Shown here: piece by piece, positions 1-64,000 of the stretch
How the letters are laid out: each line of letters opens with the position of its first letter
Position numbering within the stretch: the first letter of the stretch is position 1
Origin: Escherichia phage 04086
Sequence record: OR842557
Direction: 5' to 3' (one strand)
Length of the DNA stretch: 64,000 nucleotides
Notes under the pieces: model-generated
The model's input: only the letters and a program-made list of their open reading frames with translations
Told to the model about the DNA's origin: nothing
The model's database searches: none
Position numbers and translations under genes: made by a program

Positions 1-577
1 CCATACGTGTAACGATTTCACGAATATATTGGACTTGGCGTGGGTCTAAGCGACGAAGCTCTTGTACGCCATCTTTCATTTTTTTAGGGTTTATAATTTT
101 ATGAAAGAAAATTCTTGAGTCTACATACCAGCGTTGGAAATGGTCAGTGCCTTTACGTTGGAAATTTAAAAGGTTTAAAACTTCACTGAATTCGGCCAAG
201 ATTTTATCTTTAATTGCTTGACTAAATTCTGTCCCGTCTAAGTTCAATGCAACTACTTCTTTATCATCCTCATAGACAATAGCGTCAGACACAATTTCCT
301 GTACGGCGTTGTCGACTTCATAGTTGTTCATTAAATTACGGTAGGTATCAATAAGTTCCCTGGTATTTTTAACTTCAGGCTCATTACTACCAAACATCTG
401 TTGCATAAGAGCATTATAAGGAATATTTTGCTCTTGTGTCTCAATTTCGCGAGCGCCATCATCAAGCTTAGGTGCGGTGACAGACTCTAAATTGTTATTA
501 ATTTGTTGTTTATATTCTTTTTCGTCTTCATTAGCCCATGGCTTAAGAAAACTTAATATTGTATTAAAGTTTGCCAT
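1..577 (-). CDS. 20: portal vertex protein gp20, N-terminal part (gene continues past window start)
   Basis: Minus-strand ORF from ATG at 577-575 runs off the window edge; translation [20 protein letters not shown]...[15 protein letters not shown] resembles the T4 gp20 N-terminus; GGAG RBS upstream; follows gene 19 as in T4. Not in the ORF track because it is open-ended. Confidence 0.85.
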
Positions 578-625
578 TAGAGTCTCCGATGAATGGGATA
601 AGGAGCCGAAGCTCCTTGATAATTC

Positions 626-633
626 TATTTATA
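626..633 (-). promoter_or_regulatory. T4-type late promoter (TATAAATA) upstream of gene 20
   Basis: Exact TATAAATA on the minus strand about 50 nt upstream of the gp20 ATG; a hairpin (aaggagcttcggctcctt, plus 601-617) lies in the leader. Confidence 0.55.
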
Positions 634-634
634 C

Positions 635-1156
635 TCATTCCCACCAATCGATAGCGAACGTACTTTCAAACGTTTCAACTTCGTTGTTCGAATCCCAATC
701 CATCTGGACTTCACCAACGTTAGTAGGCCATAAGCCGTAAATTGTAACTTCTTTGGTCACAGTCTTGCCGTCACGATGGAACTGGCGAACTACTGCTTGT
801 TTCTTATATTCTGCAGGTGCTGCACCGGTAATTTCATTGGTCATACCATGACAGAGATTCTGCCAATCAACAATTGCTTGACGAGTGTCATGTGCATCAT
901 CGTTATAAATGGTAATGGTCCAATCATCAAACGTACGGTCACCAGCTACGTTAATTTTACGGTTCATGTAGCCAACCGGTACTTTTTCTACAATGCCTGC
1001 TGGCATAGGTGCTGCTTTACATTTAAAGCTAAAGTTTTTACCAAGAAATGGAATTTCCACTTCGAAAAGGTTAGGGCGTGCAAAGTCACCTGACTCAAAT
1101 GCACGAGTGATATCTGTCAACTCCATGGGATGCCTCATAAGCCAGTTCCTGGACAC
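635..1156 (-). CDS. 19: tail tube protein gp19
   Basis: 173 aa; ...TRAFESGDFARPNLFEVEI...NRKINVAGDRTFDDW...GLWPTNVGE closely matches T4 gp19 as remembered; conserved position. Confidence 0.95.
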   Translation of the reverse strand: MSRNWLMRHPMELTDITRAFESGDFARPNLFEVEIPFLGKNFSFKCKAAPMPAGIVEKVPVGYMNRKINVAGDRTFDDWTITIYNDDAHDTRQAIVDWQNLCHGMTNEITGAAPAEYKKQAVVRQFHRDGKTVTKEVTIYGLWPTNVGEVQMDWDSNNEVETFESTFAIDWWE

Positions 1157-1178
1157 ACCAGGAACGTTCTGATTAATT

Positions 1179-1186
1179 TATTTATA
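1179..1186 (-). promoter_or_regulatory. T4-type late promoter (TATAAATA) upstream of gene 19
   Basis: Exact TATAAATA on the minus strand 23 nt upstream of the gp19 ATG. Confidence 0.6.
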
Positions 1187-1311
1187 ACAGTTGATAAATC
1201 ATATTCCTAAAGAATAATCAATCCCAGGCGCAATTCTACGTGATGTACGCTGTAACCAAACTCATGGTATAATGGTTTTAGGTTCTTTATATTACAGCCT
1301 GGGATAATAGA

Positions 1312-3688
1312 TTATACTAAAGGTCCAATCAATTCATCAAAATCAGCACCAGTGCTCGTTGCAACGAAGTTCAACGTGATGTAGTTAATAGAACGAGAAG
1401 GTTTAACATAGATATTAGCAATAAACTCATTACGGTCGATAACCGCAGGGGTGTTCACTGTAGTATCACAAACCACACGTCCTTCATAAATCCCACCAAG
1501 TGCCTTAATACCATCTAAGTACTGAGAAACTTCCATACGGAAGCTTGAACGAGTGAAGTTATCGTTCAATTCAAACAGTTTGTATTTAGAGGCATCACCG
1601 ATATTTTTCTTAAGCATGTTGAACAGACGGCGAACGTTAATATGGTCCATCGGAGATGGAACTTTAGTTGCAGTCTTATCACCAAACAATACGAAACCAT
1701 CGCCACCAGCAAAACCAACAACCGGGTTAATAGCTTCTTGGTACATGCGGTCACGTTGAGCTTGGCGTGGTTCAATTGCCAATTTCAGAACGTTAAGAAT
1801 CTGACCACGGTTATAACCAGCCGGAGACATCCAAGGCTGAGAAACATCATCTGTACGCGCACACAAACCAGCCATATCAGCGGCCAGAGGCACCCAACGG
1901 TTTACGTCATTATATTTGTCATACTGATATTTATAGTTACCATCAATAGCAGCATAAGTGGTGCTAATGTTCATGTTGTTGGTATCGAAAGTACCTGCAC
2001 CTGTACGCCAGTCAATAAGGTTATCTACTGCACGAGTCAATGGAACGTTAACCAACAGTCCTTTAGGAGGAGAAATAAAGGCTAAGCAATCTTGACGTTC
2101 ATCAGCAATGCTCACCACGTGTTTCTGAACGGTAGAAGCAACTTCATCGCCTTCACCAGCAACAGCACCAGCAATCAAAAGGTTAATATGGAGTGCTTCA
2201 CGGTCGGCAAACAAATCCCAACCCTGCATCAAATCACTTGCAGTAACCTGATCGTTAGCAGATACACCACCCATTAGATTAATGATACCACTGAAGCCTT
2301 TAGGCCAGTTCAAAGAGGTAGCAAAAATATAGTTAGAAGTACCTTTAGCGAAATAGTCGTCAAGATAAATGTTATTACCGTAAACGTCTTTTTCACCTTC
2401 TTTGGTAGAAAGTACGACAGATTCTACGATAGCGCCGTCACGACGAACAATAATCGCGTATTGGTCATCTGTTTGTGGGCCGTAATTAAATACCGCCTTG
2501 GCAATAGAAGCACGGGTACCACCGCCAGGATAAATATCCAGCATTTTAGAAGAACCAACATCATAAGCTGCTTTGGAAACGATTTCTACTTCTAAGGTGG
2601 AACCAATTTCGCCTGGATAAAGAGCAACTACGCCTGGCATAGCAAATTTCTTAAGAGATGCTTGGAATTCCAGGGAAGTAATAGCTTCTTCACTGTTCTC
2701 TGCTTCAGTTAAAAGAATACCTGAATCCGTAACAATTTTACCTACGGTAATAGTACCGGAAACACCAGAAGAAGCGGAAGTAACTTCAGCCGTCCAAGCC
2801 GGGCCCAGGGTAGGANCACGCCAGGCATACCAAACTGTTTAAGAGACGCTTGGAATTCTAGGGAAGTAATAGCTTCTTCACTGTTCTCTGCTTCGGTCAA
2901 AAGAATACCGGAATCGGTTACGATTTTACCAACGGTAATAGTACCAGAAACACCTGAAGAGGCAGAAGTTACTTCAGCAGTCCATGCCGGGCCGAGGTTC
3001 GGATACTGGTTTAAAGAACGTGCATAAGCAATAATTTTTGCTGATGGGATAAACACGGAAAGAATTTTACCATCCGTATCTACAGAAGTCACACGNCTTC
3101 AGTTAAAAGAATACCTGAATCCGTAACAATTTTACCTACGGTAATAGTACCGGAAACACCAGAAGAAGCGGAAGTAACTTCAGCCGTCCAAGCCGGGCCC
3201 AGGGTAGGATACTGGTTTAAAGAACGTGCATAAGCAATAATTTTTGCTGATGGGATAAACACGGAAAGAATTTTACCATCCGTATCTACAGAAGTCACAC
3301 GACCTTCAGATTCAACAACAGTTTGGTTGTGCTTGATATTAATTTTATCGCCTACTGCATAGTTAGAACCAGCCGTAGTAATAGTGGTTTCGATATTGCC
3401 TGCAACAGGAGATGCGTTTTTAGCGAATTCACGGTTAACAACACGAACAGTACGAAGGTCGTTACCATATTGGAGGAAGTTCATACCAGACATAAAATAA
3501 TCTGCCACTTCGTTGTTAGGACCTCCAAACAAATCCACCAGTTCAACTTCGTTAGTAATTTGAGTTACCTGGAAAGCAGGGCCCCACTGGAATTTACCAA
3601 CCAGCGCTGCACGACCCGTTGCGTTACGAACGACAGTACTCTGTACGGACGTTTCTTTGAGCTCAATGCCCGGTGATAATAAAGACAT
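1312..3688 (-). CDS. 18: tail sheath protein gp18 (reading frame broken by an assembly-artifact block at 2817-3219)
   Basis: N-terminus MSLLSPGIELKETSVQSTVV and C-terminal 442 aa match T4 gp18. Joining 1312-2816 to 3220-3688 gives an uninterrupted 657-aa protein (T4 gp18 is 659 aa). Confidence 0.9.
2817..3219. repeat. N-flanked duplicated block (assembly artifact; divergent second haplotype of the gp18 segment)
   Basis: N at 2817 and 3097; 3098-3219 repeats 2695-2816 exactly; 2818-3096 is a roughly 90 percent identical variant of the following gp18 segment. Confidence 0.75.
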
Positions 3689-3717
3689 TTTGAATCCTCT
3701 TGGTTATGCTTTATTGT

Positions 3718-6027
<2,310 letters not shown>

Positions 6028-6031
<4 letters not shown>

Positions 6032-6894
6032 GGGTTTCTCCTTGGTGCTGGAGGCGCTGGCTCGACAGGCACTGGAATATCTTGTGAATATGTTTGAACG
6101 GAACTTCCATCCCATTCTTTTTCTTCTATACCTCTAGGAACCACTTCGCTATCAACCGATTCGAAATTACCTTCAGGAGCGAGTTCCTTTGAGTTAGCAA
6201 AGAAATCAAGATAAATGGTTTTAATTTCGCCTTCCATTTCTTTAACTGGAGGATATAACCACCCGTTAACCTCAAACATCATAGACCATTCTAAGCGACG
6301 ACGCGAAGTGGTATCACCTTCTAATTGTTCGTCCATTGCAATAGACTGGAACACAATACGAATATCACGGTCAAATTTAATCTCGTTTGTATAGAGTTCG
6401 GTAATTGTAGTATTAAAATGAGGTTGGAAATAAGGCATAATCTGTTCCACAATTTGGAACATATCATCTTGGGTTCTAGTGTAAATACCCAGTTCGAAAA
6501 TCATTTTTACTGGAGTAGGAGAATATTGGCTAACTCGTTTTCTCGGGTCACCATTCTCAAATTGAATTTGTGTTCTGTTCTGAAGAGCCGTTTTGTATTG
6601 TGAGTTATAAAGCATATCAACCATTTGAAGGTTCATACGTGGAAGAACTGTTTCCACTTTAGCTTTTTGTTCAGCTCGTTCTTTAGGAGACATATTAGGG
6701 TTTGGAATATTCTGTACTGCCGTCCATTTACCCAAATTTGCCATAAATCTTTCTTTAGAAGCATACGTAATAGGAACTTTAATAAATTTAAGCCCCGTAT
6801 CTTCTCTTTGACGTGCTACTTGAACATGGGAAAATAAATCACCCATCAAAACAATATAGCGACGTAGCGAACTATTATACCAATGTCCAAACAT
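6028..6894 (-). CDS. 15: tail sheath stabiliser / tail completion protein gp15
   Basis: Start at the Met of [13 protein letters not shown] (T4 gp15 begins MFGYFYNSS), preceded by AGGAGG; the ORF-track start at 6918 lies inside a hairpin. Confidence 0.85.
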
Positions 6895-6932
6895 CAAACC
6901 TCCTAAATGGCGCACCATGCGCCATGTATTAT

Positions 6933-7706
6933 TTAATCATCTAAAAAAGCATCATCAAATGCTGTAGGAGGAGCATCCTCTCCTCGTCCATTAATTACAA
7001 CATAAGGATGTACGAATTCAGCCGCTTCAGCATTAATCTCATTGACCTCTTCGTATTGAATGTCAGAGATATCAGCCAACCCGTCGATATTCTTAACAGG
7101 CATTAAATCAAGCTCACTAAATTCAGGAATATTAATACCTTCATTTCTCTGTAATTCAGGACGAAGTTCTTCACCATTATAAATGAACTTGGTAGCAGTG
7201 ATTCGACGCTGGACGTTAGCTCCTACTTGATAGAATGGGTCGTAAGGTTGAACCCAGTTAATTTCGAATAGGCTGTTGTCCATTGGGAAATAAATCAAGT
7301 CGCCTGAAACAGGTTCAGTGCCATTGCATTGATGTTTAAAAAGGTTAGGGTTAATTGTGATTGTTACTTCATCATTAACCATCATACCGAACTTACTGAA
7401 ATAAGTATTGTCACCGGAATAACCTTCAAAGGAATCCAAATAACCTGCAAATTTCCAGGCTTTAGTAAATTTGTTCTGAAGGTCTTCGCCAAATAGCTGG
7501 TCTGGTTTAACGTATTCACGTGGTATATAATAAAGCTCAATACCACGCATTTGAATAGACTCAGCAACTAAAGCATCAGCCAATGTTTGGGTATTCTCAT
7601 GCTTGTAGAAGTTGACGAACGGGTTCATTATTTCAGTTTCGTTCGTATTAGCATAGCCAGTATTATCTTCTAGCTTGGCGAATAAACTCGAATCGAAAGT
7701 AGCCAT
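6933..7706 (-). CDS. 14: neck protein gp14
   Basis: 257 aa; size and position as T4 gp14 (256 aa). Confidence 0.85.
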
Positions 7707-7708
7707 AA

Positions 7709-8641
7709 TTATCCAATTAAAATAGGTGTTGGTGGGTCGAGCAAATCCAATTCTTCGCGAAGTCGTTCTTTTTCTAAACGAGCTTCTTCAATCAATCGAA
7801 TGCCATCTACAGTGGTTCCACCCGCAAGTTGCATGCCTTGATGTTTGGCCAAAATATTACCATTGACTTCTTTAACCAATGCAGTAGCATAATCTTTAAC
7901 CCAACGGTTATTATATGCACCATCTTGAAGCCCAAGGTCCTCACCCACACGCATACCAGAAATACGACGCGCAGGGTTATCCCAAATAGCACCAGGACTC
8001 CATGCATCTTCACCACAAGCTGAAGCATAACCATATCCTACAGTATTTCCTACCATAGAATCGACCCCATTAAAAGAGCGAGTATAAACTTCAATTACAA
8101 TAAAATCGCCTTTAACAAAGTTACCCATTACCTTCAACTGTTCAGTGGCATCGTTATACCAATAATCAGGTAGTGGAACCAAAAGGTCCTGCATCATAGA
8201 ACGATATTGCATTAGTTGGGTAAAATAACCAAGGTCGGCGCCGAAGGCATTAGGTCCAAAACTGTTACATGAAGACCCTAACCCACCGTTAATACCTGCT
8301 AAGCCTAATACAAAATCAGTAAACCATGGATAAGTTGCTTGCCCGTCCATAGAAGTCAAAGAACCTACATTGGTTCTCAAAATTTGTGTCACCGCAAATA
8401 TATTACGTCCTTTAAGGTCAAATACACCATTACGGAATTTTTCTTCATCGTCATGACCTATATAAAAAGCCTGATAACCTTTGTTATACCCGTTATAATG
8501 ATACTCACCATAGAGCTCTAGGGCTCGCTGGATGCAATCGTATACTTGGTCTGTAGTTACTTCAATATTTGTAATCGGCGCACCCAGGCGGCGCAGAATA
8601 GCGTCCTTGAGTTGCTTAGGGTTAAATGATTCACTTGCCAT
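7709..8641 (-). CDS. 13: neck protein gp13
   Basis: 310 aa; size and position as T4 gp13 (309 aa). Confidence 0.85.
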
Positions 8642-8662
8642 GTTTTATTCCTCTAATAACCG

Positions 8663-8670
8663 TATTTATA
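8663..8670 (-). promoter_or_regulatory. T4-type late promoter (TATAAATA) upstream of gene 13
   Basis: Exact TATAAATA on the minus strand 22 nt upstream of the gp13 ATG. Confidence 0.6.
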
Positions 8671-8692
8671 GCAAAAAAGGGCCGAAGCCCTT
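8671..8692 (-). terminator. intrinsic terminator after wac
   Basis: Minus-strand hairpin aagggc-ttcg-gccctt followed by a T-run, just past the wac stop. Confidence 0.55.
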
Positions 8693-8695
8693 TTA

Positions 8696-10240
8696 TTATG
8701 GCGCCGGGTTTAAAGTCACAAAATCCGACAATAGAACCCATGCATTATCAACCAGAACATACGGAAGTCCGTCAGCCGCAGGAGCAACAGGAGGGCGTTT
8801 AGCCAACTCGGTTTCTAGCGCAGTGATTTTACCTTCAGCCTCCAATAAAGAAGCTTTGACTGTATCAATTTCTGTAGTGCCAAGGATTTCAGCCCAAGCC
8901 GCATCTTTACGTCCGTATAATTTACCATCAGCAGGAGCATCACCCAATTTAGTAGGCATTTGAGCTTCAAGGCCTTTAACAGAGTTTATTAACCCTCGTT
9001 CTTCTACAGTGCCACCGTTAGGGTTTGTTCCTTCAATTTGGTTGGTAATTTTAAGAATAGAACCTTTAATACCCGTTTGGTTATTACCAATTTCAGCCTG
9101 TAAATCCTGAATGGTTGAGGCTGAAGTATTACCTTGAGTCGTAAGGTCATTCAAACGTTTATTAATTGTTCCTGCAGCCGGACTTACATCAGCACCAATT
9201 TTACGGTCTATATCGGAAACCTGGAAACGAAGCCCTTCAGACGAACTAGCACCTACTATAGTTTTTAGTTCATTAACATCGGTACGTAAGCCACCTAATC
9301 TACCATTAATAGAAGTAGGGGTGCCTGCCTCGCCGATAGCGGTTTCCACTGCAGTAACTCTAGGGGTCAAACCGTTATTAACAGTGTTTTCTAAAGTGGA
9401 AGTTTTAGTTTCCAGCGTGGTTACTCTTGTATCAATAGGGCCTTTATTAAAACCTATACTGGTTTTGATAGAATCTATTGATTCGTTAAAGCTTACAGCA
9501 GCAGTTTCAAGAGTGGAAATCCTGGTATACGCCGGTTGTTTACCTATGGTATCGATATGAGGGCCGAGTTCTTCACGAATTTCGTTAATCTTAAGCCCAA
9601 GTTGCCCTACATCAGAATCTTCGTAATTCTTTTCAAGGGTATCTATACGTTGTGAATGGTCGACAATAACACTGGTATTATCCATAATGCGACGTTTCAT
9701 GCCGGTGGCTTCAGAAGTTTCACCTGGAGGAAGCGGTTGGCTGTTTATATCCTGGTTCGCATAATGACCAATTTCAGATTTAAGAAGATTTATATTTTCT
9801 CTGACGGTTAGATAAGTCCCGTCTAAAGCCGGGTCATAATAACCTACATCTTCTTCTAAAAAATTAAAATTAACGGTTAAGTCACCTAATTCTTGTTTAG
9901 TTTCGGAAGCCTTTTCATCCACAGCCAGTATATCGACACGGTTCTTTTCAATTTGCTGAATAACCGCCGTATCAGTAGAAATATCTAGGGCTTCATTAAT
10001 CAAATTAACGTTATCCACAAGCTCGTTAATTTTGTCTTTAGAAGCTATACTGTTTTCTTCTAATCTAACTACGTTGGTTTGTACTCCTAAAGCAGGGGCA
10101 TTCAAATTACCGTCGTGACCGTATTTAGTCGTGGCTCCTTCAATACATTCTCCATTGCGTATCCAACGGATACGCTCTTGGGATGCATCGGGTACACCAT
10201 CGACAAACGGAAGTTCTTTAATACTCAGTTTGTCAATCAT
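8696..10240 (-). CDS. wac: fibritin (whisker) wac
   Basis: 514 aa; N-terminus ...LPFVDGVPDASQERIRWIRNGE, coiled-coil body, C-terminal foldon-like DGLPYVLVDNAWVLLSDF, comparable to T4 fibritin. Confidence 0.9.
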   Translation of the reverse strand: MIDKLSIKELPFVDGVPDASQERIRWIRNGECIEGATTKYGHDGNLNAPALGVQTNVVRLEENSIASKDKINELVDNVNLINEALDISTDTAVIQQIEKNRVDILAVDEKASETKQELGDLTVNFNFLEEDVGYYDPALDGTYLTVRENINLLKSEIGHYANQDINSQPLPPGETSEATGMKRRIMDNTSVIVDHSQRIDTLEKNYEDSDVGQLGLKINEIREELGPHIDTIGKQPAYTRISTLETAAVSFNESIDSIKTSIGFNKGPIDTRVTTLETKTSTLENTVNNGLTPRVTAVETAIGEAGTPTSINGRLGGLRTDVNELKTIVGASSSEGLRFQVSDIDRKIGADVSPAAGTINKRLNDLTTQGNTSASTIQDLQAEIGNNQTGIKGSILKITNQIEGTNPNGGTVEERGLINSVKGLEAQMPTKLGDAPADGKLYGRKDAAWAEILGTTEIDTVKASLLEAEGKITALETELAKRPPVAPAADGLPYVLVDNAWVLLSDFVTLNPAP

Positions 10241-10249
10241 TTTATTTCC

Positions 10250-11782
10250 TTAAGCAACTTTAATAATGAATAGGATGGACATAGTCCAAGGACGGTTTTC
10301 GTTACCAACCAACCCTTCGCTGTTTAGAGTAGTTCTTGAATCTCGTGAACCTGAACCGTCAATTTCATATCCTTCGTTTGTAAAGTAAGAACGGTTATCC
10401 CAGTCCAGCCCTTTACGAGTACCTGCAAAGTTGGAACGAACGGTATTACCAAATGCACCTGCGTTGTCGTGTTCGCCAAAACCACCAGCGTGTTTATGGA
10501 AACGAAGCTGCTGGGCTTGTACAGTGCCATGGCCATATGAGCCGCAACCCACGCCTAATTTAGGTTTACCTTTGGCATCATTACCTTTGGCATCTCTAAT
10601 TCTAACGTTGGCATCCCATTCTCTTAATCCACCGTCGTTAGTCTGGTTTGCACCTCTAGGATATAATCCACGGAAATCAGGACGAGCGCCAGTTGAACCC
10701 CATTTACTACCAACTACATTTCGGAATCCTTGTTCACCAGAGTTACCACCATCACAAACAGCCCAACCTGCAGGGATATTATTAATCTGGCCTCCCCACA
10801 TAACAATAGTACCGATAGGGACAGAATCTTTTAATTGGTCGATAGTAACAACATCACGCCCATTGCGACGTAAAGTACCGTTAACGTTTAAAGTACCATT
10901 AATGGTGCCGCCTGTGGTAGAAATAACGTTAGCATTATATGCCAATGCAGTATTCCCATCACCAGAACCAACCGTAGTCGATAATTTAACAACACCCAAC
11001 CTTCCAGTAGTACCAGTACGAGAAAGAAGAGTTGAAGGAGATAAAGCTATATTAGAATCACTGCCAGCAGAAGCTTCTTGCGGGGTGGCCAATCTAATAA
11101 TACCTGCTCGTCCTTGGGTAGAAGTTAAAGATTTTAGCCCAGAAGGAGAAATTGCCACACCATTAGTCAATGTACCATTTGCCACTTCAGCATTTGTTGC
11201 AATTCTAACAATACCTTCAGTAGTTTGAGTAGCACTTGAATAAGTTGGTAATGCCGATGTAGCAGCGCCAATTGCCTGGGCGGTTTTCAGAGGTGTCATT
11301 GCCGTTGTATCATCTGTACCTGCTAGAGCAGCCGGCAGGGTTGAAATCTTGAGTACGCCTGTAGTGTTCTCTGTGGCTAAACGATTGGTGAATGTATAAT
11401 CTATAGTAGCTTTCAAAGACGATGCTACGATTGCAGCCTGGGTTTCTGTTCCGGCAATGGCTTCACCATTAGTGGCATAACGGGTGATACCTACATAAGT
11501 TTCTGTTGCTTGAGTAGGAATATCTAAACGGCCTTTTAAAGTGGCCGGAGTTACTGCAGAGAAAGTATCGGTGCCATCAATAACTTCTTGTTGGGTCGCT
11601 AATCTAATAATACCCTGTTCTGTTTCAGAAGCTGAAGGTATATTACCTGTAACACCTATAGCGGAAATAGACGCCAATGCATCCTGGACATTAGTAATAG
11701 AGGGGTCAAAATTCGACCCAGTAGGGTCGAATGTTTTAAATTCTGATTTATCACTTATGTGTTTTAGTGTATTTGTAGACAT
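10250..11782 (-). CDS. 12: short tail fibre gp12
   Basis: 510 aa; MSTNTLKHISDKSEFKTFDPTGSNFDP...GVGCGSYGHGTVQAQQLRFHKHAGGFGEHDNAGAFGNT...NRPW matches T4 gp12. Confidence 0.9.
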   Translation of the reverse strand: MSTNTLKHISDKSEFKTFDPTGSNFDPSITNVQDALASISAIGVTGNIPSASETEQGIIRLATQQEVIDGTDTFSAVTPATLKGRLDIPTQATETYVGITRYATNGEAIAGTETQAAIVASSLKATIDYTFTNRLATENTTGVLKISTLPAALAGTDDTTAMTPLKTAQAIGAATSALPTYSSATQTTEGIVRIATNAEVANGTLTNGVAISPSGLKSLTSTQGRAGIIRLATPQEASAGSDSNIALSPSTLLSRTGTTGRLGVVKLSTTVGSGDGNTALAYNANVISTTGGTINGTLNVNGTLRRNGRDVVTIDQLKDSVPIGTIVMWGGQINNIPAGWAVCDGGNSGEQGFRNVVGSKWGSTGARPDFRGLYPRGANQTNDGGLREWDANVRIRDAKGNDAKGKPKLGVGCGSYGHGTVQAQQLRFHKHAGGFGEHDNAGAFGNTVRSNFAGTRKGLDWDNRSYFTNEGYEIDGSGSRDSRTTLNSEGLVGNENRPWTMSILFIIKVA

Positions 11783-12447
11783 TAACTTACTCGCTTATAG
11801 TGATATAAGGTTGTTGTTCCATTTACGGTTCCACCTGTCATAGATTCTGTAGTAGAACCTAAATATTCCCAGTATCCATAACCTGCACGAGGCTGTTGAA
11901 CTATAGTCTGAGAAATGGTGCATCCTGCTTGTTTAAATGGCTCAAAAATATGGTTTTGGTAGTCGTTATATTTAATGTTTAAAGTAGACTGGTCTAGAGG
12001 GTCGATAGACGTTTCTGCCAAAATATAACTATCGGCAATAGCGCTTATAAAAGCATCGTTAACTTTAGAAGCAACCAGGACCGAAGAATCACCCACAATA
12101 ACTTCAACAGGCAAACCGAATACCTTAATAATAACCGTATCGCCTAATTCGCCGCCAGAAGAAATGGAGCCGGAGAAAGTTAATTTATCTGATTGTTGAA
12201 TAAAGCCAGGTGCCCTGTTTTCAGTAGTAGTTACCACTGCATTGACAGGAAGTTCTGCACGGAAAGCAATATCATCAATAGCACTTTGGACCGTAGGGTA
12301 ATAAACACCTTTTTGGGTTTGGTTTGCCGATGGACCACCAATAGGGCGTTGACCTGCCACTGCGGCAGGCTGATTAGTTGTAAAAGAAAATTCTAAAAAG
12401 TCGGCAAGGCGGGATTTTAACCCGCTTTTCATTTCTGTTAAAGTCAT
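11782..12447 (-). CDS. 11: baseplate wedge protein gp11
   Basis: 221 aa (T4 gp11 219 aa); conserved position between gp10 and gp12. Confidence 0.85.
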   Translation of the reverse strand: MTLTEMKSGLKSRLADFLEFSFTTNQPAAVAGQRPIGGPSANQTQKGVYYPTVQSAIDDIAFRAELPVNAVVTTTENRAPGFIQQSDKLTFSGSISSGGELGDTVIIKVFGLPVEVIVGDSSVLVASKVNDAFISAIADSYILAETSIDPLDQSTLNIKYNDYQNHIFEPFKQAGCTISQTIVQQPRAGYGYWEYLGSTTESMTGGTVNGTTTLYHYKRVS

Positions 12448-14258
12448 TACGCAATCCTCACCCAGCGATAAACGGTTGTATATGGAGGCAAAGTGCCAAT
12501 AGGAATAGGCGTTGTAGATTGCTGTTTGTTTATCGTAGCTTTATCTTCACGATATTTTGTATAAGCCGGGCCTTGGGCATCCGGGTCTACCAAACATCCG
12601 CCAATAACAATAGGGCCGTTATCATCGGCAACTAATACCTTGTCGTCTGTATTAAGTTCAGGAACGTTTTCATATTTAATGGAAATATTATGAGAACCAC
12701 CCGTACCACCTGCAGTAGATTTAGGAGCACCACCAGAATCTAAATCATTATTGTTTGCATTGAACAACGAGTCAGCATCCGGAGACCAACCTACAAGGAA
12801 ACTATCAGACAGACGTTTCCAACTACCCATACCCATATAAGTTGCAGGGTTATTAGGGTTCACGGTGTTCTCATAAATCGTTCCAATAGGGTGGAACAAA
12901 TCAAACATCACTGCTGCCGTATTAATAGAAACTTCAGATTCTGCTACAGGTTCAAAGTTAGGAGAAAATGGATTATCCACATCAGTAATACGAACCTGAC
13001 CGGTTAAAGATACTGAAGGACCTTGAGAAATATAGATATCATTTGTGGTATCTAAAATCTCATCAATAGTCATAGTGGTACCAATATCATTGTTATACCA
13101 AATTACAGTAAGGATATCACCATGTTCCAGTTTACGTCCAAATTCAAATGACTCGATTTTATCGTCATCTGCAATATTCAAAATATAATCGGATTTAGAT
13201 TGGGTCCATACACCACCTGAATCTGCACAAAGGCCTGCATCATCCGTATCAACACCTTCACAATAGAAAGCAGGGAATCCGGCAGTACCAGCTTGATGCA
13301 ATAAAGTACTATTAAGCATTACCTGACAAGCATTAGGGTTAATAGGGCTTGTAGGAGAAACATTTAATTCTGCTGATGTAATAGTCTGTACGGTAGAAAG
13401 GTCTAATACTACTTTAGAACCGTTAACTGTGGTTTCATGGGTAAGGGTCGTATCTAAAATAGTAATATCGCGACGATTATAAGAACTGCGCCATTGAGCC
13501 AATCCATCGTTATACGATTTAATAATTACCGTATCGCCAGCTTCACAAGGATATTTCAAACGGATATCTTTACCGTTCAATTCAACCAATTCGCCTGGGT
13601 TTGCACCTGGGCTACCAAACTCAGAAGTGGCTTCATCAAATATATCATCCACACCGTAGAACAAGTTGTTACCACGTTGGATAACGCTAAGACTTGAAAT
13701 ATTATAGGTTAGACCTGGGAAAATATCCAAGAAATCGGTTTGACCTTCGGTGGCAATAAACTGTTTAGTTGCTACAGTAGCGAGGTCGTTATTTGGAATA
13801 CGGTTAACTTGTTTGTTCTCAACATATTCCCAACGTCCTGGGGCACAGTAAACAAGTTCAAGGTCAGCAAAATTACGAGCTATTTCAACCTGTACAGCGG
13901 AACCTTTAATTGTATCGCCTGGGGCCGGTATAATAGTCACAGGGTTAGCTTGCCAAGAGGAATAAACGTCACGTAAACGAATTACAAAGTTATATTCTGA
14001 TGGGGTGCCTTTAGGAAGTTGAACGTTAATCCTTCCACCTTGAGTATTCAATGTATAGCTATGACCCATAACAGCATTAAGTAAAGGACCATCTGCAGTA
14101 GAATATTGTTTCCAGGCACCAGCAGCGTGTGGATTATCTCCATCACCTAATTGATAATATAACTCATTAAAGTTATTATTGATTTTTAGACCACCTGCTC
14201 GCAGGTAATCTCCGGAGCCATCGTCAACGGCCTGGCCGATTTTTAATTCTTGTTTCAT
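12447..14258 (-). CDS. 10: baseplate wedge protein gp10
   Basis: 603 aa (T4 gp10 602 aa); synteny. Confidence 0.85.
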   Translation of the reverse strand: MKQELKIGQAVDDGSGDYLRAGGLKINNNFNELYYQLGDGDNPHAAGAWKQYSTADGPLLNAVMGHSYTLNTQGGRINVQLPKGTPSEYNFVIRLRDVYSSWQANPVTIIPAPGDTIKGSAVQVEIARNFADLELVYCAPGRWEYVENKQVNRIPNNDLATVATKQFIATEGQTDFLDIFPGLTYNISSLSVIQRGNNLFYGVDDIFDEATSEFGSPGANPGELVELNGKDIRLKYPCEAGDTVIIKSYNDGLAQWRSSYNRRDITILDTTLTHETTVNGSKVVLDLSTVQTITSAELNVSPTSPINPNACQVMLNSTLLHQAGTAGFPAFYCEGVDTDDAGLCADSGGVWTQSKSDYILNIADDDKIESFEFGRKLEHGDILTVIWYNNDIGTTMTIDEILDTTNDIYISQGPSVSLTGQVRITDVDNPFSPNFEPVAESEVSINTAAVMFDLFHPIGTIYENTVNPNNPATYMGMGSWKRLSDSFLVGWSPDADSLFNANNNDLDSGGAPKSTAGGTGGSHNISIKYENVPELNTDDKVLVADDNGPIVIGGCLVDPDAQGPAYTKYREDKATINKQQSTTPIPIGTLPPYTTVYRWVRIA

Positions 14259-15118
14259 TATACTGGGACTCCAATAGTTTGGGTATCTACGACTTTAATT
14301 GCTAATCTCATAGGGGTTTCAGATGATGCCGTAGCCACTATATAGTTGGATGTATCAAATTTAAAATCGAGATTGTAAATTTCGTCTTCATCAGTGGCTT
14401 GTCCACGACGGATAACAGCATATTCCGTGGAATATATTTTTTTAGCTTGGTTATCCATAAACAAAAGATATTCAGAAGCTTTATAAACAGTCTCATTGGC
14501 ATTTACTGCCGTAACCAAAAGCTTAACTAAAGAATATTGACCTGAATAAACCACCTGGACATCTCTAGGTACGTTGGAAATATTATATGTTCTATTTAAT
14601 GGTACTCGTTTGTCACCAAACATGCTCTCAATAGAATAATCCCATACAGCTACACCGTTTATATCGCTTACACACCATAAAAGAACTCGAGTATAAGGAG
14701 TTACTATTCTTAAGGCTGATGTAGGATGGTTCAAAAACGAATCCAATATACGGATTTCAAGATAGTTAGTAGCTGAAATACTTCCATTAGAGTTAATTAT
14801 TTCAATACCTTCACCTACAGCTCCTTTTACGGTTGTTAAAACTATAGAACCGGTAGAAGCATCGACATCCACCAAAGAGCCAAGGTCAACAGAACCTGCT
14901 TGGTCGGTATCGCCGAATTTTTGATAGTATCCAGTGGCATGTAATTTTTGACCGGTAGTTTCGCCTGTAAGGGCTGCTTTACGTTGGTCACCAAAAGTAT
15001 TATAGATGTTGTTTAAGTCGGTGTTCAGTTTAACACCACCGTCATATAAGATGTCGCCGGTGCTGGCATTACCAATCTCACCGACGTCAATTAGTAACTT
15101 ACCAGTTTGCTTAATCAT
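14258..15118 (-). CDS. 9: baseplate wedge / long tail fibre attachment protein gp9
   Basis: 286 aa; MIKQTGKLLIDVGEIGNASTGDILYDGG matches the T4 gp9 N-terminus. Confidence 0.9.
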   Translation of the reverse strand: MIKQTGKLLIDVGEIGNASTGDILYDGGVKLNTDLNNIYNTFGDQRKAALTGETTGQKLHATGYYQKFGDTDQAGSVDLGSLVDVDASTGSIVLTTVKGAVGEGIEIINSNGSISATNYLEIRILDSFLNHPTSALRIVTPYTRVLLWCVSDINGVAVWDYSIESMFGDKRVPLNRTYNISNVPRDVQVVYSGQYSLVKLLVTAVNANETVYKASEYLLFMDNQAKKIYSTEYAVIRRGQATDEDEIYNLDFKFDTSNYIVATASSETPMRLAIKVVDTQTIGVPV

Positions 15119-15144
15119 AGGTATGCCTCATTATTGATATAATG

Positions 15145-15152
15145 TATTTATA
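15145..15152 (-). promoter_or_regulatory. T4-type late promoter (TATAAATA) upstream of gene 9
   Basis: Exact TATAAATA on the minus strand about 27 nt upstream of the gp9 ATG; a GC hairpin (gggccttgcggccc) lies just upstream. Confidence 0.55.
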
Positions 15153-15178
15153 CCCCCGAAAGGGCCTTGCGGCCCTTA

Positions 15179-16186
15179 TTAGAATTCGAAGATAATGTTA
15201 ATTTCTTCTGTTTGGTCCATGGAACGAATAACCGGAGGACGGTTTTCCATATAAATCATTTCACCTGAATGGCGGGAGAGGTCTATAACATCATAGTACT
15301 CTTTTTCAGCTTTAATGATTGGATCGGATGGGTGAGCTTTAGCTTCTAACGGGTTAGAAATTATCGAAAGCTGTCTAAACCCTTTGTTACCAGGCAGACT
15401 AAATTCAGGGAAGTAAACTGAATCTAAGAATGCTTTAAAACGAATAGTATTGGCTTTAATACGATAAATTAGACCATAATCATCTTGCTGCCAAGTTAGG
15501 TTATTCTCGTATCCCCAACGTTCAGGGTCTTCAGCAATTTCTTCTGGCCATGGAACCACAATATATTCATTAGTGCAACGGTTGATACTTACATCAGGTG
15601 GAATCTCATAAAGGTATTCCCATAGATATCCATCACCTGTATCAACCATACCTTCCGTATCACCTTGTCCTGCAGGAGCTTTAACAGAAGGAACGTTAGC
15701 GGTCCATTTACCACCAAGTTTAATACACTCGGTTTTATTATCAAGAGATAAAATAGAACATGCTCCTGATTCAGGCACGTCTACACAACGATAAACCATC
15801 CAACCTGCACCAACATCAGTACGGTTTTGAGGTTGACTGTTAGCCACTACAATTTCACCAATTTGGAAAGTGAAAGGATTAGGATAAGAGGTATCGCCCC
15901 AGTCTTTGCGAGGAACAACACAATCCAACATGCTCTTATAAACCTTAACACAACCCATCATGTTTGTCCAGACGTCTTCTACGCCCTCAGAATCATCTAC
16001 AGGATAAGGTGGAGCAAAGCCTGGGTCGTTTTCGTTAGGAGCCCATGGTTGGGCTCTCCCGAAAGATACATACATCGTGTTCTGGTCTTCACCATCACCA
16101 ATTGTTCTGTAAAAGTTGTACATCTTTTCCGTTCTAAATTTAGAAGTAACAATAGAACGGTATATTACTGTTGAATTAATCATCAA
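15179..16186 (-). CDS. 8: baseplate wedge protein gp8
   Basis: 335 aa; ...VIYRSIVTSKFRTEKM...RCTNEYIVVPWPEE...HSGEMIYMENRPP matches T4 gp8. Confidence 0.9.
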   Translation of the reverse strand: MMINSTVIYRSIVTSKFRTEKMYNFYRTIGDGEDQNTMYVSFGRAQPWAPNENDPGFAPPYPVDDSEGVEDVWTNMMGCVKVYKSMLDCVVPRKDWGDTSYPNPFTFQIGEIVVANSQPQNRTDVGAGWMVYRCVDVPESGACSILSLDNKTECIKLGGKWTANVPSVKAPAGQGDTEGMVDTGDGYLWEYLYEIPPDVSINRCTNEYIVVPWPEEIAEDPERWGYENNLTWQQDDYGLIYRIKANTIRFKAFLDSVYFPEFSLPGNKGFRQLSIISNPLEAKAHPSDPIIKAEKEYYDVIDLSRHSGEMIYMENRPPVIRSMDQTEEINIIFEF

Positions 16187-19100
16187 TTTTTACCTGAGTT
16201 GGGTCTTGCGGGTCTCTAGGGTTTCCAATATCAGCTTTAAGTCTGTCATCAACTAAAGCACGCCATTTTGAAAATGTTACTGCACTTTGGTCAAATAAAG
16301 GACTATGCTTTTTAATACGTTCATGAGGTAATTGACCTTGGAATACAGAGAAATCATTTTCTGCATCATAATCAACAGGAATAGGGAACGGTTCGCCTGC
16401 TTTAGGCCCAACGTTATAAACCGGAAGTCCTGTTCTAGGGTCTCTTTCTATATTACCATCAAATCCGATTACAGCAACTCTATCGTACCACTCGGACGGA
16501 AGACCTGAGTCCCACTTATAGTTCTTAAGTATATTAATAATGGTTTCCGTGTGCTTTAATGTCAATCCGACGTTAACAAACATAGAAAGCAACGTAATCC
16601 CTATAAAACCAAATCCTACAGGATGGACAAATCTCAACACGTCATTACGATATCGAGAAGTAGGGAGGTTGGATTTAATAGTCATAACATAATAAGAACG
16701 GTTACGGTTAATATAATCGATATTGTTACTTAACAATTCTTTACCGCGTACACCCTGCACTATCATACCTTTAAATGAGGTGCGTTCAGATTTAATCTCT
16801 TGTCCAACTATAAAACGGCCTAAAAGATTGTGAATGGTTAAACGCCATTGCAATTTACCTTCTTTGTAATTTCGTTCTATATAAGTAACATTACTTCTTC
16901 CTGTAGGGGTATAAATCGTTTGGCCTACGATATCTTCACTGATATTGTCGGATTCTACGATGATATCATATTCAATCGAGTTCTTGGACTCGATGTCAAT
17001 TTCAACATCTTCGTTATAAAGCAATTTAAACAGGAATTTATATGAAGCTTCAGTACCTTTTGTAGACCAGAAATCTGATTGTCTTGCTTGGAAGAAACGA
17101 ACTACTTCGTCGCGTTTTTCTTTAGACAAATAGATATTGCGTTTATAGATTTCAGACCATAAGTATTCCCAGGCATCTTCTTCTCTAGGATATTGGTTAC
17201 GAATAAGATTTAATAGATTATTATAATGGGTGCCGGAGCCATCACTAATAAACTGGAGATAATATTCGCAGAATTTTTCAAAGTTGGAATCTTGAAGCAA
17301 ATAACTATCAGGAACCATTTTAACCAATAAAGGACGCAAATCAGGGTCTTGTTCACCGGTTTCCTCTTTAGGGGTCCATGGAATTTCATGCTCTTGGTTT
17401 TGGAGTTCAGCCGTAAACATTATTTCTTTAGGCTTCCAAATTATTCTAACTTCATCTCGAACTCGGTAGTCGAACTCGAAATATCCAACCAATTCACCCG
17501 ATGATTTGTGAATCATTATACCTGAAGAGTATTTTTTAAATCCATTGAATTCGATGTTAGGACATGTTACAGTACAAAAGCCTTTATCCCAAATTTCACG
17601 AATAATACGTTCAGGAGAAGAACCGCTGTTTAAATCAATAATTTTCTGGTATAAGGCGTCATTATAAACAACCATTGCATGATTACTTGTGGTAATCCAA
17701 GAACGGGTCCCATCGCGTCTAGACCAACTAAAGAAAGGTTCAGCATAATAAGCCATTCGTCCAGGTTTGAATTCTTTAAAATCTGATTTACTGTTAGCTC
17801 TAAAGCTCATCATCAGATAATGTTTATCGTGAATCCACTGTTCATCCTTAACATATTTTACCGCTGAGGCCACAATAGGGTATTCCAAAGGTAATTCGTT
17901 ATCAACTTCTACTTCATATTTGAAGTTACTTGAGCTAAAGAATATTTCTTCGCCATCGGTAGACATGCTAGTATACCCATGCTCAATACGACGTCTCTCT
18001 TCTTCAGTATTACCAAATACTCGGGTCCATGTATCAGTTTCTACATCCAACCAATAAACACCTTTAGATTCAGAATCAACCACGTTTTCTTCTTTAGTAG
18101 GGTCCATTCTTTCTTCTTTAACTTCACCCGTAATTAAGGCAAAGGTATTTCCTTGGATAGAATCCAATTTATAACAAACTGCTTTAGGGTTGCCGGTTAT
18201 AGTCGAATATCCGCTTTCAAATATTTTTTCACCGTAAGTAGGAGAGCCTGGGTCGGTATCAATAGGGGCATCAGTAGTTTTTGCTTTGTAAACTCTGTCT
18301 CGGGCTGCAACGTAAATAAAATCATCCGAAGCACACATAGCTTCTGCGATAGTAGAAATAGCTAATGGTAAACGGGCATAAGAACCGAAAATTTCGATTT
18401 CGAAGTCCAGGTCGATATCACTACCAATTTTGGCAAATGTCACGTCTTGTGAGCTAAAACGTACATCATCGGCAGACCAACGAATATCACTTGATTTACG
18501 TCCGTAAAATATGCGGTCGTATCCTAAAATATAAGTTGTTGTGTCTGTTTGATAATGAGCCGTACGTGAAACCGGATTACCTACTCTATCATTAAACAAA
18601 CGGATATAATGCCAGTTCTGGGCCTTATCGTTAGATACCTTAGCGGTGTTCTGGAATCTTTCTAAAAGGTAAAGTACACCACCAAGCTCCATTAAAATAG
18701 AACGATTAGGGTCTTTACAAACGGCTTGGATACTTCCTTGAATCTCGTGGAAGCGGTCGGCCTTTAATACATAATTAGAAATTGAAGAAAGGTGTGAATA
18801 TGCCGGAGTCCAAGTAAAATCTTCGGACATCATAGAAGCCATAATGGCATCACTATTAAAATCTACGTAACTCTGGTTATTTTTGGTAAATTTTTCTTCA
18901 ATGAATTTATTGGATAAAGTGAATTCGCGCATATGCTCGAAGGTATACGCGTTAGTAGAAAATGTCTCGAATTCTTCTGTATAAACCCATTCAGATTGTT
19001 CAAATCCTTGAGCAGCTACAGCGACACGCATTTTATAAAACGAATTAGGAGAAATAAATCTTTCTTCGAACCAGTTATTGTTCGGGGTGTAACCTAAATT

Positions 19101-19268
19101 TCTCCAAAATAACTTATCATCGGGTATAGATTCACCCGCATCCTTGGTTTGGGCCAGTTCTACGAAATAATAGAAATTGGCGCCTACGTCATCCCAAAGA
19201 ATACTTACATGGTTAGCCGAGAGTTTATCAATTCTCAAACTAGTAACGGAAGGCGCTTGCACAGACAT
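16176..19268 (-). CDS. 7: baseplate wedge protein gp7
   Basis: 1030 aa (T4 gp7 1032 aa); synteny. Confidence 0.9.
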   Translation of the reverse strand: MSVQAPSVTSLRIDKLSANHVSILWDDVGANFYYFVELAQTKDAGESIPDDKLFWRNLGYTPNNNWFEERFISPNSFYKMRVAVAAQGFEQSEWVYTEEFETFSTNAYTFEHMREFTLSNKFIEEKFTKNNQSYVDFNSDAIMASMMSEDFTWTPAYSHLSSISNYVLKADRFHEIQGSIQAVCKDPNRSILMELGGVLYLLERFQNTAKVSNDKAQNWHYIRLFNDRVGNPVSRTAHYQTDTTTYILGYDRIFYGRKSSDIRWSADDVRFSSQDVTFAKIGSDIDLDFEIEIFGSYARLPLAISTIAEAMCASDDFIYVAARDRVYKAKTTDAPIDTDPGSPTYGEKIFESGYSTITGNPKAVCYKLDSIQGNTFALITGEVKEERMDPTKEENVVDSESKGVYWLDVETDTWTRVFGNTEEERRRIEHGYTSMSTDGEEIFFSSSNFKYEVEVDNELPLEYPIVASAVKYVKDEQWIHDKHYLMMSFRANSKSDFKEFKPGRMAYYAEPFFSWSRRDGTRSWITTSNHAMVVYNDALYQKIIDLNSGSSPERIIREIWDKGFCTVTCPNIEFNGFKKYSSGIMIHKSSGELVGYFEFDYRVRDEVRIIWKPKEIMFTAELQNQEHEIPWTPKEETGEQDPDLRPLLVKMVPDSYLLQDSNFEKFCEYYLQFISDGSGTHYNNLLNLIRNQYPREEDAWEYLWSEIYKRNIYLSKEKRDEVVRFFQARQSDFWSTKGTEASYKFLFKLLYNEDVEIDIESKNSIEYDIIVESDNISEDIVGQTIYTPTGRSNVTYIERNYKEGKLQWRLTIHNLLGRFIVGQEIKSERTSFKGMIVQGVRGKELLSNNIDYINRNRSYYVMTIKSNLPTSRYRNDVLRFVHPVGFGFIGITLLSMFVNVGLTLKHTETIINILKNYKWDSGLPSEWYDRVAVIGFDGNIERDPRTGLPVYNVGPKAGEPFPIPVDYDAENDFSVFQGQLPHERIKKHSPLFDQSAVTFSKWRALVDDRLKADIGNPRDPQDPTQVKIDD

Positions 19269-19296
19269 TAAATCTCCTCAAAGCCTCCTAAGAGGC

Positions 19297-21312
19297 TTAT
19301 ATTGTAATAGGTTCTAATTCAATGGTCGTGTATTGAGGGCGGAGGTCATCTTCAAATACGATTAACGAACCGTCTTTTGTAAAGATGTTGTCTTGGTCAG
19401 GTCCCGCATAAAGTTCTATAGATTGAACTTCAAAACGATCGGACGTCAAACCGATAGCCGCAATGTCCCAGAAAATGAAATCTGAATAATAATCAATTTC
19501 ACCTATAACGTAATAAACGGATTGGTCTGCAGGAGCAGGCATTTTATCAAAGTCATTTCCTGTATATGGTTTAATATATTGGTTTTCAATTACATCTCCT
19601 GGACGGAAAGGACCAATAACCATTTTACCATCACCACGTTCGTCTTTATCTGTAGCTGCAATTCTGACATTATATGCCGGACTGTCTTCAGAAACGATAG
19701 TAGGGACAAACTCAAATTCACTAGAAACCACAGAACGGTTAGTGTATTGATTATAGTATTTAATACCTGATTCAGGGGTTTTGAAAAAGTTCAATACCTC
19801 ACGAACCATTGTTATGGTAGCAGAGGAGCCTAAAATACTATGGTCAGCATTATCAATATAAGTCAGCATTTTTGACTTGGCGAATCCATGGTTAAAAATT
19901 TCTACTTCGTTAATATAATAACGGTCTATCTGAGAAAGAATTTGGGCCGATAACCACTGTTCAGATTCCTGTAATTTATTCAAGGCATATGATACCTTAA
20001 TTTTATGCTTTAAGAACAAATAATCAGGAGAAATAACAGAAGCGGTAATAGGGGCTAAGTTAAATTCTTTTAGATAGCCTTGGATATCTTCACGTTGGAC
20101 TGCCGTCAAATATAGCCCTGATTTAGGTTTAATGGTGACAAAAGCATAACCAGGTTTATTTGGGTCTGTAAAGGTTTGTACTGCTTGTACAATAGAACCA
20201 AAACGCTCGGACACGAATGTATCGTAGTCGGTTCCTGTTACAGCACGCATCTGGGCTTCACGCTTAACTACAGCCAATTCGCGGATTCGTTCGATATCTT
20301 CAGGGTCACCACCACCATCAGCACCCACATAATCAGGGTCATCGTTATAGTTTTCAGTAATTTTTTCTACAGTAATATAAGCCAAGGAGTCAGCATAACT
20401 GAAGTCAACTGCGCCGTTTGCAACTTCACCGTCTGTACGAAGGTATTCTATAACAATGGTAGAATCTTTAACAGGTTTTAGACCGCCGATATAATTAGCT
20501 TCTAATACTCCACCCGCAACAGATTTCTCGGCTTCACCTTCACCAAAGAAGAATTCGGTATTACCATCTACGGTTTCGCGCATATAGTAAATTGTCGAGG
20601 TGCTACCAGCGTGAACCATTGATTTATCGGTCCAGTTAATCCATTCCGCGCCATCAACATAAAGTTTAACTTCTTGTCTATCAATATCCGGGTCACGAAT
20701 AAGAATAGGAGTTTTAGGGTCGTATTTAAGTTCGGTACGGATAATACGTCCTTGGGCCAGAGAAACAATAGGCCAATACTGGTTATTAACGTCACGAACT
20801 GCAATAACGTTATCAGTGGTCACAAAAGAATATGGATCGGCGGATGTATCACGGGCATAAGCCAGGAATTTAGTACCTCTTGGAATACGAATATTCTTTT
20901 CATTAAGGGCTTGAGTACACGTAAGCATTACGGTGGTTTTTGCCGCGGATTTGGAACTAGGAAGATATCCATTATCTTGTGCAGCCTGGACAACCGAAGA
21001 ACGAAGGTTTGCTGTTCCTATAAAAGATTCGTATAAAGCAGTGTTAGCAAATTGCTGCATATAAAGGGTATTATAAGCAAGCATATCAATAAGGATATTC
21101 ATTCGAGAACCAACGAAATCATAATCCTTAAATTCGTCCTGGCTAGAAAGCCAGTCTATAATATTCTTTTTAATTTCTTCAAACGTAGCTCCCACAAATA
21201 CTTTTGGGATAGCGTTAACGGTTCTTGTTAATTGGTAATTCGTAGGAGTAGCCATTTTAATTCCTATTTTATGAATACTTTGGATGAGGCTTGTGCGACT
21301 GTATCTCCGCAT
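19297..21312 (-). CDS. 6: baseplate wedge protein gp6
   Basis: 671 aa; ...[14 protein letters not shown]...[32 protein letters not shown] matches T4 gp6. Confidence 0.9.
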
Positions 21313-21557
21313 GAAATAGGGTCTGCCATCTGGACAGCCTTTTTGCCTGTAACATATACCTTTGATGTTCTAGGTTGGGTTACCCCACCGTGGGTTTCAT
21401 ATGGTTTTTTAATTTCTGTGTGTTCTGTAATAGGGTCTCCTGCAACTAATACAGGAATACCACCCGTAAATACTTTACCTTGGGTGGCATTTATTACTGT
21501 AGGAGGCCATGCTTCATGACCTGCCGTTACACATTGGTTATAACTTAAGCCTGACAT
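21264..21557 (-). CDS. 5.4: baseplate spike tip protein gp5.4 (PAAR-like)
   Basis: 97 aa, same size and position as T4 gp5.4. Confidence 0.75.
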
Positions 21558-22118
21558 TTATGGCCTCGCATATACGTATTCTCTTAATTGATTTGCCCAT
21601 TTGCTCCAATTACCCACTATAACCTTGGTATAAACCTTAGTAAGGGTTTTTCTTACTGGCGCTGGAGGAGGGTCTGTTTCGTTACCGGCTCTAGAATTAC
21701 TACCTCCTGAGTTCCCTGTGTCACCTCCTGATGACTCTTCTTGAAAGTCATAGATTAATGTGACCATATAAGAAAAAGTCTTCTGGAGATTGCTAGGGGC
21801 TTTCCAGAGGTATAATTGAGTGCTATTGTCCTCTGGTAAATCTTTCCATGAGCCTGCAGTTTTAAATTCATCTCCTAATCGGTATTTTAATGCATCCTCA
21901 GAGAATCCAAATACCGATTCGTATGTTCCATATAAATGAGCTCCATCGACAATAATGCCTTCTGTAGGCTCATATTCTGATATATTTATTTCAACTAATG
22001 TTTCGTTTGTTTCTAATTGAGCGGTAAACGTAACATCGATTGAGCTTCCTTCCATGGAATCTCCTAAATCAGTGCTCATTGGTAGGATATTAGCCAATGT
22101 CAATCCTCGAACCATCAA
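21558..22118 (-). CDS. 5.1: gp5.1-like conserved protein
   Basis: 186-aa ORF directly downstream of gp5; true start may be an internal Met (about 22079), which would avoid overlap with gp5. Confidence 0.55.
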   Translation of the reverse strand: MMVRGLTLANILPMSTDLGDSMEGSSIDVTFTAQLETNETLVEINISEYEPTEGIIVDGAHLYGTYESVFGFSEDALKYRLGDEFKTAGSWKDLPEDNSTQLYLWKAPSNLQKTFSYMVTLIYDFQEESSGGDTGNSGGSNSRAGNETDPPPAPVRKTLTKVYTKVIVGNWSKWANQLREYVYARP

Positions 22119-24187
22119 TAGTGTATTGACCGGATGCGATAGAACTCATAGTCGACATAGTTTCAGACCAATTGCCTGCAACAGTCATATCAACGTTTCC
22201 ATTTACCGACCATTTAACGTTTCCATTTACTGTATAGTCATGGTTGCCTTCAACTAATGTTTTTGCATCACCCTCAACAGTTATATCCGCATTGCCCTCA
22301 ACAAGAATTGTGACGTTTCCTTTAACAATAAGGGTTCCATCACCTTCTACTGTTTTGATTTCATTACCACGAATATGAATGCTTTCGGACCCATCAGTTT
22401 GACGGCGCACGTTTGCCATATTATAATAGGTTTCATCACCGCCTATGTTGACTTTATTATTACCACCAACATAAGTATTAGAATCGCCTTGGGTCATATA
22501 ATACCCATCGGCTACCGTCTTAGAAGTTTTACGTCCGTCAGGAGCAACTTCTTCATAACTACCGGTTGGATGGATTAAACGATAACGTTCTTGCCCTGGG
22601 GTATTATCGAATTCTTGAACATGTCCACCTTCGGTTTGCATTGTCTGCACATAAGGATATTCGCCTTTGTAACTTGATTCTGGCTCTTTAAAAAGAATCC
22701 TTGTGTCTTCTGGAGTCCACGGATCGGCAGGGTCTGAATTTTTAGGGGCTGCAAAGGTTTGAATCATTCTATACGAACGCCCTTTAAATGACCTTTCTTT
22801 AGGGGCCANATCGAATTCTTGGATATGCCCGCCTTCAGTTTGCATGGTTTGGACATATGGATATTCGCCTTTATAACTAGAATCAGGTTCTTTAAAAAGA
22901 ATCCTTGTGTCTTCTGGAGTCCACGGGTCGGCAGGGTCTGAATTTTTAGGGGCTGCAAAGGTTTGAATCATTCTATACGAACGCCCTTTAAATGACCTTT
23001 CTTTAGGGGCCATAATACCGTATGATTCCATGTTACCTGTAAGGATAATCATTGATACCCTTGATGCACNTCCACGGATCGGCAGGGTCTGAATTTTTAG
23101 GGGCTGCAAAGGTTTGAATCATTCTATACGAACGCCCTTTAAATGACCTTTCTTTAGGGGCCATAATACCGTATGATTCCATGTTACCTGTAAGGATAAT
23201 CATTGATACCCTTGATGCACGACCTTTAGTTTGGTTAAACCACACAGAATCACGAGCGGCATCAAATGCTTTCTTATAATCTCCGGCTAACATTGCAGCG
23301 AGCATGGTTCTAAATTTAGCCAGTCCACCCAATCCCATTTGGAAAGCCATGTTTTCAAGAGCCATTTGTCTTGAACGGTTTTCTTTATTGTAAACAGGAC
23401 CTACAACACTATGTCGACCTATATCACTTTGGACTTTTTTAAGGTCTTCTTGGAATAATTTAGAAGCCTCATCCATTGATATTGCACCAGGGTTACCTTT
23501 AACTTCTCGACCTATTTGTTTAGACAATATTTTGTTTATTTGGTTCATATCTCTAATAGGTTGTGGCGTAATAAGGTGACCTATACCTATAGTAGGGTAT
23601 CCTTCGGTGTCCCAATATACCTTCAGTCTAAGCCCTTCATCACGGTGAAGCATGTTTTCTATTGTGAAATTAGGATTATCGTCGGGTTTGACTTGACTTA
23701 AATCTAAACCATCAGGATTAATACCTACATCAGTGTTTGCATCTTGTATTACGTTAGAAGTGGCATCATATCCAACTTCACCACCTCGGTTTAGTGCAGC
23801 AGCATCGTTACCTAAATAAAGTGGATATTGACCTGTTGGGTCACTAAAGCCTTCATTAGGATTTGCTTTTTGTTTTGAAGCAGAACCGTATGTACCTAGG
23901 ACAAGTCCGTTTAATTTCCACTTATCAAGAAAGTGGCCATAAACTTGTGTACCTGGGACCATACCTGTCATAGCGGTTTGTATACCTGAAACAGAGGCCG
24001 AAGATGTAGGCATTAATACCGACATCCATGGTAAATCTTCTGTACGAAGACCTTTTACAGGGCCCTGTACTTTTTCATAGGGATGCATACCCCATACGCG
24101 CACGCGTACTCGGCCTTGTTTGAGCGGGTCCATTCGGTCTTCAACTACACCGACGAACCAACTTACATTATCAGACATGTTAATCAT
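22090..24187 (-). CDS. 5: baseplate hub / tail lysozyme gp5 (reading frame broken by an assembly-artifact block at 22809-23163)
   Basis: ORFs 23033-24187 and 22090-23109 together give the gp5 lysozyme domain and the C-terminal beta-helix (...VEGNADITVEGDAKTLVEGN...SGQYTIDGSRIDIG). Removing 22809-23163 gives about 580 aa (T4 gp5 is 575 aa). Confidence 0.85.
22809..23163. repeat. N-flanked duplicated block (assembly artifact; variant copy of a gp5 segment)
   Basis: N at 22809 and 23070; 23071-23163 repeats 22716-22808 exactly; 22810-23069 is a variant copy with a few substitutions. Confidence 0.75.
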
Positions 24188-24789
24188 TAGAGGGCTTTCT
24201 CCATTTCGCGAATAAGGGCAGAAATAAAGGACTCAATATCATTAGGGTCTATAATCTTTATTTCGCGCTTATATTCATTTTTACGAATAGCATCCTCGTA
24301 AATATCTACTGCGGCCAAAGGACCCTCATATTGAGGATAACGTTTTTCTGTATCGCCTTTATCATACCAAGTATACGGGTTTTCTGGAGTGTTAACAAGA
24401 TTCCAGAATTTCTCACCCTTTTCATTAACATGATAAAGAACTTGATTGCCACCTGCAGTAGAATATCTTTGGATTGCTGCTTGATATGCGACTTCTTGGC
24501 CTGTAATCCAGCCGTAATAAGGGTCATATACGTTATTACACATCAATAAAACCCAGTATAACTGAACGTTACCGTAAAGTTGATTGGCCAATTCTTCTGG
24601 ACGAGGGGCCCCGTTGATATAATAAGTCTTTAGTGTATAGTTTTTAGCCACTTTATCAAAATATTCTTTATAATTTCTAAATATATCAGTCATCGGCACG
24701 CTCAGTACATCGGCATTTGTTAATGAGCCCGAATCCGGCTTGACTGTTTTTGATTCGTAATCGATAGGATCGAAAAATGAGAAGAGCAT
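24187..24789 (-). CDS. 53: baseplate wedge protein gp53
   Basis: 200 aa; MLFSFFDPIDYESKTV...MTDIFRNYKEYF...PRPEELANQLYGN...YWVLLMCNN...DPYYGWIT matches T4 gp53. Confidence 0.9.
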   Translation of the reverse strand: MLFSFFDPIDYESKTVKPDSGSLTNADVLSVPMTDIFRNYKEYFDKVAKNYTLKTYYINGAPRPEELANQLYGNVQLYWVLLMCNNVYDPYYGWITGQEVAYQAAIQRYSTAGGNQVLYHVNEKGEKFWNLVNTPENPYTWYDKGDTEKRYPQYEGPLAAVDIYEDAIRKNEYKREIKIIDPNDIESFISALIREMEKAL

Positions 24790-24802
24790 AGGGCCTCCGA
24801 GT

Positions 24803-24810
24803 ATAAATAA
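24803..24810 (+). promoter_or_regulatory. T4-type late promoter (TATAAATA) for gene 4
   Basis: Exact plus-strand TATAAATA 26 nt upstream of the gp4 ATG. Confidence 0.6.
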
Positions 24811-24816
24811 TATTAA

Positions 24817-24824
24817 TATTTATA
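24817..24824 (-). promoter_or_regulatory. T4-type late promoter (TATAAATA) for gene 53
   Basis: Exact minus-strand TATAAATA about 28 nt upstream of the gp53 ATG, back-to-back with the gene 4 promoter. Confidence 0.6.
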
Positions 24825-24835
24825 AGGAGGCGACT

Positions 24836-25285
24836 ATGGCTTACTCAGGGAAATTTAAACCTACAAACTTACAAAAATATAAAGGTGACTGGAAGAAAAT
24901 CCAATATCGTTCCTCTTGGGAAGCATGGTTTATGCGTTGGCTTGACAACCATCCTAATGTAGTCCAGTGGAATTCAGAAGAGGTGGTCATTCCTTACTTT
25001 TGCAATGCCGAAGGAAAGAAAAGACGATATTTTATGGACTTCTGGGTTAAATTTGATACGGGCCAACAATTCTTTTTTGAAGTCAAACCTTTTAAAGAAA
25101 CCCATGCTCCTGCGGTGCCTGTTAAAATGACTACGGCTGCTAAAAAGAGATATATCAACGAACACTATACTTGGTCTGTTAATACTGATAAGTGGAAAGC
25201 AGCTAAAGCTACAGCAGATAAAATGGGTATCACCTTTAGATTGATTACCGAACATTCACTGAAAAAATTAGGATGGAAAGGATGA
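24836..25285 (+). CDS. 4: head completion protein gp4
   Basis: 149 aa; MAYSGKF...[19 protein letters not shown]...[21 protein letters not shown] matches T4 gp4 (150 aa). Confidence 0.9.
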
Positions 25286-26109
25286 GTATATTTTCCTACA
25301 TCAATGAGGCTACTGAAACCACAAAGGGTTCCAAGCCCACCCGTTCAGAACAACAATGGATAACTTTAGGCGTTGAATATGCCAATGCCAAGGCTAAAGG
25401 TGTCTCGGCTAAGAAATTCGCTGAAGATAAAGGCATCAAGTATTCTAGTTTTACATCTGCGATGTCTCGATACTCGAGTCGAATTAAAACTGCTGTACAG
25501 GTTGAAAAACTTCAGAAGAAACCTGGCAATAAATTAACCAAAGCCGAACGTCAATTAATTTTGGTGAATAGTTTTAGAAAGAGTATTCGTGATAAGATTG
25601 CTAACGAAGGCGCCGCTGTAAACAATAAATCAGCTAAATGGTTTACAGAAACATTAAAGAAAGGAATTCGTGGACACCAGGTATCTAAACCGTCTCCTGG
25701 CAAGCTTTATGCTTATATCTATGATGCCAAACATAAGGATACCCTACCATACTGGGACAAATATCCTTTAATCATTTATCTTGGGTTAGGTAAGCATAAT
25801 TTAATGTATGGGCTGAACTTACACTATATCCCGCCTAAAGCACGCCAACAATTTCTGGAAGAATTGCTGAAGCAATACGCGAGTACGCCTACCATTACTA
25901 ACTCGACTAAATTAAAAATCGATTGGAGCAAGGTAAAAGGATTCGCCGGCGCAGACGTTATGATTAAGGCTTATATCCCTGGAAATATCAAGGGCCCTTT
26001 AGTAGAGATAAAACCTGCTGATTGGGCTAATGTAATAGGATTACCACTTCAACAATTTGTATCTAAAGGCAAGCGTTACTCAGCTCAGAAAGTTTGGAAG
26101 AAGGCATAA
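25273..26109 (+). CDS. 2: DNA end protector protein gp2
   Basis: 278 aa (T4 gp2 274 aa) in the conserved position after gene 4; an alternative start at ATG 25282 overlaps the gp4 stop. Confidence 0.75.
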
Positions 26110-26759
26110 TGAATTACCAGAAAATATATTCTTCATTAATTACACGTGCTCAAGGACGAGCACTATCCTGTTATACAGAATCTCATCATATTTTACCTAG
26201 ATGTATGGGTGGAGGCGATGAATCTACAAACTTAGTTGATTTAACTCCTGAAGAACATTATTTAGCACATCAACTATTAGTTAAAATGCATCCGGGACAT
26301 CCTGGTCTAACTTTTGCAGCTATGACAATGACTCAAGGCCCTCGTCGTTCTAATAAGCTTTACGGTTGGCTTAAACGTAAGCACTCTGAGAATATCACAG
26401 CAACCCAAACAGGAAAGGTTTATTATAATAATGGCAAGAAGTGTATTAAGCTGTTTCCGGGTGAACCGATTCCTGAAGGATTTGTAAAGGGACGAGGATG
26501 GAGTCCTACAAAAGGAACCACTCATGATAGGAATAATGGCCATTTTGCCAATAAAGAACTCCAAGCGGAGCTTTCTAAACGGAGATGGGATAAAGCCAGA
26601 AAGGAAACTTGTGAACAATTTGGTGTGGATACTATAGAAGAGGCCAAGGATATGGTTCGGGCATTTAAAGCTACATGCCACGAAAGATACTGGATAAAAC
26701 CAACTATAGCCAAATGGCCTTTTATGACACCAGTAAGACTACGTGAATTTATAAAATAA
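26109..26759 (+). CDS. HNH homing endonuclease (Mob-like)
   Basis: [10 protein letters not shown]...ESHHILPRCMGGGDESTNLVDLTPEEHYLAHQ is the phage HNH motif; ATG overlaps the gp2 stop (TAATG); sits between genes 2 and 3, which are adjacent in T4. Confidence 0.8.
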   Translation: MNYQKIYSSLITRAQGRALSCYTESHHILPRCMGGGDESTNLVDLTPEEHYLAHQLLVKMHPGHPGLTFAAMTMTQGPRRSNKLYGWLKRKHSENITATQTGKVYYNNGKKCIKLFPGEPIPEGFVKGRGWSPTKGTTHDRNNGHFANKELQAELSKRRWDKARKETCEQFGVDTIEEAKDMVRAFKATCHERYWIKPTIAKWPFMTPVRLREFIK

Positions 26760-26841
26760 TCTATTATCCCAGCCAGTTATTGAATGGAACAGACCTAGGA
26801 CCATTATACACTGTCTGGGACTTAAGCAATATAGGAATCCT

Positions 26842-27432
26842 ATGAACGGTTTATTTAACCAAACTAACACCACCAACTTTATCTTAGAGGTTAGTGACGC
26901 AGGAATGACCCAGGCATTCAAATTGAACGTACAAGATGTAACACTACCTGGTATCCATATTCCGATCTCAGACGTCCCAGGATCGACCCAGGGCATACAT
27001 CGTGCTAAGCTGCCAGGTTCTACTGTAGAATTCGACCCATTGGTCGTGAACTTTCTTGTGGACAAAGAATTGAAATCATGGCTTGACGTTTATAAGTGGA
27101 TGTTGTCATTAAACAACTACGTAACCCATGATTCAGAAGCCTGGCATCCTAAAGGCTTACCTGAAGCAATTACGCTCCATATCCTTGATAATAACAAACA
27201 GAAAATAGTAATGAGTATTCATTATTACGGTGGTTGGCCATCCGACCTCTCGGAAATCCAGTATTCGTATAAAGAAGATTCTGACCCTGCGATAATCGCT
27301 ACAGCAACATTCAACTTCAAATCGTTTGCTGTAGAAATAGATGGTACAATAGTTACAGGTCGTCCACAAATTGATTCGTATGCCGAACAACGTGTGGCTC
27401 GTATGTCTATGCATCCATCTATGAGAAAATAA
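26842..27432 (+). CDS. 3: tail completion / sheath stabiliser protein gp3
   Basis: 196-aa ORF in the T4 gene 3 position; the assignment is by synteny only. Confidence 0.7.
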   Translation: MNGLFNQTNTTNFILEVSDAGMTQAFKLNVQDVTLPGIHIPISDVPGSTQGIHRAKLPGSTVEFDPLVVNFLVDKELKSWLDVYKWMLSLNNYVTHDSEAWHPKGLPEAITLHILDNNKQKIVMSIHYYGGWPSDLSEIQYSYKEDSDPAIIATATFNFKSFAVEIDGTIVTGRPQIDSYAEQRVARMSMHPSMRK

Positions 27433-28193
27433 TGAAACTAATATCAATTGTAGGAATCAAACGTAGCGGTAAGGATACCGTTGCTAACTATGTAATCGAA
27501 AATATGGATTCGGTAAAATTTCAGCTCGCAGGTCCTATTAAAAAGTATCTGGCTGAAGCCTATGAATACATCTCTGATGACCCTGTATTCGACCGTAGTT
27601 ATATGCCTAAACTGGATTTCAACTGTTTTGAAGGTATCGGTTACGACCGTGAAGAAATCCTTCCTTTGAAACCATATGATGTGATTGATATCTTTGAAAA
27701 TGCTATTGTCAAACTGAATAATATCCTTCCTATTCCGGGAATGGATGTTCGTACCGCATATCATTATGGTCTTACCCCAGTCCAGTATCTGTCTGAAGAA
27801 ACAAAAGACCAACTGTTTGAAGTAATAAATAAAAATAACAATTGGTCAGTACGTCGTCTCATGCAGACCCTTGGGACTGATATTATTGTTAACCAATTTG
27901 ATAAGATGTATTGGGTTAAGTTGTTCGCTTTAGATTATTTTGATAAAATATACTCTGATGCGAAATACTATGTCGTACCTGATGTTCGTCAAACACACGA
28001 AATTGATTCGCTCAGAGCGATGGGTGCTACGATTATTCATGTAGTTCGCGCTGAAACCGGTCAAGTACAAGACTCGCACATCACTGAAGCGGGTCTACCA
28101 ATTTTACCTGGTGACGTTGTTGTTGAAAATAACGGCACTCTTTCTGAACTATACACTACTATTGATAAATTATTAGGAAATAAAAATGTCTGA
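27432..28193 (+). CDS. 1: deoxynucleoside monophosphate kinase gp1
   Basis: MKLISIVGIKRSGKDT (P-loop)...WSVRRLMQTLGTDIIVNQFDKMYWVKLFALDY...VVPDVRQTHEIDSLRAMGATIIHVVR matches T4 gp1. Confidence 0.9.
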   Translation: MKLISIVGIKRSGKDTVANYVIENMDSVKFQLAGPIKKYLAEAYEYISDDPVFDRSYMPKLDFNCFEGIGYDREEILPLKPYDVIDIFENAIVKLNNILPIPGMDVRTAYHYGLTPVQYLSEETKDQLFEVINKNNNWSVRRLMQTLGTDIIVNQFDKMYWVKLFALDYFDKIYSDAKYYVVPDVRQTHEIDSLRAMGATIIHVVRAETGQVQDSHITEAGLPILPGDVVVENNGTLSELYTTIDKLLGNKNV

Positions 28194-28416
28194 ACAAACT
28201 ACCGAACAGAAACTGCAGTCCGAAATCGTTCTTCTGAAATCCCGTATTCTTGATACCCAGGATGCTGTTGCTCAGGCCCAGCAGGAATCTCGTATCCTTC
28301 AGGAAGCCCTTGGTAAAATCTGTCACGCAGTTGGTATTGAAGGCGAGCAGATTAAAATTGATGATATCATCGATGCTGTTCAGGCCCTGGTTCCAGAAGC
28401 TTCTGACGAAGAATAA
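28186..28416 (+). CDS. 57A: tail fibre assembly chaperone gp57A
   Basis: 76-aa coiled-coil protein in the T4 57A position and of similar size. Confidence 0.8.
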
Positions 28417-28498
28417 TGAAAACCGAAGATTTTGCTCAAGGTCTATACGTTGCTGCAAAATTCTCTGAATTAACTTTAGATGCGCTGGAAAACCTTCA

Positions 28499-28970
<472 letters not shown>

Positions 28971-28981
28971 TTTAAAAAGGT

Positions 28982-29010
28982 GTTTACAAGGTCTATAGGC
29001 ATGATACTAT
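28982..29010 (+). promoter_or_regulatory. sigma70-type early promoter cassette (GTTTAC-17-TACTAT) with flanking inverted repeat
   Basis: GTTTAC at 28982-28987 and TACTAT at 29005-29010; inverted repeat ggtctatag/ctatagacc around the -10. Confidence 0.6.
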
Positions 29011-29047
29011 AGACCTATCAAAACAAACTAACCGCACGGAAATCAAA

Positions 29048-29320
29048 ATGAAAACTTATCAAGAATTTATCGCTGAATCTATTCTTAATGAGGAAGTAAA
29101 AATTAACAAATCTGTTAAGACTATGATTGATGATATAAATCATCTCTATAACATCGATTTGACTAATCACGTAACTTTAGGCAATAAGCGAAACTTTTTT
29201 GTATTTGATACTTCAGAACTCGACCAGAATCAAATTAACAATATTGAACGTTTTGCTAATGAAAAAGGACTGCGTCACGAAACGGCTGGTTATAAAAAGT
29301 ATGCAATTTATCTAAAATAA
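29048..29320 (+). CDS. ipI: internal protein (IP) with capsid-targeting leader
   Basis: N-terminus MKTYQEFIAES is the T4 capsid-targeting sequence (gp21 prohead protease site after FIAE); in the T4 ipI position downstream of 57B. Confidence 0.7.
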   Translation: MKTYQEFIAESILNEEVKINKSVKTMIDDINHLYNIDLTNHVTLGNKRNFFVFDTSELDQNQINNIERFANEKGLRHETAGYKKYAIYLK

Positions 29321-29322
29321 TT

Positions 29323-29352
29323 GTTTACAACGGGCTCTAGTGGTGATACTAT
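29323..29352 (+). promoter_or_regulatory. early promoter cassette (GTTTAC-18-TACTAT) with flanking inverted repeat
   Basis: GTTTAC 29323-29328, TACTAT 29347-29352; inverted repeat gggctctag/ctatagccc. Confidence 0.55.
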
Positions 29353-29388
29353 AGCCCTATCAAAACAAATGAGTGATTGGAGAATAAA

Positions 29389-29574
29389 ATGAAACGTTGC
29401 GAATTAATTAGAAATGTTACTGCACTGGCCGCTGTTACTGCTTTTGGCTTTAGTATGTTTGCAGGATTCATGCTCGATATGCTTTCAACTTCCGAGAATA
29501 TAATCTCTTTAGTAGTGGCATTTTTAATTGGTTCAATCTCTTTTGTTATGGATAAAATCTCTAAAGGTGAATAA
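29389..29574 (+). CDS. small hydrophobic protein (predicted membrane protein)
   Basis: 61 aa from ATG 29389 with the cassette leader ...ggagaataaaATG; two hydrophobic segments. Confidence 0.5.
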   Translation: MKRCELIRNVTALAAVTAFGFSMFAGFMLDMLSTSENIISLVVAFLIGSISFVMDKISKGE

Positions 29575-29975
29575 TGAACGTTGAATATTATGTATATGCG
29601 GATTATGAAAATAATCCGTCTAAAGATGAAGATAACCGTTTAGGTGTTGATGCTTTTGAATCCCCTGCTGCAGCTTGGCAATGGGTTGAAAGTACTGATA
29701 TTCCTTACCGTTATATTGAAGTGGTAGACCATGCAGGAAACAAGTATCCTAAGGAAGCATATGTTCCTTCTGGAAAGGTAAATTTCCTTTTGTTCGCGGG
29801 TGATAACTACTATCCACGTGGTGGCTATACCGATTTAATCGCTAAAGCTGCCACTGAAGATGAACTACGTGAAATTGTTAAAGAAAACGAGAATAAGTTT
29901 CTTTACGGCTCCGATCGTTTTGACTGGTGGCAGATTGTTAATGCTAATACCCATACTATTGTAGACGAGGGTTAA
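29574..29975 (+). CDS. hypothetical protein
   Basis: 133-aa ORF; start overlaps the upstream stop; no recognisable motif. Confidence 0.5.
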   Translation: MNVEYYVYADYENNPSKDEDNRLGVDAFESPAAAWQWVESTDIPYRYIEVVDHAGNKYPKEAYVPSGKVNFLLFAGDNYYPRGGYTDLIAKAATEDELREIVKENENKFLYGSDRFDWWQIVNANTHTIVDEG

Positions 29976-30260
29976 ATGCTATACGTTAAGGTTACTAATC
30001 CAGAGAATGGATATAATTCAGACCAGGTTGCAGCAGAGTTACTGATTCGCAACTTTGGCAAAGATGCCGTGCTTGATGTTCAACAGGTTAATATTGGCCG
30101 TAGTTCAAGCGACGTTAAACTCAAAGTTAACGGCCAACGTTATAATTCTGTTAACTTTACTTTTTATACCGCAACTGAAAACGGATTGGTCGAATACGAC
30201 ATCTTTAAAAATCCTTTGAAGATTGCTTCTATTAAACTTGATTACATTAATATGCTTTAA
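29976..30260 (+). CDS. hypothetical protein
   Basis: 94-aa ORF immediately following the previous stop. Confidence 0.5.
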   Translation: MLYVKVTNPENGYNSDQVAAELLIRNFGKDAVLDVQQVNIGRSSSDVKLKVNGQRYNSVNFTFYTATENGLVEYDIFKNPLKIASIKLDYINML

Positions 30261-30389
30261 GAATTATGTGATATTATTACTCTATCATTAATACCCTCTA
30301 TTACCAAAGGTTCTTCCCTCAAAGAACCTTTCATAATAGACAAGGTCTATTAATTAAACTTACTTTACTTAATTTTATTTGAGGTGTCT

Positions 30390-30656
30390 ATGTTAGTATT
30401 AAAATTAGCTTTTTATGACCCTAAAACCAAGACAACAACTACCAAACGTTGTTCTATTTCATATGAATGTCAATTTGGCGAAGTTGAACGAGACGGCAAA
30501 GCCTTTATGTCAATAGCGGATTCCACATTCGCTAAACCAAAAATAATTCCACTAGTTAACGTTGCGGCTTATCTGGTTGCTCCTGAAGAAATGACTTATC
30601 ATACAATTCAGCACATGGCTAAAGATGATAATGCCCCTGCTGGATTTGTAATTTAA
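30390..30656 (+). CDS. hypothetical protein
   Basis: 88 aa from ATG 30390 (GAGG RBS); the ORF-track start at 30384 is a GTG. Confidence 0.5.
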   Translation: MLVLKLAFYDPKTKTTTTKRCSISYECQFGEVERDGKAFMSIADSTFAKPKIIPLVNVAAYLVAPEEMTYHTIQHMAKDDNAPAGFVI

Positions 30657-30661
30657 ATTAA

Positions 30662-30738
30662 GGCCCTGTAGCTCAATGGTTAGCAGCAGTCCCCTCATAA
30701 GGGAAAGGTTACCAGTTCAAATCTGGTCCGGGTCACCA
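30662..30738 (+). tRNA. tRNA with CAU anticodon (Met or Ile2)
   Basis: 77 nt; acceptor stem, T-arm accag-TTCAAAT-ctggt, anticodon loop cuCAUaa, encoded CCA; D-arm irregular and one acceptor mismatch. Confidence 0.6.
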
Positions 30739-30743
30739 ACTAT

Positions 30744-30818
30744 GTCCCGCTGGTGTAATGGATAGCATACGATCCTTCTAAGTTTGCGGTCCTGGTTCGA
30801 TCCCAGGGCGGGATACCA
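30744..30818 (+). tRNA. tRNA-Arg (anticodon UCU)
   Basis: 75 nt; 7-bp acceptor stem gtcccgc/gcgggat, anticodon stem-loop cgatc-cuUCUaa-gtttg, T-arm cctgg-TTCGATC-ccagg, encoded CCA; T4 also encodes a tRNA-Arg(UCU). Confidence 0.8.
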
Positions 30819-30829
30819 AATGAAGACTA

Positions 30830-31198
30830 TTATATAGTCAAGCCGTCGTATGAAGACTGATTACCAGCATTCACCGGCGCACCAAACAAGAAACCGGGTC
30901 GCTACCGGTAAGTCGTCGGACTGATGTTCCCTGAATAAGGACTGACATTAACAAATCTTTACGATCTGTTAACGTCCCCTTACATCACAGCAGAAACGGC
31001 GCACCGAATTATCGATTCGAGGAAATATCTTTGCCGTAAGCCGAGTAGCGTTTTTGACGGAACGTTCGGATATGGTCGAGATATGGCCTTTTAAAAATAT
31101 TGAGTAGCGTCAACTACTTAATAACCGGGTTCGAATCCCGGCGTTTCGTACAAACACTTGCCTAGCAGGTGGAACCCCAACAAGGTTGCCGCAAGGCA
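30830..31198 (+). ncRNA. candidate small stable RNA region (possibly T4 RNA C/D-like), including a tRNA-like T-arm
   Basis: About 370 bp without an ORF directly after the tRNAs; canonical T-arm ccggg-TTCGAAT-cccgg at 31125-31141 with possible acceptor pairing cggaacg/cgtttcg; followed by a strong terminator. T4 has stable RNAs near its tRNA cluster, as I recall it. Confidence 0.35.
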
Positions 31199-31199
31199 T

Positions 31200-31228
31200 A
31201 GCCCCTTCCGAAAGGTTGGGGCTTTTTG
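31200..31228 (+). terminator. intrinsic terminator
   Basis: gcccc-ttccgaaaggtt-ggggc followed by TTTTT. Confidence 0.7.
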
Positions 31229-31268
31229 GCATAATAAATAGATAAGTTAATTAACTTAGGAAATAATA

Positions 31269-31477
31269 ATGAAAACTTACAATGAATTTTTGACCGAACA
31301 ATCTAGTTCAGATGTAAAAGCCGCTGCGATTGCAGCAATTCAAGCAGGTAAATATTCTTACAAAGACGCCTCTGATGAAGAACGNNNAACAAGGTTGCCG
31401 CAAGGCATAGCCCCTTCCGAAAGGTTGGGGCTTTTTGGCATAATAAATAGATAAGTTAATTAACTTAGGAAATAATA
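31269..31477. repeat. N-flanked duplicated block (assembly artifact)
   Basis: NNN at 31385-31387; 31269-31384 equals 31478-31593 and 31388-31477 equals 31179-31268. Confidence 0.75.
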
Positions 31478-31942
31478 ATGAAAACTTACAATGAATTTTT
31501 GACCGAACAATCTAGTTCAGATGTAAAAGCCGCTGCGATTGCAGCAATTCAAGCAGGTAAATATTCTTACAAAGACGCCTCTGATGAAGAACGTTTCCGT
31601 TTTATTAAAGATTTTAAAGCCGAAGGTTTTACTAATGCCAATACTGTTAGCCGAGTTTTTAAAAGCCTAGCTGCATCAGGTGAATTGTTCCAGAAAGCTA
31701 CAGGTAAAGCACCTGCTACAAAAGCGGACCCTAAAGCCTCTCAAGAAAAAAATATCGCCAAAGGAATTATTTCTAAGTATGAAGCAATTCTTAAAGAGCT
31801 TTTAGTAATCAAAACAGAAGGCCAGAAACTAGCACGAGCACATAGCTTCAAAGATAATCCGCATGCTCACGACTTAGAGTATGTTGAAGATATTCAGAAA
31901 ATCATCAAAGACCGTATCTGGTCTGCTAAACAAATCAAATAA
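31478..31942 (+). CDS. internal protein-like (capsid-targeting leader variant)
   Basis: 154 aa; N-terminus MKTYNEFLTEQ resembles the capsid-targeting sequence MKTYQEFIAE; lysine- and alanine-rich body. Confidence 0.55.
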   Translation: MKTYNEFLTEQSSSDVKAAAIAAIQAGKYSYKDASDEERFRFIKDFKAEGFTNANTVSRVFKSLAASGELFQKATGKAPATKADPKASQEKNIAKGIISKYEAILKELLVIKTEGQKLARAHSFKDNPHAHDLEYVEDIQKIIKDRIWSAKQIK

Positions 31943-31946
31943 CGAA

Positions 31947-31968
31947 AGCCCCAGATGGGGCTTTTTTG
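31947..31968 (+). terminator. intrinsic terminator
   Basis: agcccc-agat-ggggct followed by TTTTTT, just after the stop at 31942. Confidence 0.7.
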
Positions 31969-31986
31969 GTTAAATTAGAGAAATAT

Positions 31987-32541
31987 ATGAAACTTTTAAA
32001 ATATTTGAGTTGGGTTCTGTTGGTTCCACTGGATTTTATCTCTATGGTTCTGGCTGTTATCCTTGCGCCTTTTGTAGTTCCTTTCCACAATAAAAAGACC
32101 GGTAAATTGCCTTATGGCTTTGATTGGATGATGACATACGATAATCCAATTGACGGTGACAAAGGTCACATTAAACGTTGGGCTAAAATCAGGAAAATGC
32201 CAGGTGGTGTTTATCTCCAGAGAGTAGCTTGGCTATGGCGAAATAAAGCTTATAACTTTGCTTACCATAAACTCGGTCGTGATTGTAGCTCAGAATTCCA
32301 TTATCGTGGTAATCCTGACGTTGAATCCGGTTCTCCTGATAAAGCTCATCACGGGTGGTTATGGATGTGGAATGACGACGCCTGGGGTGTATTTGCTTCA
32401 GTTCCATATCTTAAGGTTGGTGGGATTACCTTTTACCTTCGCGTGTACTGTGGTTGGAAGCTTAAGAGCCTTTTGTCTCGTAAAATCCCTAAGGCCATGT
32501 TAGCCTTCCATGTAAACCCGTTCCGGTTCTACAAGAACTGA
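31987..32541 (+). CDS. hypothetical membrane-anchored protein
   Basis: 184 aa from ATG 31987; N-terminal hydrophobic helix (WVLLVPLDFISMVLAVILAPFVV); Trp-rich. Confidence 0.5.
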   Translation: MKLLKYLSWVLLVPLDFISMVLAVILAPFVVPFHNKKTGKLPYGFDWMMTYDNPIDGDKGHIKRWAKIRKMPGGVYLQRVAWLWRNKAYNFAYHKLGRDCSSEFHYRGNPDVESGSPDKAHHGWLWMWNDDAWGVFASVPYLKVGGITFYLRVYCGWKLKSLLSRKIPKAMLAFHVNPFRFYKN

Positions 32542-32545
32542 TTCT

Positions 32546-32575
32546 AGGCCCTTCCGAAAGGTTGGGCCTTTTTTG
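32546..32575 (+). terminator. intrinsic terminator (same cassette as 31200-31228)
   Basis: aggccc-ttccgaaaggtt-gggcct followed by TTTTTT. Confidence 0.7.
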
Positions 32576-32598
32576 TTTCTAAAAAGTTTAAAAAAGAT

Positions 32599-32627
32599 GT
32601 TTACTCTTTCGTAGAACATGATACTAT
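32599..32627 (+). promoter_or_regulatory. early promoter cassette (GTTTAC-17-TACTAT)
   Basis: GTTTAC 32599-32604, TACTAT 32622-32627, followed by the agacctatcaaaacaa leader. Confidence 0.55.
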
Positions 32628-32662
32628 AGACCTATCAAAACAACAGTGTGAAGGAGAGTAAA

Positions 32663-32926
32663 ATGGATAATTATGGTGAAGTGTTTAATTTCTTTATGAA
32701 ATGTGTTCCGGAAGAATTTGGTGCTACAGTTAACGATATTAAAGTTATCGGTCCTGAACACCCAGTGTATGAAACCTATGCAGTAATGGGTAATGAAGAT
32801 GGACAGTGGTATACAATTAAAGTTGTGATTAATATGTTCTCAGCTGAAGGCTACGCCAAATCGTCTACCAAAGTTTACCATGATAACGATTTTGATGCGG
32901 AAGATTATTTCAATAATATGAAATAA
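32663..32926 (+). CDS. hypothetical protein
   Basis: 87 aa from ATG 32663 with AGGAG RBS; the ORF-track start at 32648 is a GTG. Confidence 0.5.
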   Translation: MDNYGEVFNFFMKCVPEEFGATVNDIKVIGPEHPVYETYAVMGNEDGQWYTIKVVINMFSAEGYAKSSTKVYHDNDFDAEDYFNNMK

Positions 32927-32929
32927 AAT

Positions 32930-32959
32930 GTTTACATGGGCTCATGATTAAGATATTAT
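32930..32959 (+). promoter_or_regulatory. early promoter cassette (GTTTAC-18-TATTAT) with flanking inverted repeat
   Basis: GTTTAC 32930-32935, TATTAT 32954-32959; inverted repeat gggctcat/atgagccc. Confidence 0.5.
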
Positions 32960-32984
32960 GAGCCCATAATTTGAGGAGAACATA

Positions 32985-33383
32985 ATGAATATCGAAGATA
33001 AAGAAATGCAAGAGTTGTATAATTCATTAACACCTGAACAACAAAAATATGCCAAAGAATTAGAGAAAGCCCTTGCTTTCAACTTGGCAAAAACTGATTG
33101 GGCCGCGATGTATGAAGAAAAAACTAGATTAGAACTTGAAGCTGCTGAGAGAAATGAATGGATTGTCGAAACCAAGATTTCTGATGGTGGTTGCTCTGTT
33201 GAGGTGTCTGCTGTAATTAAAGGTACCCATGGCGAAAAATCATGGGGCTGGCATAATGAAGCAAACAAACATATTGTTCTCTCAACGTCAAAAACTTATG
33301 GCCAAAGGGTTCCTGTATCTAAAGCTATTATTAAGCAAGCTCAATGGGAAGCCAATGAAATTTGCCTCGCGAAAATGAAATAA
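32985..33383 (+). CDS. hypothetical protein
   Basis: 132-aa ORF with GAGGAG RBS. Confidence 0.5.
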   Translation: MNIEDKEMQELYNSLTPEQQKYAKELEKALAFNLAKTDWAAMYEEKTRLELEAAERNEWIVETKISDGGCSVEVSAVIKGTHGEKSWGWHNEANKHIVLSTSKTYGQRVPVSKAIIKQAQWEANEICLAKMK

Positions 33384-33387
33384 AAAT

Positions 33388-33417
33388 GTTTACAACCCTC
33401 AGAGGACAGGGTATAAT
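33388..33417 (+). promoter_or_regulatory. early promoter cassette (GTTTAC-18-TATAAT) with flanking inverted repeat
   Basis: GTTTAC 33388-33393, TATAAT 33412-33417; inverted repeat gaggac/gtcctc. Confidence 0.6.
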
Positions 33418-33460
33418 GTCCTCATGGATTACAAAACGTTAACCAACTGAAGGAAATACT

Positions 33461-34054
33461 ATGAACACTTTAAAGAAACTCGTTGAATTCATTCGTTCTA
33501 AACTGGGTACCGCAATGGCTCAGAACCTGTCAATTGAAGACCAGTATACTAAAGCTGCTTCTACCTTGATTGATAAAATCACTGAGCTCCAGACTGCCCA
33601 TGTTAAGTCTGTGAATGAAGAAAAACGTATTCGTGAACTCGCTAACGAAAAGGACCAACTGGCTAGTTCCAAAGAACGCGAAATTCGTAAACTGATTAAA
33701 GAAGGTGCCGATGTCCAGGTACATGCTAAACTCGGCCTCCTTTATCGTCGTACGGCTACTCAACTTCGTAAGAAAGCCGATGATTATGTTGAAATGCGTA
33801 ATGAAATTAAGCTTAAGGTCAAGGAACTTGATGACTCTCGCCAGGAACTAGCGGTTAAGCTTGAGTACATTCGTGAAACTCGTAATATGGCCGCCCTGGG
33901 TATTGCTACTGCCGATGATGTTGTTGAAATCGCTGCATTGACTAAGATTGATATTGAAGACACCCTGATGCGTGTAGAAACGTTTAAAGGCCCACAAGTT
34001 GGAATGGATACGACTTCTGCTGATATCGAAGACTACATTAATTCACTTAAGTAA
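33461..34054 (+). CDS. coiled-coil protein of unknown function
   Basis: 197 aa, strongly helical with heptad-like composition; no catalytic motif seen. Confidence 0.5.
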
Positions 34055-34061
34055 TGTTACT

Positions 34062-34084
34062 GGGAGACTTCGGTCTCCCTATTT
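34062..34084 (+). terminator. terminator-like hairpin
   Basis: gggagac-ttcg-gtctccc followed by a weak T-run (tattt). Confidence 0.4.
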
Positions 34085-34102
34085 GGAGGAGAGGAGAATA
34101 TT

Positions 34103-34639
34103 ATGAGCTTATATGATAATTTGATATCCAATATTGATTGGTTTAAAAATAGCGGTCTTTCCCATGAAACCAATTCAGTTCTTTATAGAATTCGCCAAGA
34201 CCTAGGCTATTCAAACGATTTCTTAAGCAGAACATCTAGCCGTGGCGATACTACCAAATTACCTTTTATTTTTGCTTTAGCTGAAGACCTTTCTTTTGAA
34301 GATGCTTTGGAAATTATTGACGTAAATCTGGCTATTCAACGAGTGGAATTCGCTGGACTACGTTATTCAGTATATTCTCTAAACGAGAGCGCTGATTGTG
34401 TGCTTCTTAATATGGCAGACGATGATTACCATTTAGTATGTTATGTAGCTTTAGAAAATGGTGATGTATTTGGAATGGTTGACCGCCGTCCATCTTACTC
34501 TGATATTAAAAATTATGATAAAGCCGAGCTTGGTATCTTAACTACTGAGTACACATTAGAAAGTCGTAAACAACAACGTAAGCTTAATCGTTTTATTGCT
34601 GAATGTCGCGAATACGCTAAAGAGGTTCAAAATGCATAA
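34103..34639 (+). CDS. hypothetical protein
   Basis: 178-aa ORF with strong RBS ggaggagagg. Confidence 0.5.
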   Translation: MSLYDNLISNIDWFKNSGLSHETNSVLYRIRQDLGYSNDFLSRTSSRGDTTKLPFIFALAEDLSFEDALEIIDVNLAIQRVEFAGLRYSVYSLNESADCVLLNMADDDYHLVCYVALENGDVFGMVDRRPSYSDIKNYDKAELGILTTEYTLESRKQQRKLNRFIAECREYAKEVQNA

Positions 34640-34985
34640 GCCTAGTAAAACCGACCCTGGTTACGCATTAGCAGATTATGATATAGCTATTTCCTTATTC
34701 CTCGGCATTGCTACTAGTATGACTGCAGGGATAATTGGATTTCTTGTCGGTGGGATTATTAATGGTATGCCTCGCCATCCGTTTGAAGATATGAGCCTTG
34801 CATGGATTTGGGTTCCGGCTTTAATAGGATTTTTTATCCCATGGGTCTTTGATATTGCCCAAACTAATAAAATAAACAAGCCACGTAAAAAGAGATATGC
34901 TTTAGCTATGGCTAATTATAATGAGTATGTAAAACAAACTAAACGTAATGACCTTGAAACCTTTATTAAGGAATGTAAATCATGA
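34632..34985 (+). CDS. predicted membrane protein with C-terminal FIKEC module
   Basis: 117 aa from ATG 34632; two hydrophobic helices; C-terminus ...NDLETFIKECKS resembles the C-terminus of ORF 39065-39652. Confidence 0.5.
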   Translation: MHKPSKTDPGYALADYDIAISLFLGIATSMTAGIIGFLVGGIINGMPRHPFEDMSLAWIWVPALIGFFIPWVFDIAQTNKINKPRKKRYALAMANYNEYVKQTKRNDLETFIKECKS

Positions 34986-35272
34986 ATAAAATTGAAATTG
35001 AAATCCCTGAATACAACAGCGCGCTGTCTGCAGAAAAGGCTATCTATGCTCTTCTGAATAAAGTGAATACCATCGAACATGAATGTGAAGCCATTGCCGA
35101 TAAGTATGGTATTCAATTCGGAACCGGTGATTATGGTTCAGGCCGTACATATTATCCTGTCGGTTATGAATGCTCCCAGTGGTTTAAAGATGAAATTGAA
35201 AACAATGGCGGTGAAGTTGAAAACGGTGTCGTTACAGTTGGTGCTTGGGTCTCCTCTTCGGCAATGTGCTAA
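34982..35272 (+). CDS. small protein, member 1 of the WxSSSxxC tandem paralog array
   Basis: 96 aa; ends GAWVSSSAMC; the next gene starts 9 nt downstream behind taaggaa. Confidence 0.6.
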   Translation: MNKIEIEIPEYNSALSAEKAIYALLNKVNTIEHECEAIADKYGIQFGTGDYGSGRTYYPVGYECSQWFKDEIENNGGEVENGVVTVGAWVSSSAMC

Positions 35273-35281
35273 GGAAACGCT

Positions 35282-35563
35282 ATGATGAATGATTACCGTA
35301 AAAATAAAGAGCTGGCTGAAGCAGTAAATGATATTCATAAAGCTATTCGTCGTGCTGAGGAAATTGCTAACAAATATGAGACTCATTTTAATATATACCC
35401 TGCTCGCGGTATGGGCGGTGACTATTATTCTCCTGGCGCCCTGAAAGCCGACCTTGCCCACTGGGAAGAATACGGTGAAGCTCAGTACGCTATTGTAAAC
35501 CAACATGATTACACTACCAGCCTAGAAAATGGTGGATGGGTATCCTCTTCTTCTGAATGTTAA
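35282..35563 (+). CDS. small protein, member 2 of the WxSSSxxC tandem paralog array
   Basis: 93 aa; ends GGWVSSSSEC; shares KY...YYxP core with member 1. Confidence 0.6.
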   Translation: MMNDYRKNKELAEAVNDIHKAIRRAEEIANKYETHFNIYPARGMGGDYYSPGALKADLAHWEEYGEAQYAIVNQHDYTTSLENGGWVSSSSEC

Positions 35564-35572
35564 GGAATTATT

Positions 35573-35770
35573 ATGTCTCGTGAACTAGATTGTGCAATCC
35601 GGACCGCTGCTGCGGCTATTGAAAACGTTATCCAGATTTGCAAAGAAGAACGTGAAGAAGCTGATATCTACATCGATGGTCAACGTGACCTGGAACGTCA
35701 TATCACGCTTTATAACGGTTGTATTACTATTAGTGGTACCTCTTGGGTGTCCTCCTCTTACGAATGCTAA
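35573..35770 (+). CDS. small protein, member 3 of the WxSSSxxC tandem paralog array
   Basis: 65 aa; ends TSWVSSSYEC. Confidence 0.6.
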   Translation: MSRELDCAIRTAAAAIENVIQICKEEREEADIYIDGQRDLERHITLYNGCITISGTSWVSSSYEC

Positions 35771-35779
35771 GGTAATAAA

Positions 35780-35992
35780 ATGACTATTGATGAAATTGAA
35801 AAACAAATCCGTGAATTAGTACGTAAAGGCCAGTCCGTGGCTGACGAAACAGGTGAAGAGTTCCATGTTTCTGGTCGTGGACAATACATTTCTCCAAAGA
35901 ACCCGGAATATGATGATTACGAATGGGTCCGTGATGATTACGGCATTCCTGATGGTGATGGTTTCTGGTTTACTTCTTCTATGTCTTGCTAA
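35780..35992 (+). CDS. small protein, member 4 of the WxSSSxxC tandem paralog array
   Basis: 70 aa; ends GFWFTSSMSC. Confidence 0.55.
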   Translation: MTIDEIEKQIRELVRKGQSVADETGEEFHVSGRGQYISPKNPEYDDYEWVRDDYGIPDGDGFWFTSSMSC

Positions 35993-36002
35993 GGAAATAA
36001 AA

Positions 36003-36227
36003 ATGTCTGATATTAATGAATTAGAAAAAGCTGCTCTTGAACTGGCTGCACTGTATAAGAAAGTAAAAGATATGGCTTCTGCCCAGGATTTCGGTGTTGA
36101 GCTCGATGATTATGACGGTGAAGTTCGTCTCGAAGATTGGCTGAATAGCTCTTGTTATGGTGAAGAAGCTGGTCGCACCTTCGTTGCTCAGGCCGATGGT
36201 AAAATCTGGTATCCGAGCTCATGCTAA
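36003..36227 (+). CDS. small protein, member 5 of the WxSSSxxC tandem paralog array
   Basis: 74 aa from ATG 36003 (ORF-track start 35853 is an overlapping extension); ends KIWYPSSC. Confidence 0.55.
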   Translation: MSDINELEKAALELAALYKKVKDMASAQDFGVELDDYDGEVRLEDWLNSSCYGEEAGRTFVAQADGKIWYPSSC

Positions 36228-36448
36228 AATTAAAGAAAAGATACATTCGTAAAATAAATGGTCTTCGCGATTATGCCAAAGGTTGGCCACTAAGTATTAT
36301 TATGGCTGATAGACACCCACGTTATAATACCGAGATGACTTATTACAAAAAGTATGATTCGTATTGTCGGTCTAAAGCAGGCCGTTTAGATGGTTCTTAC
36401 GAAGACTATTTTGGTAAAAAACCTACTCGTGTTTCGTTAGGAAAATAA
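36221..36448 (+). CDS. hypothetical basic protein
   Basis: 75 aa; ATG overlaps the preceding stop. Confidence 0.45.
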   Translation: MLKLKKRYIRKINGLRDYAKGWPLSIIMADRHPRYNTEMTYYKKYDSYCRSKAGRLDGSYEDYFGKKPTRVSLGK

Positions 36449-36478
36449 TTTAACCACATGGATGTGGTAGGAGGACTT

Positions 36479-36808
36479 ATGCATAAAGATTCAGTATTCA
36501 AATATCTTTTGAAAACAGATAAAGAATTCTATATGAATGGGCAAGCCTTCTTGTTCGTTCGTGGTAAACGTGAGATGTTTTACAAATGCGACCTCTCAAT
36601 GCACCATCATATGTATCACACCCACGGCGAGCCTATACTGGGGTTCTCTGGTGACGAAACTAGACATATAGCTATGTACTACGACCATTTTAAGCTCAAT
36701 GATTGTGGTGACAACGCTTTGGTCTGGAATCCATCTTGGCGTCGTTGGGATACGGTAGACAACGATAAATTATTTTTAGAATATTGCAGAAGTGATGTAC
36801 AACTCTAA
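36479..36808 (+). CDS. hypothetical protein
   Basis: 109 aa from ATG 36479 with AGGAGG RBS; His-rich (MHHHMYHTH). Confidence 0.5.
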   Translation: MHKDSVFKYLLKTDKEFYMNGQAFLFVRGKREMFYKCDLSMHHHMYHTHGEPILGFSGDETRHIAMYYDHFKLNDCGDNALVWNPSWRRWDTVDNDKLFLEYCRSDVQL

Positions 36809-36824
36809 AAATACGTGTTACTAT
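36795..36824 (+). promoter_or_regulatory. possible early promoter (ATGTAC-18-TACTAT)
   Basis: Weaker -35 but the same TACTAT -10 as the cassettes; upstream of ORF 36852. Confidence 0.3.
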
Positions 36825-36851
36825 TACCCTACACAAACATGAGGAGAACAT

Positions 36852-37091
36852 ATGTGGTATTACGCTCCGATGTCCGATAAGTCTAATGAACCGGTACGCA
36901 TTACTCGTGCCAAGTTTAAAAAGATTTACGGCTTTGCTTATAAGAAGTCTGATTACGGTGTTCGTTTTGAAGATGCCCACTGTATCAATGACCCTTATGC
37001 AGAAGAAATCTCTAATGAGATAATTCCTATCGTTGAGAGTAATTCCAATGATATGTGGGAATTGCATAACACTTACGTTGCCGAAATTTAA
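36852..37091 (+). CDS. hypothetical protein
   Basis: 79-aa ORF with GAGGAG RBS. Confidence 0.5.
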   Translation: MWYYAPMSDKSNEPVRITRAKFKKIYGFAYKKSDYGVRFEDAHCINDPYAEEISNEIIPIVESNSNDMWELHNTYVAEI

Positions 37092-37110
37092 GTTTACTGA
37101 GGAAAATATT

Positions 37111-38070
37111 ATGATGTTAGTTATTGGTTCTCGTGCACTGCACCAAGCTGGTTTGATTGAAAGTAAGTATATCGAAAATTCTGATTGGGATTTCATTGCC
37201 GACCAAGGCTCATGGAACCACTTTAAAGCACGTATGTTCGGTGCTCATGTACACGTTGACAATCCTGATGTTCAGGCTTTCAAATGTATGCATAATGGTA
37301 AAGAAACCTATTTCGAAGCTTATATCGTCCGGGCCCTGACTAATGTACGAGAAATTACCGGTGAGCTCCAAGATGAAGACTACACCTCAAGCTATCGTCT
37401 CCTGAAATATGCTGAAACCCATATTAAAAAGGACCGTCTTACAGGTTTCTATTGGGCAACGCCTGATATCTGTCTGGCTATCAAAACCTCTCATCGTTTC
37501 CTGAAGAATAATCCATTCTTCCTGAAAACTATGTCCCACATCAAATACCTTCGTAATAAAGGTATCACCCTGAATGAAGAACTCCAGGAAATTATGCTGC
37601 AACGTCAAAAAGAAACGTTGAGCTATTCCCATCCTAAATTGGATGTAAACAAATCATCGTTCTTTAATGATACCATTTATACCCTAGACCATGACTCTAT
37701 TCATGAAGCAGTGGCATTGGCAGGGCGCCCTGCATATACCTTTTATATGAAGGAAGGTTCTGAAGTCATGACCTCTCGTGAGAAGTTCGAGGCTTTGCCT
37801 GAAGCTATTAAACTGGCCGGTGTGTATGAAGAAACTTGTGTCCTGGCCCTAGAACGTTCACAGGTTCCTAATGACTTCAATATTTCACCATCATTAAGTT
37901 TCTATATGGCTCTTGAGAAAGTGTGTACCTCAATCACTTCAGGTTGGTTCCGCGAGTACGCCTGGGAAAACTACCAAGCTGTGGTTAATATGTATAAGGC
38001 TCTAGGTGAAAACGACTACATCAAGCGTTTCCAAGATAACCATCATTTAATTCGTCCTTTCGAAAAATAA
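37111..38070 (+). CDS. hypothetical protein with weak nucleotidyltransferase-like motif
   Basis: 319 aa from ATG 37111 (RBS GAGG); N-terminal VIGSRALHQAG...ENSDWDF loosely resembles a GS...DxD pattern and the N-terminus of ORF 50846. Confidence 0.45.
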   Translation: MMLVIGSRALHQAGLIESKYIENSDWDFIADQGSWNHFKARMFGAHVHVDNPDVQAFKCMHNGKETYFEAYIVRALTNVREITGELQDEDYTSSYRLLKYAETHIKKDRLTGFYWATPDICLAIKTSHRFLKNNPFFLKTMSHIKYLRNKGITLNEELQEIMLQRQKETLSYSHPKLDVNKSSFFNDTIYTLDHDSIHEAVALAGRPAYTFYMKEGSEVMTSREKFEALPEAIKLAGVYEETCVLALERSQVPNDFNISPSLSFYMALEKVCTSITSGWFREYAWENYQAVVNMYKALGENDYIKRFQDNHHLIRPFEK

Positions 38071-38083
38071 TTGCACAAAACAG

Positions 38084-38111
38084 TGTACAAGGTCTATAGG
38101 TGTGATACTAT
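38084..38111 (+). promoter_or_regulatory. early promoter cassette (GTGTAC-16-TACTAT) with flanking inverted repeat
   Basis: Near-identical to the 28982 cassette (caaggtctatagg...gatactatagacctatcaaaacaa). Confidence 0.5.
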
Positions 38112-38148
38112 AGACCTATCAAAACAACAGAGTGAAATGGAGAATAAA

Positions 38149-38361
38149 ATGAAACTTTCTAACCAAGCAATCAACATGTTAAACGAAGTTCGTGCAGCTG
38201 GTGCTAAATGCCTGATGGTTAACACTCGTGACGGTGACCTTCGTCAAGCATTTGGTGAATTGAAATCTGCTGACCTGGTTAAATGTTCAGTTGGTATTGG
38301 TAACGCACTTCGTGTATCCTTATCTCCTAAAGGTAAAATGTACTTTTTCAACAAAAAGTAA
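38149..38361 (+). CDS. hypothetical small protein
   Basis: 70 aa from ATG 38149 with the cassette leader gagtgaaatggagaataaaATG. Confidence 0.5.
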   Translation: MKLSNQAINMLNEVRAAGAKCLMVNTRDGDLRQAFGELKSADLVKCSVGIGNALRVSLSPKGKMYFFNKK

Positions 38362-38375
38362 GTGAGGAAAATATT

Positions 38376-39065
38376 ATGAACGGTCCGAAAACTTTTAATT
38401 CTCAAGCTCGTGCAGTCGGTGGTTTTGCTCAAGATATCAGTAATGATATGATTAAAAATGAGCCTATGTTCTTTAATTGCGATGCTTATTTTGCTCATAA
38501 ACACGGTGGTCCTATTACTCGTAGCTTTATTGAAAACCTGCCTGAAGATTGGCAATGTGGCCCTGATATTGTATTTGATTCCCGTGTACACATGTTAATG
38601 CCTGGCTGGTACCCTGCTATCCCAGGTTATCACCATGATGACGTACCGCGCCCGGATATTCCAGTTGGCCAACACTTTATTACTGCAGGGCAACCTGATT
38701 ATGATAATCCTCGATACCATTCTGAACATATTCTTGGTCTTGTTAACGCTGGTGTGTGTCCTACCCATTTTGCAACCGGAACTGCACAGTTCAGTCAGAT
38801 TCCTGAAGGCGAACTTATCTATCGCCAGTGGCATAAAGAAGTTCTGGAAAAAATTGAGTCCAATGAATTAACCAAGTGGGATGCTCCTGACCGCACGTTG
38901 CTCCAGTTTGATTGGCAGACATGGCATACAGGTTCTCGTGCAGTAAGTAATGGGTGGCGCTGGTTTGGTCGTGTGTCTCGTAATACAGACCGTGTTAAAA
39001 AGATTACAAATGAAATCCGCGTTAATGCTCAAGTATATCTGGAATTCCCTATGGAGGGCTGGTAA
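38376..39065 (+). CDS. hypothetical protein
   Basis: 229-aa ORF with GAGG RBS; His/Asp/Trp-rich; no confident motif. Confidence 0.5.
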   Translation: MNGPKTFNSQARAVGGFAQDISNDMIKNEPMFFNCDAYFAHKHGGPITRSFIENLPEDWQCGPDIVFDSRVHMLMPGWYPAIPGYHHDDVPRPDIPVGQHFITAGQPDYDNPRYHSEHILGLVNAGVCPTHFATGTAQFSQIPEGELIYRQWHKEVLEKIESNELTKWDAPDRTLLQFDWQTWHTGSRAVSNGWRWFGRVSRNTDRVKKITNEIRVNAQVYLEFPMEGW

Positions 39066-39652
39066 TGGCCCTTTATGAACCTGGTTGTATGGGTATTGAT
39101 ACAAACTTCATCCGTCGGTCGGAAAATGCTGGAATTATTATCCCAAGTGGTGAGACTATGATTATTAAAAAGTCCTGGCGAAATATTGATGATGGTGATG
39201 AAGGAATTTCAGCCAGTACAATAGATTGGTCAGGTTGTACTGCCGAAATGAAACAGCTTTTAATTGAGGAATATAAAATGGGCTATATCGTAAATGGCTG
39301 GCAAGCGGAACCACATAAAGAACAGACTCCAGACCCATTGATTTGTTATAGCAAAAAATACGGCTTCCGTGCATGGAGTGATGAATACGACAAATTGGTG
39401 AGTTCTAGATTCTATGTTTGGATGGGTATATTATTTTTCCCACTCCTAGGGTTTTTCCTGACAACAGATAATGACCTGCCTATTTGTGTATTCGCTTCAG
39501 CGATGTCTGCTGCTATCTTAGGTCTTATCGCATCATTTTTATGGACATCGGTTATCGAAGTACCTTTTCGTATTTCTAAAGTTAAAAAGGTATATGATGA
39601 TATCACTAAGAAAAATACATTAAACTCTTTTATTAAGGAATGCCGTAAATGA
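39065..39652 (+). CDS. predicted membrane protein with C-terminal FIKEC module
   Basis: 195 aa; hydrophobic segments in the C-terminal half; C-terminus ...NTLNSFIKECRK. Confidence 0.5.
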   Translation: MALYEPGCMGIDTNFIRRSENAGIIIPSGETMIIKKSWRNIDDGDEGISASTIDWSGCTAEMKQLLIEEYKMGYIVNGWQAEPHKEQTPDPLICYSKKYGFRAWSDEYDKLVSSRFYVWMGILFFPLLGFFLTTDNDLPICVFASAMSAAILGLIASFLWTSVIEVPFRISKVKKVYDDITKKNTLNSFIKECRK

Positions 39653-39885
39653 GCATTGCAATTTATATTAAATCTGAGTCATGTGATTCTTATCTGTATT
39701 CCTATGATACCGGAACATCAGAAGAGAAAATCAAAGAAGATTTAGAAAGCGATATGGATATGTTCTGTCCTATTGGTGACTATATGCTTCAAGTGTCTGA
39801 TAATGAAAGTCCATCATCAGAAAATAGACTTCAAATTATTATGCAAGATATTTTTAAACAATCATGGGAACGAGACGATGGGTAA
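39649..39885 (+). CDS. hypothetical acidic protein
   Basis: 78-aa ORF; stop overlaps the Nudix gene start. Confidence 0.45.
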   Translation: MSIAIYIKSESCDSYLYSYDTGTSEEKIKEDLESDMDMFCPIGDYMLQVSDNESPSSENRLQIIMQDIFKQSWERDDG

Positions 39886-40327
39886 GAAAGCTAAGGAATC
39901 ATCGGCAGGTATTTTGTTCATGACCGTTGATAAAGAACTGGTCATGGGTCGTGTAACAGGCTCTCGTAATCCAGAGAACATGCGTCATAAATGGGACATT
40001 CCTAAAGGTCATGTCGAACCAGGCGAAGAGCCTATTCAAGCGGCAATGCGCGAAACCGAAGAAGAGATTGGATTCACAGCATACGATCCTGCGTTCCTGA
40101 AAGACCTAGGTGAGTTCAAATATTCAAGCAATAAGAATCTACATCTGTTCTTATATACAGTGCCTGTGGAACACGAGCAGTTCAAGGATTGCAAATGTAC
40201 GGCTTACCATACGTTCCCTGATGGTCGCACGGTTCCTGAATTCGATGCGTTCGCTTTGATTAAACGTCCGCAATGGGAATATGTCATGGGCCCGTCGATG
40301 TATAAAGTTTTGAGTTCGCTCTTTTGA
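39878..40327 (+). CDS. nudE: Nudix hydrolase (NudE-like)
   Basis: Nudix box GHVEPGEEPIQAAMRETEEEIGF; start at ATG 39878 overlapping the upstream stop; position matches T4 e.1. Confidence 0.8.
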   Translation: MGKKAKESSAGILFMTVDKELVMGRVTGSRNPENMRHKWDIPKGHVEPGEEPIQAAMRETEEEIGFTAYDPAFLKDLGEFKYSSNKNLHLFLYTVPVEHEQFKDCKCTAYHTFPDGRTVPEFDAFALIKRPQWEYVMGPSMYKVLSSLF

Positions 40328-40335
40328 TATAAATA
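40328..40335 (+). promoter_or_regulatory. T4-type late promoter (TATAAATA) upstream of the HNH gene and lysozyme
   Basis: Exact plus-strand TATAAATA 5 nt upstream of the HNH ATG and about 730 nt upstream of e. Confidence 0.45.
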
Positions 40336-40340
40336 CCCGT

Positions 40341-41093
40341 ATGAATTATTTAAAAATATATGAATCTTTAATAGAATCCACTATTAAAAGACCTCACATA
40401 TGTGGGTACACCGAAAAACATCATATTTTACCGAAATCGATGGGTGGTAGTGATTCTATTGATAACTTAGTCGACCTCACCGCCCGAGAACATTTTATTG
40501 CACACCTATTATTGGCACGGATTTTTAAAAATCGCGAAATGTGGTCCGCTGTATATATGATGGCTTCAACAAGCTTGTCAAACTCTGACAGACATAGATG
40601 TTCATCGCATTTGTACGAATTATTGCGAGAACGTGCATCAATATATAATTCAGGTGAAAATTCTCCAAATTGGGGAATTAAACGTTCCGAAGAAACACGA
40701 TTAAAAATGTCAATTTCGAAAATGGGTTCCAAAAATCCAATGTATGGGATTCCTCAATGCTCGGAACACACCAACAAAATTAGTCTTGGTGTTATTGAAG
40801 CTTTTAAAAATCCGGAAATAAAAGAGCGACATAGGCAAAGTGTTTCCGGGGAACTCAATGGGTTTTATGGAAAGAACCATTCCGAAAAAAGTTTGGAAAA
40901 ACAACGGAATGCAAAACGGAAAGGATTTCCTTGGGACAATTATTCAGAATTGTACCCAATTTGGGTTTCATTAAATTGTCCCAAACATCCAACATTCACA
41001 AATGAACTTGTTAAATTGGGATATCCTAAAAAGAAACTTGTTCGAATAGTGGAAGAATTTAAAAATGAATATCTTCGAAATGTTACGCCTTGA
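40341..41093 (+). CDS. HNH homing endonuclease with NUMOD-like repeats
   Basis: [10 protein letters not shown]...[32 protein letters not shown] plus repeated SxxxxGxxNPMYG-type modules; the 3' end overlaps the lysozyme start by 29 nt. Confidence 0.8.
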
Positions 41094-41553
41094 TGAAGGC
41101 TGTAAATTGGACTTATATAAGGATACTGAGGGCTACTATACTATTGGCATTGGCCAATTGATTACTAAGAACCCTTCTAAAGATGTTGCTCGTGCTGAAC
41201 TTGATAAGCTTATGGGTCGAGTTTGTAATGGTCGTATTACTATGGCTGAAGCTGAACAACTCTTTAACCGATCGGTTGAAAATGCTCGTAGAGCTATTCT
41301 GCGTAATCCTAAATTGAAACCTGTTTATGATGTACTGGACGAAGTTCGTCGTTGTGCTTTAATTAACATGGTCTTCCAAATGGGTGAAGCAGGCGTAGCA
41401 GGGTTCACTAACTCTTTACGTATGCTCCAACAGAAACGTTGGAACGATGCGGCAGTTAACCTGGCTCAATCCCGTTGGTATAAACAAACTCCTAATCGTG
41501 CTAAGCGTGTTATCGCCACCTTTAAAACCGGCACATGGGCTGCTTATAGATAA
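41065..41553 (+). CDS. e: endolysin (T4 lysozyme e)
   Basis: 162 aa; [30 protein letters not shown] with Glu11/Asp20/Thr26 conserved; ...[31 protein letters not shown]...NRAKRVI matches T4 lysozyme. Confidence 0.95.
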
Positions 41554-41558
41554 AAGCA

Positions 41559-41587
41559 GTTTACATCTCCTGTAGTCATGATACTAT
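41559..41587 (+). promoter_or_regulatory. early promoter cassette (GTTTAC-17-TACTAT) with 11-bp inverted repeat that includes the downstream RBS
   Basis: atctcctgtag ... ctacaggagat arms flank the -10; the 3' arm contains the AGGAG RBS of denV. Confidence 0.6.
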
Positions 41588-41615
41588 AGACCTATCAACT
41601 ACAGGAGATTAAAAA

Positions 41616-42023
41616 ATGACTCGTATCAACCTTACCTTAGTATCTGAATTGGCTGACCAACACTTAATGGCTGAATACCGTGAACTCCCACGGATTTTTG
41701 GTGCGGTTCGCGAACGTATTGCCAAAGGGCAAGGCTTCTCTGATATCCCTAAAGACTTCCGCCTTGGTGCAGGGCACGTCAAGTTCTTTTATGTCAAAAT
41801 TGGATTTTTGTTCTTGCGACAAAATGCAATAATTGAGGAACTTCTGAAGCGTGGTTACCAGATTCAAAATACCCATGTAGACGTAGCGGATATTCCATTA
41901 CGGCTCATGAACGATTTCACCCCATCCGAAGCTGATATAGCTTTAAGCCAAGCTCGATTGGACGAAAAAATTGCACAACGCCCTACCTGGTACAAACATT
42001 ACGGCAAGGCTATTTACGCTTAA
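41616..42023 (+). CDS. denV: endonuclease V (pyrimidine dimer DNA glycosylase) DenV
   Basis: 135 aa; [26 protein letters not shown]...[25 protein letters not shown] matches T4 DenV. Confidence 0.95.
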
Positions 42024-42065
42024 TTAAACCCGTGATAGAATACTTCTATCAACTTAAGGAATAAT

Positions 42066-42425
42066 ATGAAAACTTACCAACAATTTATTACTGAATCTAC
42101 TCAGCGCATTAACGAAGCTATGTCTCCTGAACAGTTGGCTAAAGCTAAAGAAGGGCTGAACCCGTCCGAAGTCTTTAAAGTTACAGGTAAAGATTTCTCT
42201 TCCATGGCCACTAACCAAAGTCTGGCTAAAGAACTTAAATCTAAATCTAACTTCATTCATGCTACATGGAATGGTGATTCTCTTACTTCAATAAGTGTGT
42301 ACAATAAAAAAGGTCTCCTTAAGAGTTCTTATGGCGCGGATGCCATCCGTGTTTCTAAATCAGATTGGCATAAAAACACTACTAAAGCAGAAAAACCTCA
42401 TAACCCGGCACTTGACCATCTTTAA
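42066..42425 (+). CDS. internal protein (capsid-targeting leader)
   Basis: 119 aa; N-terminus MKTYQQFITES. Confidence 0.65.
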   Translation: MKTYQQFITESTQRINEAMSPEQLAKAKEGLNPSEVFKVTGKDFSSMATNQSLAKELKSKSNFIHATWNGDSLTSISVYNKKGLLKSSYGADAIRVSKSDWHKNTTKAEKPHNPALDHL

Positions 42426-42433
42426 GGAATAAT

Positions 42434-42691
42434 ATGAAAACTTACCAGCAATTTATCGCAGAATCCACTTTAGTTTCTAAACGTTGGAATATGATTGTAA
42501 ACGTTAAACCTTCCGGCACTGAAGTTTCTATGGCCGACCCTAATGATGACGAACTTGAGCACGCTTTTAGCTCTAAAGAAACTGACGAGAAAGTGGTTAA
42601 GCAACTGGTTGCTGATGCAGACCAACTTCGTAAAGTAGCAGATGTTGTTAAGCTGTTTACTAAGAAAGGTTTTAAACACGAAGAGCGTTAA
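42434..42691 (+). CDS. internal protein (capsid-targeting leader)
   Basis: 85 aa; N-terminus MKTYQQFIAES; starts behind taaggaataatATG. Confidence 0.65.
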   Translation: MKTYQQFIAESTLVSKRWNMIVNVKPSGTEVSMADPNDDELEHAFSSKETDEKVVKQLVADADQLRKVADVVKLFTKKGFKHEER

Positions 42692-42699
42692 TTAGCATT

Positions 42700-42848
42700 T
42701 TAAATGGGAGCAAGCTGGACCTCGCAATTCTGTGAGGGACTCCCGCCAACCTGTAATAAGGTCGAGCCCAAGTGCGGTAATGGGTAAATGCAGAAAGGGA
42801 CGAATTAATGTGCCAAGGAATGGCCCCTCCACTTAAAAAGAGACAATT
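42700..42848 (+). ncRNA. candidate structured RNA / regulatory leader
   Basis: About 150-bp GC-richer gap with nested helices (gggag...[cctcgca-attc-tgtgagg]...ctccc); no ORF and no promoter cassette. Confidence 0.25.
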
Positions 42849-43391
42849 ATGAAATTTTTAACCGGTAGTTATCTATCCCTGATGAATGCTTTTGCAAACC
42901 ATTCTGATGCTAGAGTAGAACACATTTGTAATAGTGGGTTTTATGTACCTGATTCACAAACCCTGTTTAAAGAATGCTGCACCTTAAAACTTGATGGTGG
43001 GCGCCAATCCGGTAAAACTAAAGCAGTATCCATTTTTGCCACAGAATGGTTAGCTAATGGCGGCTCTATTGTTATTTTATCTAATAACACGGCATATGCC
43101 AATGTTTCGGCTAGTGCAATCCGAAAGGAATATTTTAATAACCATACAGAAAGTATTAAGTACCGTTTGTACACTGATTCTGTTCGTAGTTTTATTGGTA
43201 ATACTGCATGCAAATTCCGTGGATTATCGCTTTCACGTGTTCTGTATATAATTGATGAGCCTGTTAAAACACCTAATATGGATAAGATTTATGATGCCCA
43301 TATAAAGGTGGTGCAACATTGCTGTCATGCATCATGTGTCGAAACCAATCAAACTGCTCGTCCTCTGTTCTTTGTGATAGGAATGCAATGA
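42849..43391 (+). CDS. small P-loop NTPase-like protein
   Basis: 180 aa; Walker A GGRQSGKT and candidate Walker B LYIIDEP. Confidence 0.5.
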   Translation: MKFLTGSYLSLMNAFANHSDARVEHICNSGFYVPDSQTLFKECCTLKLDGGRQSGKTKAVSIFATEWLANGGSIVILSNNTAYANVSASAIRKEYFNNHTESIKYRLYTDSVRSFIGNTACKFRGLSLSRVLYIIDEPVKTPNMDKIYDAHIKVVQHCCHASCVETNQTARPLFFVIGMQ

Positions 43392-43684
43392 TGACCGATG
43401 AAGAACTTTTTGAGTTCTGTTATTTCTCACGTAAGGTCCGAAGAGAGGACCTTACTGCAAATTTCGAATATGCTTATTTCTACCCGCTAGAATACGTGTT
43501 CATGACAGGGCCCTTTAAGGGCTCTCGTTTTAGATGTCATGCTCCTAGTATCCGATTAATGAAACAGGTTCCTTACTTCACTCTCGAGTTCATCTCAGGG
43601 CCTTGTAAGGGTATTATTACTCGTAGTCTCTTGACTTATGACCAAGAGATTCATATGATTTCTGACTGGAAAAAATATGTCTAA
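43388..43684 (+). CDS. hypothetical protein with internal repeat
   Basis: 98 aa from ATG 43388 overlapping the upstream stop; repeat F-x-[TS]-GP-[FC]-KG. Confidence 0.45.
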   Translation: MMTDEELFEFCYFSRKVRREDLTANFEYAYFYPLEYVFMTGPFKGSRFRCHAPSIRLMKQVPYFTLEFISGPCKGIITRSLLTYDQEIHMISDWKKYV

Positions 43685-43895
43685 ATTGACAATTGAAGGT
43701 TCTGAAGAAGCTCTGAAAAGATTTGTTGAATGGCTTAATGGACCAGGTGAACAAGACTTTCTGGAAGTCTGGGATGGCGGTCGGTGGAATGGTAAAGAAA
43801 TGATTTACCCGACTACCTATATCTCCGTGCAAGGTTGGACTGAAGGCCTTCGTTTGGTAGAATATGATATCGCAACTGGCGAGGAAGTGAAATGA
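43677..43895 (+). CDS. hypothetical protein
   Basis: 72-aa ORF overlapping its neighbours by a few nt. Confidence 0.45.
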   Translation: MSKLTIEGSEEALKRFVEWLNGPGEQDFLEVWDGGRWNGKEMIYPTTYISVQGWTEGLRLVEYDIATGEEVK

Positions 43896-44170
43896 TTGAA
43901 GATATCAAGGGTTACAAACCACATACCGACGATAAAATCGGTAAAGTGAATGCTATTAAAGATGCCGAAATTCGGTTAGGGCTGATGTTTAAAGCTCTAG
44001 AAGAAGAACATGTTACCTATTATATGAACTTAGATACCGAAGAGGTTTCTGAACAAGAACTAGACCAGGCTCATGAACGCATTACCCAGATTCGTAATGC
44101 AATTGACCGTCTTAAAGAAGCTAGTATGTGGGCTTGTCGTTCTGTGTTCCAACCAGAAGAAAAGTACTAA
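43892..44170 (+). CDS. hypothetical protein
   Basis: 92-aa ORF. Confidence 0.45.
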   Translation: MIEDIKGYKPHTDDKIGKVNAIKDAEIRLGLMFKALEEEHVTYYMNLDTEEVSEQELDQAHERITQIRNAIDRLKEASMWACRSVFQPEEKY

Positions 44171-44174
44171 AGCA

Positions 44175-44203
44175 GTTTACATCTCCTGTAGACGTGGTAC
44201 TAT
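44175..44203 (+). promoter_or_regulatory. early promoter cassette (GTTTAC-17-TACTAT), near-identical copy of 41559-41587
   Basis: aaagcagtttacatctcctgtag...tactatagacctatcaactacaggagatt; the 3' arm includes the RBS of ORF 44232. Confidence 0.6.
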
Positions 44204-44231
44204 AGACCTATCAACTACAGGAGATTACAAA

Positions 44232-44690
44232 ATGTCAGAAATTAATTCAGAAGTATTCATCCGCCGCAACAAATTACGTCGTCAGTTCGAAACCGAATTC
44301 CGCGAACTGAATGCGTCCATCAAAAAAGCCGCCATTAAGAGCGGAGTCCCAGCCTTCTTTATTAAGTACTCTAATCACTTGTTAGACCGTGCTATCCAAC
44401 GTGAAATCGACGAAAAATACGTTTTTGCTTTATTCAAGCAACTCCATAACCATGTTAAAGAAATTCATGAATTTTTAATCCAGGAACCTCTGCCTGATGT
44501 AGAATCCGAAATTGTCCCTGGTAAAGTGTATCGCCCATTGCGTCTCGAAATTACCGATAAAACCTTATGGTTGGGTATGACCGTAGACCGTAAACATCCT
44601 GATAAAGGATACTCGTTAAAATGTCGTATGGCATTTGTTAACTCTAAACGTTTAGAAGGTAAAACCAGCACGAAAGTAATTTACTTGTGA
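44232..44690 (+). CDS. hypothetical protein
   Basis: 152 aa from ATG 44232 behind the cassette RBS; the ORF-track start at 44073 is an extension through the promoter. Confidence 0.5.
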   Translation: MSEINSEVFIRRNKLRRQFETEFRELNASIKKAAIKSGVPAFFIKYSNHLLDRAIQREIDEKYVFALFKQLHNHVKEIHEFLIQEPLPDVESEIVPGKVYRPLRLEITDKTLWLGMTVDRKHPDKGYSLKCRMAFVNSKRLEGKTSTKVIYL

Positions 44691-44697
44691 GGACAGT

Positions 44698-45432
44698 ATG
44701 GAAACTATAAAATATCCATATGACTACTATAAAATAATAAATGACGCCTTATCTAGGGATACACCTAATGATGCCTATACAGAAAAGCACCATATAATAC
44801 CGAGTTGCGTTGGTGGTCCTGACACTCAAGACAATTTAGTTGAGCTTTATGCTGACGAACATTATTTGGCCCATATGTATCTAGCCAAAGCTAATCCAAA
44901 CCACTATGGGTTGAATTTTGCTTGGCTAAATATGAGCTCTACTTCAAATTCAAAACAAAGGTCTTATTTTGTAGATTCTGAAAATTATAAGTTGGCTAAA
45001 GAATCATTTTCAAAATTGCAATCTATTAATAAAATTTTATTTTTCTCTAAAAAGGAAAATAGGGCTGCTCATTCAATGGCTTTAATAAAGTATTTTGAAA
45101 AGGAAGGCTCTAAAGAACGGCTCAAAGAAATTTTAAATTCGCCAAAAGTAAAAGCTAAAATGTCTGAAAAACGGGTTAAGTATTTTGAAAATCCTGAAAA
45201 TAGACAAAAATTTAAAGCCATACAAAATTCTAAAGAAACTATAGAAAGGAAAAAAGCCTCTTTGCGGAAATCCCCTATATGGCATGAACCGATGTATTCA
45301 CAATTATATAAATTATGGGTAGATAATAATAAACTCAAGTGTGGAAGATTTAGTAAAATCGCAATTAAGAACGGCTTCCCTAATGTAGATTACCGAGGAC
45401 TTATTGATTATGATTTTTCTAAAAAAACTTAA
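44698..45432 (+). CDS. HNH homing endonuclease
   Basis: ...TEKHHIIPSCVGGPDTQDNLVELYADEHYLAHMYL; Lys-rich C-terminal putative DNA-binding region. Confidence 0.8.
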   Translation: METIKYPYDYYKIINDALSRDTPNDAYTEKHHIIPSCVGGPDTQDNLVELYADEHYLAHMYLAKANPNHYGLNFAWLNMSSTSNSKQRSYFVDSENYKLAKESFSKLQSINKILFFSKKENRAAHSMALIKYFEKEGSKERLKEILNSPKVKAKMSEKRVKYFENPENRQKFKAIQNSKETIERKKASLRKSPIWHEPMYSQLYKLWVDNNKLKCGRFSKIAIKNGFPNVDYRGLIDYDFSKKT

Positions 45433-45967
45433 ATATTCTTTAATAGTGGCTATTATGTGTGGTTCGTTTTCTGTAAGTGCAGCAGAACCCGTATTTACAG
45501 AAACCCAGCTTGATAATTTACATTATGCGTATGCTTTCGGTGAACAATACCAAAAGTCGGGAAAGTTCAAAGAAACCCCTAATCAAAAAGGATTAGGATA
45601 TATCATGGCCGGATTACTATGGCAGGAATCATCCGCCGGAATTAATCAAGGTTTAAATAAAGATAAGCACCATGCTTATGGCATGTTCCAAAATTACTTG
45701 CCTACGTTAAGAAGTCGTGTTCAACAGGTAGGTTGGAAGATGTCTGATAAAGAAATAATTCGTATGGTCCAAAAACGACAGAACAGTGCCTCTTGGGCCT
45801 ACATTGAGCTGTCTTATTGGATTGATGTTCACAAAGGTGACCTGAGAAAAGCGATTGCTTCTTATAATGCGGGCTGGAACGTCAAAGCAGGCAGTAAGTA
45901 TGCTTCTGAAGTTCTAGAAAAGGCCAATTACCTAAAATCTAAAAAGATGTTTGAGGCGGTATATTAA
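45404..45967 (+). CDS. secreted lytic transglycosylase-like (SLT domain) protein
   Basis: N-terminal signal-like segment (LIVAIMCGSFSVSAA); LLWQESS ... YGMFQ ... ASYNAG resemble SLT-domain E-S / GLMQ / AYNAG motifs. Confidence 0.5.
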   Translation: MIMIFLKKLKYSLIVAIMCGSFSVSAAEPVFTETQLDNLHYAYAFGEQYQKSGKFKETPNQKGLGYIMAGLLWQESSAGINQGLNKDKHHAYGMFQNYLPTLRSRVQQVGWKMSDKEIIRMVQKRQNSASWAYIELSYWIDVHKGDLRKAIASYNAGWNVKAGSKYASEVLEKANYLKSKKMFEAVY

Positions 45968-46324
45968 ATGATTAAGCAGATGACTATAGCGCTTATGTTG
46001 ATTGCTCCGGGAGTATTAGCGTCACAAGTTGATGATAGTAATAATTCAATTGTCGAGTATGCTACCCGTACAGCAAAAGATTATTGTCATCCGAGTAATA
46101 CTGAATGCATTATCGAATTCAGTTCAAAAATCACAGCTGCTTTTAAAGATGGCCAGAATGACGTAGAGCATCGCCGAATGAAAGAGAAAACTCTTTCTAA
46201 AAGATACGAGCAACGTCTAAACGTTACTGAATGTATTCCGTCTGATAAAAAGTACAAAGAAATGTGCGCGTCTATGGTAGACAGACTCGTTGACTCTTAC
46301 AACCGAGGATTAAACTCTAAATGA
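45968..46324 (+). CDS. predicted periplasmic protein
   Basis: 118 aa; signal-like N-terminus MIKQMTIALMLIAPGVLASQV; four Cys. Confidence 0.45.
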   Translation: MIKQMTIALMLIAPGVLASQVDDSNNSIVEYATRTAKDYCHPSNTECIIEFSSKITAAFKDGQNDVEHRRMKEKTLSKRYEQRLNVTECIPSDKKYKEMCASMVDRLVDSYNRGLNSK

Positions 46325-46788
46325 TTATTGATTATATTAAGGGCGATATTGTCGCCCTGTTTCTTCAAGGTAATAATGTTGCGCACGGGTGCAACTGTTT
46401 CCACACAATGGGTTCAGGCGTAGCTGGACAATTAGCTAAGGCTTATCCGCCTATTCTCGCTATTGATAAAACCACTTATTTAGGCCATTTGGAAAAACTT
46501 GGCACGTTTACTCAAGCCACAGGTAATAAGGGCCAAATTTGCTATAATTTATACACCCAATACGAACCGGGCCCTAATCTTGATTACGGTGCTTTAGTAA
46601 ACTGTATGATAGAATTAAACCGTACCGCAAAGGGTCTTTTGTTTAAACCAAGAATTTATATCCCTCGCATCGGTTGTGGTATTGCTAGTGGTGATTGGGA
46701 CAAGGTTTATCAATTGATTAATTTGTTTACTCCTGATATTAATTTAGTGGTGGTAGATTATGAAAGCCCATTACCCACATCCGTTTGA
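46321..46788 (+). CDS. macro-domain-like protein (possible ADP-ribose binding or processing)
   Basis: 155 aa; GDIVALFLQGNNVAHGCNCFHTMGSGVAGQL resembles the macro-domain GDI...N-A-A-N...GGGV signature; motif-level only. Confidence 0.4.
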   Translation: MIIDYIKGDIVALFLQGNNVAHGCNCFHTMGSGVAGQLAKAYPPILAIDKTTYLGHLEKLGTFTQATGNKGQICYNLYTQYEPGPNLDYGALVNCMIELNRTAKGLLFKPRIYIPRIGCGIASGDWDKVYQLINLFTPDINLVVVDYESPLPTSV

Positions 46789-46972
46789 CCCTAAAAACAA
46801 AGCGGAAATTATTCGACGCTGGACCGAAACCCGAGTAACTAAATGCCCTATAAAAAGTCAACACAACACCGATAAATGGTATATTGGCGAATATGTTGAA
46901 TATACTTTTATAGATAAAAATAAACGTAAACAGCATGTAGAAGAATATTGCTTAAAGGTGCAATGGTTATGA
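46760..46972 (+). CDS. hypothetical protein
   Basis: 70-aa ORF overlapping the macro ORF end. Confidence 0.4.
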   Translation: MKAHYPHPFDPKNKAEIIRRWTETRVTKCPIKSQHNTDKWYIGEYVEYTFIDKNKRKQHVEEYCLKVQWL

Positions 46973-47154
46973 GTCTGAGTAAAGAACAGAAAGATAAATT
47001 GTTTGAGCTTATCCACGAGCTTTTGGATGAGCATGCAGAAGCAAACGCCTTTTATGATGAATACGGCCCTATAGATGCCGAACACCAGGAAGAATTCGCC
47101 AGTCGGTTTGATGAGAAAGAAAACGAATTAATTGCTTATGTAAATAGTCTTTAA
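46969..47154 (+). CDS. hypothetical acidic protein
   Basis: 61 aa from ATG 46969 overlapping the upstream stop. Confidence 0.4.
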   Translation: MSLSKEQKDKLFELIHELLDEHAEANAFYDEYGPIDAEHQEEFASRFDEKENELIAYVNSL

Positions 47155-47163
47155 GAAGGTAAT

Positions 47164-47736
47164 ATGGCTCAACTTTATTTTCACTATGCTGCAATGAATT
47201 CTGGGAAGACTGCTTCATTGCTAACGGCCGCTCATAACTACAAAGAACGCGGTATGGGCGTACTCCTTTTAAAGCCTGCGATAGACAATAGAGAATCAAG
47301 CCATAGCATTTCATCTCGTATAGGGATTAGTCAAGAGGCTAATGCAGTGACTCCGGATATGGACCTATACGAGTTCTATCGTTGGGCTGAATCTCAAAAA
47401 GATATCCACTGTGTGTTTGTGGATGAAGCGCAATTCTTAGAACCTGTACAGATAAAACAACTGGCGAAGATAGTAGACAATTATAATGTTCCGGTTATGT
47501 GCTATGGACTAAGAACTGATTTTCAGGGTAAACTGTTTCCTGGCTCTGCTGAATTACTCGCTACAGCAGATAAACTCGTTGAGTACAAAGGTGTGTGCCA
47601 TTGCGGCCGTAAAGCTACTATGACGGCTCGTATCCAAGATGGTATTGCAATTAAGGACGGAGCCCAAGTTTCTATAGGTGGCAACGATTCTTACGTGTCA
47701 TTGTGCAGGAAGCACTGGATAGAAATAACGAGTTGA
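47164..47736 (+). CDS. tk: thymidine kinase
   Basis: 190 aa; ...YAAMNSGKTASLLTAAHNYKERGM...IHCVFVDEAQFL...VPVMCYGLRTDFQGKLF...VCHCGRKATMTAR...YVSLCRKHW matches T4 Tk. Confidence 0.95.
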   Translation: MAQLYFHYAAMNSGKTASLLTAAHNYKERGMGVLLLKPAIDNRESSHSISSRIGISQEANAVTPDMDLYEFYRWAESQKDIHCVFVDEAQFLEPVQIKQLAKIVDNYNVPVMCYGLRTDFQGKLFPGSAELLATADKLVEYKGVCHCGRKATMTARIQDGIAIKDGAQVSIGGNDSYVSLCRKHWIEITS

Positions 47737-47743
47737 GGGCACT

Positions 47744-48022
47744 ATGGACCTAAATTCAAAGATTTTAATTCTAGCGTTCGCTGTGGCTATTTCTTATATT
47801 GTTCTTTCGCCTATCATGGATGATGTGGCTTACAAAAGAGAGATAGAGGTTGTAGCAGCGACGTATAATGCTAATAATAAAGAATGTCCTAATAAAAATG
47901 GGATGGATTTAATTAAAGCGCATTATATGCTTTCCATTACCTCGCCTATACAGAGGAATTGGGTTGAGCATAATTTTAACGACGTGTTCTATTCTTATTG
48001 TCGTAAGCTTAAAAAGCTATAA
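47744..48022 (+). CDS. predicted membrane protein
   Basis: 92 aa; N-terminal transmembrane helix. Confidence 0.45.
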   Translation: MDLNSKILILAFAVAISYIVLSPIMDDVAYKREIEVVAATYNANNKECPNKNGMDLIKAHYMLSITSPIQRNWVEHNFNDVFYSYCRKLKKL

Positions 48023-48026
48023 ATAA
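48019..48026 (+). promoter_or_regulatory. possible T4-type late promoter (TATAAATA)
   Basis: Exact plus-strand TATAAATA about 89 nt upstream of the lipoprotein ORF; long leader, so uncertain. Confidence 0.3.
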
Positions 48027-48114
48027 TAATACTAACCGTAGAGCTTTAGCTTTTGGTAATCGCTATCGGTTAAGGCCGAAAGGCAAATAGTATAAAACAA
48101 CAAAGGACTTTTGT

Positions 48115-48408
48115 ATGGATATTTTCCGTACAGCGGCTTGTATCCTTATGGCGGGATGTTTAAGCCCTACAGTTTCACTAGCAAATAACACCAACGATAA
48201 ATTGATGGATGCATTTGCTAGTAGTGCGATGCCTGTTTATGCACAAATGAGTAGACCCAGCGTAAAGGCCTCTGAAGACTATTGGGCCTATGTTACGGCT
48301 TCTTGGAAGATGTCAAGTTGTCGGACTATAGAAGCGTGCTCAATTGAAGGTCGTGCCATCGGAGAGCGTTATGTAAAACTAATGAAGGTGGAAGATGAAG
48401 TTCAATGA
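48115..48408 (+). CDS. predicted lipoprotein
   Basis: 97 aa; signal peptide with lipobox L-M-A-G-C. Confidence 0.55.
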   Translation: MDIFRTAACILMAGCLSPTVSLANNTNDKLMDAFASSAMPVYAQMSRPSVKASEDYWAYVTASWKMSSCRTIEACSIEGRAIGERYVKLMKVEDEVQ

Positions 48409-48778
48409 TTTCGTACCCGGTCGAGGGTCTGAAGTGGATTCTTATATTGGTTGGCTACTGGTTTCTTTAGCCTATTTTAAGTCAGCCCATTTAGAAACCA
48501 AAAGCTATGCAAGACACAAAGCGTATGACTTCTATTATGTAGAAGTTCAAGGCCCATTGGACCAATTTAGTGAGCAATATCTTGGATTCAGTGGCAAAGA
48601 ATATAAAGCATCATTACCGTCTGCTTCAGACTTGCCTAAGGACCCTGTAGATTTCCTTGACGAGCTTCTTAAAGCATCTGATAAAATCTATGATACCCTT
48701 CCCAAGGCCATCCAGTCGACTTTGGACGATATCACTGGCGTCTTTTACCAGACTAAGTATTTGCTGACGTTAGAATAA
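48395..48778 (+). CDS. hypothetical protein
   Basis: 127-aa ORF. Confidence 0.45.
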   Translation: MKFNDFVPGRGSEVDSYIGWLLVSLAYFKSAHLETKSYARHKAYDFYYVEVQGPLDQFSEQYLGFSGKEYKASLPSASDLPKDPVDFLDELLKASDKIYDTLPKAIQSTLDDITGVFYQTKYLLTLE

Positions 48779-48783
48779 TCAAA

Positions 48784-48809
48784 GGTCTCACTTCGGTGGG
48801 ACCTTTTTT
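48784..48809 (+). terminator. intrinsic terminator
   Basis: 8-bp stem ggtctcac-ttcg-gtgggacc followed by TTTTTT. Confidence 0.7.
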
Positions 48810-48818
48810 CATTTTAGT

Positions 48819-48847
48819 GTTTACATCCTCTAGGAACATGATACTAT
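48819..48847 (+). promoter_or_regulatory. early promoter cassette (GTTTAC-17-TACTAT)
   Basis: GTTTAC 48819-48824, TACTAT 48842-48847; arms cctc...gagg include the downstream RBS. Confidence 0.6.
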
Positions 48848-48875
48848 AGACCTATCAACTAATGAGGAGAACAAT

Positions 48876-49112
48876 ATGAAACTTACGAGTACTACGGTTT
48901 CATTAGAATATGAAATCAACGGTCGTATCCTTGAGATTAAGATATTCGACGACCGAAGTATATTCGCCGATTATCGAGGATACAGAATTCGTCTAGAAAA
49001 GGACGAGCTCAAGGAACCGTGGCTCCTTAAAGACACATTAAAGGGATGTGGATGTAAACTGAATACAGCCCAGGTCCAGGAATTGATTTCTAACATTAAC
49101 AAATATTGGTGA
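48876..49112 (+). CDS. hypothetical protein
   Basis: 78-aa ORF behind the cassette RBS. Confidence 0.5.
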   Translation: MKLTSTTVSLEYEINGRILEIKIFDDRSIFADYRGYRIRLEKDELKEPWLLKDTLKGCGCKLNTAQVQELISNINKYW

Positions 49113-49116
49113 TGAT

Positions 49117-49299
49117 ATGTTAACTGCTGAACAGTGTGCAAAAATTCTTAAATTAGCTATTGAAATTGAAAGAGATTCTAACGACCTTGCGGTTGAGATG
49201 TGTGAAGGTTATTCATATTCCGGAATAGAACGATGTAAACGAGATTTGGCTAAATCAAAACAGGCTTTGGTTGATTATTTAGAAGAATTGAAAGCCTAA
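49117..49299 (+). CDS. hypothetical protein
   Basis: 60-aa ORF. Confidence 0.4.
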   Translation: MLTAEQCAKILKLAIEIERDSNDLAVEMCEGYSYSGIERCKRDLAKSKQALVDYLEELKA

Positions 49300-49419
49300 T
49301 GGCTGGTGGCATAGGAGCATGAAGATGATTTACTATCTTGAACCTTGGGCTTGGTTAACAATGGTTGTAGGGCCTGTTTTAATTGGTTTATTCTTTTCAC
49401 GGTTAGCGAGGAAACTGTA

Positions 49420-49629
49420 ATGTTATATGACCCGAGTGGTAATTCCGAAAATGGCGTTATCGTTTTAGAACCAGAAACATTAGCCGGTTCTGGCGATGAT
49501 ATGACCGTTGAAGTGGTGGAATGGAATCTCATTAAAGGTGGGATTGTTCTGGAACAAGATGATGAGGTCATTTATCTGGATGCAAGCCAAGTCGAAGAGC
49601 TTTATAGTATTTTAAAACACAACCGGTGA
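49420..49629 (+). CDS. hypothetical acidic protein
   Basis: 69 aa from ATG 49420 with GAGG RBS. Confidence 0.45.
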   Translation: MLYDPSGNSENGVIVLEPETLAGSGDDMTVEVVEWNLIKGGIVLEQDDEVIYLDASQVEELYSILKHNR

Positions 49630-49632
49630 TTT

Positions 49633-49815
49633 ATGAAAACCGAAGAAAAACATTTAAAACTTGAAGAGCTTATCGAGACATATGCTGGAGCAGTGGCCAG
49701 ATTTGAAACTGCGTTTTGCAATGATTACCCAGCTAGTGAATGCAGCAGGCTTTCTAAAGAAGAAGATGAAGCTCTTAAAGAGTTGTTAAATTTTATTAAA
49801 CAAAATGTGAAATGA
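49633..49815 (+). CDS. hypothetical protein
   Basis: 60-aa ORF. Confidence 0.4.
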   Translation: MKTEEKHLKLEELIETYAGAVARFETAFCNDYPASECSRLSKEEDEALKELLNFIKQNVK

Positions 49816-49825
49816 GGAACGGAAA

Positions 49826-50386
49826 ATGATTATTGAAACATCCGGGTTGTTTGGTGACCTGACCGCTGAAGTAGTTGATAATGCAATTGTGCTTTCACAA
49901 GAAGACGATAAAATCGTACTGACTATCCAAGATATCAAACCACTTTACGATTTAAAGGTTTTGGACAAACACCAATATCTTAATGGTAGTTTTAGAGGTG
50001 TATTTAATATTAACGATGATATGTGGGCTCAGATTTATAACCATGACAACGGGTTTAATTTGGAAACGGATGGGGAATGTCTAAGCATTAGTGATTCTGC
50101 TAATTTCTTTAAATGTATTTTTAAACTGTTCCAGGAAGAATGCCATCCAGAAGTTGAATGGAAAGTCCCTGGCCAAGATGCGGTAATTCGTTCTAGTGAA
50201 ACCTTTGAAGGCGACGAAGAAGAACTGGATTACGATACTGAATTAACCGTGTATCAATATCAGGGTCGTGATTTGCTATCCTTGACCCAAAGACACGATG
50301 GTGAAAGTGAAGTGGTATTTACTAAAGACGAACTAAAAGTTTTAGTCTCTTATCTGAATTCTGTTATCCCAACTATGAACTCTTAA
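49826..50386 (+). CDS. hypothetical acidic protein
   Basis: 186-aa ORF with GAGG RBS. Confidence 0.5.
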   Translation: MIIETSGLFGDLTAEVVDNAIVLSQEDDKIVLTIQDIKPLYDLKVLDKHQYLNGSFRGVFNINDDMWAQIYNHDNGFNLETDGECLSISDSANFFKCIFKLFQEECHPEVEWKVPGQDAVIRSSETFEGDEEELDYDTELTVYQYQGRDLLSLTQRHDGESEVVFTKDELKVLVSYLNSVIPTMNS

Positions 50387-50396
50387 GGAAAATATT

Positions 50397-50849
50397 ATGA
50401 TTATTAATACAAACTCTTGGCACGCTAAACTTCACGATCGTTTTTATGACCGTCATTCTCGACCACACTCTCTGTGTGCTTATTTCTGGAAAATGGTATG
50501 GGCTTGTTTTGCTTGTGCTGTTGTTGCAGGTAGTACGCTTTTTGGATTAACTGTTGCAGGTGCTGGTGTATTAGAGCATTTCTTTGTATTAAGTACTCCT
50601 GTTCTGTTGAGTCTTGGGTTTGTTTTAGGGTTGGTTGCAATAGCTCTTATTATTGCGCTATCCATTGGGTTGGCATTTGGTGCGATGAATTTACACGCAT
50701 GGTATGATGCCCGTAGAGAAGAAAAGGAATGGCAACGTATTAAAGCTGAGCGTGAAGGCCGAGAAACTAAAGAAAATATCGTTATTCAATACATTAAAGC
50801 TCGTAAATCTAAGGTCTGTCCGGTAATCCACTTCGAGGACAAAGAATGA
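50397..50849 (+). CDS. predicted membrane protein
   Basis: 150 aa; several hydrophobic helices followed by a charged C-terminal tail. Confidence 0.5.
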   Translation: MIINTNSWHAKLHDRFYDRHSRPHSLCAYFWKMVWACFACAVVAGSTLFGLTVAGAGVLEHFFVLSTPVLLSLGFVLGLVAIALIIALSIGLAFGAMNLHAWYDARREEKEWQRIKAEREGRETKENIVIQYIKARKSKVCPVIHFEDKE

Positions 50850-51856
50850 GAACAGTTATGAAAGGCTACTTCGGTAGCCACCTTTATGGAACAAGTACTC
50901 CAGAATCTGATGTTGATTTTAAAGAAATCTTTGTTCCACATCCGCGTGATATTCTGTTAGGTACGGCTATGAACCATACCAACCTGAATACGAATAACAC
51001 TGCTTCCAAAAACACTAAAGATGATGTTGACCACGAGCTTTACAGTCTGAAATATTTCTTTAAACTGGCGGCTGAAGGCGAAACCGTTGCTCTAGACATG
51101 ATTCACACTCCACCTGAACTGGTGGTTAAATCTGATTTACCTGATGTATGGAAATTTATCCAAGACAATCGTTCTCGGTTCTATACAACCAACATGAAAG
51201 CCTATTTAGGTTATGTCCGTAAGCAAGCTTCTAAATATGGTGTTAAAGGTTCTCGACTGGCTGCTCTGCGTGGTGTACTGGCTATTGTTAACCAGATTCC
51301 TGAACAGTGGGTTGATTATCAAGAAGATGGTTCTACTAAGCAACGTCGCACTAAGGTAGAAGATATCAAACATCGACTCCCTGAAAACGAGTTCTGTGAA
51401 TGGGTATTCCATAACCATGAGAAAACAGGACCTCAAACGTTCTATACTGTTCTCGGACGTAAATACCAAACCACTCTGTCATTAATCGAGCTCAAGCAAT
51501 CTCTTAATAAGCTCGATGCGGAATATGGTGAACGTGCTCGTAAGGCTGAAGCTAACGAAGGTATTGACTGGAAAGCTCTGAGCCATGCTTATCGTGCTGG
51601 TTATCAGTTGAAGGAAATCTATCAAACCGGTGACCTCCAATATCCTTTACGTACGGCACCGTTTATCCTTGAAATCAAACAAGGGCTTCATGCTTTTAAA
51701 GATGTACAGGCTGAACTTGAAGCTATCGTTGATGAAGTCGAAACTAATGCCATCTGGGCGGCCAAGAACGGTATGCCTGATAAGGTGGACATGAAGTTCT
51801 GGGACAAGTTTGTTGAAGAGGTATATCTTGACAACCACAATTCCTATTATCGTTAA
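50846..51856 (+). CDS. polymerase-beta-superfamily nucleotidyltransferase-like protein
   Basis: 336 aa; N-terminal GYFGSHLYGTSTPESDVDF fits the GS-x(9-13)-DxD minimal nucleotidyltransferase signature; start overlaps the upstream stop. Confidence 0.5.
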   Translation: MRTVMKGYFGSHLYGTSTPESDVDFKEIFVPHPRDILLGTAMNHTNLNTNNTASKNTKDDVDHELYSLKYFFKLAAEGETVALDMIHTPPELVVKSDLPDVWKFIQDNRSRFYTTNMKAYLGYVRKQASKYGVKGSRLAALRGVLAIVNQIPEQWVDYQEDGSTKQRRTKVEDIKHRLPENEFCEWVFHNHEKTGPQTFYTVLGRKYQTTLSLIELKQSLNKLDAEYGERARKAEANEGIDWKALSHAYRAGYQLKEIYQTGDLQYPLRTAPFILEIKQGLHAFKDVQAELEAIVDEVETNAIWAAKNGMPDKVDMKFWDKFVEEVYLDNHNSYYR

Positions 51857-51863
51857 TGAAGAA

Positions 51864-52052
51864 ATGAAGGTCTTCTTATCATATGGAAGACCTCATAAAA
51901 CTCGACGTTGGTATCTTGAAGCTGTCTGTAAAGAAACCGGACGTCGAGTCAATATCAAGTACGCGTGCAAACCTACGCCTAAACAGACAAGACGATTTGT
52001 TAACTGGGCTATAAATGATATCCGCTTCTATAATTTTTGGAGCGCTATTTAA
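51864..52052 (+). CDS. hypothetical basic protein
   Basis: 62 aa from ATG 51864. Confidence 0.4.
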   Translation: MKVFLSYGRPHKTRRWYLEAVCKETGRRVNIKYACKPTPKQTRRFVNWAINDIRFYNFWSAI

Positions 52053-52116
52053 ATGCTTTAAAAACTTTAGTATACAATAAACTTACTCAATAATGAGTAT
52101 TACAAAGGAAATTATT

Positions 52117-52374
52117 ATGAAAATGTTAGTTATCGGCTTTTTAGCAAGTGTTATGTCTTTTAGTGTTATGGCTACTGAAGGTGCTGGCGCCCCAGGTGCT
52201 GGCGGTCCTTCCAATGGTTCATCTTCAGCATCCCATTCTCAAGGTATCGAGAACATCAAATCTAGTTATGTAAATACCACCCATGGTAAAGCTCAGGAAG
52301 CTTGGGCTAAAGGCCGAGTAGTTACTGATTCTGTTTTCTGTCATATGCCTAAATATGTAGGCTGTAAGAAATAA
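52117..52374 (+). CDS. small secreted protein
   Basis: 85 aa from ATG 52117; signal-like MKMLVIGFLASVMSFSVMA then a Gly/Ala/Ser-rich region. Confidence 0.45.
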   Translation: MKMLVIGFLASVMSFSVMATEGAGAPGAGGPSNGSSSASHSQGIENIKSSYVNTTHGKAQEAWAKGRVVTDSVFCHMPKYVGCKK

Positions 52375-52380
52375 GTTAAT

Positions 52381-52404
52381 AAGGAACCTTAGGGTTCCTT
52401 TTTT
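52381..52404 (+). terminator. intrinsic terminator
   Basis: 8-bp stem aaggaacc-ttag-ggttcctt followed by TTTTTT. Confidence 0.7.
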
Positions 52405-52423
52405 GGGTTTAGTGCAAAAAAGA

Positions 52424-52452
52424 GTTTACACCCTCGTAGAGCATGTTATTAT
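52424..52452 (+). promoter_or_regulatory. early promoter cassette (GTTTAC-17-TATTAT)
   Basis: GTTTAC 52424-52429, TATTAT 52447-52452, then agacctatcaaatctactgagtgaaatggagaata leader. Confidence 0.55.
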
Positions 52453-52489
52453 AGACCTATCAAATCTACTGAGTGAAATGGAGAATATA

Positions 52490-53470
52490 ATGTTAACTAT
52501 CAAAATCAACAAAGGTATCTATCGCGGTAATGAAATCTCTGGTACGTTCATGAGTTCAGGTAAAACCTGGTTCCCTAATAAAATTCATGAATCTGAAGCT
52601 CACCTCGGCGATGGTAAGGTATTTGTACAGATTGACGGTGTTGAACGTGGTGTATGGGTGTTCAAATGTGACGTTGAAATGGAAGGTGCTGAAGCTCCTG
52701 TAGTGGTTACTGAATCCGCTGAAGAAATGAAACATCGCATCAACAAACGTTTTAAAGTAATGAACATGATGACTAACGGAATCATCGATGGTAAAATTCG
52801 TTCCCTTATCATCTCTGGTGCCGCAGGTATTGGTAAAACGTATTCTTTGGATAAAGCATTACAGAATGCCCACGAAAATGAAACTATCGAATATAAATCA
52901 ATCAACGGAAAGATTAGTGGAATCGGTCTTTACGAGCAGCTTTGGAATAACCGCGGCCCTAATAGTGTTCTTCTTATCGATGATGTTGATGTATTCTCTG
53001 ATATGGATATCCTGAACCTGTTAAAAGCAGCATTGGATACCGGTGAAAAACGTAAGGTGTGCTGGAGCACTTCAAGTTCTTACCTCGATGATAAAAATAT
53101 CGATAAAGAATTCGAATACGAAGGCACCATCGTGTTCATCACCAACGTTGATATTGACCGTGAATTAGAGCGTGGAACTAAACTTGCTCCACACCTCCAG
53201 GCTTTAGTATCTCGTTCAGTTTACTTAGACCTCGGAGTTCACTCTAACGAAGAGATTATGGTTCGTGTTGAAGACGTTATCCTGTCTACTGATATGATGC
53301 AAAATCGAGGTTTGACTGATTCTGAGACTTATCAAGCTTTAGCATGGATGAAGGCTAATGTATCTCGTCTTCGTAACGTATCATTACGTACAGCTCTTTA
53401 TCTGGCGGACTTCATCGCCACCGATAAAAATGACTGGAACGAAATCGCTGAAGTTACACTTCTGAAATAA
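52490..53470 (+). CDS. P-loop NTPase (Walker A and B) of unknown function
   Basis: 326 aa from ATG 52490; Walker A ISGAAGIGKTYS and Walker B VLLIDDVD; N-terminal domain of about 110 aa without motif. Confidence 0.6.
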   Translation: MLTIKINKGIYRGNEISGTFMSSGKTWFPNKIHESEAHLGDGKVFVQIDGVERGVWVFKCDVEMEGAEAPVVVTESAEEMKHRINKRFKVMNMMTNGIIDGKIRSLIISGAAGIGKTYSLDKALQNAHENETIEYKSINGKISGIGLYEQLWNNRGPNSVLLIDDVDVFSDMDILNLLKAALDTGEKRKVCWSTSSSYLDDKNIDKEFEYEGTIVFITNVDIDRELERGTKLAPHLQALVSRSVYLDLGVHSNEEIMVRVEDVILSTDMMQNRGLTDSETYQALAWMKANVSRLRNVSLRTALYLADFIATDKNDWNEIAEVTLLK

Positions 53471-53480
53471 AGGTGAAATT

Positions 53481-53822
53481 ATGTTTGAACAATTTAGTTA
53501 TGACCTTATAAAAGCAGAGTTGAAGTACTCTAATGCCATGAAACAGTCCGTCGAGGACTATGATAATGAATTTAAATACAAATTCGCCGAGAAGATTTAT
53601 AAAACTGATTGTGAAGAAGGAGACTATAAGAGACTGGCCTTGGCCGCTAAGACTCAGGCCTTAATAAATCTAGACCGTAAGCAGGTAAAGTTGGCAGGCG
53701 ACTTCCGAGGTGAACTCTGCGCCATCAGGAATGAATACCTTATTCGTATTAAACACCAGCGGAAAGAGAACACCCAATCCGCTTGGTTTAGTGGACAATC
53801 CGGTGAAAAAAGTTTCTATTAG
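53481..53822 (+). CDS. hypothetical protein
   Basis: 113-aa ORF. Confidence 0.45.
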   Translation: MFEQFSYDLIKAELKYSNAMKQSVEDYDNEFKYKFAEKIYKTDCEEGDYKRLALAAKTQALINLDRKQVKLAGDFRGELCAIRNEYLIRIKHQRKENTQSAWFSGQSGEKSFY

Positions 53823-53824
53823 TT

Positions 53825-53853
53825 GTTTACATCTCCAGTAGAAATGATACTAT
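53825..53853 (+). promoter_or_regulatory. early promoter cassette (GTTTAC-17-TACTAT) with inverted repeat that includes the downstream RBS
   Basis: atctccagtag ... ctactggag arms; the 3' arm contains the GGAGG RBS of ORF 53880. Confidence 0.6.
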
Positions 53854-53879
53854 AGACCTATCAACTACTGGAGGTTATC

Positions 53880-54404
53880 ATGAACGCTAAAGATATTTTT
53901 TCACTGATTAATTTCAACAACGGTAATTTCAAATCTGAAAAACAAAGCAAGTTCTTTAACGATGTTGCTTGTGGTAATGAGATTACCGTATCCGGAGGAG
54001 AGATTTACAAAAGCCGTTGGAACTGGATTGCAGTTATCGATTCAGTTGGTATTGTAGAGCTCTATAAAAACACTAACAAAAAACGTACTCTTCACTGGAG
54101 TCGTGAAACCAATCAGGCTTATCAAGCTGAACGTAACAAACGTTTAATGCCTACCGAATCTGACCTGGCAAACGTTAAATCTGATATCGCTTATTTCGAT
54201 AATCTGATTGCTGAACAACAAGCTGTTATTGATAAGTTTGACGAAATCAAAGCTTGTAAAGAGATTCCTGAATTCATGCGGGAATCAGTAAATGAACAGT
54301 ACGCCCTCACTTCAGGTCGTATCGAGCAGTACAAATCACAACGAGCTGAACGCCAAGCTCTGCTTCAGAAATTTGAAGAGCGTTTAAAGACGGTTCTCGC
54401 ATAA
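53880..54404 (+). CDS. hypothetical protein
   Basis: 174-aa ORF behind the cassette RBS. Confidence 0.5.
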   Translation: MNAKDIFSLINFNNGNFKSEKQSKFFNDVACGNEITVSGGEIYKSRWNWIAVIDSVGIVELYKNTNKKRTLHWSRETNQAYQAERNKRLMPTESDLANVKSDIAYFDNLIAEQQAVIDKFDEIKACKEIPEFMRESVNEQYALTSGRIEQYKSQRAERQALLQKFEERLKTVLA

Positions 54405-54421
54405 ACGCTTTATACCAAGGA

Positions 54422-54430
54422 TGGTATAAT
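54422..54430 (+). promoter_or_regulatory. extended -10 promoter (TGgTATAAT)
   Basis: TGGTATAAT about 38 nt upstream of ATG 54468; no clear -35 hexamer. Confidence 0.45.
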
Positions 54431-54467
54431 GGTTCTAGGTTCTTAATTACTTACTGAGGAAATTATT

Positions 54468-55313
54468 ATGTCACAGGCAATTAATCAAATTCGTTCTGAA
54501 GTTAAAAAGGTTATTAAATTTGGTCGTATTCCACTGAATAAAGAAGTGGTTGAAAAGGTTTTGGCCATGATGTGGGAAAAGTTTGAAGTTTGTATTTCTG
54601 TAGATGAATTCACTAAAATCTTTGACAAGACTAAAGGTTTGTTTACGTTAGAAGACCGAGTCATGAAATCTCTTCACAGGGCAGGTATGTTGACTCGTGC
54701 TAACGCCAGAATTATTCTTAGAAATTATAACAAAGGCTACGACCTCTATGGTCGTTTAATCCCGGCGATGTCATTTGATGAAGTTGTTAAAGACCTTCGT
54801 ACTAACCAACGTCGTTTACTAGCACTGGGTGCTCGTCTGGCTTTAGGTAAAGATAAGCAAATGCCATTTAAGACTAATGGTTCAGGCGATTGGATTATCT
54901 TTAATATTGTCAACCAACCAGGTAACGAAAACGAGTATCTTACTTCAACTTTTAGTGGTTGTCAATATGACAATTGGAAATTCCATCTTCGACTGGCTTT
55001 GTCCGAACTCGAACGTAGCGGTATTCTTACCTTCGATAATGTTAATACCAGTACAGGCTGGCGTATTAAACTTGTTAAGCCAGGTAATGAAGTTAAAAGT
55101 CATTCAGAACAAGCTCCTAAACCAGAACCTGTACCAGTGCGCAGCAATGAGAAGCATCAAGCCCAGATTGAGTATTTTAGCAATTTGCTTACTTGCCTGA
55201 ATGTTACAATCCAACAACAAGATGATGAGATTTTCCGACTCTCTGGTCTGAATGCTAAAGCTAAGGCTGAACGTCAAAAATATATCGATATCCTAAATCT
55301 TCTTAAGGATTAA
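54468..55313 (+). CDS. hypothetical protein
   Basis: 281-aa ORF; N-terminus MSQAI shared with ORF 63470 through a common leader. Confidence 0.5.
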   Translation: MSQAINQIRSEVKKVIKFGRIPLNKEVVEKVLAMMWEKFEVCISVDEFTKIFDKTKGLFTLEDRVMKSLHRAGMLTRANARIILRNYNKGYDLYGRLIPAMSFDEVVKDLRTNQRRLLALGARLALGKDKQMPFKTNGSGDWIIFNIVNQPGNENEYLTSTFSGCQYDNWKFHLRLALSELERSGILTFDNVNTSTGWRIKLVKPGNEVKSHSEQAPKPEPVPVRSNEKHQAQIEYFSNLLTCLNVTIQQQDDEIFRLSGLNAKAKAERQKYIDILNLLKD

Positions 55314-55314
55314 T

Positions 55315-55518
55315 ATGGCTATAATTATTAGTTTTATTTTTGGATACCTTGTGATAGGATTCATTACTGTCCTTATTGGTCGTAATCATATGGAAATTAA
55401 CTCAGGCGGTGAAGCAGCGTTTGCCACCTTTATCTGGCCAGTTCTTGCTATGTTTGGGATAGTTTTTATTATAACCTGGCCAATCGCTAAATTCTATGAA
55501 AAATTATTTGGACTTTAA
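55315..55518 (+). CDS. small membrane protein
   Basis: 67 aa; two hydrophobic helices. Confidence 0.45.
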   Translation: MAIIISFIFGYLVIGFITVLIGRNHMEINSGGEAAFATFIWPVLAMFGIVFIITWPIAKFYEKLFGL

Positions 55519-55519
55519 T

Positions 55520-56389
55520 ATGAACATTAAAACACGTAAAGAATATTCTCGATATGATTTTGATACCACACGTCGTATCGCTATTGACCGTCTGGCCGAC
55601 TTCGGCCATATTTGTAATGGTAATTATACTTATGGTGTAGGACGTAAAGGGACTTATATTAGTTCTTTGAACGATTATTGCCGTTGCCCAGCCCACCTGT
55701 TCGGCGCAACATTGCGAGCTAATATCAAAGACCTCTTGGCTACCGCAGGACGTATTTCTACGGTTCATATCAATATCAAGAATATTAATTTTACGGCTCG
55801 TAACCTAGTCATTAATATTTTGGCTGACGGTATTCAAGTTCGTTTCCGTCCTACCTCAAAAGGTAATAAGGCCCTTCGTGGAGCATTTGAAACCTTATTC
55901 AGAGAAGCAATGACTCGTATTAAGGCTGTAGAATCATATAAGGTTACGACCGATGAATATGCTGATTGTTCCGGACGGCCCGATGCAGTTTATTTTAATA
56001 TTAAACTAACTCGTGAATATCTTTTGTCTTATGCCCCTTATCAATCCCAACAAAAGGACCCACAAATGGAACGTCGTATCTCTGCAGTATCATGTGACAG
56101 TGTAGGCCAGTATGCGGCCTATGACAAATTCAAAACCACTGCTGTACCAAGCCCATTCAATTCCGAACCGTATCATTGGAAAATTAAACCCGAGAATTCT
56201 TTGGTGGTTACTAACCCTACGATGAAACCTATCGAGAAGTATCATGAGGACCACCTCCAGGAATCAATCCACCGTTTAAACGGCCAGATCGAAGATGAGA
56301 AAAAGAGTATTCAAGACGTATTGATTCGCATCAAGAACATGGAACTCCAGCGTGACAAGCTCCGCGCGGCAGTATTAGCTCTAAAATAA
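55520..56389 (+). CDS. hypothetical protein
   Basis: 289 aa from ATG 55520; C-terminal coiled coil. Confidence 0.5.
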   Translation: MNIKTRKEYSRYDFDTTRRIAIDRLADFGHICNGNYTYGVGRKGTYISSLNDYCRCPAHLFGATLRANIKDLLATAGRISTVHINIKNINFTARNLVINILADGIQVRFRPTSKGNKALRGAFETLFREAMTRIKAVESYKVTTDEYADCSGRPDAVYFNIKLTREYLLSYAPYQSQQKDPQMERRISAVSCDSVGQYAAYDKFKTTAVPSPFNSEPYHWKIKPENSLVVTNPTMKPIEKYHEDHLQESIHRLNGQIEDEKKSIQDVLIRIKNMELQRDKLRAAVLALK

Positions 56390-56390
56390 T

Positions 56391-56420
56391 GTTTACATCC
56401 AAGGATGGATGGAGTATAAT
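56391..56420 (+). promoter_or_regulatory. early promoter cassette (GTTTAC-18-TATAAT)
   Basis: GTTTAC 56391-56396, TATAAT 56415-56420; leader ctactgaggagaatatcATG. Confidence 0.6.
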
Positions 56421-56447
56421 CTTTTTAAATCTACTGAGGAGAATATC

Positions 56448-57458
56448 ATGACTCGTACTGAATACATTAATGCCTTTACTACTTATATCACTGCCAATAC
56501 CCCTCCATTAACCCCATATGTGGTAATAGTTTCTAATATCAATAAATGGGTCGACCAAATTGATGATGCATTATCGCGCTGTTTCAAAGCCGAAATCGAA
56601 AAGATTGCAGGCCGTTTGTGCATTCATGATATCATTAAAACATTTAAAGGTTCTCGACTGCTTTCGCGACTGGTCAATAAGGACATCCTTTCAGAGTTTG
56701 GCAAAGAGAAACATCCAGGTTCCAGCCATGTTGTTAACTACAAATGGTTTGGTGATACCATAAAAAGTTATATCAAAATTAAAGGTATGGACCCTAGTAG
56801 TTTATTTCCGCAACGTTGGGTTACCGAATTCAAGGCTAACTCTGCATTAATTCTCAAAGCGGCCTCTAAAACTATAGTTTCCGGTGATTGTCGTACTATT
56901 CACCCGATGGCTAATTGCATGATTAAAACAAATAGTTATAAAGGAAAAGCTATTATTTCTGTTATTTGGTCACCTAATAGGAAACCTAAAGATGATGCAG
57001 AAGTTGTAAAGTATCAAGATATTGCTTACGATACCTTGAATACTATCGAACAAGCTTTAGCTCTGATGGATACCGTAGAGAAATATGAGACCCAAGAAGT
57101 TAAACACCACTTAGGCTGGAAAGGATATGAAGTCTTAGTAACAGTTCGCGAAATCAAATGTACCGTTCCAAAAACTGATGCTGAAATTTACCAAGAAAAA
57201 TGTGAGGAAATTGTGAACACTGATAAAGAGCCTGCTACATTAGAAGATTTGATTAACGACTTGAACAGCCCTATCATGGCCCCTACACCAATTACTAAAT
57301 CCAAGTTACCAGAAGTCGTTGCCTTAGAAAAAGCGTATAAAGATGCCCTTGCTATCAACAAAAAACTGGCCGGGCAATATACTGCTGCCAAGAAACTTTG
57401 GGAAGAGTCTACCAATCGTTTAGACCGTCTTGAACAAGCTCTGGAGCTGTTGAAATGA
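56448..57458 (+). CDS. hypothetical protein
   Basis: 336 aa from ATG 56448 with GAGGAG RBS; C-terminal coiled coil. Confidence 0.5.
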   Translation: MTRTEYINAFTTYITANTPPLTPYVVIVSNINKWVDQIDDALSRCFKAEIEKIAGRLCIHDIIKTFKGSRLLSRLVNKDILSEFGKEKHPGSSHVVNYKWFGDTIKSYIKIKGMDPSSLFPQRWVTEFKANSALILKAASKTIVSGDCRTIHPMANCMIKTNSYKGKAIISVIWSPNRKPKDDAEVVKYQDIAYDTLNTIEQALALMDTVEKYETQEVKHHLGWKGYEVLVTVREIKCTVPKTDAEIYQEKCEEIVNTDKEPATLEDLINDLNSPIMAPTPITKSKLPEVVALEKAYKDALAINKKLAGQYTAAKKLWEESTNRLDRLEQALELLK

Positions 57459-57676
57459 AATACCAATTAGCTGAAGATATTGACCAAACTATTCCTGATT
57501 GGAATGCCATTATTAAAATTGTCGAACGTCGTGAAAAAGCTTCTAAGAACGTTCCGAACTGTCCGGAATGTGGAACTGAACAGGTTCAATTGGTCCATTG
57601 GCAGACTAGTAATCTTCGTTACAAATGCCGCCATTGTAAACATAAATTTGAGCGAGAAGAAAATGGCAAAGCGTAA
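57455..57676 (+). CDS. zinc-ribbon protein
   Basis: 73 aa; CPECG ... CRHC four-cysteine arrangement. Confidence 0.5.
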
Positions 57677-57899
57677 AGAATATGTAGAGGCTGCCGATAA
57701 GGCAGTCCGCGAACTTACTCTAGCTTATTATAAAGAGCACGGTAAATTTCCGGACAGTTATTCAGTATTGAAATCTGCTTTAACTCGCTCGTATAATAAT
57801 ATACTATCTGATGTGTATAATTTAAAATATGAGCACATGGAAAAATACGGAACAGAACTCGACCGTTCTGAAGCATTCAAACAAATATTAGGAATTTAA
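57663..57899 (+). CDS. hypothetical protein
   Basis: 78 aa from ATG 57663 overlapping the upstream ORF end. Confidence 0.45.
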
Positions 57900-57900
57900 A

Positions 57901-58164
57901 ATGTTTAAAGTTTATGGTTATGATTCAAATATTCACCGTTGTGTTTTCTGTGATAATGCCAAACGACTGCTTGATGTTAAGAAACAACCTTACGAATTCA
58001 TTAACGTGATGCCGGAAAAAGGTGTATTTGATGATGAGAAGATTGCCGAACTCCTGGCTGCTCTTGGACGTGAATCTCAGGTAGGTTTGACTATGCCGCA
58101 AGTATTTGCTCCGGACGGAACTTCTATTGGTGGCTTTGACCAACTGCGAGCTTATTTCAAATGA
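57901..58164 (+). CDS. nrdC: glutaredoxin NrdC
   Basis: 87 aa; MFKVYGYDSNIHRCVFCDNAKRLL...GLTMPQVFAPDG..IGGFDQLRAYFK matches T4 NrdC including the CxxC site. Confidence 0.95.
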   Translation: MFKVYGYDSNIHRCVFCDNAKRLLDVKKQPYEFINVMPEKGVFDDEKIAELLAALGRESQVGLTMPQVFAPDGTSIGGFDQLRAYFK

Positions 58165-58322
58165 TTGAATTAATGTTGGTTGTTTTATATCTTATCATCG
58201 GTATTGGTTATGCTAAGACCCTAGCTAAATTAGATGATTCAGGTGACTTTTGTTGGTGGTTGACGTCTATGATTTGTTGGCCTTTATTTCTGGTTGGTGC
58301 TTCATTCTGGAACTTCAAATGA
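58161..58322 (+). CDS. small hydrophobic protein
   Basis: 53-aa ORF (below the ORF-track cutoff); ATG overlaps the nrdC stop; MIELMLVVLYLIIGIGYA... Confidence 0.35.
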   Translation: MIELMLVVLYLIIGIGYAKTLAKLDDSGDFCWWLTSMICWPLFLVGASFWNFK

Positions 58323-58627
58323 TTGAATTAAACGAACAAACCATTTTTCTAGGTGATGGTACCGAAGATGACCTGGAATATAAACTATACGAATATATGG
58401 TTTGGCTGGCTAAAGCAGAAGGTATAGACTTTGCTGTAGCTCACCCGTATGGCGAGAACACCGTTGTAATAGGTGGCACCGCTTATGAAGTCCAATGGCA
58501 ATACGTTGGGCTTGAATCTGAAGAATTTGAAGAAGATGAACATGGCGATTGGCATCCAGTCGGCCCTTGGTACTGGGAACACGGTGAACCTGATTTTGAA
58601 GTAAGTAGTTGGTGGTGTGACCGTTAA
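58319..58627 (+). CDS. hypothetical acidic protein
   Basis: 102 aa from ATG 58319 (MIELNEQ...); an identical second copy at 58751-59061 is an assembly duplicate. Confidence 0.5.
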   Translation: MIELNEQTIFLGDGTEDDLEYKLYEYMVWLAKAEGIDFAVAHPYGENTVVIGGTAYEVQWQYVGLESEEFEEDEHGDWHPVGPWYWEHGEPDFEVSSWWCDR

Positions 58628-58704
58628 GCCATGGTATGTCGCTCGGTGGGAAACTACCGAGCCAGAGGAACCGGTTTACAACGATTCCGAAATAGAGTAT
58701 AATG

Positions 58705-59138
58705 NNNTTGTTGGCCTTTATTTCTGGTTGGTGCTTCATTCTGGAACTTCAAATGATTGAATTAAACGAACAAACCATTTTTCTAGGTGATGGTACCGAA
58801 GATGACCTGGAATATAAACTATACGAATATATGGTTTGGCTGGCTAAAGCAGAAGGTATAGACTTTGCTGTAGCTCACCCGTATGGCGAGAACACCGTTG
58901 TAATAGGTGGCACCGCTTATGAAGTCCAATGGCAATACGTTGGGCTTGAATCTGAAGAATTTGAAGAAGATGAACATGGCGATTGGCATCCAGTCGGCCC
59001 TTGGTACTGGGAACACGGTGAACCTGATTTTGAAGTAAGTAGTTGGTGGTGTGACCGTTAAGCCATGGTATGTCGCTCGGTGGGAAACTACCGAGCCAGA
59101 GGAACCGGTTTACAACGATTCCGAAATAGAGTATAATG
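58705..59138. repeat. N-flanked duplicated block (assembly artifact)
   Basis: NNN at 58705-58707; 58708-59138 repeats 58274-58704 exactly. Confidence 0.75.
59108..59137 (+). promoter_or_regulatory. early promoter (GTTTAC-18-TATAAT)
   Basis: GTTTAC 59108-59113, TATAAT 59132-59137 (same element at 58674-58703 in the first copy); upstream of small ORF 59178. Confidence 0.55.
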
Positions 59139-59177
59139 AACCTTCAAACAATGATTTAATCGATATGGAGTTTGGAT

Positions 59178-59351
59178 ATGAGTACCAAAATTGAAGTTGG
59201 CCGTCATAAAGGCCGTCTGATTGAACATTCACTTTATGAATTGTCGGATTCGGGTTCTTTACCTGACCTAGAATCCGATTTGATTAAATCTGCAGCCGAT
59301 TATATTCATTGGCTTGAAGCTCAACTTCGCTTTTCCGATGAGGCCTTCTGA
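59178..59351 (+). CDS. hypothetical small protein
   Basis: 57-aa ORF below the track cutoff; stop overlaps the next ATG. Confidence 0.35.
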   Translation: MSTKIEVGRHKGRLIEHSLYELSDSGSLPDLESDLIKSAADYIHWLEAQLRFSDEAF

Positions 59352-59653
59352 TGAATTTATTTGAATTTGAAGGTAAAACTGTTCGTATTACTGAAGAAGA
59401 TGTCGACCATTATGTTGACTGGCCTGAATTAAATGGTAATCGTGGTTTTGAGTCAGGTGAGCTCTGTGAAGGCGCTGAAGTTAAAATCTTGAAGGTGGAG
59501 ATTTCTCCATGGGGCGACCCTGAAATCATCGGCGTAACTGCTATCGAATTCAATGGTAAGGTATACGAATACACTAAAGAAATGTTTGAAGATACTAAAG
59601 CTTCATTCTGGTGTTTTTGGACTAATGATGATAATGAATTTGAGGTCGCATGA
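59351..59653 (+). CDS. hypothetical acidic protein
   Basis: 100-aa ORF. Confidence 0.45.
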   Translation: MNLFEFEGKTVRITEEDVDHYVDWPELNGNRGFESGELCEGAEVKILKVEISPWGDPEIIGVTAIEFNGKVYEYTKEMFEDTKASFWCFWTNDDNEFEVA

Positions 59654-59826
59654 AAACTGTATTAGTCTATACCGAAAAATTAAATGGCGGTAAGGTCTGG
59701 AAACTTCTTATCAAAGGAAGTCCAACTGACCAGTTTATGGCCACCTGTGTAGGATTATATACCCGTCCTACTAAAAAGATGATTCGTCAATTTAAACGTT
59801 TGCATCGCTCATTTTATAATGTTTAA
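59650..59826 (+). CDS. hypothetical small basic protein
   Basis: 58-aa ORF below the track cutoff; ATG overlaps the upstream stop. Confidence 0.35.
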   Translation: MKTVLVYTEKLNGGKVWKLLIKGSPTDQFMATCVGLYTRPTKKMIRQFKRLHRSFYNV

Positions 59827-59864
59827 TAAATACCTATATCTAATTATTATTAAAGGTATAGGTC

Positions 59865-60938
59865 ATGCAAGATTTCGGACATTGGGCGGTATTTGAAGAA
59901 ACCGATATTAAAAACCATATTGGATTTGTATACGTAATCACTTTTGAAGATGGCAAAAAATATGTAGGTGCTAAAAAGATTTGGAAACGAATTAAAGCTG
60001 CACCTTGCACATTTAAACGCGGCCCTAAAAAAGGATTTGAAGAATCTGATTGGAAAACCTATACCTCATCATCTAATGAACTAAACGCAATGATAGAAAA
60101 GGGTATAAGTCCTAAAGAGTACCTTATTGTAGGATGGTATCCTACTTGGGGTAAAACTCTTATGGCAGAAATGGAAATGCAATTAGCCAATGATGTTTTA
60201 CGAGACCCTATGTGGCTTAACAAGCAAATTGGCGGACATTTCAACCCTAACTGCTTTGACGATTTAACCGAAGATGATATTGCAAGATGGATGGAATTTG
60301 ATAAAGGGAACGAACATGTTTCCTGGCCTATGATGTACAAAATCGGTCAGAAAACCAAATATGTTAAACCTGACGAAGTTGGCAAGTATATTAAATCTGG
60401 GTGGCAATTTGGTCGTTCTAAAACAGAAAAACATTCTGTTACCTATAATTGCTCTAAATTTACTATATGGGACTATCAAGAAAATAAAGCAGTGGAAGTT
60501 CTAAATCAAAATGAGTTTGCTCGTAATAATGATTTAAGTAGCAACCATCTAACTAGACTACTTCAAGGAACTCTCGACCTTATTAAAGATCGCTGGGGAC
60601 TTCCACCAGATATTGCTCGTCAGCGTTATAAATTTCAGGACGTTTCTTCAGGAACAAAATTTTTATCTAATTCTGAGTTAGAAGAATTTTACGGTATGAC
60701 TCGCGGTCAGGCTAACAAAGCCGTTAAAGATGGAAGAGCCGTTAAATTGGTAGTCGAAAGCAAAGAAGACCACATTAAAAAACTTGGCTCTATCGAATTG
60801 GTAAAAACCGAAAAGACAAAAGTTACGTCTCAAGTAATGCTTAACAGTTTTAAAGATATAGTTAATCCTATGACCACTGCCGAAAAATCAGAAATGATTG
60901 AATGGTTGGAAAGTTATATAACTTATTTGAAATCTTAA
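59865..60938 (+). CDS. GIY-YIG homing endonuclease (Seg-like)
   Basis: N-terminal IGFVYVITFEDGKKYVGAKK is a GIY-(10)-YIG core; long basic C-terminal putative DNA-binding region. Confidence 0.75.
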   Translation: MQDFGHWAVFEETDIKNHIGFVYVITFEDGKKYVGAKKIWKRIKAAPCTFKRGPKKGFEESDWKTYTSSSNELNAMIEKGISPKEYLIVGWYPTWGKTLMAEMEMQLANDVLRDPMWLNKQIGGHFNPNCFDDLTEDDIARWMEFDKGNEHVSWPMMYKIGQKTKYVKPDEVGKYIKSGWQFGRSKTEKHSVTYNCSKFTIWDYQENKAVEVLNQNEFARNNDLSSNHLTRLLQGTLDLIKDRWGLPPDIARQRYKFQDVSSGTKFLSNSELEEFYGMTRGQANKAVKDGRAVKLVVESKEDHIKKLGSIELVKTEKTKVTSQVMLNSFKDIVNPMTTAEKSEMIEWLESYITYLKS

Positions 60939-61079
60939 TGAGGAAATCGCTTAAATGATTAATTTTTATGGCTACACATTTTATGCTTTAGCCGAATCTC
61001 TGAACGATGCGGTCCGTATTATGGGTGTTGAGTATCCTGCTCAATGGTTATTTGTTGTAACTAACATGTGGGTTCTTTA

Positions 61080-61295
61080 ATGAACAAATTTCGTAATGCT
61101 GTTTCTGATATCCTGGCCAATATTACATTAGTTCTGTTTATCGTATGCCTTTTAATCCTGGCTATTCCGTTTGGATTGCTGTTCATGATTATTGGTGCTC
61201 TGAGTACTGAAAAAGGTCTTGAAGGGTCTGAGTTCGACAAACGAATCCAGGCTGTTCATAGTGTTATTGCAAAAATGATGAAGGTGAAAGAATGA
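61080..61295 (+). CDS. small membrane protein
   Basis: 71 aa from ATG 61080; one long hydrophobic helix. Confidence 0.45.
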   Translation: MNKFRNAVSDILANITLVLFIVCLLILAIPFGLLFMIIGALSTEKGLEGSEFDKRIQAVHSVIAKMMKVKE

Positions 61296-61603
61296 AACGT
61301 TTTGAAGAATATGTAGCTTTGAATTGGACCGCTTGGGACAAGTTTGGTGATGATTGGTACTTCCATGACTGTGACCTGAACCCGGAATTCTTTAAAGGTA
61401 AGGAAGAAGACCTCAAGGACATCTACGCTTTATCAGAGATTCATGGTATTAAACCTACCGTGTATTTCTCTTTTGATGACACAGGTTTCCTTGTACAGAT
61501 TTATGTTCCTTATGAAACTGTTGATGACGAAGCTGTTTGTGAAGAAGTTCTAAAAACCTGGGACTACCAAGGAGTTATTTCCTGTGGACCAAAAGTTAAC
61601 TAA
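61292..61603 (+). CDS. hypothetical acidic protein
   Basis: 103-aa ORF. Confidence 0.45.
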   Translation: MKRFEEYVALNWTAWDKFGDDWYFHDCDLNPEFFKGKEEDLKDIYALSEIHGIKPTVYFSFDDTGFLVQIYVPYETVDDEAVCEEVLKTWDYQGVISCGPKVN

Positions 61604-61901
61604 AATCGAAATCTACGGCATCCCTGAGACAGTCATGCGCTGTCCAGGGTGCATTGCTGTTCTATCGCTCCTAAATTCCCTTTCTATCCCACATACTTTC
61701 TATCCTGTGATTAATCAGACGCCGTCAGGCGCAGTATATGACAAGCCTCTTATAGTATCATTGGCCAAACGTGCAGGCTTCAAGAGCTTAGCGATACGCT
61801 ATCCTGTCATATTTGTCGATAATAAGAAAATAGAAAATATTCCTGCCTTTAAGTCACTTTTGATTGAACTTGGTTATGACCGAGATTTAATTGAAGATTA
61901 G
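61584..61901 (+). CDS. possible thioredoxin-fold (CxxC) protein
   Basis: 105 aa; N-terminal beta-strand then CPGC motif; weak. Confidence 0.35.
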   Translation: MDQKLTKIEIYGIPETVMRCPGCIAVLSLLNSLSIPHTFYPVINQTPSGAVYDKPLIVSLAKRAGFKSLAIRYPVIFVDNKKIENIPAFKSLLIELGYDRDLIED

Positions 61902-61902
61902 T

Positions 61903-61931
61903 GTTTACTTCCTCTCCTCACGTGTTATAGT
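61903..61931 (+). promoter_or_regulatory. early promoter cassette (GTTTAC-17-TATAGT) with inverted repeat that includes the downstream RBS
   Basis: arms cctcacgtgtt ... aacacatgagg; the 3' arm contains the GAGGAG RBS of ORF 61961. Confidence 0.5.
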
Positions 61932-61960
61932 CTATCCTATCAACACATGAGGAGACCATT

Positions 61961-62143
61961 ATGACTATCCAAGATAAAGAAATTAAAGCCGACCAGTATT
62001 ATTTGGTAAATGGGCGTGCGGTTCGTGTAATTGCTGCTAGCGATTCAGACGTATGGTACCGTGTACTAGACCATAGAAATATTCCATTGATGGTATGTGA
62101 CCGTAGTTTGTTTTGTTCGATAGCTAAGGAAATCAAATTATGA
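61961..62143 (+). CDS. hypothetical protein
   Basis: 60-aa ORF. Confidence 0.4.
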   Translation: MTIQDKEIKADQYYLVNGRAVRVIAASDSDVWYRVLDHRNIPLMVCDRSLFCSIAKEIKL

Positions 62144-62394
62144 GCCTGAAATTACATTCAATGAAAAATGTCGTCACCCTTAATCTTGATGATGAGCGCC
62201 TGATTTTTCTCACCGTCACTGATAAGAATATTGAAATTGCAAATGGTCCTAAGACTTATTGTTGCCCAGTGAAGAATTGGAAACATGTAACCTTTTTGAC
62301 CCTGTGCGACCGTCTGAAAGATATTAAGTTGGATTTGGATATCAAAGATATCCAGTACATTAAAAATCTTATTGGATACAAACTGCTGAGGTAA
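62140..62394 (+). CDS. hypothetical protein
   Basis: 84-aa ORF overlapping the upstream stop. Confidence 0.45.
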   Translation: MSLKLHSMKNVVTLNLDDERLIFLTVTDKNIEIANGPKTYCCPVKNWKHVTFLTLCDRLKDIKLDLDIKDIQYIKNLIGYKLLR

Positions 62395-62396
62395 CT

Positions 62397-62690
62397 ATGG
62401 GTAAAACTATTCGTCGTAAAGAATTGTCTGTAAAAGATTTTTATTATTCCGGACGTCGTAAAGCACCTGACGGCGTAAGTCAGGAACTGGTTGAAGAAAA
62501 TATCTTCCGTTCTGACAAGTGGAAACGTATGAGAGGCGTTGATTCTGAAGTTAAGAATGAAATGAACCGCCAGCTTCGTAAAGAAGTGAGAAAGCTGAAA
62601 AAAGATGTTTACAACGACGATGAACCTGATTACAATACTTCTCATCAAGTTGCAAAACGTAAATCAAACGAGTGTTATCGTTACAGCTGA
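62397..62690 (+). CDS. hypothetical basic protein
   Basis: 97 aa; Lys/Arg-rich. Confidence 0.45.
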   Translation: MGKTIRRKELSVKDFYYSGRRKAPDGVSQELVEENIFRSDKWKRMRGVDSEVKNEMNRQLRKEVRKLKKDVYNDDEPDYNTSHQVAKRKSNECYRYS

Positions 62691-62703
62691 GGAAAATATG
62701 AAT

Positions 62704-63068
62704 NAGGCGTTGATTCTGAAGTTAAGAATGAAATGAACCGCCAGCTTCGTAAAGAAGTGAGAAAGCTGAAAAAAGATGTTTACAGCGACGATGAACCTGA
62801 TTACAATACTTCTCATCAAGTTGCAAAACGTAAATCAAACGAGTGTTATCGTTACAGCTGAGGAAAATTTAAATGAATCCTGAATCTAAATTATCACAGC
62901 GAATTGCTGAAGCTCGTCGTCAGTTCTTTGAAAATATGATAGCCCAAGGTATTGATGACGAAGTTTTTCTGAACTGGTTTTGGAATCACAAATATTCAAG
63001 TTGCTCAGGTGCTTTGTTAATTTCCGCAGCAATGATGTACGAAGNCTATCGTTACAGCTGAGGAAAAT
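62704..63068. repeat. N-flanked duplicated blocks (assembly artifact)
   Basis: N at 62704 and 63045; 62705-62870 is a variant copy of 62540-62697 and 62871-63044 a copy of 63201-63374. Confidence 0.75.
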
Positions 63069-63200
63069 ATGAATATCAAACGAATGCTTTTTAAGCAAGG
63101 GTTGTATACTTTAAATATCAGTCCAAAGGGCGATACAACCACGTGGTCAGTAAATGACTGGATTAAATTCATTGATAAACACGGAAACTGGAAAATTTAA
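63069..63200 (+). CDS. hypothetical small protein
   Basis: 43-aa ORF (MNIKRMLFKQ...) behind GAGG RBS. Confidence 0.3.
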   Translation: MNIKRMLFKQGLYTLNISPKGDTTTWSVNDWIKFIDKHGNWKI

Positions 63201-63401
63201 ATGAATCCTGAATCTAAATTATCACAGCGAATTGCTGAAGCTCGTCGTCAGTTCTTTGAAAATATGATAGCCCAAGGTATTGATGACGAAGTTTTTCTGA
63301 ACTGGTTTTGGAATCACAAATATTCAAGTTGCTCAGGTGCTTTGTTAATTTCCGCAGCAATGATGTACGAAGGCTGGAAAGGTGCAATGAGTCAAAAATA
63401 G
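63201..63401 (+). CDS. hypothetical protein
   Basis: 66-aa ORF; a truncated duplicate at 62873-63061 is an artifact. Confidence 0.45.
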   Translation: MNPESKLSQRIAEARRQFFENMIAQGIDDEVFLNWFWNHKYSSCSGALLISAAMMYEGWKGAMSQK

Positions 63402-63430
63402 TTTACAAACTCTTGGGACCAGAGTATAAT
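63401..63430 (+). promoter_or_regulatory. early promoter cassette (GTTTAC-18-TATAAT) with flanking inverted repeat
   Basis: GTTTAC 63401-63406, TATAAT 63425-63430; inverted repeat ggacc/ggtcc; leader ctgaggaaattattATG shared with 54468. Confidence 0.6.
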
Positions 63431-63469
63431 GGTCCTACGGATTATAACTTTAAAACTGAGGAAATTATT

Positions 63470-63784
63470 ATGTCACAAGCTATTAAAAACGTACTGAACT
63501 CTTTCGCTTTCGATAAAGTAAACGAACTGATGAAAACAGGTTTTGTAACTCCTCAGGTTCTTGACCAATGGGTTGCTGAACTGTTACCAATCATGCACTC
63601 TAAAGACCAGAAAATTGGTAAGAACGGTATTCGTGAAATCCTGGTTCAATATATCCTTGATGAATTCGATGTCGCTGCCTTTGGTGTTGAATCCAAAGCT
63701 TGGTGCCCTGGCGAAATCACGGATAAAACTATCCGTCGTATGAAAAACCAACGTAAGAAAAAATTCGTNATGAGTCAAAAATAG
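63470..63784 (+). CDS. hypothetical protein (3' end uncertain because of the artifact at 63769)
   Basis: ORF from ATG 63470 (MSQAIKNVLN...); the ORF-track start at 63308 is an extension through the promoter. Confidence 0.45.
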   Translation: MSQAIKNVLNSFAFDKVNELMKTGFVTPQVLDQWVAELLPIMHSKDQKIGKNGIREILVQYILDEFDVAAFGVESKAWCPGEITDKTIRRMKNQRKKKFXMSQK

Positions 63785-64000
63785 TTTACAAACTCTTGGG
63801 ACCAGAGTATAATGGTCCTACGGATTATAACTTTAAAACTGAGGAAATTATTATGTCACAAGCTATTAAAAACGTACTGAACTCTTTCGCTTTCGATAAA
63901 GTAAACGAACTGATGAAAACCGGTTTTGTGACTCCTGAAATTCTTGACCAATGGGTTGCTGAACTGCTGCCAATCATGCACTCTAAAGACCAGAAAATTG
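63769..64000. repeat. N-flanked duplicated block (assembly artifact; variant haplotype)
   Basis: N at 63769; 63770-64000 is a near-identical copy of 63386-63616 with several substitutions. Confidence 0.7.

Follow-up and report, generated by a model that had tools for sequence, protein, structure and literature searches.

Pol-beta-fold enzymes modify hydroxyls at tRNA 3' ends, on aminoglycosides and on tyrosine, serine or threonine in proteins, and GlnD and GlnE are nucleotidylyltransferases of this fold that modify a hydroxyl of a partner protein. Bacteria are known to use nucleotidyltransferases of the MenT/AbiEii group as toxins and as effectors of abortive infection. The MenT toxins extend the 3' ends of tRNAs with nucleotides, and their antitoxins are encoded upstream (PMC7450476, PMC10435456, PMC11375011). 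In MenAT1 of M. tuberculosis, the antitoxin MenA1 is a helical protein of 68 aa, encoded 5' of MenT1, that blocks the toxin's active site and triggers its auto-phosphorylation (PMC10435456, PMC11375011), a mode that has also been reported for AbiEi-AbiEii (bioRxiv 10.64898/2026.01.19.700257). AbiE belongs to the nucleotidyltransferase superfamily of MenT and consists of two genes in one operon, the upstream one encoding the regulator (PMC7450476; bioRxiv 10.64898/2026.01.19.700257). In the HEPN-MNT (HepT-MntA) type VII toxin-antitoxin system, the pol-beta-fold enzyme MntA covalently nucleotidylylates a hydroxyl of its partner protein (PMC7641770). MenAT1 and AbiE are the closest known systems to the phage locus described here, which differs from them in five respects: a lytic phage host, an extra DUF7275 domain on the enzyme, an unrelated fold of the partner protein, several partner copies, and a terminal tail on the partner.

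The window, that is, the whole 64,000-nt stretch of DNA that was analysed, derives from Escherichia phage 04086 (OR842557), a T4-like Dhakavirus of the JS98/Bp7 group that is 97.7% identical to Escherichia phage UGJNEcP3 over positions 34000-37000. An earlier note had described a tandem array of five ORFs in this DNA, each with its own ribosome-binding site, about 9 nt apart and ending in a common C-terminal tail, and our analysis confirms both the layout and the tail. The array (34982-36227) consists of five co-oriented genes on the + strand, m1 to m5, with spacers of 9, 9, 9 and 10 nt, and the TAA stop codons of m1-m4 open the Shine-Dalgarno site of the next gene (TAAGGA or TAAGGT). The first gene, m1 (34982-35272, 96 aa, pI 4.3), is of a 'GDYGSGRTYYP' subtype and ends in WVSSSAMC (codons at 35246-35269), while m2 (35282-35563, 93 aa, pI 5.1) is of a 'GMGGDYYSP' subtype and ends in WVSSSSEC (35537-35560). 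The third, m3 (35573-35770, 65 aa), is a minimal form in which a helix and a short beta segment are followed by the tail WVSSSYEC (35744-35767). Next, m4 (35780-35992, 70 aa) ends in WFTSSMSC (35966-35989), and m5 (36003-36227, 74 aa, with its ATG at 36003) ends in the short tail WYPSSC (36207-36224) and has a second copy of the motif inside the protein, DWLNSSC (36138-36155); the m5-like gene of Phapecoctavirus has an internal DWQSSSC.

Exactly these five genes match the pattern W..SS.{0,2}C$ among the 380 window ORFs of at least 40 aa, and 0.006 matches per window are expected from residue shuffles. The serine region is encoded differently in each copy (tcc tct tcg, tcc tct tct, tcc tcc tct, act tct tct and ccg agc tca, from m1 to m5), so the tail is conserved as protein and not as a DNA repeat or a by-product of the ribosome-binding sites. 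Since the tail also survives in unrelated sequence contexts, a DNA-level or ribosome-site origin is ruled out. When compared with orthologues in related phages, dN/dS was 0.15-0.24 for m1, 0.14-0.30 for m2, 0.05-0.35 for m3, 0.17 for m4 and 0.04-0.26 for m5, close to the values of the neighbouring genes. The overall range of 0.04-0.35 shows purifying selection on all five, which are therefore real, expressed genes. The paralogues had been called diversifying, a description that finds no support, since each of them is old, with m1-like and m5-like types also present in Phapecoctavirus, and each is constrained. A recent duplication of the array is ruled out on the same two grounds, and conservation of the tail is not limited to this array, as it is kept in very distant phages. 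The m3 gene is missing from Bp7 (L001, 2764-2774), WG01, MX01 and other relatives with the flanking units intact; the end of the repeated unit, ...TGGGTxTCCTCTTC...TAAGGAA, could mediate such loss or gain.

Pfam, NCBIfam, PADLOC and a PDB sequence profile yielded nothing credible for the small proteins. In PHROGs, m1, m2, m4 and m5 match phrog_899 (E 6e-23, 3e-20, 1e-13 and 4e-10, respectively) and m3 matches phrog_4882 (E 1e-36); both are listed as of unknown function, and PHROGs makes no connection between the two, nor of either to DUF7275. Profile searching did not place the proteins in any characterised family, and no study of either the small proteins or the DUF7275 enzyme was found in the literature. 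An exhaustive search of 1.8 billion representatives with a family profile matched 144 clusters at E<=1e-3, nearly all of 70-110 aa, and 138 clusters were analysed, with two repeat-protein matches, one two-domain match and one truncated sequence removed. The long repeat proteins P0040 and P0076 look like compositional artefacts and were left out; P0040, the top-scoring match, is a 2,500-aa protein of Ala/Thr/Ser/Val-rich repeats with 21 partial matches to profile positions 12-60, and is most likely such an artefact.

The members of the family are acidic (mean pI 4.6) and are built from an amphipathic helix of about 30 residues ending in ...EAExIADExG, an xFxF-x-YGMGGTYYP segment, an acidic Trp-rich linker and the tail. 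A 'KY...YYxP' core had been pointed out in m1 and m2; it is real and corresponds to the family-wide IADExG-xF...YGMGGTYYP core. The consensus C-terminus is G-x-W-x-S-S-S-x-x-C, and its general form is G-x-W-x-x-S-S-(x0-2)-C-COOH. An exact W-x6-C-COOH end is found in 128 of the 138 clusters, 127 of which have serine at both -5 and -4. The tryptophan, the two serines and the strictly terminal cysteine are invariant even though overall identity is about 25%, and extra internal copies of the motif occur in 17 of the 138 clusters, m5 among them. The earlier proposal that the five are paralogues of one family, with the tail as its invariant part, is thereby supported, and they are members of a widespread, uncharacterised, phage-only family of small proteins. 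The alignment of m3 with the main family is limited to the 13-residue tail (hhalign probability 93.6). Of 212 tail-bearing ORFs compared without their tails, 182 remain a single BLAST family; 20 ORFs of the m3 type group separately and a few singletons stand apart, which gives little weight to the view of the tail as a portable tag on unrelated folds. An AlphaFold model computed for m1 from 143 aligned sequences (pLDDT 94.2, pTM 0.80) predicts a 29-residue helix (14-42), a small sheet, a second helix (66-74), three more strands and a terminal turn, an apparently new fold. W89 lies in the last beta strand of this model, residues 92-95 form a short helix and the last six residues have a mean pLDDT of 81; the tail may therefore be partly packed and not free.

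Downstream of the array in the window lies the conserved partner gene (37111-38070 on the + strand, 319 aa), which encodes a DUF7277+DUF7275 protein predicted to be a MenT/AbiEii-like nucleotidyltransferase with a pol-beta fold; three unrelated small ORFs occupy the intervening 0.9 kb. In three distant metagenomic family members, the small gene is located directly 5' of a DUF7277+DUF7275 gene, and at the single-copy loci L004, L005 and L006 it abuts or overlaps the enzyme start. The pairing was surveyed by an IMG/VR search anchored on the enzyme, in which all six frames of 80 loci were scanned for tail ORFs. At least one tail-ending ORF was present in 81 of 86 enzyme-bearing loci, and all 200 tail ORFs were on the enzyme strand, with none on the opposite strand. 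Each locus has one to six copies, the nearest of which usually ends no more than a few hundred nucleotides upstream of the enzyme, with gaps of up to 1.6 kb in loci other than the window. When the enzyme was dereplicated at 70% identity, the tail family lay within 3 kb of it in 36 of 43 lineages, and the next real neighbour family did so in at most six, a difference that rules out general synteny as the cause of the linkage; one neighbour 'family' counted in 31 of the 43 was discounted because it consists of antisense ORFs inside the enzyme gene. In the reverse direction, the enzyme was present in six of seven contexts anchored on the tail gene, and the seventh contig is only 1.2 kb long. In an unrelated metagenomic contig (L096, 11-2237), the DUF7275 gene comes directly after five tandem tail genes, which equals the copy number of the window.

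The pairing is found in Straboviridae genera, Phapecoctavirus, Otagovirus, Menderavirus and jumbo-phage contigs. The three matches among 185,579 species genomes are all to MAG contigs, and the module seems to be essentially phage-exclusive. Neither the tail gene nor the enzyme occurs in the early and accessory regions of T4 (124 of 169 kb scanned), in agreement with the earlier remark that the family was not recognised from T4; a match to T4 tk.1 (E 0.009) is too weak to count. In seven of the 43 enzyme lineages there is no tail gene nearby, and the tail family is missing from Streptomyces, Gordonia and Vibrio phages with distant homologues of the enzyme (25-34% identity). Annadreamy (Streptomyces), ClubL (Gordonia) and PVA8 (Vibrio) have a different neighbour of 95-112 aa with the sequence ...GRYFK.TGYYDS...FVEV.P.Q.TIT.Y (L087 4699-5037, L088 4600-4890 and L090 3705-4001), which may serve as a partner in place of the tail family, to which it is not homologous (hhalign probability 0.2). 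At two further loci the two genes stand in the reverse order, with the enzyme gene 5' of the tail gene, and a gene of the Acb2/Tad1-hairpin family, by its Pfam name an anti-CBASS/anti-Thoeris sponge family, is located two genes 3' of the tail gene (L091 3510-3752, L092 2306-2548). Taken together, the tail family is almost always found beside a toxin-like nucleotidyltransferase gene, and thus the small proteins and the enzyme probably work together.

The enzyme family comprises more than 2,032 protein clusters and 734 phage records, all of them unannotated. The AlphaFold model of the enzyme (pLDDT 93.2) is closest to the M. tuberculosis toxin MenT1 (score 10.1), followed by the aminoglycoside nucleotidyltransferase ANT(2'') (8.7), MenT3/TglT (8.5), MenT4 (7.7) and LnuA (7.1). 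Residues G6, S7, D25, D27 and E69 are invariant in 68 homologues and correspond to the pol-beta G[GS]...DxD...E signature (motifs I and II); K125, H128, R129 and K139 are also invariant. The enzyme is thus predicted to have a pol-beta nucleotidyltransferase fold like that of MenT1, and its catalytic residues are intact. By sequence, it falls outside Pfam AbiEii/DUF1814 with its C-terminal motifs III and IV, as only DUF7275 and DUF7277 match even at E<=10. RlaP (PF10127), an RNA-ligase-associated pol-beta nucleotidyltransferase, gave no match at the same threshold, so an assignment to that family failed; an RNA ligase is found near the enzyme in L004 and phage Annadreamy only.

The phage enzyme has a larger C-terminal helical domain (DUF7275) than MenT1. 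Unlike MenA1, whose C-terminus is dispensable, the small proteins are defined by their C-terminal tail, are unrelated to it in fold and occur in one to six copies; no cognate antitoxin homologous to MenA1, MenA3/COG5340 or AbiEi was found. MenAT1 is located on a bacterial chromosome, whereas the tail/enzyme pair is carried by a lytic phage. Similarly, AbiEi is a winged-helix protein of about 195 aa and AbiE serves host defence, whereas the phage partner is an acidic protein of 65-100 aa in a module with hardly any occurrence outside phages.

The tRNA genes on one side and lysozyme on the other delimit the accessory zone in which the array is situated. Of the two genes just 5' of the array (34103-34985), one corresponds to T4 e.5, with which it has the C-terminal ...ECREY.K in common, and the other to the membrane proteins e.3/e.4 of T4. 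Projected on the T4 gene order, the array and the enzyme lie between e.3 and e.2. A consensus scan located an early-promoter-like, sigma-70-type site at 33389-33417 on the + strand (TTTACA-17-TATAAT, 11/12), 5' of the e.6 homologue, and no terminator-like site on that strand between 32390 and 41338. The array and the nucleotidyltransferase gene are thus probably co-transcribed as one unit. A 250-aa ORF (40341-41093), probably a homing endonuclease, lies between a nudE homologue and the lysozyme gene, whose start (41065) it overlaps by 29 nt; it has NUMOD3 motifs (Pfam E 6e-12), and its N-terminus is HNH-like. Positions 31179-31593 consist of two 100% identical 206-nt copies around 'nnn' (31385-31387), which double the start of an ORF that opens with MKTYNEFLTE (31269 and 31478); this looks like an assembly join of overlapping contig ends, not biology. 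The ORFs at 31478-31942, 42066-42425 and 42434-42691 start with MKTY(N/Q)(E/Q)F(L/I)(T/A)E, which resembles the capsid-targeting sequence of T4 internal proteins, and they probably encode packaged internal proteins that flank the accessory region. None of m1-m5 has the targeting sequence MKTY(Q/N)EF(I/L)xE, and their reading as T4-type internal, capsid-packaged proteins failed on that account.

The earlier note had suggested that the tail could be a targeting or modification tag, an idea that stays good and now has a candidate enzyme in the MenT-like nucleotidyltransferase 0.9 kb downstream. Of the roles that the small proteins could have as its partners, we tentatively favour that of acceptors modified on a tail serine hydroxyl, although we put it at somewhat less than an even chance. 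The enzyme would recognise the C-terminal tail, and one of the two invariant serine hydroxyls would accept a nucleotidyl (or phosphoryl) group. The paralogues would then form the substrate set of one enzyme, with different bodies and the same acceptor tail, co-expressed early. This reading is favoured by the several old, individually conserved paralogues per enzyme, by the position of the invariant hydroxyls at the chain end and by the internal motif repeats of some members, and a tRNA poison would make little sense for a lytic phage. MntA and GlnD/GlnE act on a tyrosine of a toxin or metabolic enzyme, whereas the acceptor proposed here is the Ser-Ser tail of dedicated small proteins. Against acceptor function stand the three unrelated ORFs between the array and the enzyme, the gaps of up to 1.6 kb elsewhere, the tail that is possibly partly packed in the m1 model, and the enzyme lineages and distant actinophage and Vibrio phage homologues that have no tail gene nearby. 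The terminal cysteine is also not accounted for by simple O-nucleotidylylation, nor by the rival explanations. A bolder version, in which the MenT-like enzyme covalently modifies the Ser-Ser-...-Cys tails by O-nucleotidylylation or phosphorylation, possibly followed by elimination and cysteine addition, to give a new class of 'armed' phage effectors, seems to us doubtful. If true, it would represent a protein-tail tagging system in many large lytic phages.

RiPP systems likewise combine several small tandem precursor genes, one conserved segment and one adjacent modifying enzyme, and the tail here has the chemistry of serine plus cysteine. However, the products here are predicted to be folded domains of 7-11 kDa, the conserved part is C-terminal and not a leader, and no LanB/LanM/LanKC, YcaO or radical-SAM genes were found among the neighbours; a RiPP or lanthipeptide precursor reading failed for these reasons.

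Antitoxin-like regulation is a close rival of the acceptor reading, possible but in our estimation rather improbable. The small proteins would bind the enzyme non-covalently through their long helix, as MenA1 binds MenT1, and would block it, retarget it or trigger its auto-phosphorylation; the tail would be an active-site plug or pseudo-substrate and the pair a phage-borne counterpart of MenAT or AbiE. The closest structural neighbour of the enzyme is MenT1 itself, whose antitoxin provides the precedent for both active-site blockage and auto-phosphorylation, and the small gene directly meets the enzyme start at the single-copy loci. Gene order, small size and the long helix seen in the m1 model match the MenA1 precedent (PMC10435456) as well as they match the acceptor reading.

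It is unlikely that the small proteins are independent host-directed effectors, such as anti-defence proteins or nucleic-acid mimics, with a tail that binds a host factor and a linkage that reflects co-inheritance in an accessory island. The acidity of all members, the location between the tRNA genes and lysozyme, the Acb2/Tad1-hairpin gene two genes off in L091 and the separation of the array from the enzyme in the window are in keeping with this explanation. However, the neighbours turn over completely between lineages while the pair persists, and strand and order are also conserved. Retention of the tail for structure or turnover only, with the tryptophan in the core, the serines capping the terminal turn and the cysteine as a dimer link or C-terminal degron, agrees with W89 in a strand and a defined tail conformation in the m1 model, but is very improbable given the invariance of the four tail residues in otherwise divergent proteins, the internal tandem copies and the m3 type that retains only the tail, a pattern typical of a functional linear motif.

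The small proteins are soluble and only one enzyme is involved, so the system is easily accessible to experiment. There is a reasonable chance that the pair hides a new protein-modification chemistry. Among their accessory genes, large lytic phages commonly carry a distant MenT/AbiEii relative whose catalytic residues are intact. If the pair works together, two DUFs and two PHROG families without a known function gain testable roles, whether the pair represents a protein modification that is new, a toxin-antitoxin-like switch borne by phages, or a counter to host defences that target tRNA.

Follow-up and report, generated by a model that had tools for sequence, protein, structure and literature searches.

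A putative MobD-like homing endonuclease gene in the lysozyme leader of a Dhakavirus-like phage

T4-type phages are well known to carry freestanding homing endonucleases, and the existence of another one is in itself unsurprising. In the window, by which we mean the whole stretch of 64,000 nucleotides of Escherichia phage 04086 (OR842557) that was analysed, a candidate gene of this type lies directly before the lysozyme gene e. An earlier note on this DNA had described an HNH open reading frame (ORF) that starts 5 nt downstream of an exact late promoter and whose last 29 nt overlap e, and had read it as a homing endonuclease that inserted itself into the leader of an essential gene and placed itself under late control. 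We wondered whether the gene is an insertion at all, what it has done to the leader of e, and whether the late promoter serves the endonuclease or the lysozyme.

The nudE-e locus and the encoded protein

The window phage is a Dhakavirus-like T4 relative, and all features of the locus lie on the plus strand. The upstream flank is nudE (39878..40327), which encodes a Nudix hydrolase (Pfam NUDIX, 8e-15) and whose TGA stop codon (40325-40327) is followed with no gap by the late promoter box TATAAATA (40328-40335), an exact match. The spacer CCCGT (5 nt) and the start codon of the HNH gene complete the junction (40336..40343), with the ATG at 40341, just as the earlier note had it. The HNH gene itself (40341..41093) encodes 250 amino acids. 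Its tail overlaps the start of e by the 29 nt already described (41065..41093), while in the three other known copies of the gene, those of TH15, L016 and L017, the overlap is 32 nt. Lysozyme e (41065..41553, 162 aa; Pfam Phage_lysozyme, 7e-12) is intact. The HNH gene is freestanding, being situated between the nudE stop and the e start with the e ORF uninterrupted: an Rfam scan found no intron family in or near the region, and a tRNA scan returned nothing in or near nudE-HNH-e.

The identification of the ORF as an HNH endonuclease is borne out by profile searches and by its catalytic motif. Residues 1-246 match PHROG 655 (“homing endonuclease”) at 4.8e-56, and Pfam NUMOD3 is matched at 6e-12, above the cut-off, in three stretches that form a DNA-binding repeat region at about residues 108-190 (40662..40910). 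Pfam HNH models score 17-19.5 bits (1e-3), slightly under their curated cut-offs. The catalytic core (residues 25-55, 40413..40505) is recognisable from its invariant residues and its alignment to known HNH motifs: E25, H27, H28, P31, G36, L46, E50, H51 and H55 are invariant in 42 family members, and N42 is near-invariant, being conserved in at least 90% of the 42 homologues. A PDB sequence search returned weak local matches to HNH domains only (group II intron maturase, Cas8-HNH and McrA), with the motif aligning to the HNH of the maturase and of Cas8-HNH. The AlphaFold model of the 250-residue protein (pLDDT 86, pTM 0.50) displays an HNH core and, C-terminal to it, a mostly helical region, the low pTM meaning that the relative placement of these parts is uncertain. 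A Foldseek search with this model gave no significant match to a solved structure, the local similarity to HNH domains having E values of 0.6 or worse.

The nearest named relative is T4 MobD, with 38.5% amino acid identity over 98% of the length. The window protein resembles the T4 Mob family (MobA-E, PHROG 655) in being a freestanding HNH protein of about 250 aa that can be aligned to MobD over its full length, in its MNYxKIY...HHI(L/I)P...GG.D...N...EH..AH core followed by NUMOD3 repeats, in being encoded in the same orientation as its neighbours and in its sporadic occurrence among T4-like phages. Beyond the modest identity, the difference from MobD is one of location, as MobD is found at nrdC.11/mobD.1 and the window gene at nudE/e; the activity of MobD is listed as “ND”, and its target is likewise undefined (PMC2988022). 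The MNYxKIY N-terminus is conserved family-wide, and the AUG at 40341 is therefore the true start. HNH homing endonucleases of the I-HmuI type carry an HNH module followed by extended DNA-binding repeats, and I-HmuI itself is intron-encoded. The window protein shares this layout of an HNH module and an extended C-terminal part, according to its model and its NUMOD3 repeats, whereas its gene is freestanding; no I-HmuI entry was among the matches of the PDB sequence search or the Foldseek search.

Distribution and mosaic flanks

The nudE/e site is empty in about 160 related genomes. Four sequences only carry the gene, namely the window, phage TH15 and two metagenomic contigs (L016 and L017), and these belong to two genera. 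TH15 was the one carrier among 81 phage records matching the window region and, when its own region was used, the one carrier among 84. Among 5.8 billion proteins there are two close clusters only, both encoded between nudE and e, and the IMG/VR viral contigs held no close copy (best match 40% identical over part of the length). A literature search found no account of an endonuclease at nudE/e. Insertions in the two genera share one point, and their junctions are precise. Empty sites (Bp7, PSD9, IME540) read promoter-hairpin-ATG with the late promoter at the same position, and those of Gaprivervirus have it at the same place as AATAAATA. Because relatives are empty in this manner and carriers are very few, the gene at nudE/e is an insertion. 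The comparison with insertion-less relatives that the earlier note proposed thus yielded empty sites, together with a candidate target block in e (see below), and the contrary case that it named, a gene ancestral and universally present at this position, is not borne out.

The element and its surroundings have different histories. Between the window and TH15 the gene is 88% identical, with nudE at 71% and e beyond nt 90 also at 71%; between the window and L017, which has the same type of backbone, identity of the gene is just 73%. TH15 and L016 have genes that are 99.2% identical on flanks that are 91-92% identical, which indicates a recent transfer. Identity tables of the four copies accordingly give the element a tree that conflicts with that of the backbone.

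The flanks are mosaic on both sides. The window nudE is 98.5% identical to that of Bp7 save for the last 130 nt, where the figure is 89.5%, so that the mosaic stretch relative to Dhakavirus relatives spans about 40200-40327. From nt 91 to its end, the window e is 96-97% identical to Dhakavirus e, and its first ~90 nt (41065..41154) form a Gaprivervirus-like tract with 71% identity to Bp7/PSD9 vs 83% to TH15/L016. TH15 compared with its near-twin VR7 displays the same pattern, with 90% identity over the first ~90 nt of e vs 97% in the rest. The first 90 nt of e therefore go with the element and not with the backbone, and we interpret them as a probable co-conversion tract. Inside this foreign tract, at e codons 22-26 (41128-41142, including W25Y), lies a block, GAAGG(T/C)TATTGGAC, which four empty genomes (Bp7, PSD9, VR7 and RZ), drawn from both genera, keep and which is altered in all four element-bearing sequences as well as in the element-less phage IME540. 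We regard the block as a candidate target or footprint of the enzyme. The W25Y and “CKLD” changes in e were considered as a strict marker of the element and rejected, as IME540 has both. The 5′ tract of e as a whole is not exclusive to carriers either, being present in IME540, and given this phage, part of the mosaic could pre-date the insertion in the window lineage.

These observations fit a homing event in which the enzyme would cut a co-infecting relative at its empty nudE/e site, the probable cut position being in the first ~80 nt of e, and repair from the element-bearing genome would copy the gene together with short flanking tracts. Cutting and repair with such a template would explain why ~130 nt of nudE and ~90 nt of e are mosaic. 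From the identities, the transfer appears to have crossed genera, from a Gaprivervirus-like to a Dhakavirus phage, with short co-conversion tracts. The locus is as such a well-resolved example of cross-genus transfer, and the candidate block in e makes the site of the enzyme directly testable.

A contrasting history, in which the gene was ancestral at nudE/e and was lost from most Dhakavirus and Gaprivervirus lineages, would account for the single insertion point shared by two genera. It would, however, need many independent and precise deletions, each recreating the promoter-hairpin-ATG leader that is also the arrangement of T4, and it sits badly with the conflict between gene and backbone trees, the foreign tracts on both sides of the gene and the dip in GC content across it (35-37% vs 42-47% in the flanks); we consider it very improbable indeed. 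The gene might also be a decaying or domesticated remnant, retained only because it carries the ribosome-binding site of lysozyme. The great rarity of the element (four sequences in very large databases), the sub-threshold Pfam HNH scores and the position of the initiation region of e inside the HNH ORF could be read this way, yet dN/dS is 0.09-0.13 across all pairs of gene copies and stays at about 0.1 over the whole length, HNH and NUMOD3 parts included, and not just at the 3′ end, the residues of the catalytic motif are all intact, and the near-identical TH15 and L016 copies on diverged backbones speak of recent transfer. This makes a remnant very unlikely. We favour, at a probability of roughly 85%, the reading of ORF 40341-41093 as a freestanding gene for an HNH homing endonuclease of the T4 Mob family, one that is intact and horizontally mobile and has mobD as its nearest named relative, with cleavage by its product being putative. 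It is a rare further member of a well-known class and not a new kind of system.

The leader of the lysozyme gene

Exact TATAAATA boxes occur 11 times in the window against 7.9 expected, which amounts to no overall enrichment. The box at 40328 is nonetheless not a chance occurrence, because it has the same place, abutting the nudE stop, in empty relatives and in T4. In T4 the promoter at this place is the documented late promoter of e (PMC3014915), and the A(-13) variant of the late box is the commonest one (PMC2988020). To judge from its position, the late promoter belongs to e and was not brought by the element. The reading of the earlier note needs correcting here, in that the promoter was already resident, as that of e, and occupies the same position in every empty site that we examined.

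The e leader of T4 is described as containing a hairpin which, on early transcripts, sequesters the ribosome-binding site (McPheeters et al. 1986, as summarised in PMC3014915), and the layout of the empty sites matches this published switch. Their hairpins have computed energies of -14.1 and -18.4 kcal/mol (z-scores -2.6 and -3.7), and the stems show compensatory changes between genera (CCTCCT/AGGAGG vs CCCCT/AGGGG). The window shares with T4 the same late promoter in the same place next to the nudE stop, and its empty relatives keep the hairpin as well. It differs from T4 in having neither hairpin nor Shine-Dalgarno sequence, and in that the promoter is now 737 nt from the e start. The alignment with empty sites shows that insertion deleted the roughly 25-nt leader of e, with both its hairpin and its Shine-Dalgarno sequence replaced by the gene. 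The earlier note had therefore correctly placed a homing-endonuclease insertion in the e leader, where the sites of relatives are empty and the gene is sporadic, but the picture of a gene merely wedged between promoter and lysozyme needs correcting, as the leader elements were replaced.

The new translation initiation region of e (41032..41064) is located inside the 3′ coding end of the HNH gene. A Shine-Dalgarno-like GGAAGA is found there at 41051-41056, 8 nt before the ATG and within the HNH ORF, and GTRGARGARTTTAAAAATG at this region is conserved in all four gene-bearing copies. Lysozyme now depends on this weak Shine-Dalgarno-like sequence in the 3′ end of the endonuclease gene. The sole recognisable late promoter for e is the one before the endonuclease, 737 nt upstream of the e start codon: a search for a second late promoter within the HNH ORF gave just TAAAAATA at 40351, at its 5′ end and with one mismatch, with no late-promoter-like site in the 3′ half of the gene, and a scan for MotA cores within the ORF returned none.

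A replacement regulatory hairpin at the new start of e was considered and rejected. Folds of single sequences have energies of -7.5 to -14.5 kcal/mol and z-scores of -0.6 to -1.5, which are weak and non-significant. The consensus of the four sequences forms an 8-bp UUCGAAUA/UAUUCGAA stem with a 23-nt loop at -4.1 kcal/mol, and this stem is AU-rich, shows no compensatory changes or covariation and has one mismatch in the window itself.

The locus can be seen as a clean natural experiment on the textbook translational switch of e, as both the hairpin and the Shine-Dalgarno sequence have been lost to a selfish gene. In this element-bearing arrangement e is still intact on four independent phage backbones, and near-isogenic empty relatives (Bp7, IME540 and VR7) are available for comparison. 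Because the element carries the only initiation region of e, its imprecise loss would cripple lysis, which would favour keeping it. A comparable situation is found at T4 segG/gene 32 and similar loci, where a signal for an essential downstream gene also lies inside the endonuclease ORF and favours retention (PMC2988022). The embedded signals there are promoters, whereas in the window the embedded signal is a ribosome-binding region and the promoter precedes the element.

Expression of the endonuclease

In Geiduschek numbering the first base of the late box is -13 (PMC2988020). The box then extends to -6, and after the 5-nt spacer late transcription is predicted to begin (+1) at 40341, which is the first base of the HNH start codon. 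The spacers of the four copies are 4-5 nt long (CCCGT, AAAT, CACAT and CCCAT), each giving a T-A step at the predicted start, and in all four there is no Shine-Dalgarno or purine-rich element between the nudE stop and the HNH ATG. The HNH start has no hairpin that would sequester a ribosome-binding site, the segment 40300-40380 folding at -4.1 kcal/mol (z +1.4). Six other exact boxes in the window are 21-29 nt 5′ of a start codon, which is preceded by a GAGG-type purine-rich run. With its AUG on the predicted +1 and lacking a Shine-Dalgarno sequence, the HNH gene would be read from a leaderless late mRNA, or else the late transcript would miss the start codon; late control of the endonuclease is not established by this arrangement. 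Its expression is probably low, given that no Shine-Dalgarno sequence precedes the AUG and that late transcription is predicted to begin on it.

Among known systems, the locus recalls the hairpin-regulated I-TevI, I-TevII, I-TevIII, T4 segB and Aeh1 mobE, in which a late promoter is likewise found directly 5′ of the endonuclease ORF, itself part of a transcription unit that is expressed earlier (PMC2988022). In these cases a Shine-Dalgarno sequence is present ~8 nt upstream together with a stable hairpin that late transcripts lack, and the window HNH gene has neither. The classical hairpin arrangement is displayed by the SegE-like gene at 59865 and not by the HNH gene at 40341.

The enzyme could thus be made from leaderless late mRNA, or by reinitiation 8-13 nt past the nudE stop on earlier read-through RNA. 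Translation might be confined to the late phase, from a leaderless mRNA that begins with the HNH start codon: in read-through RNA of the early or middle phase this AUG would be internal, have no Shine-Dalgarno sequence and be ignored, and late in infection it would be 5′-terminal and read by the leaderless pathway, giving the late-only logic of the hairpin systems without RNA structure. The placement of +1 on 40341, the retention in all four copies of a 4-5-nt spacer of varying sequence with a T-A step and no Shine-Dalgarno sequence, the family-wide N-terminus that fixes the AUG and the unstructured start all agree with this, as does the restriction of other homing endonucleases of T4 phages to late translation (PMC2988022). 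The transcription start is a prediction, however, and a shift of 1-2 nt would drop the AUG from the transcript; the literature search brought up no leaderless late mRNA for a T4-type phage; and the conserved spacing could reflect plain inheritance and not selection, if the four copies share one ancestral insertion. We hold this reading tentatively.

A competing and also tentative reading treats the endonuclease gene as a promoter-less cassette, translated only from pre-late polycistronic nudE-HNH-e RNA, by ribosomes that finish nudE and start anew 13 nt after its stop codon, with the late promoter serving e alone by way of a leader of ~720 nt that is translated poorly or not at all. The nudE stop and the HNH AUG are separated by just 8-13 nt in the four copies, a TAATG overlap visibly couples the HNH gene at 26109 to gene 2, and a candidate middle promoter 5′ of nudE (39776..39804, plus strand; MotA-box-like ATGCTTCA with GATAAT), a weak, pattern-only hit from the consensus scan and TGCTT search, could yield a nudE-HNH-e read-through transcript. 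Reinitiation without a Shine-Dalgarno sequence is usually inefficient, though, and this route leaves the AUG at the predicted +1 in all four copies unexplained. Seven freestanding endonucleases of T4 are promoter-less cassettes on upstream transcripts, yet T4 endonucleases are reported to be biased towards late or middle expression, to which an early nuclease would be an exception (PMC2988022). Between the two routes we lean slightly towards the leaderless one.

In its full form, the leaderless route would be a structure-free temporal switch, with an HNH AUG that lacks a Shine-Dalgarno sequence being silent when internal and translatable only as the 5′-terminal AUG of a leaderless mRNA from the late promoter of e, a possibility raised by the start codon on the predicted late start. 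We consider such a switch possible but doubtful, and to our knowledge neither a leaderless late mRNA of a T4-type phage nor control of a homing endonuclease by promoter position has been documented. If it exists, the element would have swapped the hairpin switch of lysozyme for its own promoter-position switch and left lysozyme dependent on a ribosome-binding site carried inside a selfish gene; leaderless integration of a selfish gene into the phage programme is absent from the 2010 review of T4 mobile elements (PMC2988022).

The other short-spacer case in the window, a box followed by 4 nt and an in-frame ATG inside terminase gene 17 (4220-4227, minus strand), was considered as a leaderless precedent and is treated as chance. 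Of four aligned relatives only Dhakavirus VR5 retains it, where it reads as Y-K-Y-L-M codons, and the T4-type, Klebsiella and Acinetobacter relatives lack it.

The three further endonuclease genes that the earlier note listed are indeed present, and all four in the window are sporadic among close relatives. A second Mob-like HNH gene (26109..26759, plus strand; PHROG 655, 9e-56) separates gene 2, encoding the DNA end protector, from gene 3; its start overlaps the gene 2 stop, and it is present in 10 of 60 related records. The third (44698..45432, plus strand; PHROG 655, 3e-36), in the regB/vs region, has its own GAGGA Shine-Dalgarno sequence and was found in 4/97 related records. The GIY-YIG gene (59865..60938, plus strand) is SegE-like (Pfam SegE_GIY-YIG, 1e-33; PHROG 7363, 1e-179) and is present in 9/88 related records. 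Upstream of it are AATAAATA (59825-59832) and a hairpin that sequesters the ribosome-binding site, with a folding energy of -10.3 kcal/mol with the 5′ arm and -1.0 without it.

Insertion of an HNH endonuclease gene between nudE and e

The HNH endonuclease ORF (250 codons, 40341-41093, + strand, ATG at 40341) lies between nudE, which encodes a Nudix hydrolase, and e, which encodes a T4-type lysozyme and is followed by denV. The TGA stop of nudE (40325-40327, + strand) abuts an exact late box, TATAAATA (40328-40335, + strand), which a 5-nt spacer (CCCGT) separates from the HNH start codon, and the ORF overlaps the beginning of e (start at 41065) by 29 nt. This is the layout described in an earlier note, both for the late promoter 5 nt ahead of the ORF and for the overlap. 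The observation is real and the core interpretation of that note, a homing-endonuclease insertion, is right: the site is empty in 80 of 81 related phage records, the gene tree is discordant and the flanks are mosaic.

The region is 94-95% identical to the Dhakavirus phages Bp7, WG01, QL01, PSD9 and IME540. Among the 81 phage records matching window 39700-41700, the only one with the HNH ORF is TH15, an unannotated Gaprivervirus that carries it at the same site (90% protein identity). Searches with the TH15 region returned 84 records, with the gene in TH15 itself only. A collection of 5.8 billion proteins held two close clusters only (90% and 76% identity), both encoded on short metagenomic contigs, L016 and L017, with a Nudix gene on one side and a lysozyme gene on the other. 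No close copy was found in IMG/VR.

Relatives without the insertion, the comparison proposed in the earlier note, have a promoter, hairpin and ATG in succession in both genera. The empty junction reads TTTTGA-TATAAATA-CCTCCTATACTCAGGAGGTATT-ATG in Bp7, PSD9 and IME540 and GGA-TAATAAATA-CCCCTATATAAGGGGGTATT-ATG in the Gaprivervirus phages VR7 and RZ; in T4, a stem of this kind is accompanied by two late boxes. The predicted leader hairpins (-14.1 and -18.4 kcal/mol, z scores of -2.6 and -3.7) bury the Shine-Dalgarno sequence, and the stem differences between genera are compensatory. Among natural variants of the T4 late box, the form found at e in Gaprivervirus, AATAAATA, is the most frequent (PMC2988020). 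In T4, early read-through RNA forms the e hairpin and is poorly translated, late RNA starts within the hairpin and is translated well, and the same design is reported for related phages (PMC3014915). Judged by sequence and predicted folding, the empty-site leader is this documented gene e switch. Because the same box and hairpin are present in empty sites, the late promoter at 40328 belongs to e as its resident promoter and did not arrive with the endonuclease gene. The earlier reading stands as to insertion into the e leader; late control of the endonuclease gene, its other point, is possible.

Identity and mobility of the endonuclease gene

The ORF matches Pfam NUMOD3 (6e-12) and, over nearly its full length, PHROG 655 'homing endonuclease' (4.8e-56); three Pfam HNH models fall slightly below their cut-offs. 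In an alignment of 42 family members, E25, H27, H28, P31, G36, L46, E50, H51 and H55 are invariant and N42 nearly so, and the HNH core aligns to solved HNH domains. The product of 40341-41093 is thus a predicted HNH endonuclease. Its best match in the phage protein collection after TH15 is T4 MobD (38.5%), the nearest named relative and itself uncharacterised (PMC2988022). Rather than representing a new kind of system, the locus adds a new, rare member to the T4 Mob family, at an insertion site not described before; no account of an endonuclease at nudE/e was found in the literature searched.

The endonuclease gene and its surroundings have different relationships. Window and Bp7, which lacks the gene, are 98.5% identical in nudE (last 130 nt excluded) and 96% in e beyond nt 90. 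Window and TH15 share 88% identity in the endonuclease gene and 71% in both nudE and e beyond nt 90; for L017, which also has a Dhakavirus backbone, the values are 73% in the endonuclease gene, 94% in nudE and 96% in e beyond nt 90. TH15, with a backbone like that of VR7, and L016, with a nudE like that of RZ, are 99.2% identical in the endonuclease gene, 91% in nudE and 92% in e beyond nt 90. Taken with the backbone types, these identities make the endonuclease gene tree discordant with the backbone tree and imply at least one very recent transfer of the element.

The flanks are altered next to the insertion. The first 90 nt of window e are 71% identical to Bp7 versus 83% to TH15, and identity is back to at least 92% Dhakavirus-type by ~41155; the last 130 nt of nudE are only 89.5% identical to Bp7. 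TH15 and its near-twin VR7 are 90% identical in the first 90 nt of e and 97% in the remainder. GC content is 35-37% across the endonuclease gene and 42-47% in the flanks. The dN/dS of 0.09-0.13, for every pair and each third of the protein, indicates purifying selection. Homing is known to proceed with co-conversion of flanks (PMC2988022), and together these sequence signatures are the standard ones for an active freestanding homing endonuclease gene with such co-conversion.

IME540 (MT150133.1; 800-1010 compared with window 41083-41160) lacks the element and keeps the e leader hairpin. The first six codons of its e are Dhakavirus-type and codons 7-32 are the window-type foreign tract (92.7% over 96 nt, seen in no other of the 579 records that matched), so the tract is not strictly linked to the element. 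Either the window lineage carried a foreign e allele before the element came, or IME540 may be a footprint left by loss of the element or by conversion that the element drove; its e is possibly a cleavage-resistant allele. The block GAAGG(T/C)TATTGGAC (e codons 22-26, window 41128-41142) is identical in empty genomes of both genera, which are only ~70% identical overall. IME540 and each of the four sequences with the element differ from it at 3-5 positions, with W25Y among the changes. Across these nine sequences, the block is a candidate recognition or cleavage region.

Consequences for lysozyme and expression of the endonuclease

All four element-bearing sequences (window, TH15, L016 and L017) have kept the late box and lost the hairpin and Shine-Dalgarno sequence, with the endonuclease ORF occupying the gap to the e ATG. 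The start of e is now preceded by GTGGAAGAATTTAAAA, the last endonuclease codons (…VEEFKNE…), where the only Shine-Dalgarno-like motif, a weak GGAAGA, lies 8 nt ahead of the ATG in every copy. Predicted structure at this new start is weak and statistically unremarkable, and no compensatory changes were found there among the four copies.

Several consequences can be inferred. As no other late-promoter-like or MotA-type sites were found in the 3' half of the ORF, late transcription of e would have to pass through the endonuclease gene. With the hairpin that limits early e translation gone, early or middle read-through RNA might yield some lysozyme; T4 lysozyme does not lyse cells without holin, so some early lysozyme is probably tolerated. 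Ribosomes translating the endonuclease would cross the e start, stopping 29 nt into e, and could block that start or else make it accessible. Since the only initiation region of e lies inside the element, imprecise deletion would damage lysis, a retention effect analogous to that of promoters lying within segG and further endonuclease genes of T4 (PMC2988022).

In the numbering of a published review, the first late-box base is -13 (PMC2988020), which places the box at -13 to -6 and, with the 5-nt spacer, makes the A of the endonuclease AUG (40341) the predicted +1. The spacers of the four copies are CCCGT, AAAT, CACAT and CCCAT; a T-A step marks the predicted start in every copy, and all four lack a Shine-Dalgarno sequence before the endonuclease AUG. 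Conservation of the N-terminus MNYxKIY throughout the family shows this AUG to be the true start. Six other exact late boxes of the window are followed, 21-29 nt downstream, by a start codon that has a GAGG-type purine-rich run ahead of it.

The endonuclease could be made from a leaderless late mRNA or, with similar weight, by reinitiation 8-13 nt past the nudE stop on earlier read-through RNA. A candidate middle promoter lies ~75 nt upstream of nudE (39776-39804), a pattern match comprising a MotA-box-like ATGCTTCA and GATAAT, which could give a nudE-HNH-e transcript. Expression should be low by either route, which fits the tight control reported for genes of this kind (PMC2988022). If the late start were shifted by 1-2 bases, the late RNA would serve as a message for e alone, with a long leader. 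Because Shine-Dalgarno sequence and hairpin are both missing, the gene does not belong to the 'late promoter plus RBS hairpin' class. The locus is of moderate interest, chiefly because the classic gene e switch has here been deleted naturally and because a leaderless late message is possible.

A similarly short spacing occurs elsewhere: an exact TATAAATA (4220-4227, minus strand) is followed after 4 nt by an in-frame ATG inside the terminase large subunit gene 17 (3721-5556). Of four aligned relatives, only Dhakavirus VR5 retains it (Y-K-Y-L-M codons), while T4-type, Klebsiella and Acinetobacter relatives lack it; given this poor conservation, it is probably due to chance.

Other endonuclease genes and neighbouring features

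A Mob-like HNH gene at 26109-26759 (10 of 60 related records) separates gene 2 (DNA end protector) from gene 3 (tail completion protein), as the earlier note had located it. Another lies in the regB/vs region (44698-45432; 4 of 97 records) and a SegE-like gene at 59865-60938 (9 of 88); a motif scan of the window found no further Mob-type HNH ORFs. The differing distribution of these three genes among otherwise 92-98% identical genomes supports the proposal of ongoing intron-less homing.

The start of the 26109 gene overlaps the gene 2 stop (TAATG, 26105-26111) with AAGG upstream, and the 44698 gene is served by a GAGGA Shine-Dalgarno sequence that overlaps the stop codon ahead of it (44680-44700). 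Beside these ordinary signals, the start at 40341 stands apart in having no Shine-Dalgarno sequence. The region ahead of the SegE-like gene (59825-59870) shows a classical late-promoter/hairpin switch, as described for segB, mobE and I-TevI: downstream of a variant late box, AATAAATA, the hairpin ACCUAUA...UAUAGGU buries the Shine-Dalgarno sequence, with a fold of -10.3 kcal/mol that weakens to -1.0 when the 5' arm is left out.

Immediately downstream of e, the e/denV junction is another recombination-prone site. The two genes are directly adjacent in the window (41553-41616) and Bp7; ipIII lies between them in PSD9 and, by record annotations, in JS98 and JS10. In IME540 and L017 a 132-aa ORF occupies this place, and e has a different C-terminus (…KAYENL versus …AAYR). 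Adjacent genes for tRNA-Met (CAT) and tRNA-Arg (TCT) lie at 30662-30818 on the + strand.

Follow-up and report, generated by a model that had tools for sequence, protein, structure and literature searches.

Organization of the vs.1–vs–tk.4 locus

The window analyzed here is a stretch of 64,000 nucleotides from Escherichia phage 04086 (sequence record OR842557). Its DNA is ~97% identical to Bp7, PSD2002 and IME540, and the phage is a T4-like phage of the genus Dhakavirus. A preliminary description had placed three consecutive ORFs at 45404-46788, with transglycosylase-like motifs in the first, a leader and Cys in the second, and a macrodomain-like signature in the third. The three ORFs were confirmed on the + strand as vs.1, vs and tk.4 (Table 1), and the motifs were found as WQESS and SYNAG (ORF1), a hydrophobic leader with Cys residues (ORF2), and KGDI...N25...GSGVA (ORF3). 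Within the leftward-transcribed early block of a T4-like phage, the three genes make up the vs.1–vs–tk.4 segment. The encoded proteins share 61% (vs.1), 46% (vs) and 53% (tk.4) identity with their T4 orthologues, and the T4 gene order is kept.

TABLE 1. Features of the vs.1–vs–tk.4 region (window coordinates)
Feature	Position	Strand	Remarks
regB endoribonuclease, upstream neighbor	44226..44690	+	Pfam REGB_T4 E 5e-69; position as in Bp7 and T4
HNH-type homing endonuclease between regB and vs.1	44698..45432	+	phrog_655 E 3e-36; weak Pfam HNH match
vs.1	45410..45967	+	predicted exported GH23/SLT lysozyme-like enzyme, 185 aa; alternative TTG start 45404; PHROG E 3e-64
Predicted Sec signal peptide of Vs.1, aa 1-24	45410..45481	+	MIFLKKLKYSLIVAIMCGSFSVSA, cleavage before AEP; n-region, core and AXA-like site
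Glu73 codon (WQESS), predicted catalytic acid of Vs.1	45626..45628	+	invariant 79/79
SYNAG, family-1 lytic transglycosylase motif III of Vs.1	45860..45874	+	Y, N and G invariant 79/79
vs	45968..46324	+	118 aa; phrog_1256 E 3e-34; annotated 'valyl-tRNA synthetase modifier'
Predicted Sec signal peptide of Vs, aa 1-18	45968..46021	+	MIKQMTIALMLIAPGVLA, cleavage before SQV; hydrophobic leader, family-wide
tk.4/adfM orthologue	46321..46788	+	stand-alone macrodomain, 155 aa; PHROG E 1.5e-65
Asn25 codon (HGCNC), conserved macrodomain Asn of Tk.4	46393..46395	+	invariant 29/29
Gln80 codon (NLYTQ) of Tk.4, at the position of the catalytic Lys (TARG1 Lys84/DarG Lys80)	46558..46560	+	invariant 29/29
tk.3, tk.2 and tk, downstream neighbors as in T4 and Bp7	46760..47736	+	Pfam DUF7202, DUF7438 and TK; Bp7 annotation
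rI	48115-48408

Because of their PHROG matches (Table 1) and their tblastn matches in 2039, 795 and 2807 phage records, respectively, the three ORFs are regarded as real genes and not as chance reading frames. Each ATG is preceded by a GAGG(A) Shine-Dalgarno sequence 10-11 nt to its 5' side. For vs.1, ATG 45410 is the likely start rather than TTG 45404, since the IME540 annotation uses the same start. The stop codon TAA of vs.1 directly abuts the ATG of vs, and vs and tk.4 overlap in ATGA. The 3' end of the homing endonuclease gene overlaps the start of vs.1; a copy is present in IME540, whereas Bp7 is without it. A promoter scan returned 25 candidates compared with 18 ± 3.7 in shuffled sequence, which is not clearly above expectation.

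Predicted export of Vs and the valyl-tRNA synthetase label

In 62 of 79 loci a Vs-family ORF was located directly 3' of vs.1, and in 71 it lay within 3 kb. Jiaodavirus and Lazarusvirus carry a third leader-bearing ORF (phrog_4957) 3' of vs, and in some lineages, the Aeromonas 44RR-like phages and the Ackermannviridae, Vs.1 occurs without Vs. The genes vs.1 and vs are a conserved, translationally coupled pair, and from their sequences both products are most likely Sec-exported. Export was judged by a crude heuristic plus conservation. The heuristic signal-peptide test was passed by 32 of 35 Vs.1 homologues and 21 of 26 Vs sequences, compared with 1 of 29 for the cytoplasmic control Tk.4.

Vs belongs to the family phrog_1256/PF26829, and a precomputed PF26829 match was present in 28/28 of its homologues. 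All 60 distinct family members have a hydrophobic leader, in which the positive n-region and the small-residue site are kept although the sequence of the leader varies; the lipobox LSGC occurs in five of them. Four Cys residues at conserved spacing were found in 58 of the 60, the invariant Cys of Vs being C40, C47, C89 and C100. These family-wide features fit the earlier proposal of a periplasmic, Cys-containing protein. In the AF2 model (pLDDT 78.7) Vs folds into four helices, and residues 1-21 score below 50. A profile search against 1.84 billion representatives yielded 8 matches, among which no cellular relatives were seen. Seven were short proteins (77-119 aa) resembling phage Vs; the eighth, a repeat protein of 3,694 aa, was rejected as spurious because its score came from 17 weak repeats. 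After Sec export, Vs would be a mature four-helix protein of ~11.5 kDa, probably stapled by two disulfides, that most likely works in the envelope together with Vs.1.

A different role is implied by the 'valyl-tRNA synthetase modifier' annotation, which is carried by T4 and most relatives. Vs would then be a cytoplasmic peptide, the classical tau factor, binding the host valyl-tRNA synthetase (ValRS), its N terminus would be no working export signal, and the Cys residues would serve another role, e.g. metal binding. Classical genetics connects vs with modification of ValRS, a cytoplasmic enzyme, and vs mutations show a genetic interaction with valS(ts). T4 vs is needed in minimal medium, where its loss is specifically harmful (log2FC -2.19), and this suits an aminoacylation role under nutrient limitation. 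However, the topology predicted for Vs argues against access to ValRS. The leader is retained throughout the family despite the drift of its sequence, the lipobox of five homologues makes sense only outside the cytoplasm, and vs is coupled to vs.1, another leader-bearing gene. For the tau factor a size of about 10-11 kDa has been reported, and ~11 kDa is a better fit to processed Vs (11.0 kDa) than to the precursor (13.1 kDa); such processing would imply export. With respect to metal binding, the C-x5-10-C spacing is not known as a usual zinc-site pattern. The original sequence record names T4 vs only 'ORF 60.9', and our literature searches found no account of how the vs name came to this ORF. 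We therefore consider a cytoplasmic tau factor possible but doubtful, and the ValRS label does not appear to fit a protein whose predicted exported topology conflicts with a cytoplasmic target.

The more far-reaching proposal is that the Vs family consists of Sec-exported, disulfide-bonded envelope proteins, some of them lipoproteins, which together with the Vs.1 muramidase form a conserved two-gene periplasmic module of T4-like phages. It is put forward here as a tentative and rather speculative one. If it were true, the ValRS name would be a mis-assignment or would reflect an indirect or post-lysis effect. Settling the location of Vs would either correct a long-standing, 50-year-old label, by now propagated to hundreds of phage genomes, or uncover an unusual way in which a leader-bearing protein gains access to an enzyme of the cytoplasm. 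It would also offer a starting point for understanding the early export of a lysozyme-like enzyme by T4-like phages.

Vs.1 as a candidate lysozyme-like enzyme

The leader of Vs.1 comprises a positive n-region, a hydrophobic core (H10 2.48) and an AXA-like site. As in Vs, the layout is kept while the leader sequence drifts, and the hydrophobic core was found in 65 of 68 distinct homologues. Residues 1-20 of the Vs.1 model have a pLDDT of about 50 or below. The Cys in the leader (AIMCG) was considered as a lipobox and rejected; the pattern does not match and the Cys is not conserved.

Vs.1 carries the GH23/SLT motif set WQE73SS, GMFQ, SYNAG and Y164. Residues E73, G91, Y152, N153, G155 and Y164 are invariant in 79/79 homologues, and Q94 is present in 77. 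In a profile alignment with goose-type (g-type) lysozyme, Glu73 lies within its conserved ES(R/A)AG segment and SYNAG pairs with AYNAG; the register of the ES, G-x-x-Q and YNAG segments is maintained. The underlying search of the Vs.1 profile against the PDB gave weak g-type lysozyme matches only (E 0.13), and its alignment was used solely for motif register. The 17 best Foldseek matches of Vs.1 were all lytic transglycosylases or g-type lysozymes, with weak E values of 0.04-0.7, and the model has a lysozyme-like alpha-helical fold. The Pfam SLT profile PF01464 reached 15.9 bits, under its gathering score of 21.3; a precomputed match to PF01464 exists for 18 of the 89 listed homologues. Sequence searches of Vs.1 and Vs against PDB chains produced chance matches only (E 0.5-0.7), and PADLOC and NCBIfam gave no match to either protein. 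Together, the Foldseek matches, the motifs and the conserved leader bear out the SLT-type fold with a signal peptide that had been suggested for the first ORF. Upon Sec export, Vs.1 would yield a mature form of ~18.5 kDa, a GH23/SLT-type enzyme that would use Glu73 to cut the MurNAc-GlcNAc bond of peptidoglycan.

The same fold occurs in endolysins of phages and in lytic transglycosylases of virions (phiKZ gp144, T7 gp16), distant Vs.1 homologues of FelixO1-like phages bear the label 'putative lysin', and rI and other envelope genes are located 1.5-2.5 kb downstream. On these grounds Vs.1 might be a second endolysin that assists lysis, or might act in superinfection or lysis from without, instead of being an early envelope remodeler that works with Vs. 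This appears unlikely, as vs.1 lies in the early-transcribed block with the late lysis genes far off, and an early-made, Sec-exported muramidase would be lethal if it worked as a lysin. In T4, vs.1 is classed as non-essential (46 of 52 TA sites hit), whereas the true endolysin gene e has hardly any insertions (mean count of about 2.5).

In the T4 transposon data, the mutant read counts of vs and vs.1 are both about 10-fold under those of the flanking genes. The similar behavior of the two genes may simply reflect a polar effect that vs.1 insertions exert on vs. A toxin-antidote arrangement with Vs as the inhibitor of Vs.1 was also considered and is unlikely; vs.1 insertions in T4, which are expected to remove both, are not neutral, although polarity makes this a weak test.

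Tk.4 is a macrodomain with a SCO6735-type active-site pattern

The macrodomain suggested for the third ORF was detected with the Pfam Macro profile PF01661 (29.8 bits, cut-off 22) and by profile matches to the solved macrodomains BT1257 (5e-22), TARG1 (7e-19), SCO6735 (2e-17), yeast Poa1p (1.6e-14) and DarG (3e-11). Tk.4 is a macrodomain of the TARG1/SCO6735/DarG (ALC1-like/TARG1) group. Its ADP-ribose-binding elements are present, namely the conserved Asn, the G-x-G-(V/I)-A loop and the P-x-I-G-x-G loop, and N25, G31, G33, A35, P115, I117, G118 and G120 are invariant or nearly so among 29 sequences. The equivalent Asn is required for activity in SCO6735, DarG and PhiKZ AdfM (PMC9411070; PMC13309987). 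The TARG1-type Lys84/Asp125 dyad is lacking in the Tk.4 alignment, where Q80 faces the K of TARG1 'LITK' (K84) and A122 faces D125 of 'GCGLD'. At the position of TARG1 Lys84, SCO6735, an enzyme that strips ADP-ribose from DNA thymidine, carries Gln85, which is essential (PMC9411070). Tk.4 does not belong to DarG proper: the NCBIfam DarG profile gave 17.1 bits against a cut-off of 250, and the PADLOC DarG match spans only profile positions 3-142 of 329.

In a 2025 preprint T4 tk.4 was named AdfM (anti-DarT factor Macrodomain), an anti-DarTG2 factor; T4 Δtk.4 was sensitized to DarTG2, and tk.4 was needed only on DarTG2 hosts (bioRxiv 10.1101/2025.11.20.689424). The counter-defense role proposed for the macrodomain has thus been demonstrated for the T4 orthologue, and Tk.4 is a probable anti-DarTG2 gene product. 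Tk.4 is only 53% identical to the T4 protein that the genetics covers, and for both proteins we infer the activity. As a stand-alone SCO6735-type macrodomain (His22, Asn25, Gln80 and Gly-rich loops) located in the cytoplasm, Tk.4 would strip ADP-ribose from thymidines of phage single-stranded DNA that were modified by the host toxin DarT2, and this removal would neutralize the DarTG2 defense.

In PHROG and RefSeq Tk.4 is labeled 'phosphatase', and Poa1p is among its PDB relatives; in addition, T4-like phages encode ADP-ribosyltransferases. Tk.4 could accordingly be an ADP-ribose-1''-phosphate phosphatase, or could reverse the ADP-ribosylation of protein or RNA by phage Alt, ModA or ModB, instead of acting on DNA. 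We judge this to be quite unlikely, considering that the one phenotype seen with T4 tk.4 concerns DarTG2 hosts and that the active-site pattern is that of SCO6735, a cleaver of thymidine-linked DNA ADP-ribose.

Probably two neighboring functions at one locus

A single host-manipulation or counter-defense operon with jointly acting products is very improbable, although the three genes lie side by side in one orientation and with translational coupling, both here and in T4. Across the 79 Vs.1 loci, tk.4 is placed either upstream or at a downstream distance of 254 to 1988 nt, and 18 of the 3-kb flanks do not contain it. Several genera have other genes between vs and tk.4, Tk.4 is without a leader, and in T4 the DarTG2 response comes only from tk.4 and the minimal-medium response only from vs. 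Because the position of tk.4 varies, vs.1, vs and tk.4 are regarded as syntenic and not as one module. Of the functional cluster suggested in the preliminary description, the vs.1–vs pair stood as a conserved unit, while tk.4 turned out to be a variable neighbor; otherwise its observation was confirmed and its interpretation largely supported. With a probability of roughly 75%, the locus combines two unrelated neighboring functions, an exported Vs.1–Vs pair and, in Tk.4, an AdfM-type anti-DarTG2 macrodomain. The sequence analysis itself establishes the identity of the genes, their folds, motifs, leaders and synteny; the export of Vs.1 and Vs, the enzymatic activities and any cooperation between Vs.1 and Vs are what we infer from these features.

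Comparison with T4 and other known systems

In T4 (NC_000866) vs.1, vs and tk.4 are located at 61,726-62,271, 61,386-61,733 and 60,922-61,389. Order, orientation and coupling are alike in both phages, with regB upstream and tk.3, tk.2 and tk downstream. Unlike T4, the phage studied here is a member of Dhakavirus and not of Tequatrovirus, lacks tk.1, and carries the homing endonuclease between regB and vs.1, which replaces the leader-coding 5' end of vs.1. The SLT and A1pp/macro similarities of T4 vs.1 and tk.4 were published in 2006 (PMC1524935). The three genes have mostly been described already, and novelty is low apart from the location of Vs; overall, this is a routine T4-like annotation, and its exported cell-wall enzyme as well as its probable anti-DarTG2 gene had been flagged before by other groups.

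Compared with the family-1 lytic transglycosylases and GH23 enzymes (Slt70, MltE, MltC, EtgA and goose-type lysozyme), Vs.1 is a minimal single domain of ~160 aa. Unlike these proteins it is phage-borne with its own Sec leader, and its similarity to them is marginal, as seen in the subthreshold Pfam score; lytic transglycosylase and hydrolase are not separable here by sequence alone. Vs resembles the T4 periplasmic proteins Spackle and RI, which are likewise helical, leader-bearing proteins of about 100 aa that are made early and act in the envelope.

Tk.4 differs from DarG in that the C-terminal DarT-binding domain is missing and darT does not lie next to its gene, the neighbors being vs and tk.3. 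Like SCO6735 (PDB 5e3b), it has Gln in place of the catalytic Lys and keeps the His/Asn pair. The PhiKZ AdfM, for which activity was shown in vitro, is an unrelated, separate nucleus-imported macrodomain and not the T4 AdfM (PMC13309987). With T4 AdfM itself, Tk.4 is orthologous by synteny and full-length identity, and all family-invariant residues are common to the two proteins.

Conservation and Organization of the vs.1–vs–tk.4 Region

The preliminary description had reported three consecutive ORFs, encoding a secreted SLT-domain protein, a periplasmic Cys-containing protein, and a macro-domain-like protein, and all three were present as described in the ORF list of the window. A Shine-Dalgarno sequence, GAGG(A), was read from the sequence 10–11 nt 5′ of each ATG. 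The TAA stop codon of vs.1 is followed at once by the ATG of vs, and vs and tk.4 overlap by ATGA. For vs.1, the ATG at 45410 (185 amino acids, as annotated in IME540) is a better start than the TTG at 45404. Matches to PHROG families had E values of 3e-64 (vs.1), 3e-34 (vs), and 1.5e-65 (tk.4), and identities to the T4 proteins were 61% for Vs.1, 46% for Vs, and 53% for Tk.4. The three ORFs are real, conserved genes, long known from T4.

The Escherichia phages PSD2002, vB_EcoM_FB, IME540, and Bp7, which are T4-like myoviruses, showed 96–97% DNA identity across 2.2 kb around the three ORFs; the retrieved records of Bp7 and IME540 assign them to the genus Dhakavirus. The matching genes of Bp7 are annotated as regB, vs.1, vs, tk.4, tk.3, tk.2, and tk, and the gene order in T4 is identical. 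Between regB and vs.1, the window carries a gene for an HNH-type homing endonuclease (phrog_655), which was also present in IME540 and absent from Bp7. The 3′ end of this gene runs into the start of vs.1, whose 5′ end, coding for the leader, is entirely different in the window (MIFLKKLKYSLIVAIMCGSFSVSA) from that in Bp7 (MKKVLATLLLTVSMSA...). The replaced 5′ end beside the endonuclease looks like co-conversion of flanking sequence in homing. In IME540 a second, "intron-like" endonuclease gene lies between tk.2 and tk; the gap between these genes in the window is just 9 nt, so that this site is empty. For regB, the mechanical ORF list extended the frame upstream (205 amino acids), and a later start (~152–154 amino acids) is backed by the match to Pfam REGB_T4 as well as by how Bp7 is annotated. 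Downstream of tk, an ORF of 92 amino acids (phrog_6298) with an N-terminal hydrophobic segment and the lysis-inhibition gene rI (phrog_1246) encode two more small envelope-directed proteins.

Coordinates of features in the window and in retrieved comparison loci (L-numbers; L002 is IME540)
Feature	Location	Coordinates	Strand
regB, ORF as extended upstream	window	44073-44690	
regB, supported start	window	44226-44232	
HNH-type homing endonuclease (phrog_655)	window	44698-45432	
vs.1	window	45410-45967	+
vs	window	45968-46324	+
tk.4	window	46321-46788	+
Terminator-like hairpin	window	46340-46358	+
tk.2–tk gap	window	47155-47163	
phrog_6298 ORF	window	47744-48022	
rI (phrog_1246)	window	48115-48408	
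Second endonuclease gene	L002	3665-4402	
phrog_4957 ORFs (Klebsiella Jiaodavirus, Acinetobacter Lazarusvirus)	L008; L006	2351-2743; 2776-3201	
Truncated vs, 85 amino acids	L010	3541-3798	
Truncated vs, 65 amino acids	L043	3561-3758	

Vs.1 as a Predicted Exported GH23 Enzyme

The Pfam SLT match of Vs.1 was marginal (E value 0.01; 15.9 bits, below the gathering score of 21.3), as it was in six T4-like orthologues (Nolan et al. 2006, PMC1524935). In an alignment of 35 homologues with 37–89% identity, the invariant residues were Glu73 (WQESS), Gly91 and Gln94 (GMFQ), Tyr152, Asn153, and Gly155 (SYNAG), and Tyr164, positions that coincide exactly with the motif residues of family-1 lytic transglycosylases. 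Across the wider set of 79 loci, the Glu, Gly, Tyr, Asn, Gly, and Tyr residues were kept in all 79 and the Gln in 77. A profile alignment with salmon g-type lysozyme placed the ES, G-x-x-Q, and YNAG segments in register. Motifs and register together settle the predicted SLT-type fold beyond the marginal Pfam score. The N terminus is laid out like a signal peptide, with a positive n-region followed by a hydrophobic core and by small residues at −3/−1; this layout was kept in 32/35 and 65/68 homologues, and the leader sequence itself was not conserved. As a control for the crude signal-peptide test, only 1 of 29 members of the cytoplasmic Tk.4 family passed. The SLT domain and signal peptide originally noticed in this ORF are thus upheld, and the most likely identity of Vs.1 is a GH23 enzyme of ~18.5 kDa that is exported; sequence cannot say whether it acts as a lytic transglycosylase or a hydrolase. 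Vs.1 is not the endolysin, because T4 vs.1 is classed as non-essential on K-12 (46 of 52 TA sites with insertions).

Pairing of the vs and vs.1 Genes

Among 26 aligned Vs homologues, all had a hydrophobic leader and four invariant cysteines (Cys40, Cys47, Cys89, and Cys100). The survey was extended to 70 IMG/VR loci in which Vs.1 has a homologue, together with the other retrieved loci, and their ORFs were scored with family HMMs. A Vs-family ORF was found ≤3 kb downstream of vs.1 in 71 of 79 loci with Vs.1, and its start lay −8 to +7 nt from the vs.1 stop in 62. The leader was present in 60/60 distinct Vs sequences, and 58 had exactly four cysteines in the mature protein (C-x5–10-C, ~40 residues, C-x8–10-C), in agreement with the signal-peptide Cys protein of the preliminary description. 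The other two are truncated ORFs that have lost two cysteines and are probably pseudogenes or sequencing frameshifts. In five loci (L039, L040, L041, L043, and L056), the ORF directly after vs.1 begins with a canonical lipobox, MKKLFVLLVVFALSGC, and these Vs homologues are predicted lipoproteins. Klebsiella Jiaodavirus and Acinetobacter Lazarusvirus carry a third leader-bearing ORF after vs (phrog_4957, 130–141 amino acids, two conserved cysteines), with no equivalent in the window. A match of P0239, a protein of 3,694 amino acids with ~17 near-identical repeats in the representative library, to the Vs profile (E value 8e-10) was judged spurious; its score is the sum of weak matches to a Cys-containing segment.

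The position of tk.4 varied from 254 to 1988 nt downstream of vs.1 to upstream of it, and the gene was missing from the flank in 18/79 loci. Because vs adjoins vs.1 in most loci and the leaders are shared, while tk.4 moves, the conserved unit is vs.1–vs, both with predicted export signals, and tk.4 is a neighbour of this pair and not a member of it. The original observation was confirmed and its interpretation largely supported, except that the three genes do not form one module. Earlier publications cover the SLT and macro similarities (2006, PMC1524935) and the action of tk.4 against DarTG2 (2025, bioRxiv 10.1101/2025.11.20.689424); potential novelty is confined to the evidence for export of the Vs family and its coupling to Vs.1.

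Predicted Vs Export and the Valyl-tRNA Synthetase Modifier Label

Predicted export of Vs conflicts with its annotation as valyl-tRNA synthetase modifier, since valyl-tRNA synthetase (ValRS) is cytoplasmic. In the T4 sequence record of 1986 the vs ORF was named merely "ORF 60.9," and no account of how vs was assigned to it was found in literature searches. The ValRS-binding factor is reportedly ~10–11 kDa, a size nearer that of processed T4 Vs (11.0 kDa) than that of its precursor (13.1 kDa). In favour of the label, the T4 vs knockout had a defect that was specific to minimal medium (log2FC −2.19; bioRxiv 10.1101/2025.11.20.689424), which fits a role in aminoacylation. Insertion mutants of T4 in LB gave 26.6 reads for vs and 22.6 for vs.1, ~10-fold fewer than the flanking genes (178–652). 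T4 vs.1 showed a downward trend in M9 (−0.87, not significant) and was depleted on the clinical isolate CFE299 (log2FC −1.20, adjusted p 0.015) (supplementary table 6 of the same preprint, for reads and both vs.1 values); the main text of the preprint nowhere mentions vs.1. A function common to both genes might explain these data, as might a polar effect of vs.1 insertions on vs. For the topology of Vs, export appears more likely than a cytoplasmic location; we consider it rather unlikely that the textbook name is mistaken or describes an indirect effect.

Tk.4 and Known Macrodomains

The macro domain proposed for the third ORF was borne out by Pfam Macro (29.8 bits, threshold 22) and by matches of the Tk.4 family profile to macrodomains of known structure, among them BT1257 (5e-22), human TARG1 (7e-19), S. 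coelicolor SCO6735 (2e-17), and yeast Poa1p (1.6e-14). Further matches of known structure were the DarG macrodomains of T. aquaticus (3e-11) and M. tuberculosis (1e-9). Tk.4 was rejected as a DarG antitoxin because the DarG models are matched in their macrodomain part alone (PADLOC, 6e-5, profile positions 3–142 of 329; NCBIfam, 17 bits versus 250). Within tk.4, 20 nt into the coding sequence, there is a GC-rich hairpin with a T-rich run behind it; it resembles a terminator and could be either fortuitous or a regulatory element.

Invariant in Tk.4 are His22, Asn25, the G31-x-G33-V-A35 loop, N76-L-Y-T-Q80, and P115-x-I-G-x-G120. In the TARG1 alignment, the lysine of "LITK" stands opposite the invariant Gln80 and the Asp of "GCGLD" opposite Ala122; these are TARG1 Lys84 and Asp125 (numbering in part from PMC9411070). 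On the DarTG2 host, tk.4 was the single T4 gene conditionally required, which was confirmed by a clean knockout, and it was named adfM (bioRxiv 10.1101/2025.11.20.689424). The counter-defence function guessed for the macro protein was thus right and already known. PhiKZ AdfM, a separate macrodomain of like name, removes ADP-ribose in vitro from TNTC DNA modified by the toxin DarT2 (PMC13309987). SCO6735 takes thymidine-linked ADP-ribose off DNA and protects against DarT; it has an essential Gln85 at the Lys position, and Asn27 matters too (PMC9411070). Tk.4 shares this Lys-to-Gln replacement with SCO6735.

Follow-up and report, generated by a model that had tools for sequence, protein, structure and literature searches.

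Described relatives of NrdC.11

The RlaP family (Pfam PF10127) is the "RNA repair pathway DNA polymerase beta family", a group of RNA-ligase-associated Pol-beta nucleotidyltransferases. Orthologues of the phage gene nrdC.11 were reported in 2006 to match the COG3541 nucleotidyltransferases (PMC1524935), and the T4 NrdC.11 protein was explicitly placed in cluster 5 of the RlaP similarity network in a preprint of December 2025 (PMC12776372). In the latter work, the enzymes of Pseudomonas fluorescens and P. aeruginosa (PfRlaP and PaRlaP) added one or two NMPs to RNA 3'-OH ends, preferred nicked-tRNA mimics and Mn2+, and were inactive on DNA and protein, while the crystal structure of RlaP displayed a nucleotidyltransferase (NTase) domain and a C-terminal helical domain (PMC12776372). 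It was proposed that RlaP restores, before ligation, the nucleotides taken by "smart" ribotoxins such as RloC, with the authors' own caveat that random nucleotide addition would give mostly wrong products (PMC12776372). A comparative study of jumbo phages had found in 2021 that the distribution of RlaP mirrors that of RNA ligases, and had predicted that the enzyme puts back nucleotides removed by RloC-type nucleases (PMC7824862). Viable T4 mutants with reduced genomes have lost, among other fragments, the nrdC.11-mobD.3 region, so nrdC.11 is dispensable in the laboratory (PMC9825161).

The open reading frame starting at position 50846 (ORF 50846) is, judging from its sequence, the orthologue of T4 NrdC.11. 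Its identity and annotation were known already, the RefSeq proteins of T4, IME08, WG01 and VR20 being labelled "nucleotidyltransferase" and the IME08 gene being named nrdC.11. What is added here is only another NrdC.11 orthologue and its supporting context.

The nrdC.11 locus and its neighbours

The window analysed in this study, a stretch of 64,000 nucleotides from Escherichia phage 04086, is that of a T4-like coliphage of the Dhakavirus (JS98/IME08) type. The DNA of the segment under study is 93-96% identical to that of KIT01, C6, IME08 and related phages. A preliminary description had placed ORF 50846 among the accessory genes between tk and nrdC, and this position was borne out by the annotation of IME08, a relative with 95.6% identity.

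The nrdC.11 orthologue (50846..51856, + strand) encodes a protein of 336 amino acids whose N-terminus is MRTVMKGYFGSHLYGTSTPESDVDF. Its start codon and the stop codon of the preceding gene share an ATGA (50846-50849), with a GAGG sequence 8 nt 5' of the ATG. The upstream gene (50397..50849, +) encodes a membrane protein of phrog_944; in 42 of 80 viral loci, a homologue of it is encoded close to NrdC.11. The window protein shares 82% identity with T4 NrdC.11 (NP_049709) across all 336 residues, although in the RefSeq entry of the latter residue 60 is Asn and residue 102 is given as X. The gene is likewise positioned in T4, between mobD.1 (or the membrane-protein gene) and nrdC.10. Unlike in T4, however, nrdC.11 of the window has no adjoining mobD homing-endonuclease gene, and a variable 546-bp insert with small ORFs precedes nrdC.10.

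The nrdC.10 orthologue (52403..53470, +) encodes a P-loop AAA/STAND-like NTPase and is the syntenic neighbour of nrdC.11. Translation probably begins at one of two ATG codons, at 52478 or 52490, and the PHROG alignment begins at residue 30. A terminator-like hairpin (52381..52400, +) may close the unit containing nrdC.11, and a promoter-like site (52425-52452) follows it, just before nrdC.10. Both elements are consensus matches only, and this sketch of the transcription units is tentative because the promoter and terminator scans gave counts that were not above those of shuffled sequence.

The proximity of the two genes raises the question of an obligate two-gene module, in which NrdC.11 would be, for example, a nucleotidyltransferase regulated or targeted by the NrdC.10 ATPase. 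The genes are adjacent in T4 and IME08 and close in the window, and 36 of 80 viral loci encode NrdC.10 no more than 6 kb downstream of NrdC.11. However, it is not found within this distance in the other 44, nor in any of the 80 cellular loci described below. It is missing nearby in three phages with a 99% identical NrdC.11, and near NrdC.11 in every phage with an identity of 51% or less. Moreover, the variable insert, the hairpin and the promoter-like site part the two genes in the window. An obligate module is thus very unlikely, and NrdC.10 was rejected as the obligate partner of NrdC.11 on the basis of its distribution.

Family assignment and active site of NrdC.11

The preliminary description had assigned ORF 50846 to the Pol-beta superfamily from its N-terminal motif alone, naming minimal nucleotidyltransferases, CD-NTases and AbiEii-type toxins as members of this superfamily. 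The superfamily assignment holds, and the specific family is RlaP. The protein matched PF10127 with an E-value of 2.2e-10 and 41.1 bits (gathering cutoff 23), in an alignment that spans only profile positions 25-142 of 249, i.e. the N-terminal half. It also matched phrog_388 ("nucleotidyltransferase") with an E-value of 6e-133. Furthermore, the RlaP profile was matched independently by 54 of 55 diverse NrdC.11 relatives sharing 32-83% identity, the best E-value being 2.2e-19. A search of 1.84 billion cluster representatives yielded 3139 relatives at E<=1e-3, including 793 that reach 1e-30; most of the matches listed span the full length, with about 320 residues.

The peptide GSHLYGTSTPESDVD (50873..50917, +; coordinates verified) fits the Pol-beta motif hG[GS]-x(9-13)-Dh[DE]h in the form GS-x10-DxD, with G10, S11, D22 and D24 as its key residues. 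In an alignment of 265 relatives, G10, D22 and D24 are present in all sequences and S11 in 263. A third acidic residue, suggested earlier as a point to be checked, is also available downstream. The D60-V-D62 stretch (51023..51031, +) is the candidate on grounds of conservation, position 62 being Asp or Glu in 265/265 relatives and D60 being kept in 256/265, while D84 (51095-51097; 260/265) is an alternative. D60, D62 or D84 may serve as the third metal ligand, the N-terminal part of the structural model being unreliable.

The putative C-terminal helical domain bears the signature DWKALSHAYR (51566..51595, +), which was identified by its conservation and was picked as the most conserved NrdC.11 peptide in the search for related loci. 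The form DWKAxSHAxR is essentially invariant, with K243 found in 264 of the 265 relatives and H247 and R250 in all of them. These three residues may bind the triphosphate or RNA.

The motif was also considered on its own. When the relaxed pattern GS-x(9-18)-DxD was run on the 167 six-frame ORFs of at least 80 residues (27,877 residues in total), three occurrences were found, two of which correspond to ORF 50846 and to ORF 37111, discussed below. By itself, the GS...DxD motif is weak support for either protein; the real support is statistical and comes from the profile scores for ORF 50846 and from conservation and fold matches for ORF 37111. With these profile scores and the conservation of its catalytic residues, ORF 50846 very probably encodes an active nucleotidyltransferase of the RlaP family.

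The other classes evoked in the preliminary description did not stand. ORF 50846 gave no match with PADLOC; neither Pfam nor PADLOC returned a CD-NTase, SMODS, AbiEii or other defence-system profile, and the NCBIfam search returned a motif-level MntA match only (E=0.065). Sequence and profile searches of the PDB with NrdC.11 and with the ORF 37111 protein gave nothing meaningful, and no solved RlaP structure was found by them. These results bear on the idea that NrdC.11 makes or intercepts signalling nucleotides, as a CD-NTase or cGAS-like enzyme or as an anti-CBASS protein. The Pol-beta superfamily motif is the only feature that it shares with such enzymes. Besides the profile results, RlaP enzymes work on RNA 3'-OH ends (PMC12776372) and no effector or sensor genes are conserved near nrdC.11, which makes this idea extremely unlikely.

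Association of cellular homologues with RNA repair genes

Full-length homologues of the NrdC.11 subfamily, with 34-50% identity, were found in 80 bacterial and archaeal loci. Their neighbours were clustered and the recurrent ones were confirmed by Pfam. As a result, RtcB was observed near the homologue in 9 of the 80 loci, a Hen1 methyltransferase with a Pnkp-associating domain in 8, the kinase-phosphatase-ligase Pnkp in 7 and TROVE/Ro60 in 4. The end of the Pnkp gene is often no more than a few bases away from the NTase start. At least one of these four lies within 5 kb in 17 of the 80 loci, several being directly adjacent, and in 12 of the 50 loci that have at least 3 kb on both sides; the remaining 63 of the 80 have no recognised RNA-repair neighbour within 5 kb. 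By our own estimate, which is not a formal test, this association is far above expectation for genes with no more than about one copy per genome.

In phage genomes, neither pseT nor rnl genes adjoin nrdC.11, and no RNA-repair neighbour was found in 40 distant viral loci. As judged from sequence, the conserved neighbours in distant phages were NMNAT/Nudix-like, Nampt-like, Band-7, tk and comparable genes only. In IME08, pseT (polynucleotide kinase/phosphatase, Pnk) and rnlA (RNA ligase 1) are located elsewhere in the genome.

The window protein resembles the RlaP family in its above-threshold profile match, in the conserved Asp residues of the catalytic motif, in a probable succession of an NTase domain and a helical C-terminal domain, and in the cellular relatives found near RtcB and Pnkp/Hen1. 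It differs in that NrdC.11 belongs to cluster 5, whereas the characterised Pseudomonas enzymes are in cluster 1a, in that phage nrdC.11 lies outside any RNA-ligase operon, and in that the N-terminal half of the profile alone is aligned.

An offensive or regulatory function was also considered, in which NrdC.11 would tag the 3' ends of host tRNA or other RNA, as MenT/AbiEii-like toxins do, or would nucleotidylate a protein such as a HEPN toxin in the manner of MntA. However, the significant profile match is RlaP and not MNT or DUF1814, and PADLOC gives no match. The characterised RlaP enzymes left proteins unlabelled (PMC12776372), and the cellular relatives occur in Pnkp/Hen1 and RtcB repair operons, not beside HEPN or antitoxin genes. 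We consider this function unlikely.

Proposed role of NrdC.11

[quoted passage not shown] It builds on four observations: the protein belongs to the RlaP family, its catalytic residues are conserved, cellular homologues are associated with RNA-repair operons, and pseT and rnlA are present in IME08. That the phage protein would share the activity of Pseudomonas RlaP (one or two NMPs, 3'-OH, Mn2+) is extrapolated from those enzymes, as is its putative in vivo target.

[quoted passage not shown] The enzyme could then catalyze the template-independent addition of one or two NMPs to the 3'-OH of a broken RNA. Its likely substrate would be the 5' half of a tRNA that has been cut, and then trimmed, by a host anticodon nuclease of the RloC type. 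The PseT polynucleotide kinase/phosphatase and RNA ligase 1 (Rnl1) would subsequently reseal a full-length anticodon loop, and NrdC.11 would act as a dispensable counter-defence accessory. Refilling of nucleotides lost from cut tRNAs, if NrdC.11 does perform it, would be the missing step of the classic T4 Pnk/Rnl1 repair pathway and would explain how phages could answer "smart" anticodon nucleases such as RloC, a hypothesis that has already been published.

A second protein with a nucleotidyltransferase fold

The preliminary description had also pointed to ORF 37111-38070 as a protein of similar length with a looser version of the motif, and both features proved to be real. The gene (37111..38070, +) encodes an RB69 ORF134c-like protein of 319 amino acids, compared with 336 for NrdC.11. 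In the output of the ORF caller it starts further upstream, at a TTG (37033), but all homologues begin with MMLVIGS or MLVIGS and a GAGGA sequence is present 5' of the ATG at 37111; for these two reasons, 37111-38070 is the right reading. The protein consists of an N-terminal DUF7277 domain (residues 2-101) and a C-terminal DUF7275 domain (residues 120-305), and it belongs to phrog_2141, which is annotated "function unknown".

Its motif, GSRALHQAGLIESKYIENSDWD (37126..37191, +; coordinates verified), has the form GS-x17-DxD, with G6, S7, D25 and D27 and a spacer of 17 residues vs the canonical 9-13. Of 117 cluster representatives, 115 retain G6, 115 retain S7, and D25 and D27 are each conserved in 116. 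The third acidic residue, E69 (37315-37317, +), is kept in 116 as well. The GS and DxD elements are retained even in homologues with 28-29% identity, those of Gordonia phage Miskis and bacteriophage DSS3_PM1. The helical DUF7275 domain (37468..38025, +) contains the invariant residues K125, H128, H174, H194, D195, H198, E240, E241, E248 and R249. The nearest structural neighbour of the protein is MenT1 (PDB 8an4) and not an RlaP-type enzyme. The GS...DxD motif, a third acidic residue and an NTase fold, the combination that characterises the Pol-beta superfamily, are all found in ORF 37111. Motif conservation in the 117 representatives and the fold matches allow the protein to be assigned confidently as an NTase-fold enzyme whose catalytic motif is intact. 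Its substrates, too, are probably RNA 3' ends, and it represents a separate lineage with a MenT1-like fold, composed of DUF7277 and DUF7275.

A possible membership in the MenT1/DUF1814 (AbiEii) tRNA nucleotidyltransferase toxins was also examined. When 36 members of the family were searched against Pfam at E<=5, only DUF7277 and DUF7275 were returned, and no NTase, HD, AbiEii or DUF1814 family. Motif IV was not recognised either, no invariant Asp being present 15-22 residues past K125 in the ORF 37111 family (the corresponding residues of MenT1 are K137 and D152). As for an antitoxin partner, the neighbours in the window had no tblastn match beside the distant homologues on three contigs from metagenomes, and no recurrent small adjacent partner emerged when the neighbours in 80 viral loci were clustered. 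In the absence of a profile match, of motif IV and of a conserved antitoxin-like neighbour, this membership was rejected. The family also differs from MenT1 and the DUF1814 toxins in its extra, highly conserved 180-residue DUF7275 domain and in being phage-encoded. From class II CCA-adding enzymes, MNT/KNTase, ANT(2'') and LnuA it is set apart by its C-terminal domain, with no profile-level similarity to any of them.

Whether the two proteins of the window are true paralogs, having arisen by duplication in the phage lineage and diverged since, was assessed from both sequence and domain organisation. Their lengths are alike, an N-terminal GS...DxD...acidic NTase core appears to precede a helical domain in each, and a signature resembling K-x(1-2)-SH-x(0-2)-R is present in both (KTSHR at residues 125-129 of ORF 37111 and KALSHAYR at 243-250 of NrdC.11). 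However, the best BLASTP match between them has an E-value of 2.8, and hhalign gave probabilities of 0.2% and 0.4% with a shallow and a deep NrdC.11 alignment, respectively. The proteins belong to different Pfam families with no cross-match even at E<=5. Their domain layouts differ too, a beta-rich insert of about 70 residues preceding the helical domain in the model of NrdC.11, whose N-terminal part is unreliable, and ORF 37111 is structurally closest to MenT1. A duplication within the phage lineage is highly improbable in the light of these comparisons. The remote paralogy suggested earlier therefore stands at the level of superfamily and fold, with conserved catalytic residues in both proteins, but BLASTP and the two profile-profile comparisons revealed no specific kinship to NrdC.11. 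As judged by these sequence comparisons, ORF 37111 is an independent NTase lineage and not a demonstrable paralog of NrdC.11.

Possible role of the DUF7277/DUF7275 family

The DUF7277/DUF7275 family is present in 733 phage records, nearly always under the label "hypothetical", and the hosts include Escherichia, Acinetobacter, Aeromonas, Pseudomonas, Vibrio, Gordonia and Streptomyces. One submitter has used the label "putative nucleotidyltransferase", for Acinetobacter phage Meroveus. The family can be annotated as an NTase-fold enzyme and is therefore a reasonable target for biochemistry, although a modest lead.

A speculative joint reading, to which we give a low probability as a whole, is that it constitutes a new phage-specific family combining a MenT1-like RNA 3'-end NTase with an HD-like phosphohydrolase domain, and that it would form, with NrdC.11, Pnk and RNA ligase, a second route of tRNA-end healing. 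As parts of this reading, H128, H174, D193-H194-D195, H198 and E240-E241 may form a metal-dependent HD-like site. The enzyme may restore 3'-CCA ends after host toxins have extended, trimmed or pyrophosphorylated them (MenT/AbiEii-type and toxSAS-type), and such a healing route may operate in T4-like and many other phages.

The MenT1-like fold and several genomic contexts hint weakly at a role of this kind, none of them being decisive. In one lineage of jumbo phages (contigs of 350-390 kb), a T4-type Pnk is encoded about 5 kb upstream of the ORF 37111 homologue, and a metallophosphoesterase and an ATP-dependent ligase are encoded downstream of it. This order is kept though the homologues diverge to about 52-55% identity. 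In DSS3_PM1, a metallophosphoesterase gene is followed by an RNA ligase 2 gene and, 1.2 kb downstream of the latter, by the homologue. In Gordonia phage Miskis, a tRNA array is found 1.4 kb downstream of the homologue. More generally, tRNA genes were found within 6 kb in 18 of the 80 viral loci of the ORF 37111 family vs 5 of the 80 NrdC.11 loci, many of these loci being related so that the counts are not independent. In the window, the tRNA genes nearest to ORF 37111 are located at 30662-30818, 6.3 kb away.

Genes near homologues of NrdC.11 and ORF 37111

In four bacterial or archaeal loci (L020, L040, L050 and L064), genes encoding TROVE/Ro60 (Rsr) proteins directly adjoin NrdC.11-like genes, and RtcB is also present at some of them. 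This adjacency to TROVE/Ro60 links the NrdC.11 subfamily to RNA quality-control modules of the Ro60/Y-RNA type. Among phages with at most 52% NrdC.11 identity (L126-L137 and related viral loci), genes resembling an NMNAT/Nudix fusion and a Nampt (NAD salvage), labelled by sequence inspection, are located at most a few kb from the NrdC.11 homologue.

ORF 37111 (window 37111-38070) encodes the second nucleotidyltransferase-fold protein of the window. In one jumbo-phage lineage (contigs L188-L194, L201, L204 and L244), its homologues have nearby genes for a polynucleotide kinase of the T4 type, for a metallophosphoesterase and for an ATP-dependent ligase. The homologue of DSS3_PM1 (L169) lies near RNA ligase 2, and that of Gordonia phage Miskis (L168) adjoins a tRNA array. 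In the window, the phage has a tRNA-Met(cat) gene and a tRNA-Arg(tct) gene at 30662-30818, 6.3 kb upstream of ORF 37111.

The T4 reference sequence of NrdC.11

In T4 (NC_000866, L167), nrdC.11 is located on the minus strand at 6436-7446. The RefSeq product has Asn at the site of Asp60 (numbering of the window protein), whereas 256 of the 265 aligned relatives have Asp, and an ambiguous X at the site of Trp102. These two features could come from an error in old sequencing work or from a lesion of the laboratory strain, a point that is relevant if T4 serves for functional tests of NrdC.11.

Genetic organization around nrdC.11

In the window, nrdC.11 (50846-51856) shares one apparent transcription unit with the upstream mobD.1 orthologue (49826-50386), whose product gives matches to Pfam T4_y05I_N and T4_y05I_C, described as 'y05I-like putative transcription factor'. 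The nrdC.10 orthologue (52403-53470, with a probable start at 52478 or 52490) encodes a P-loop AAA/STAND-like NTPase, with matches to AAA_14, AAA_22 and nSTAND that were all below threshold and a weak HTH_37 match at its C-terminus. This gene is missing in phages carrying a 99%-identical NrdC.11.

A variable insert (51857-52402) separates nrdC.11 from nrdC.10, whereas only 22 nt lie between nrdC.11 and the nrdC.10 start in the annotated relative IME08. Coverage of 80% or more of this insert is seen in only four phage records, at ca. 80% identity. The insert contains an ORF (52093-52374) of 93 aa; the N-terminus of its product is hydrophobic and signal-like, and one segment is rich in Gly and Ser. 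This ORF is followed by a terminator-like hairpin (52381-52400) and then by a promoter-like site (52425-52452), both being consensus matches of types no more frequent than in shuffled sequence.
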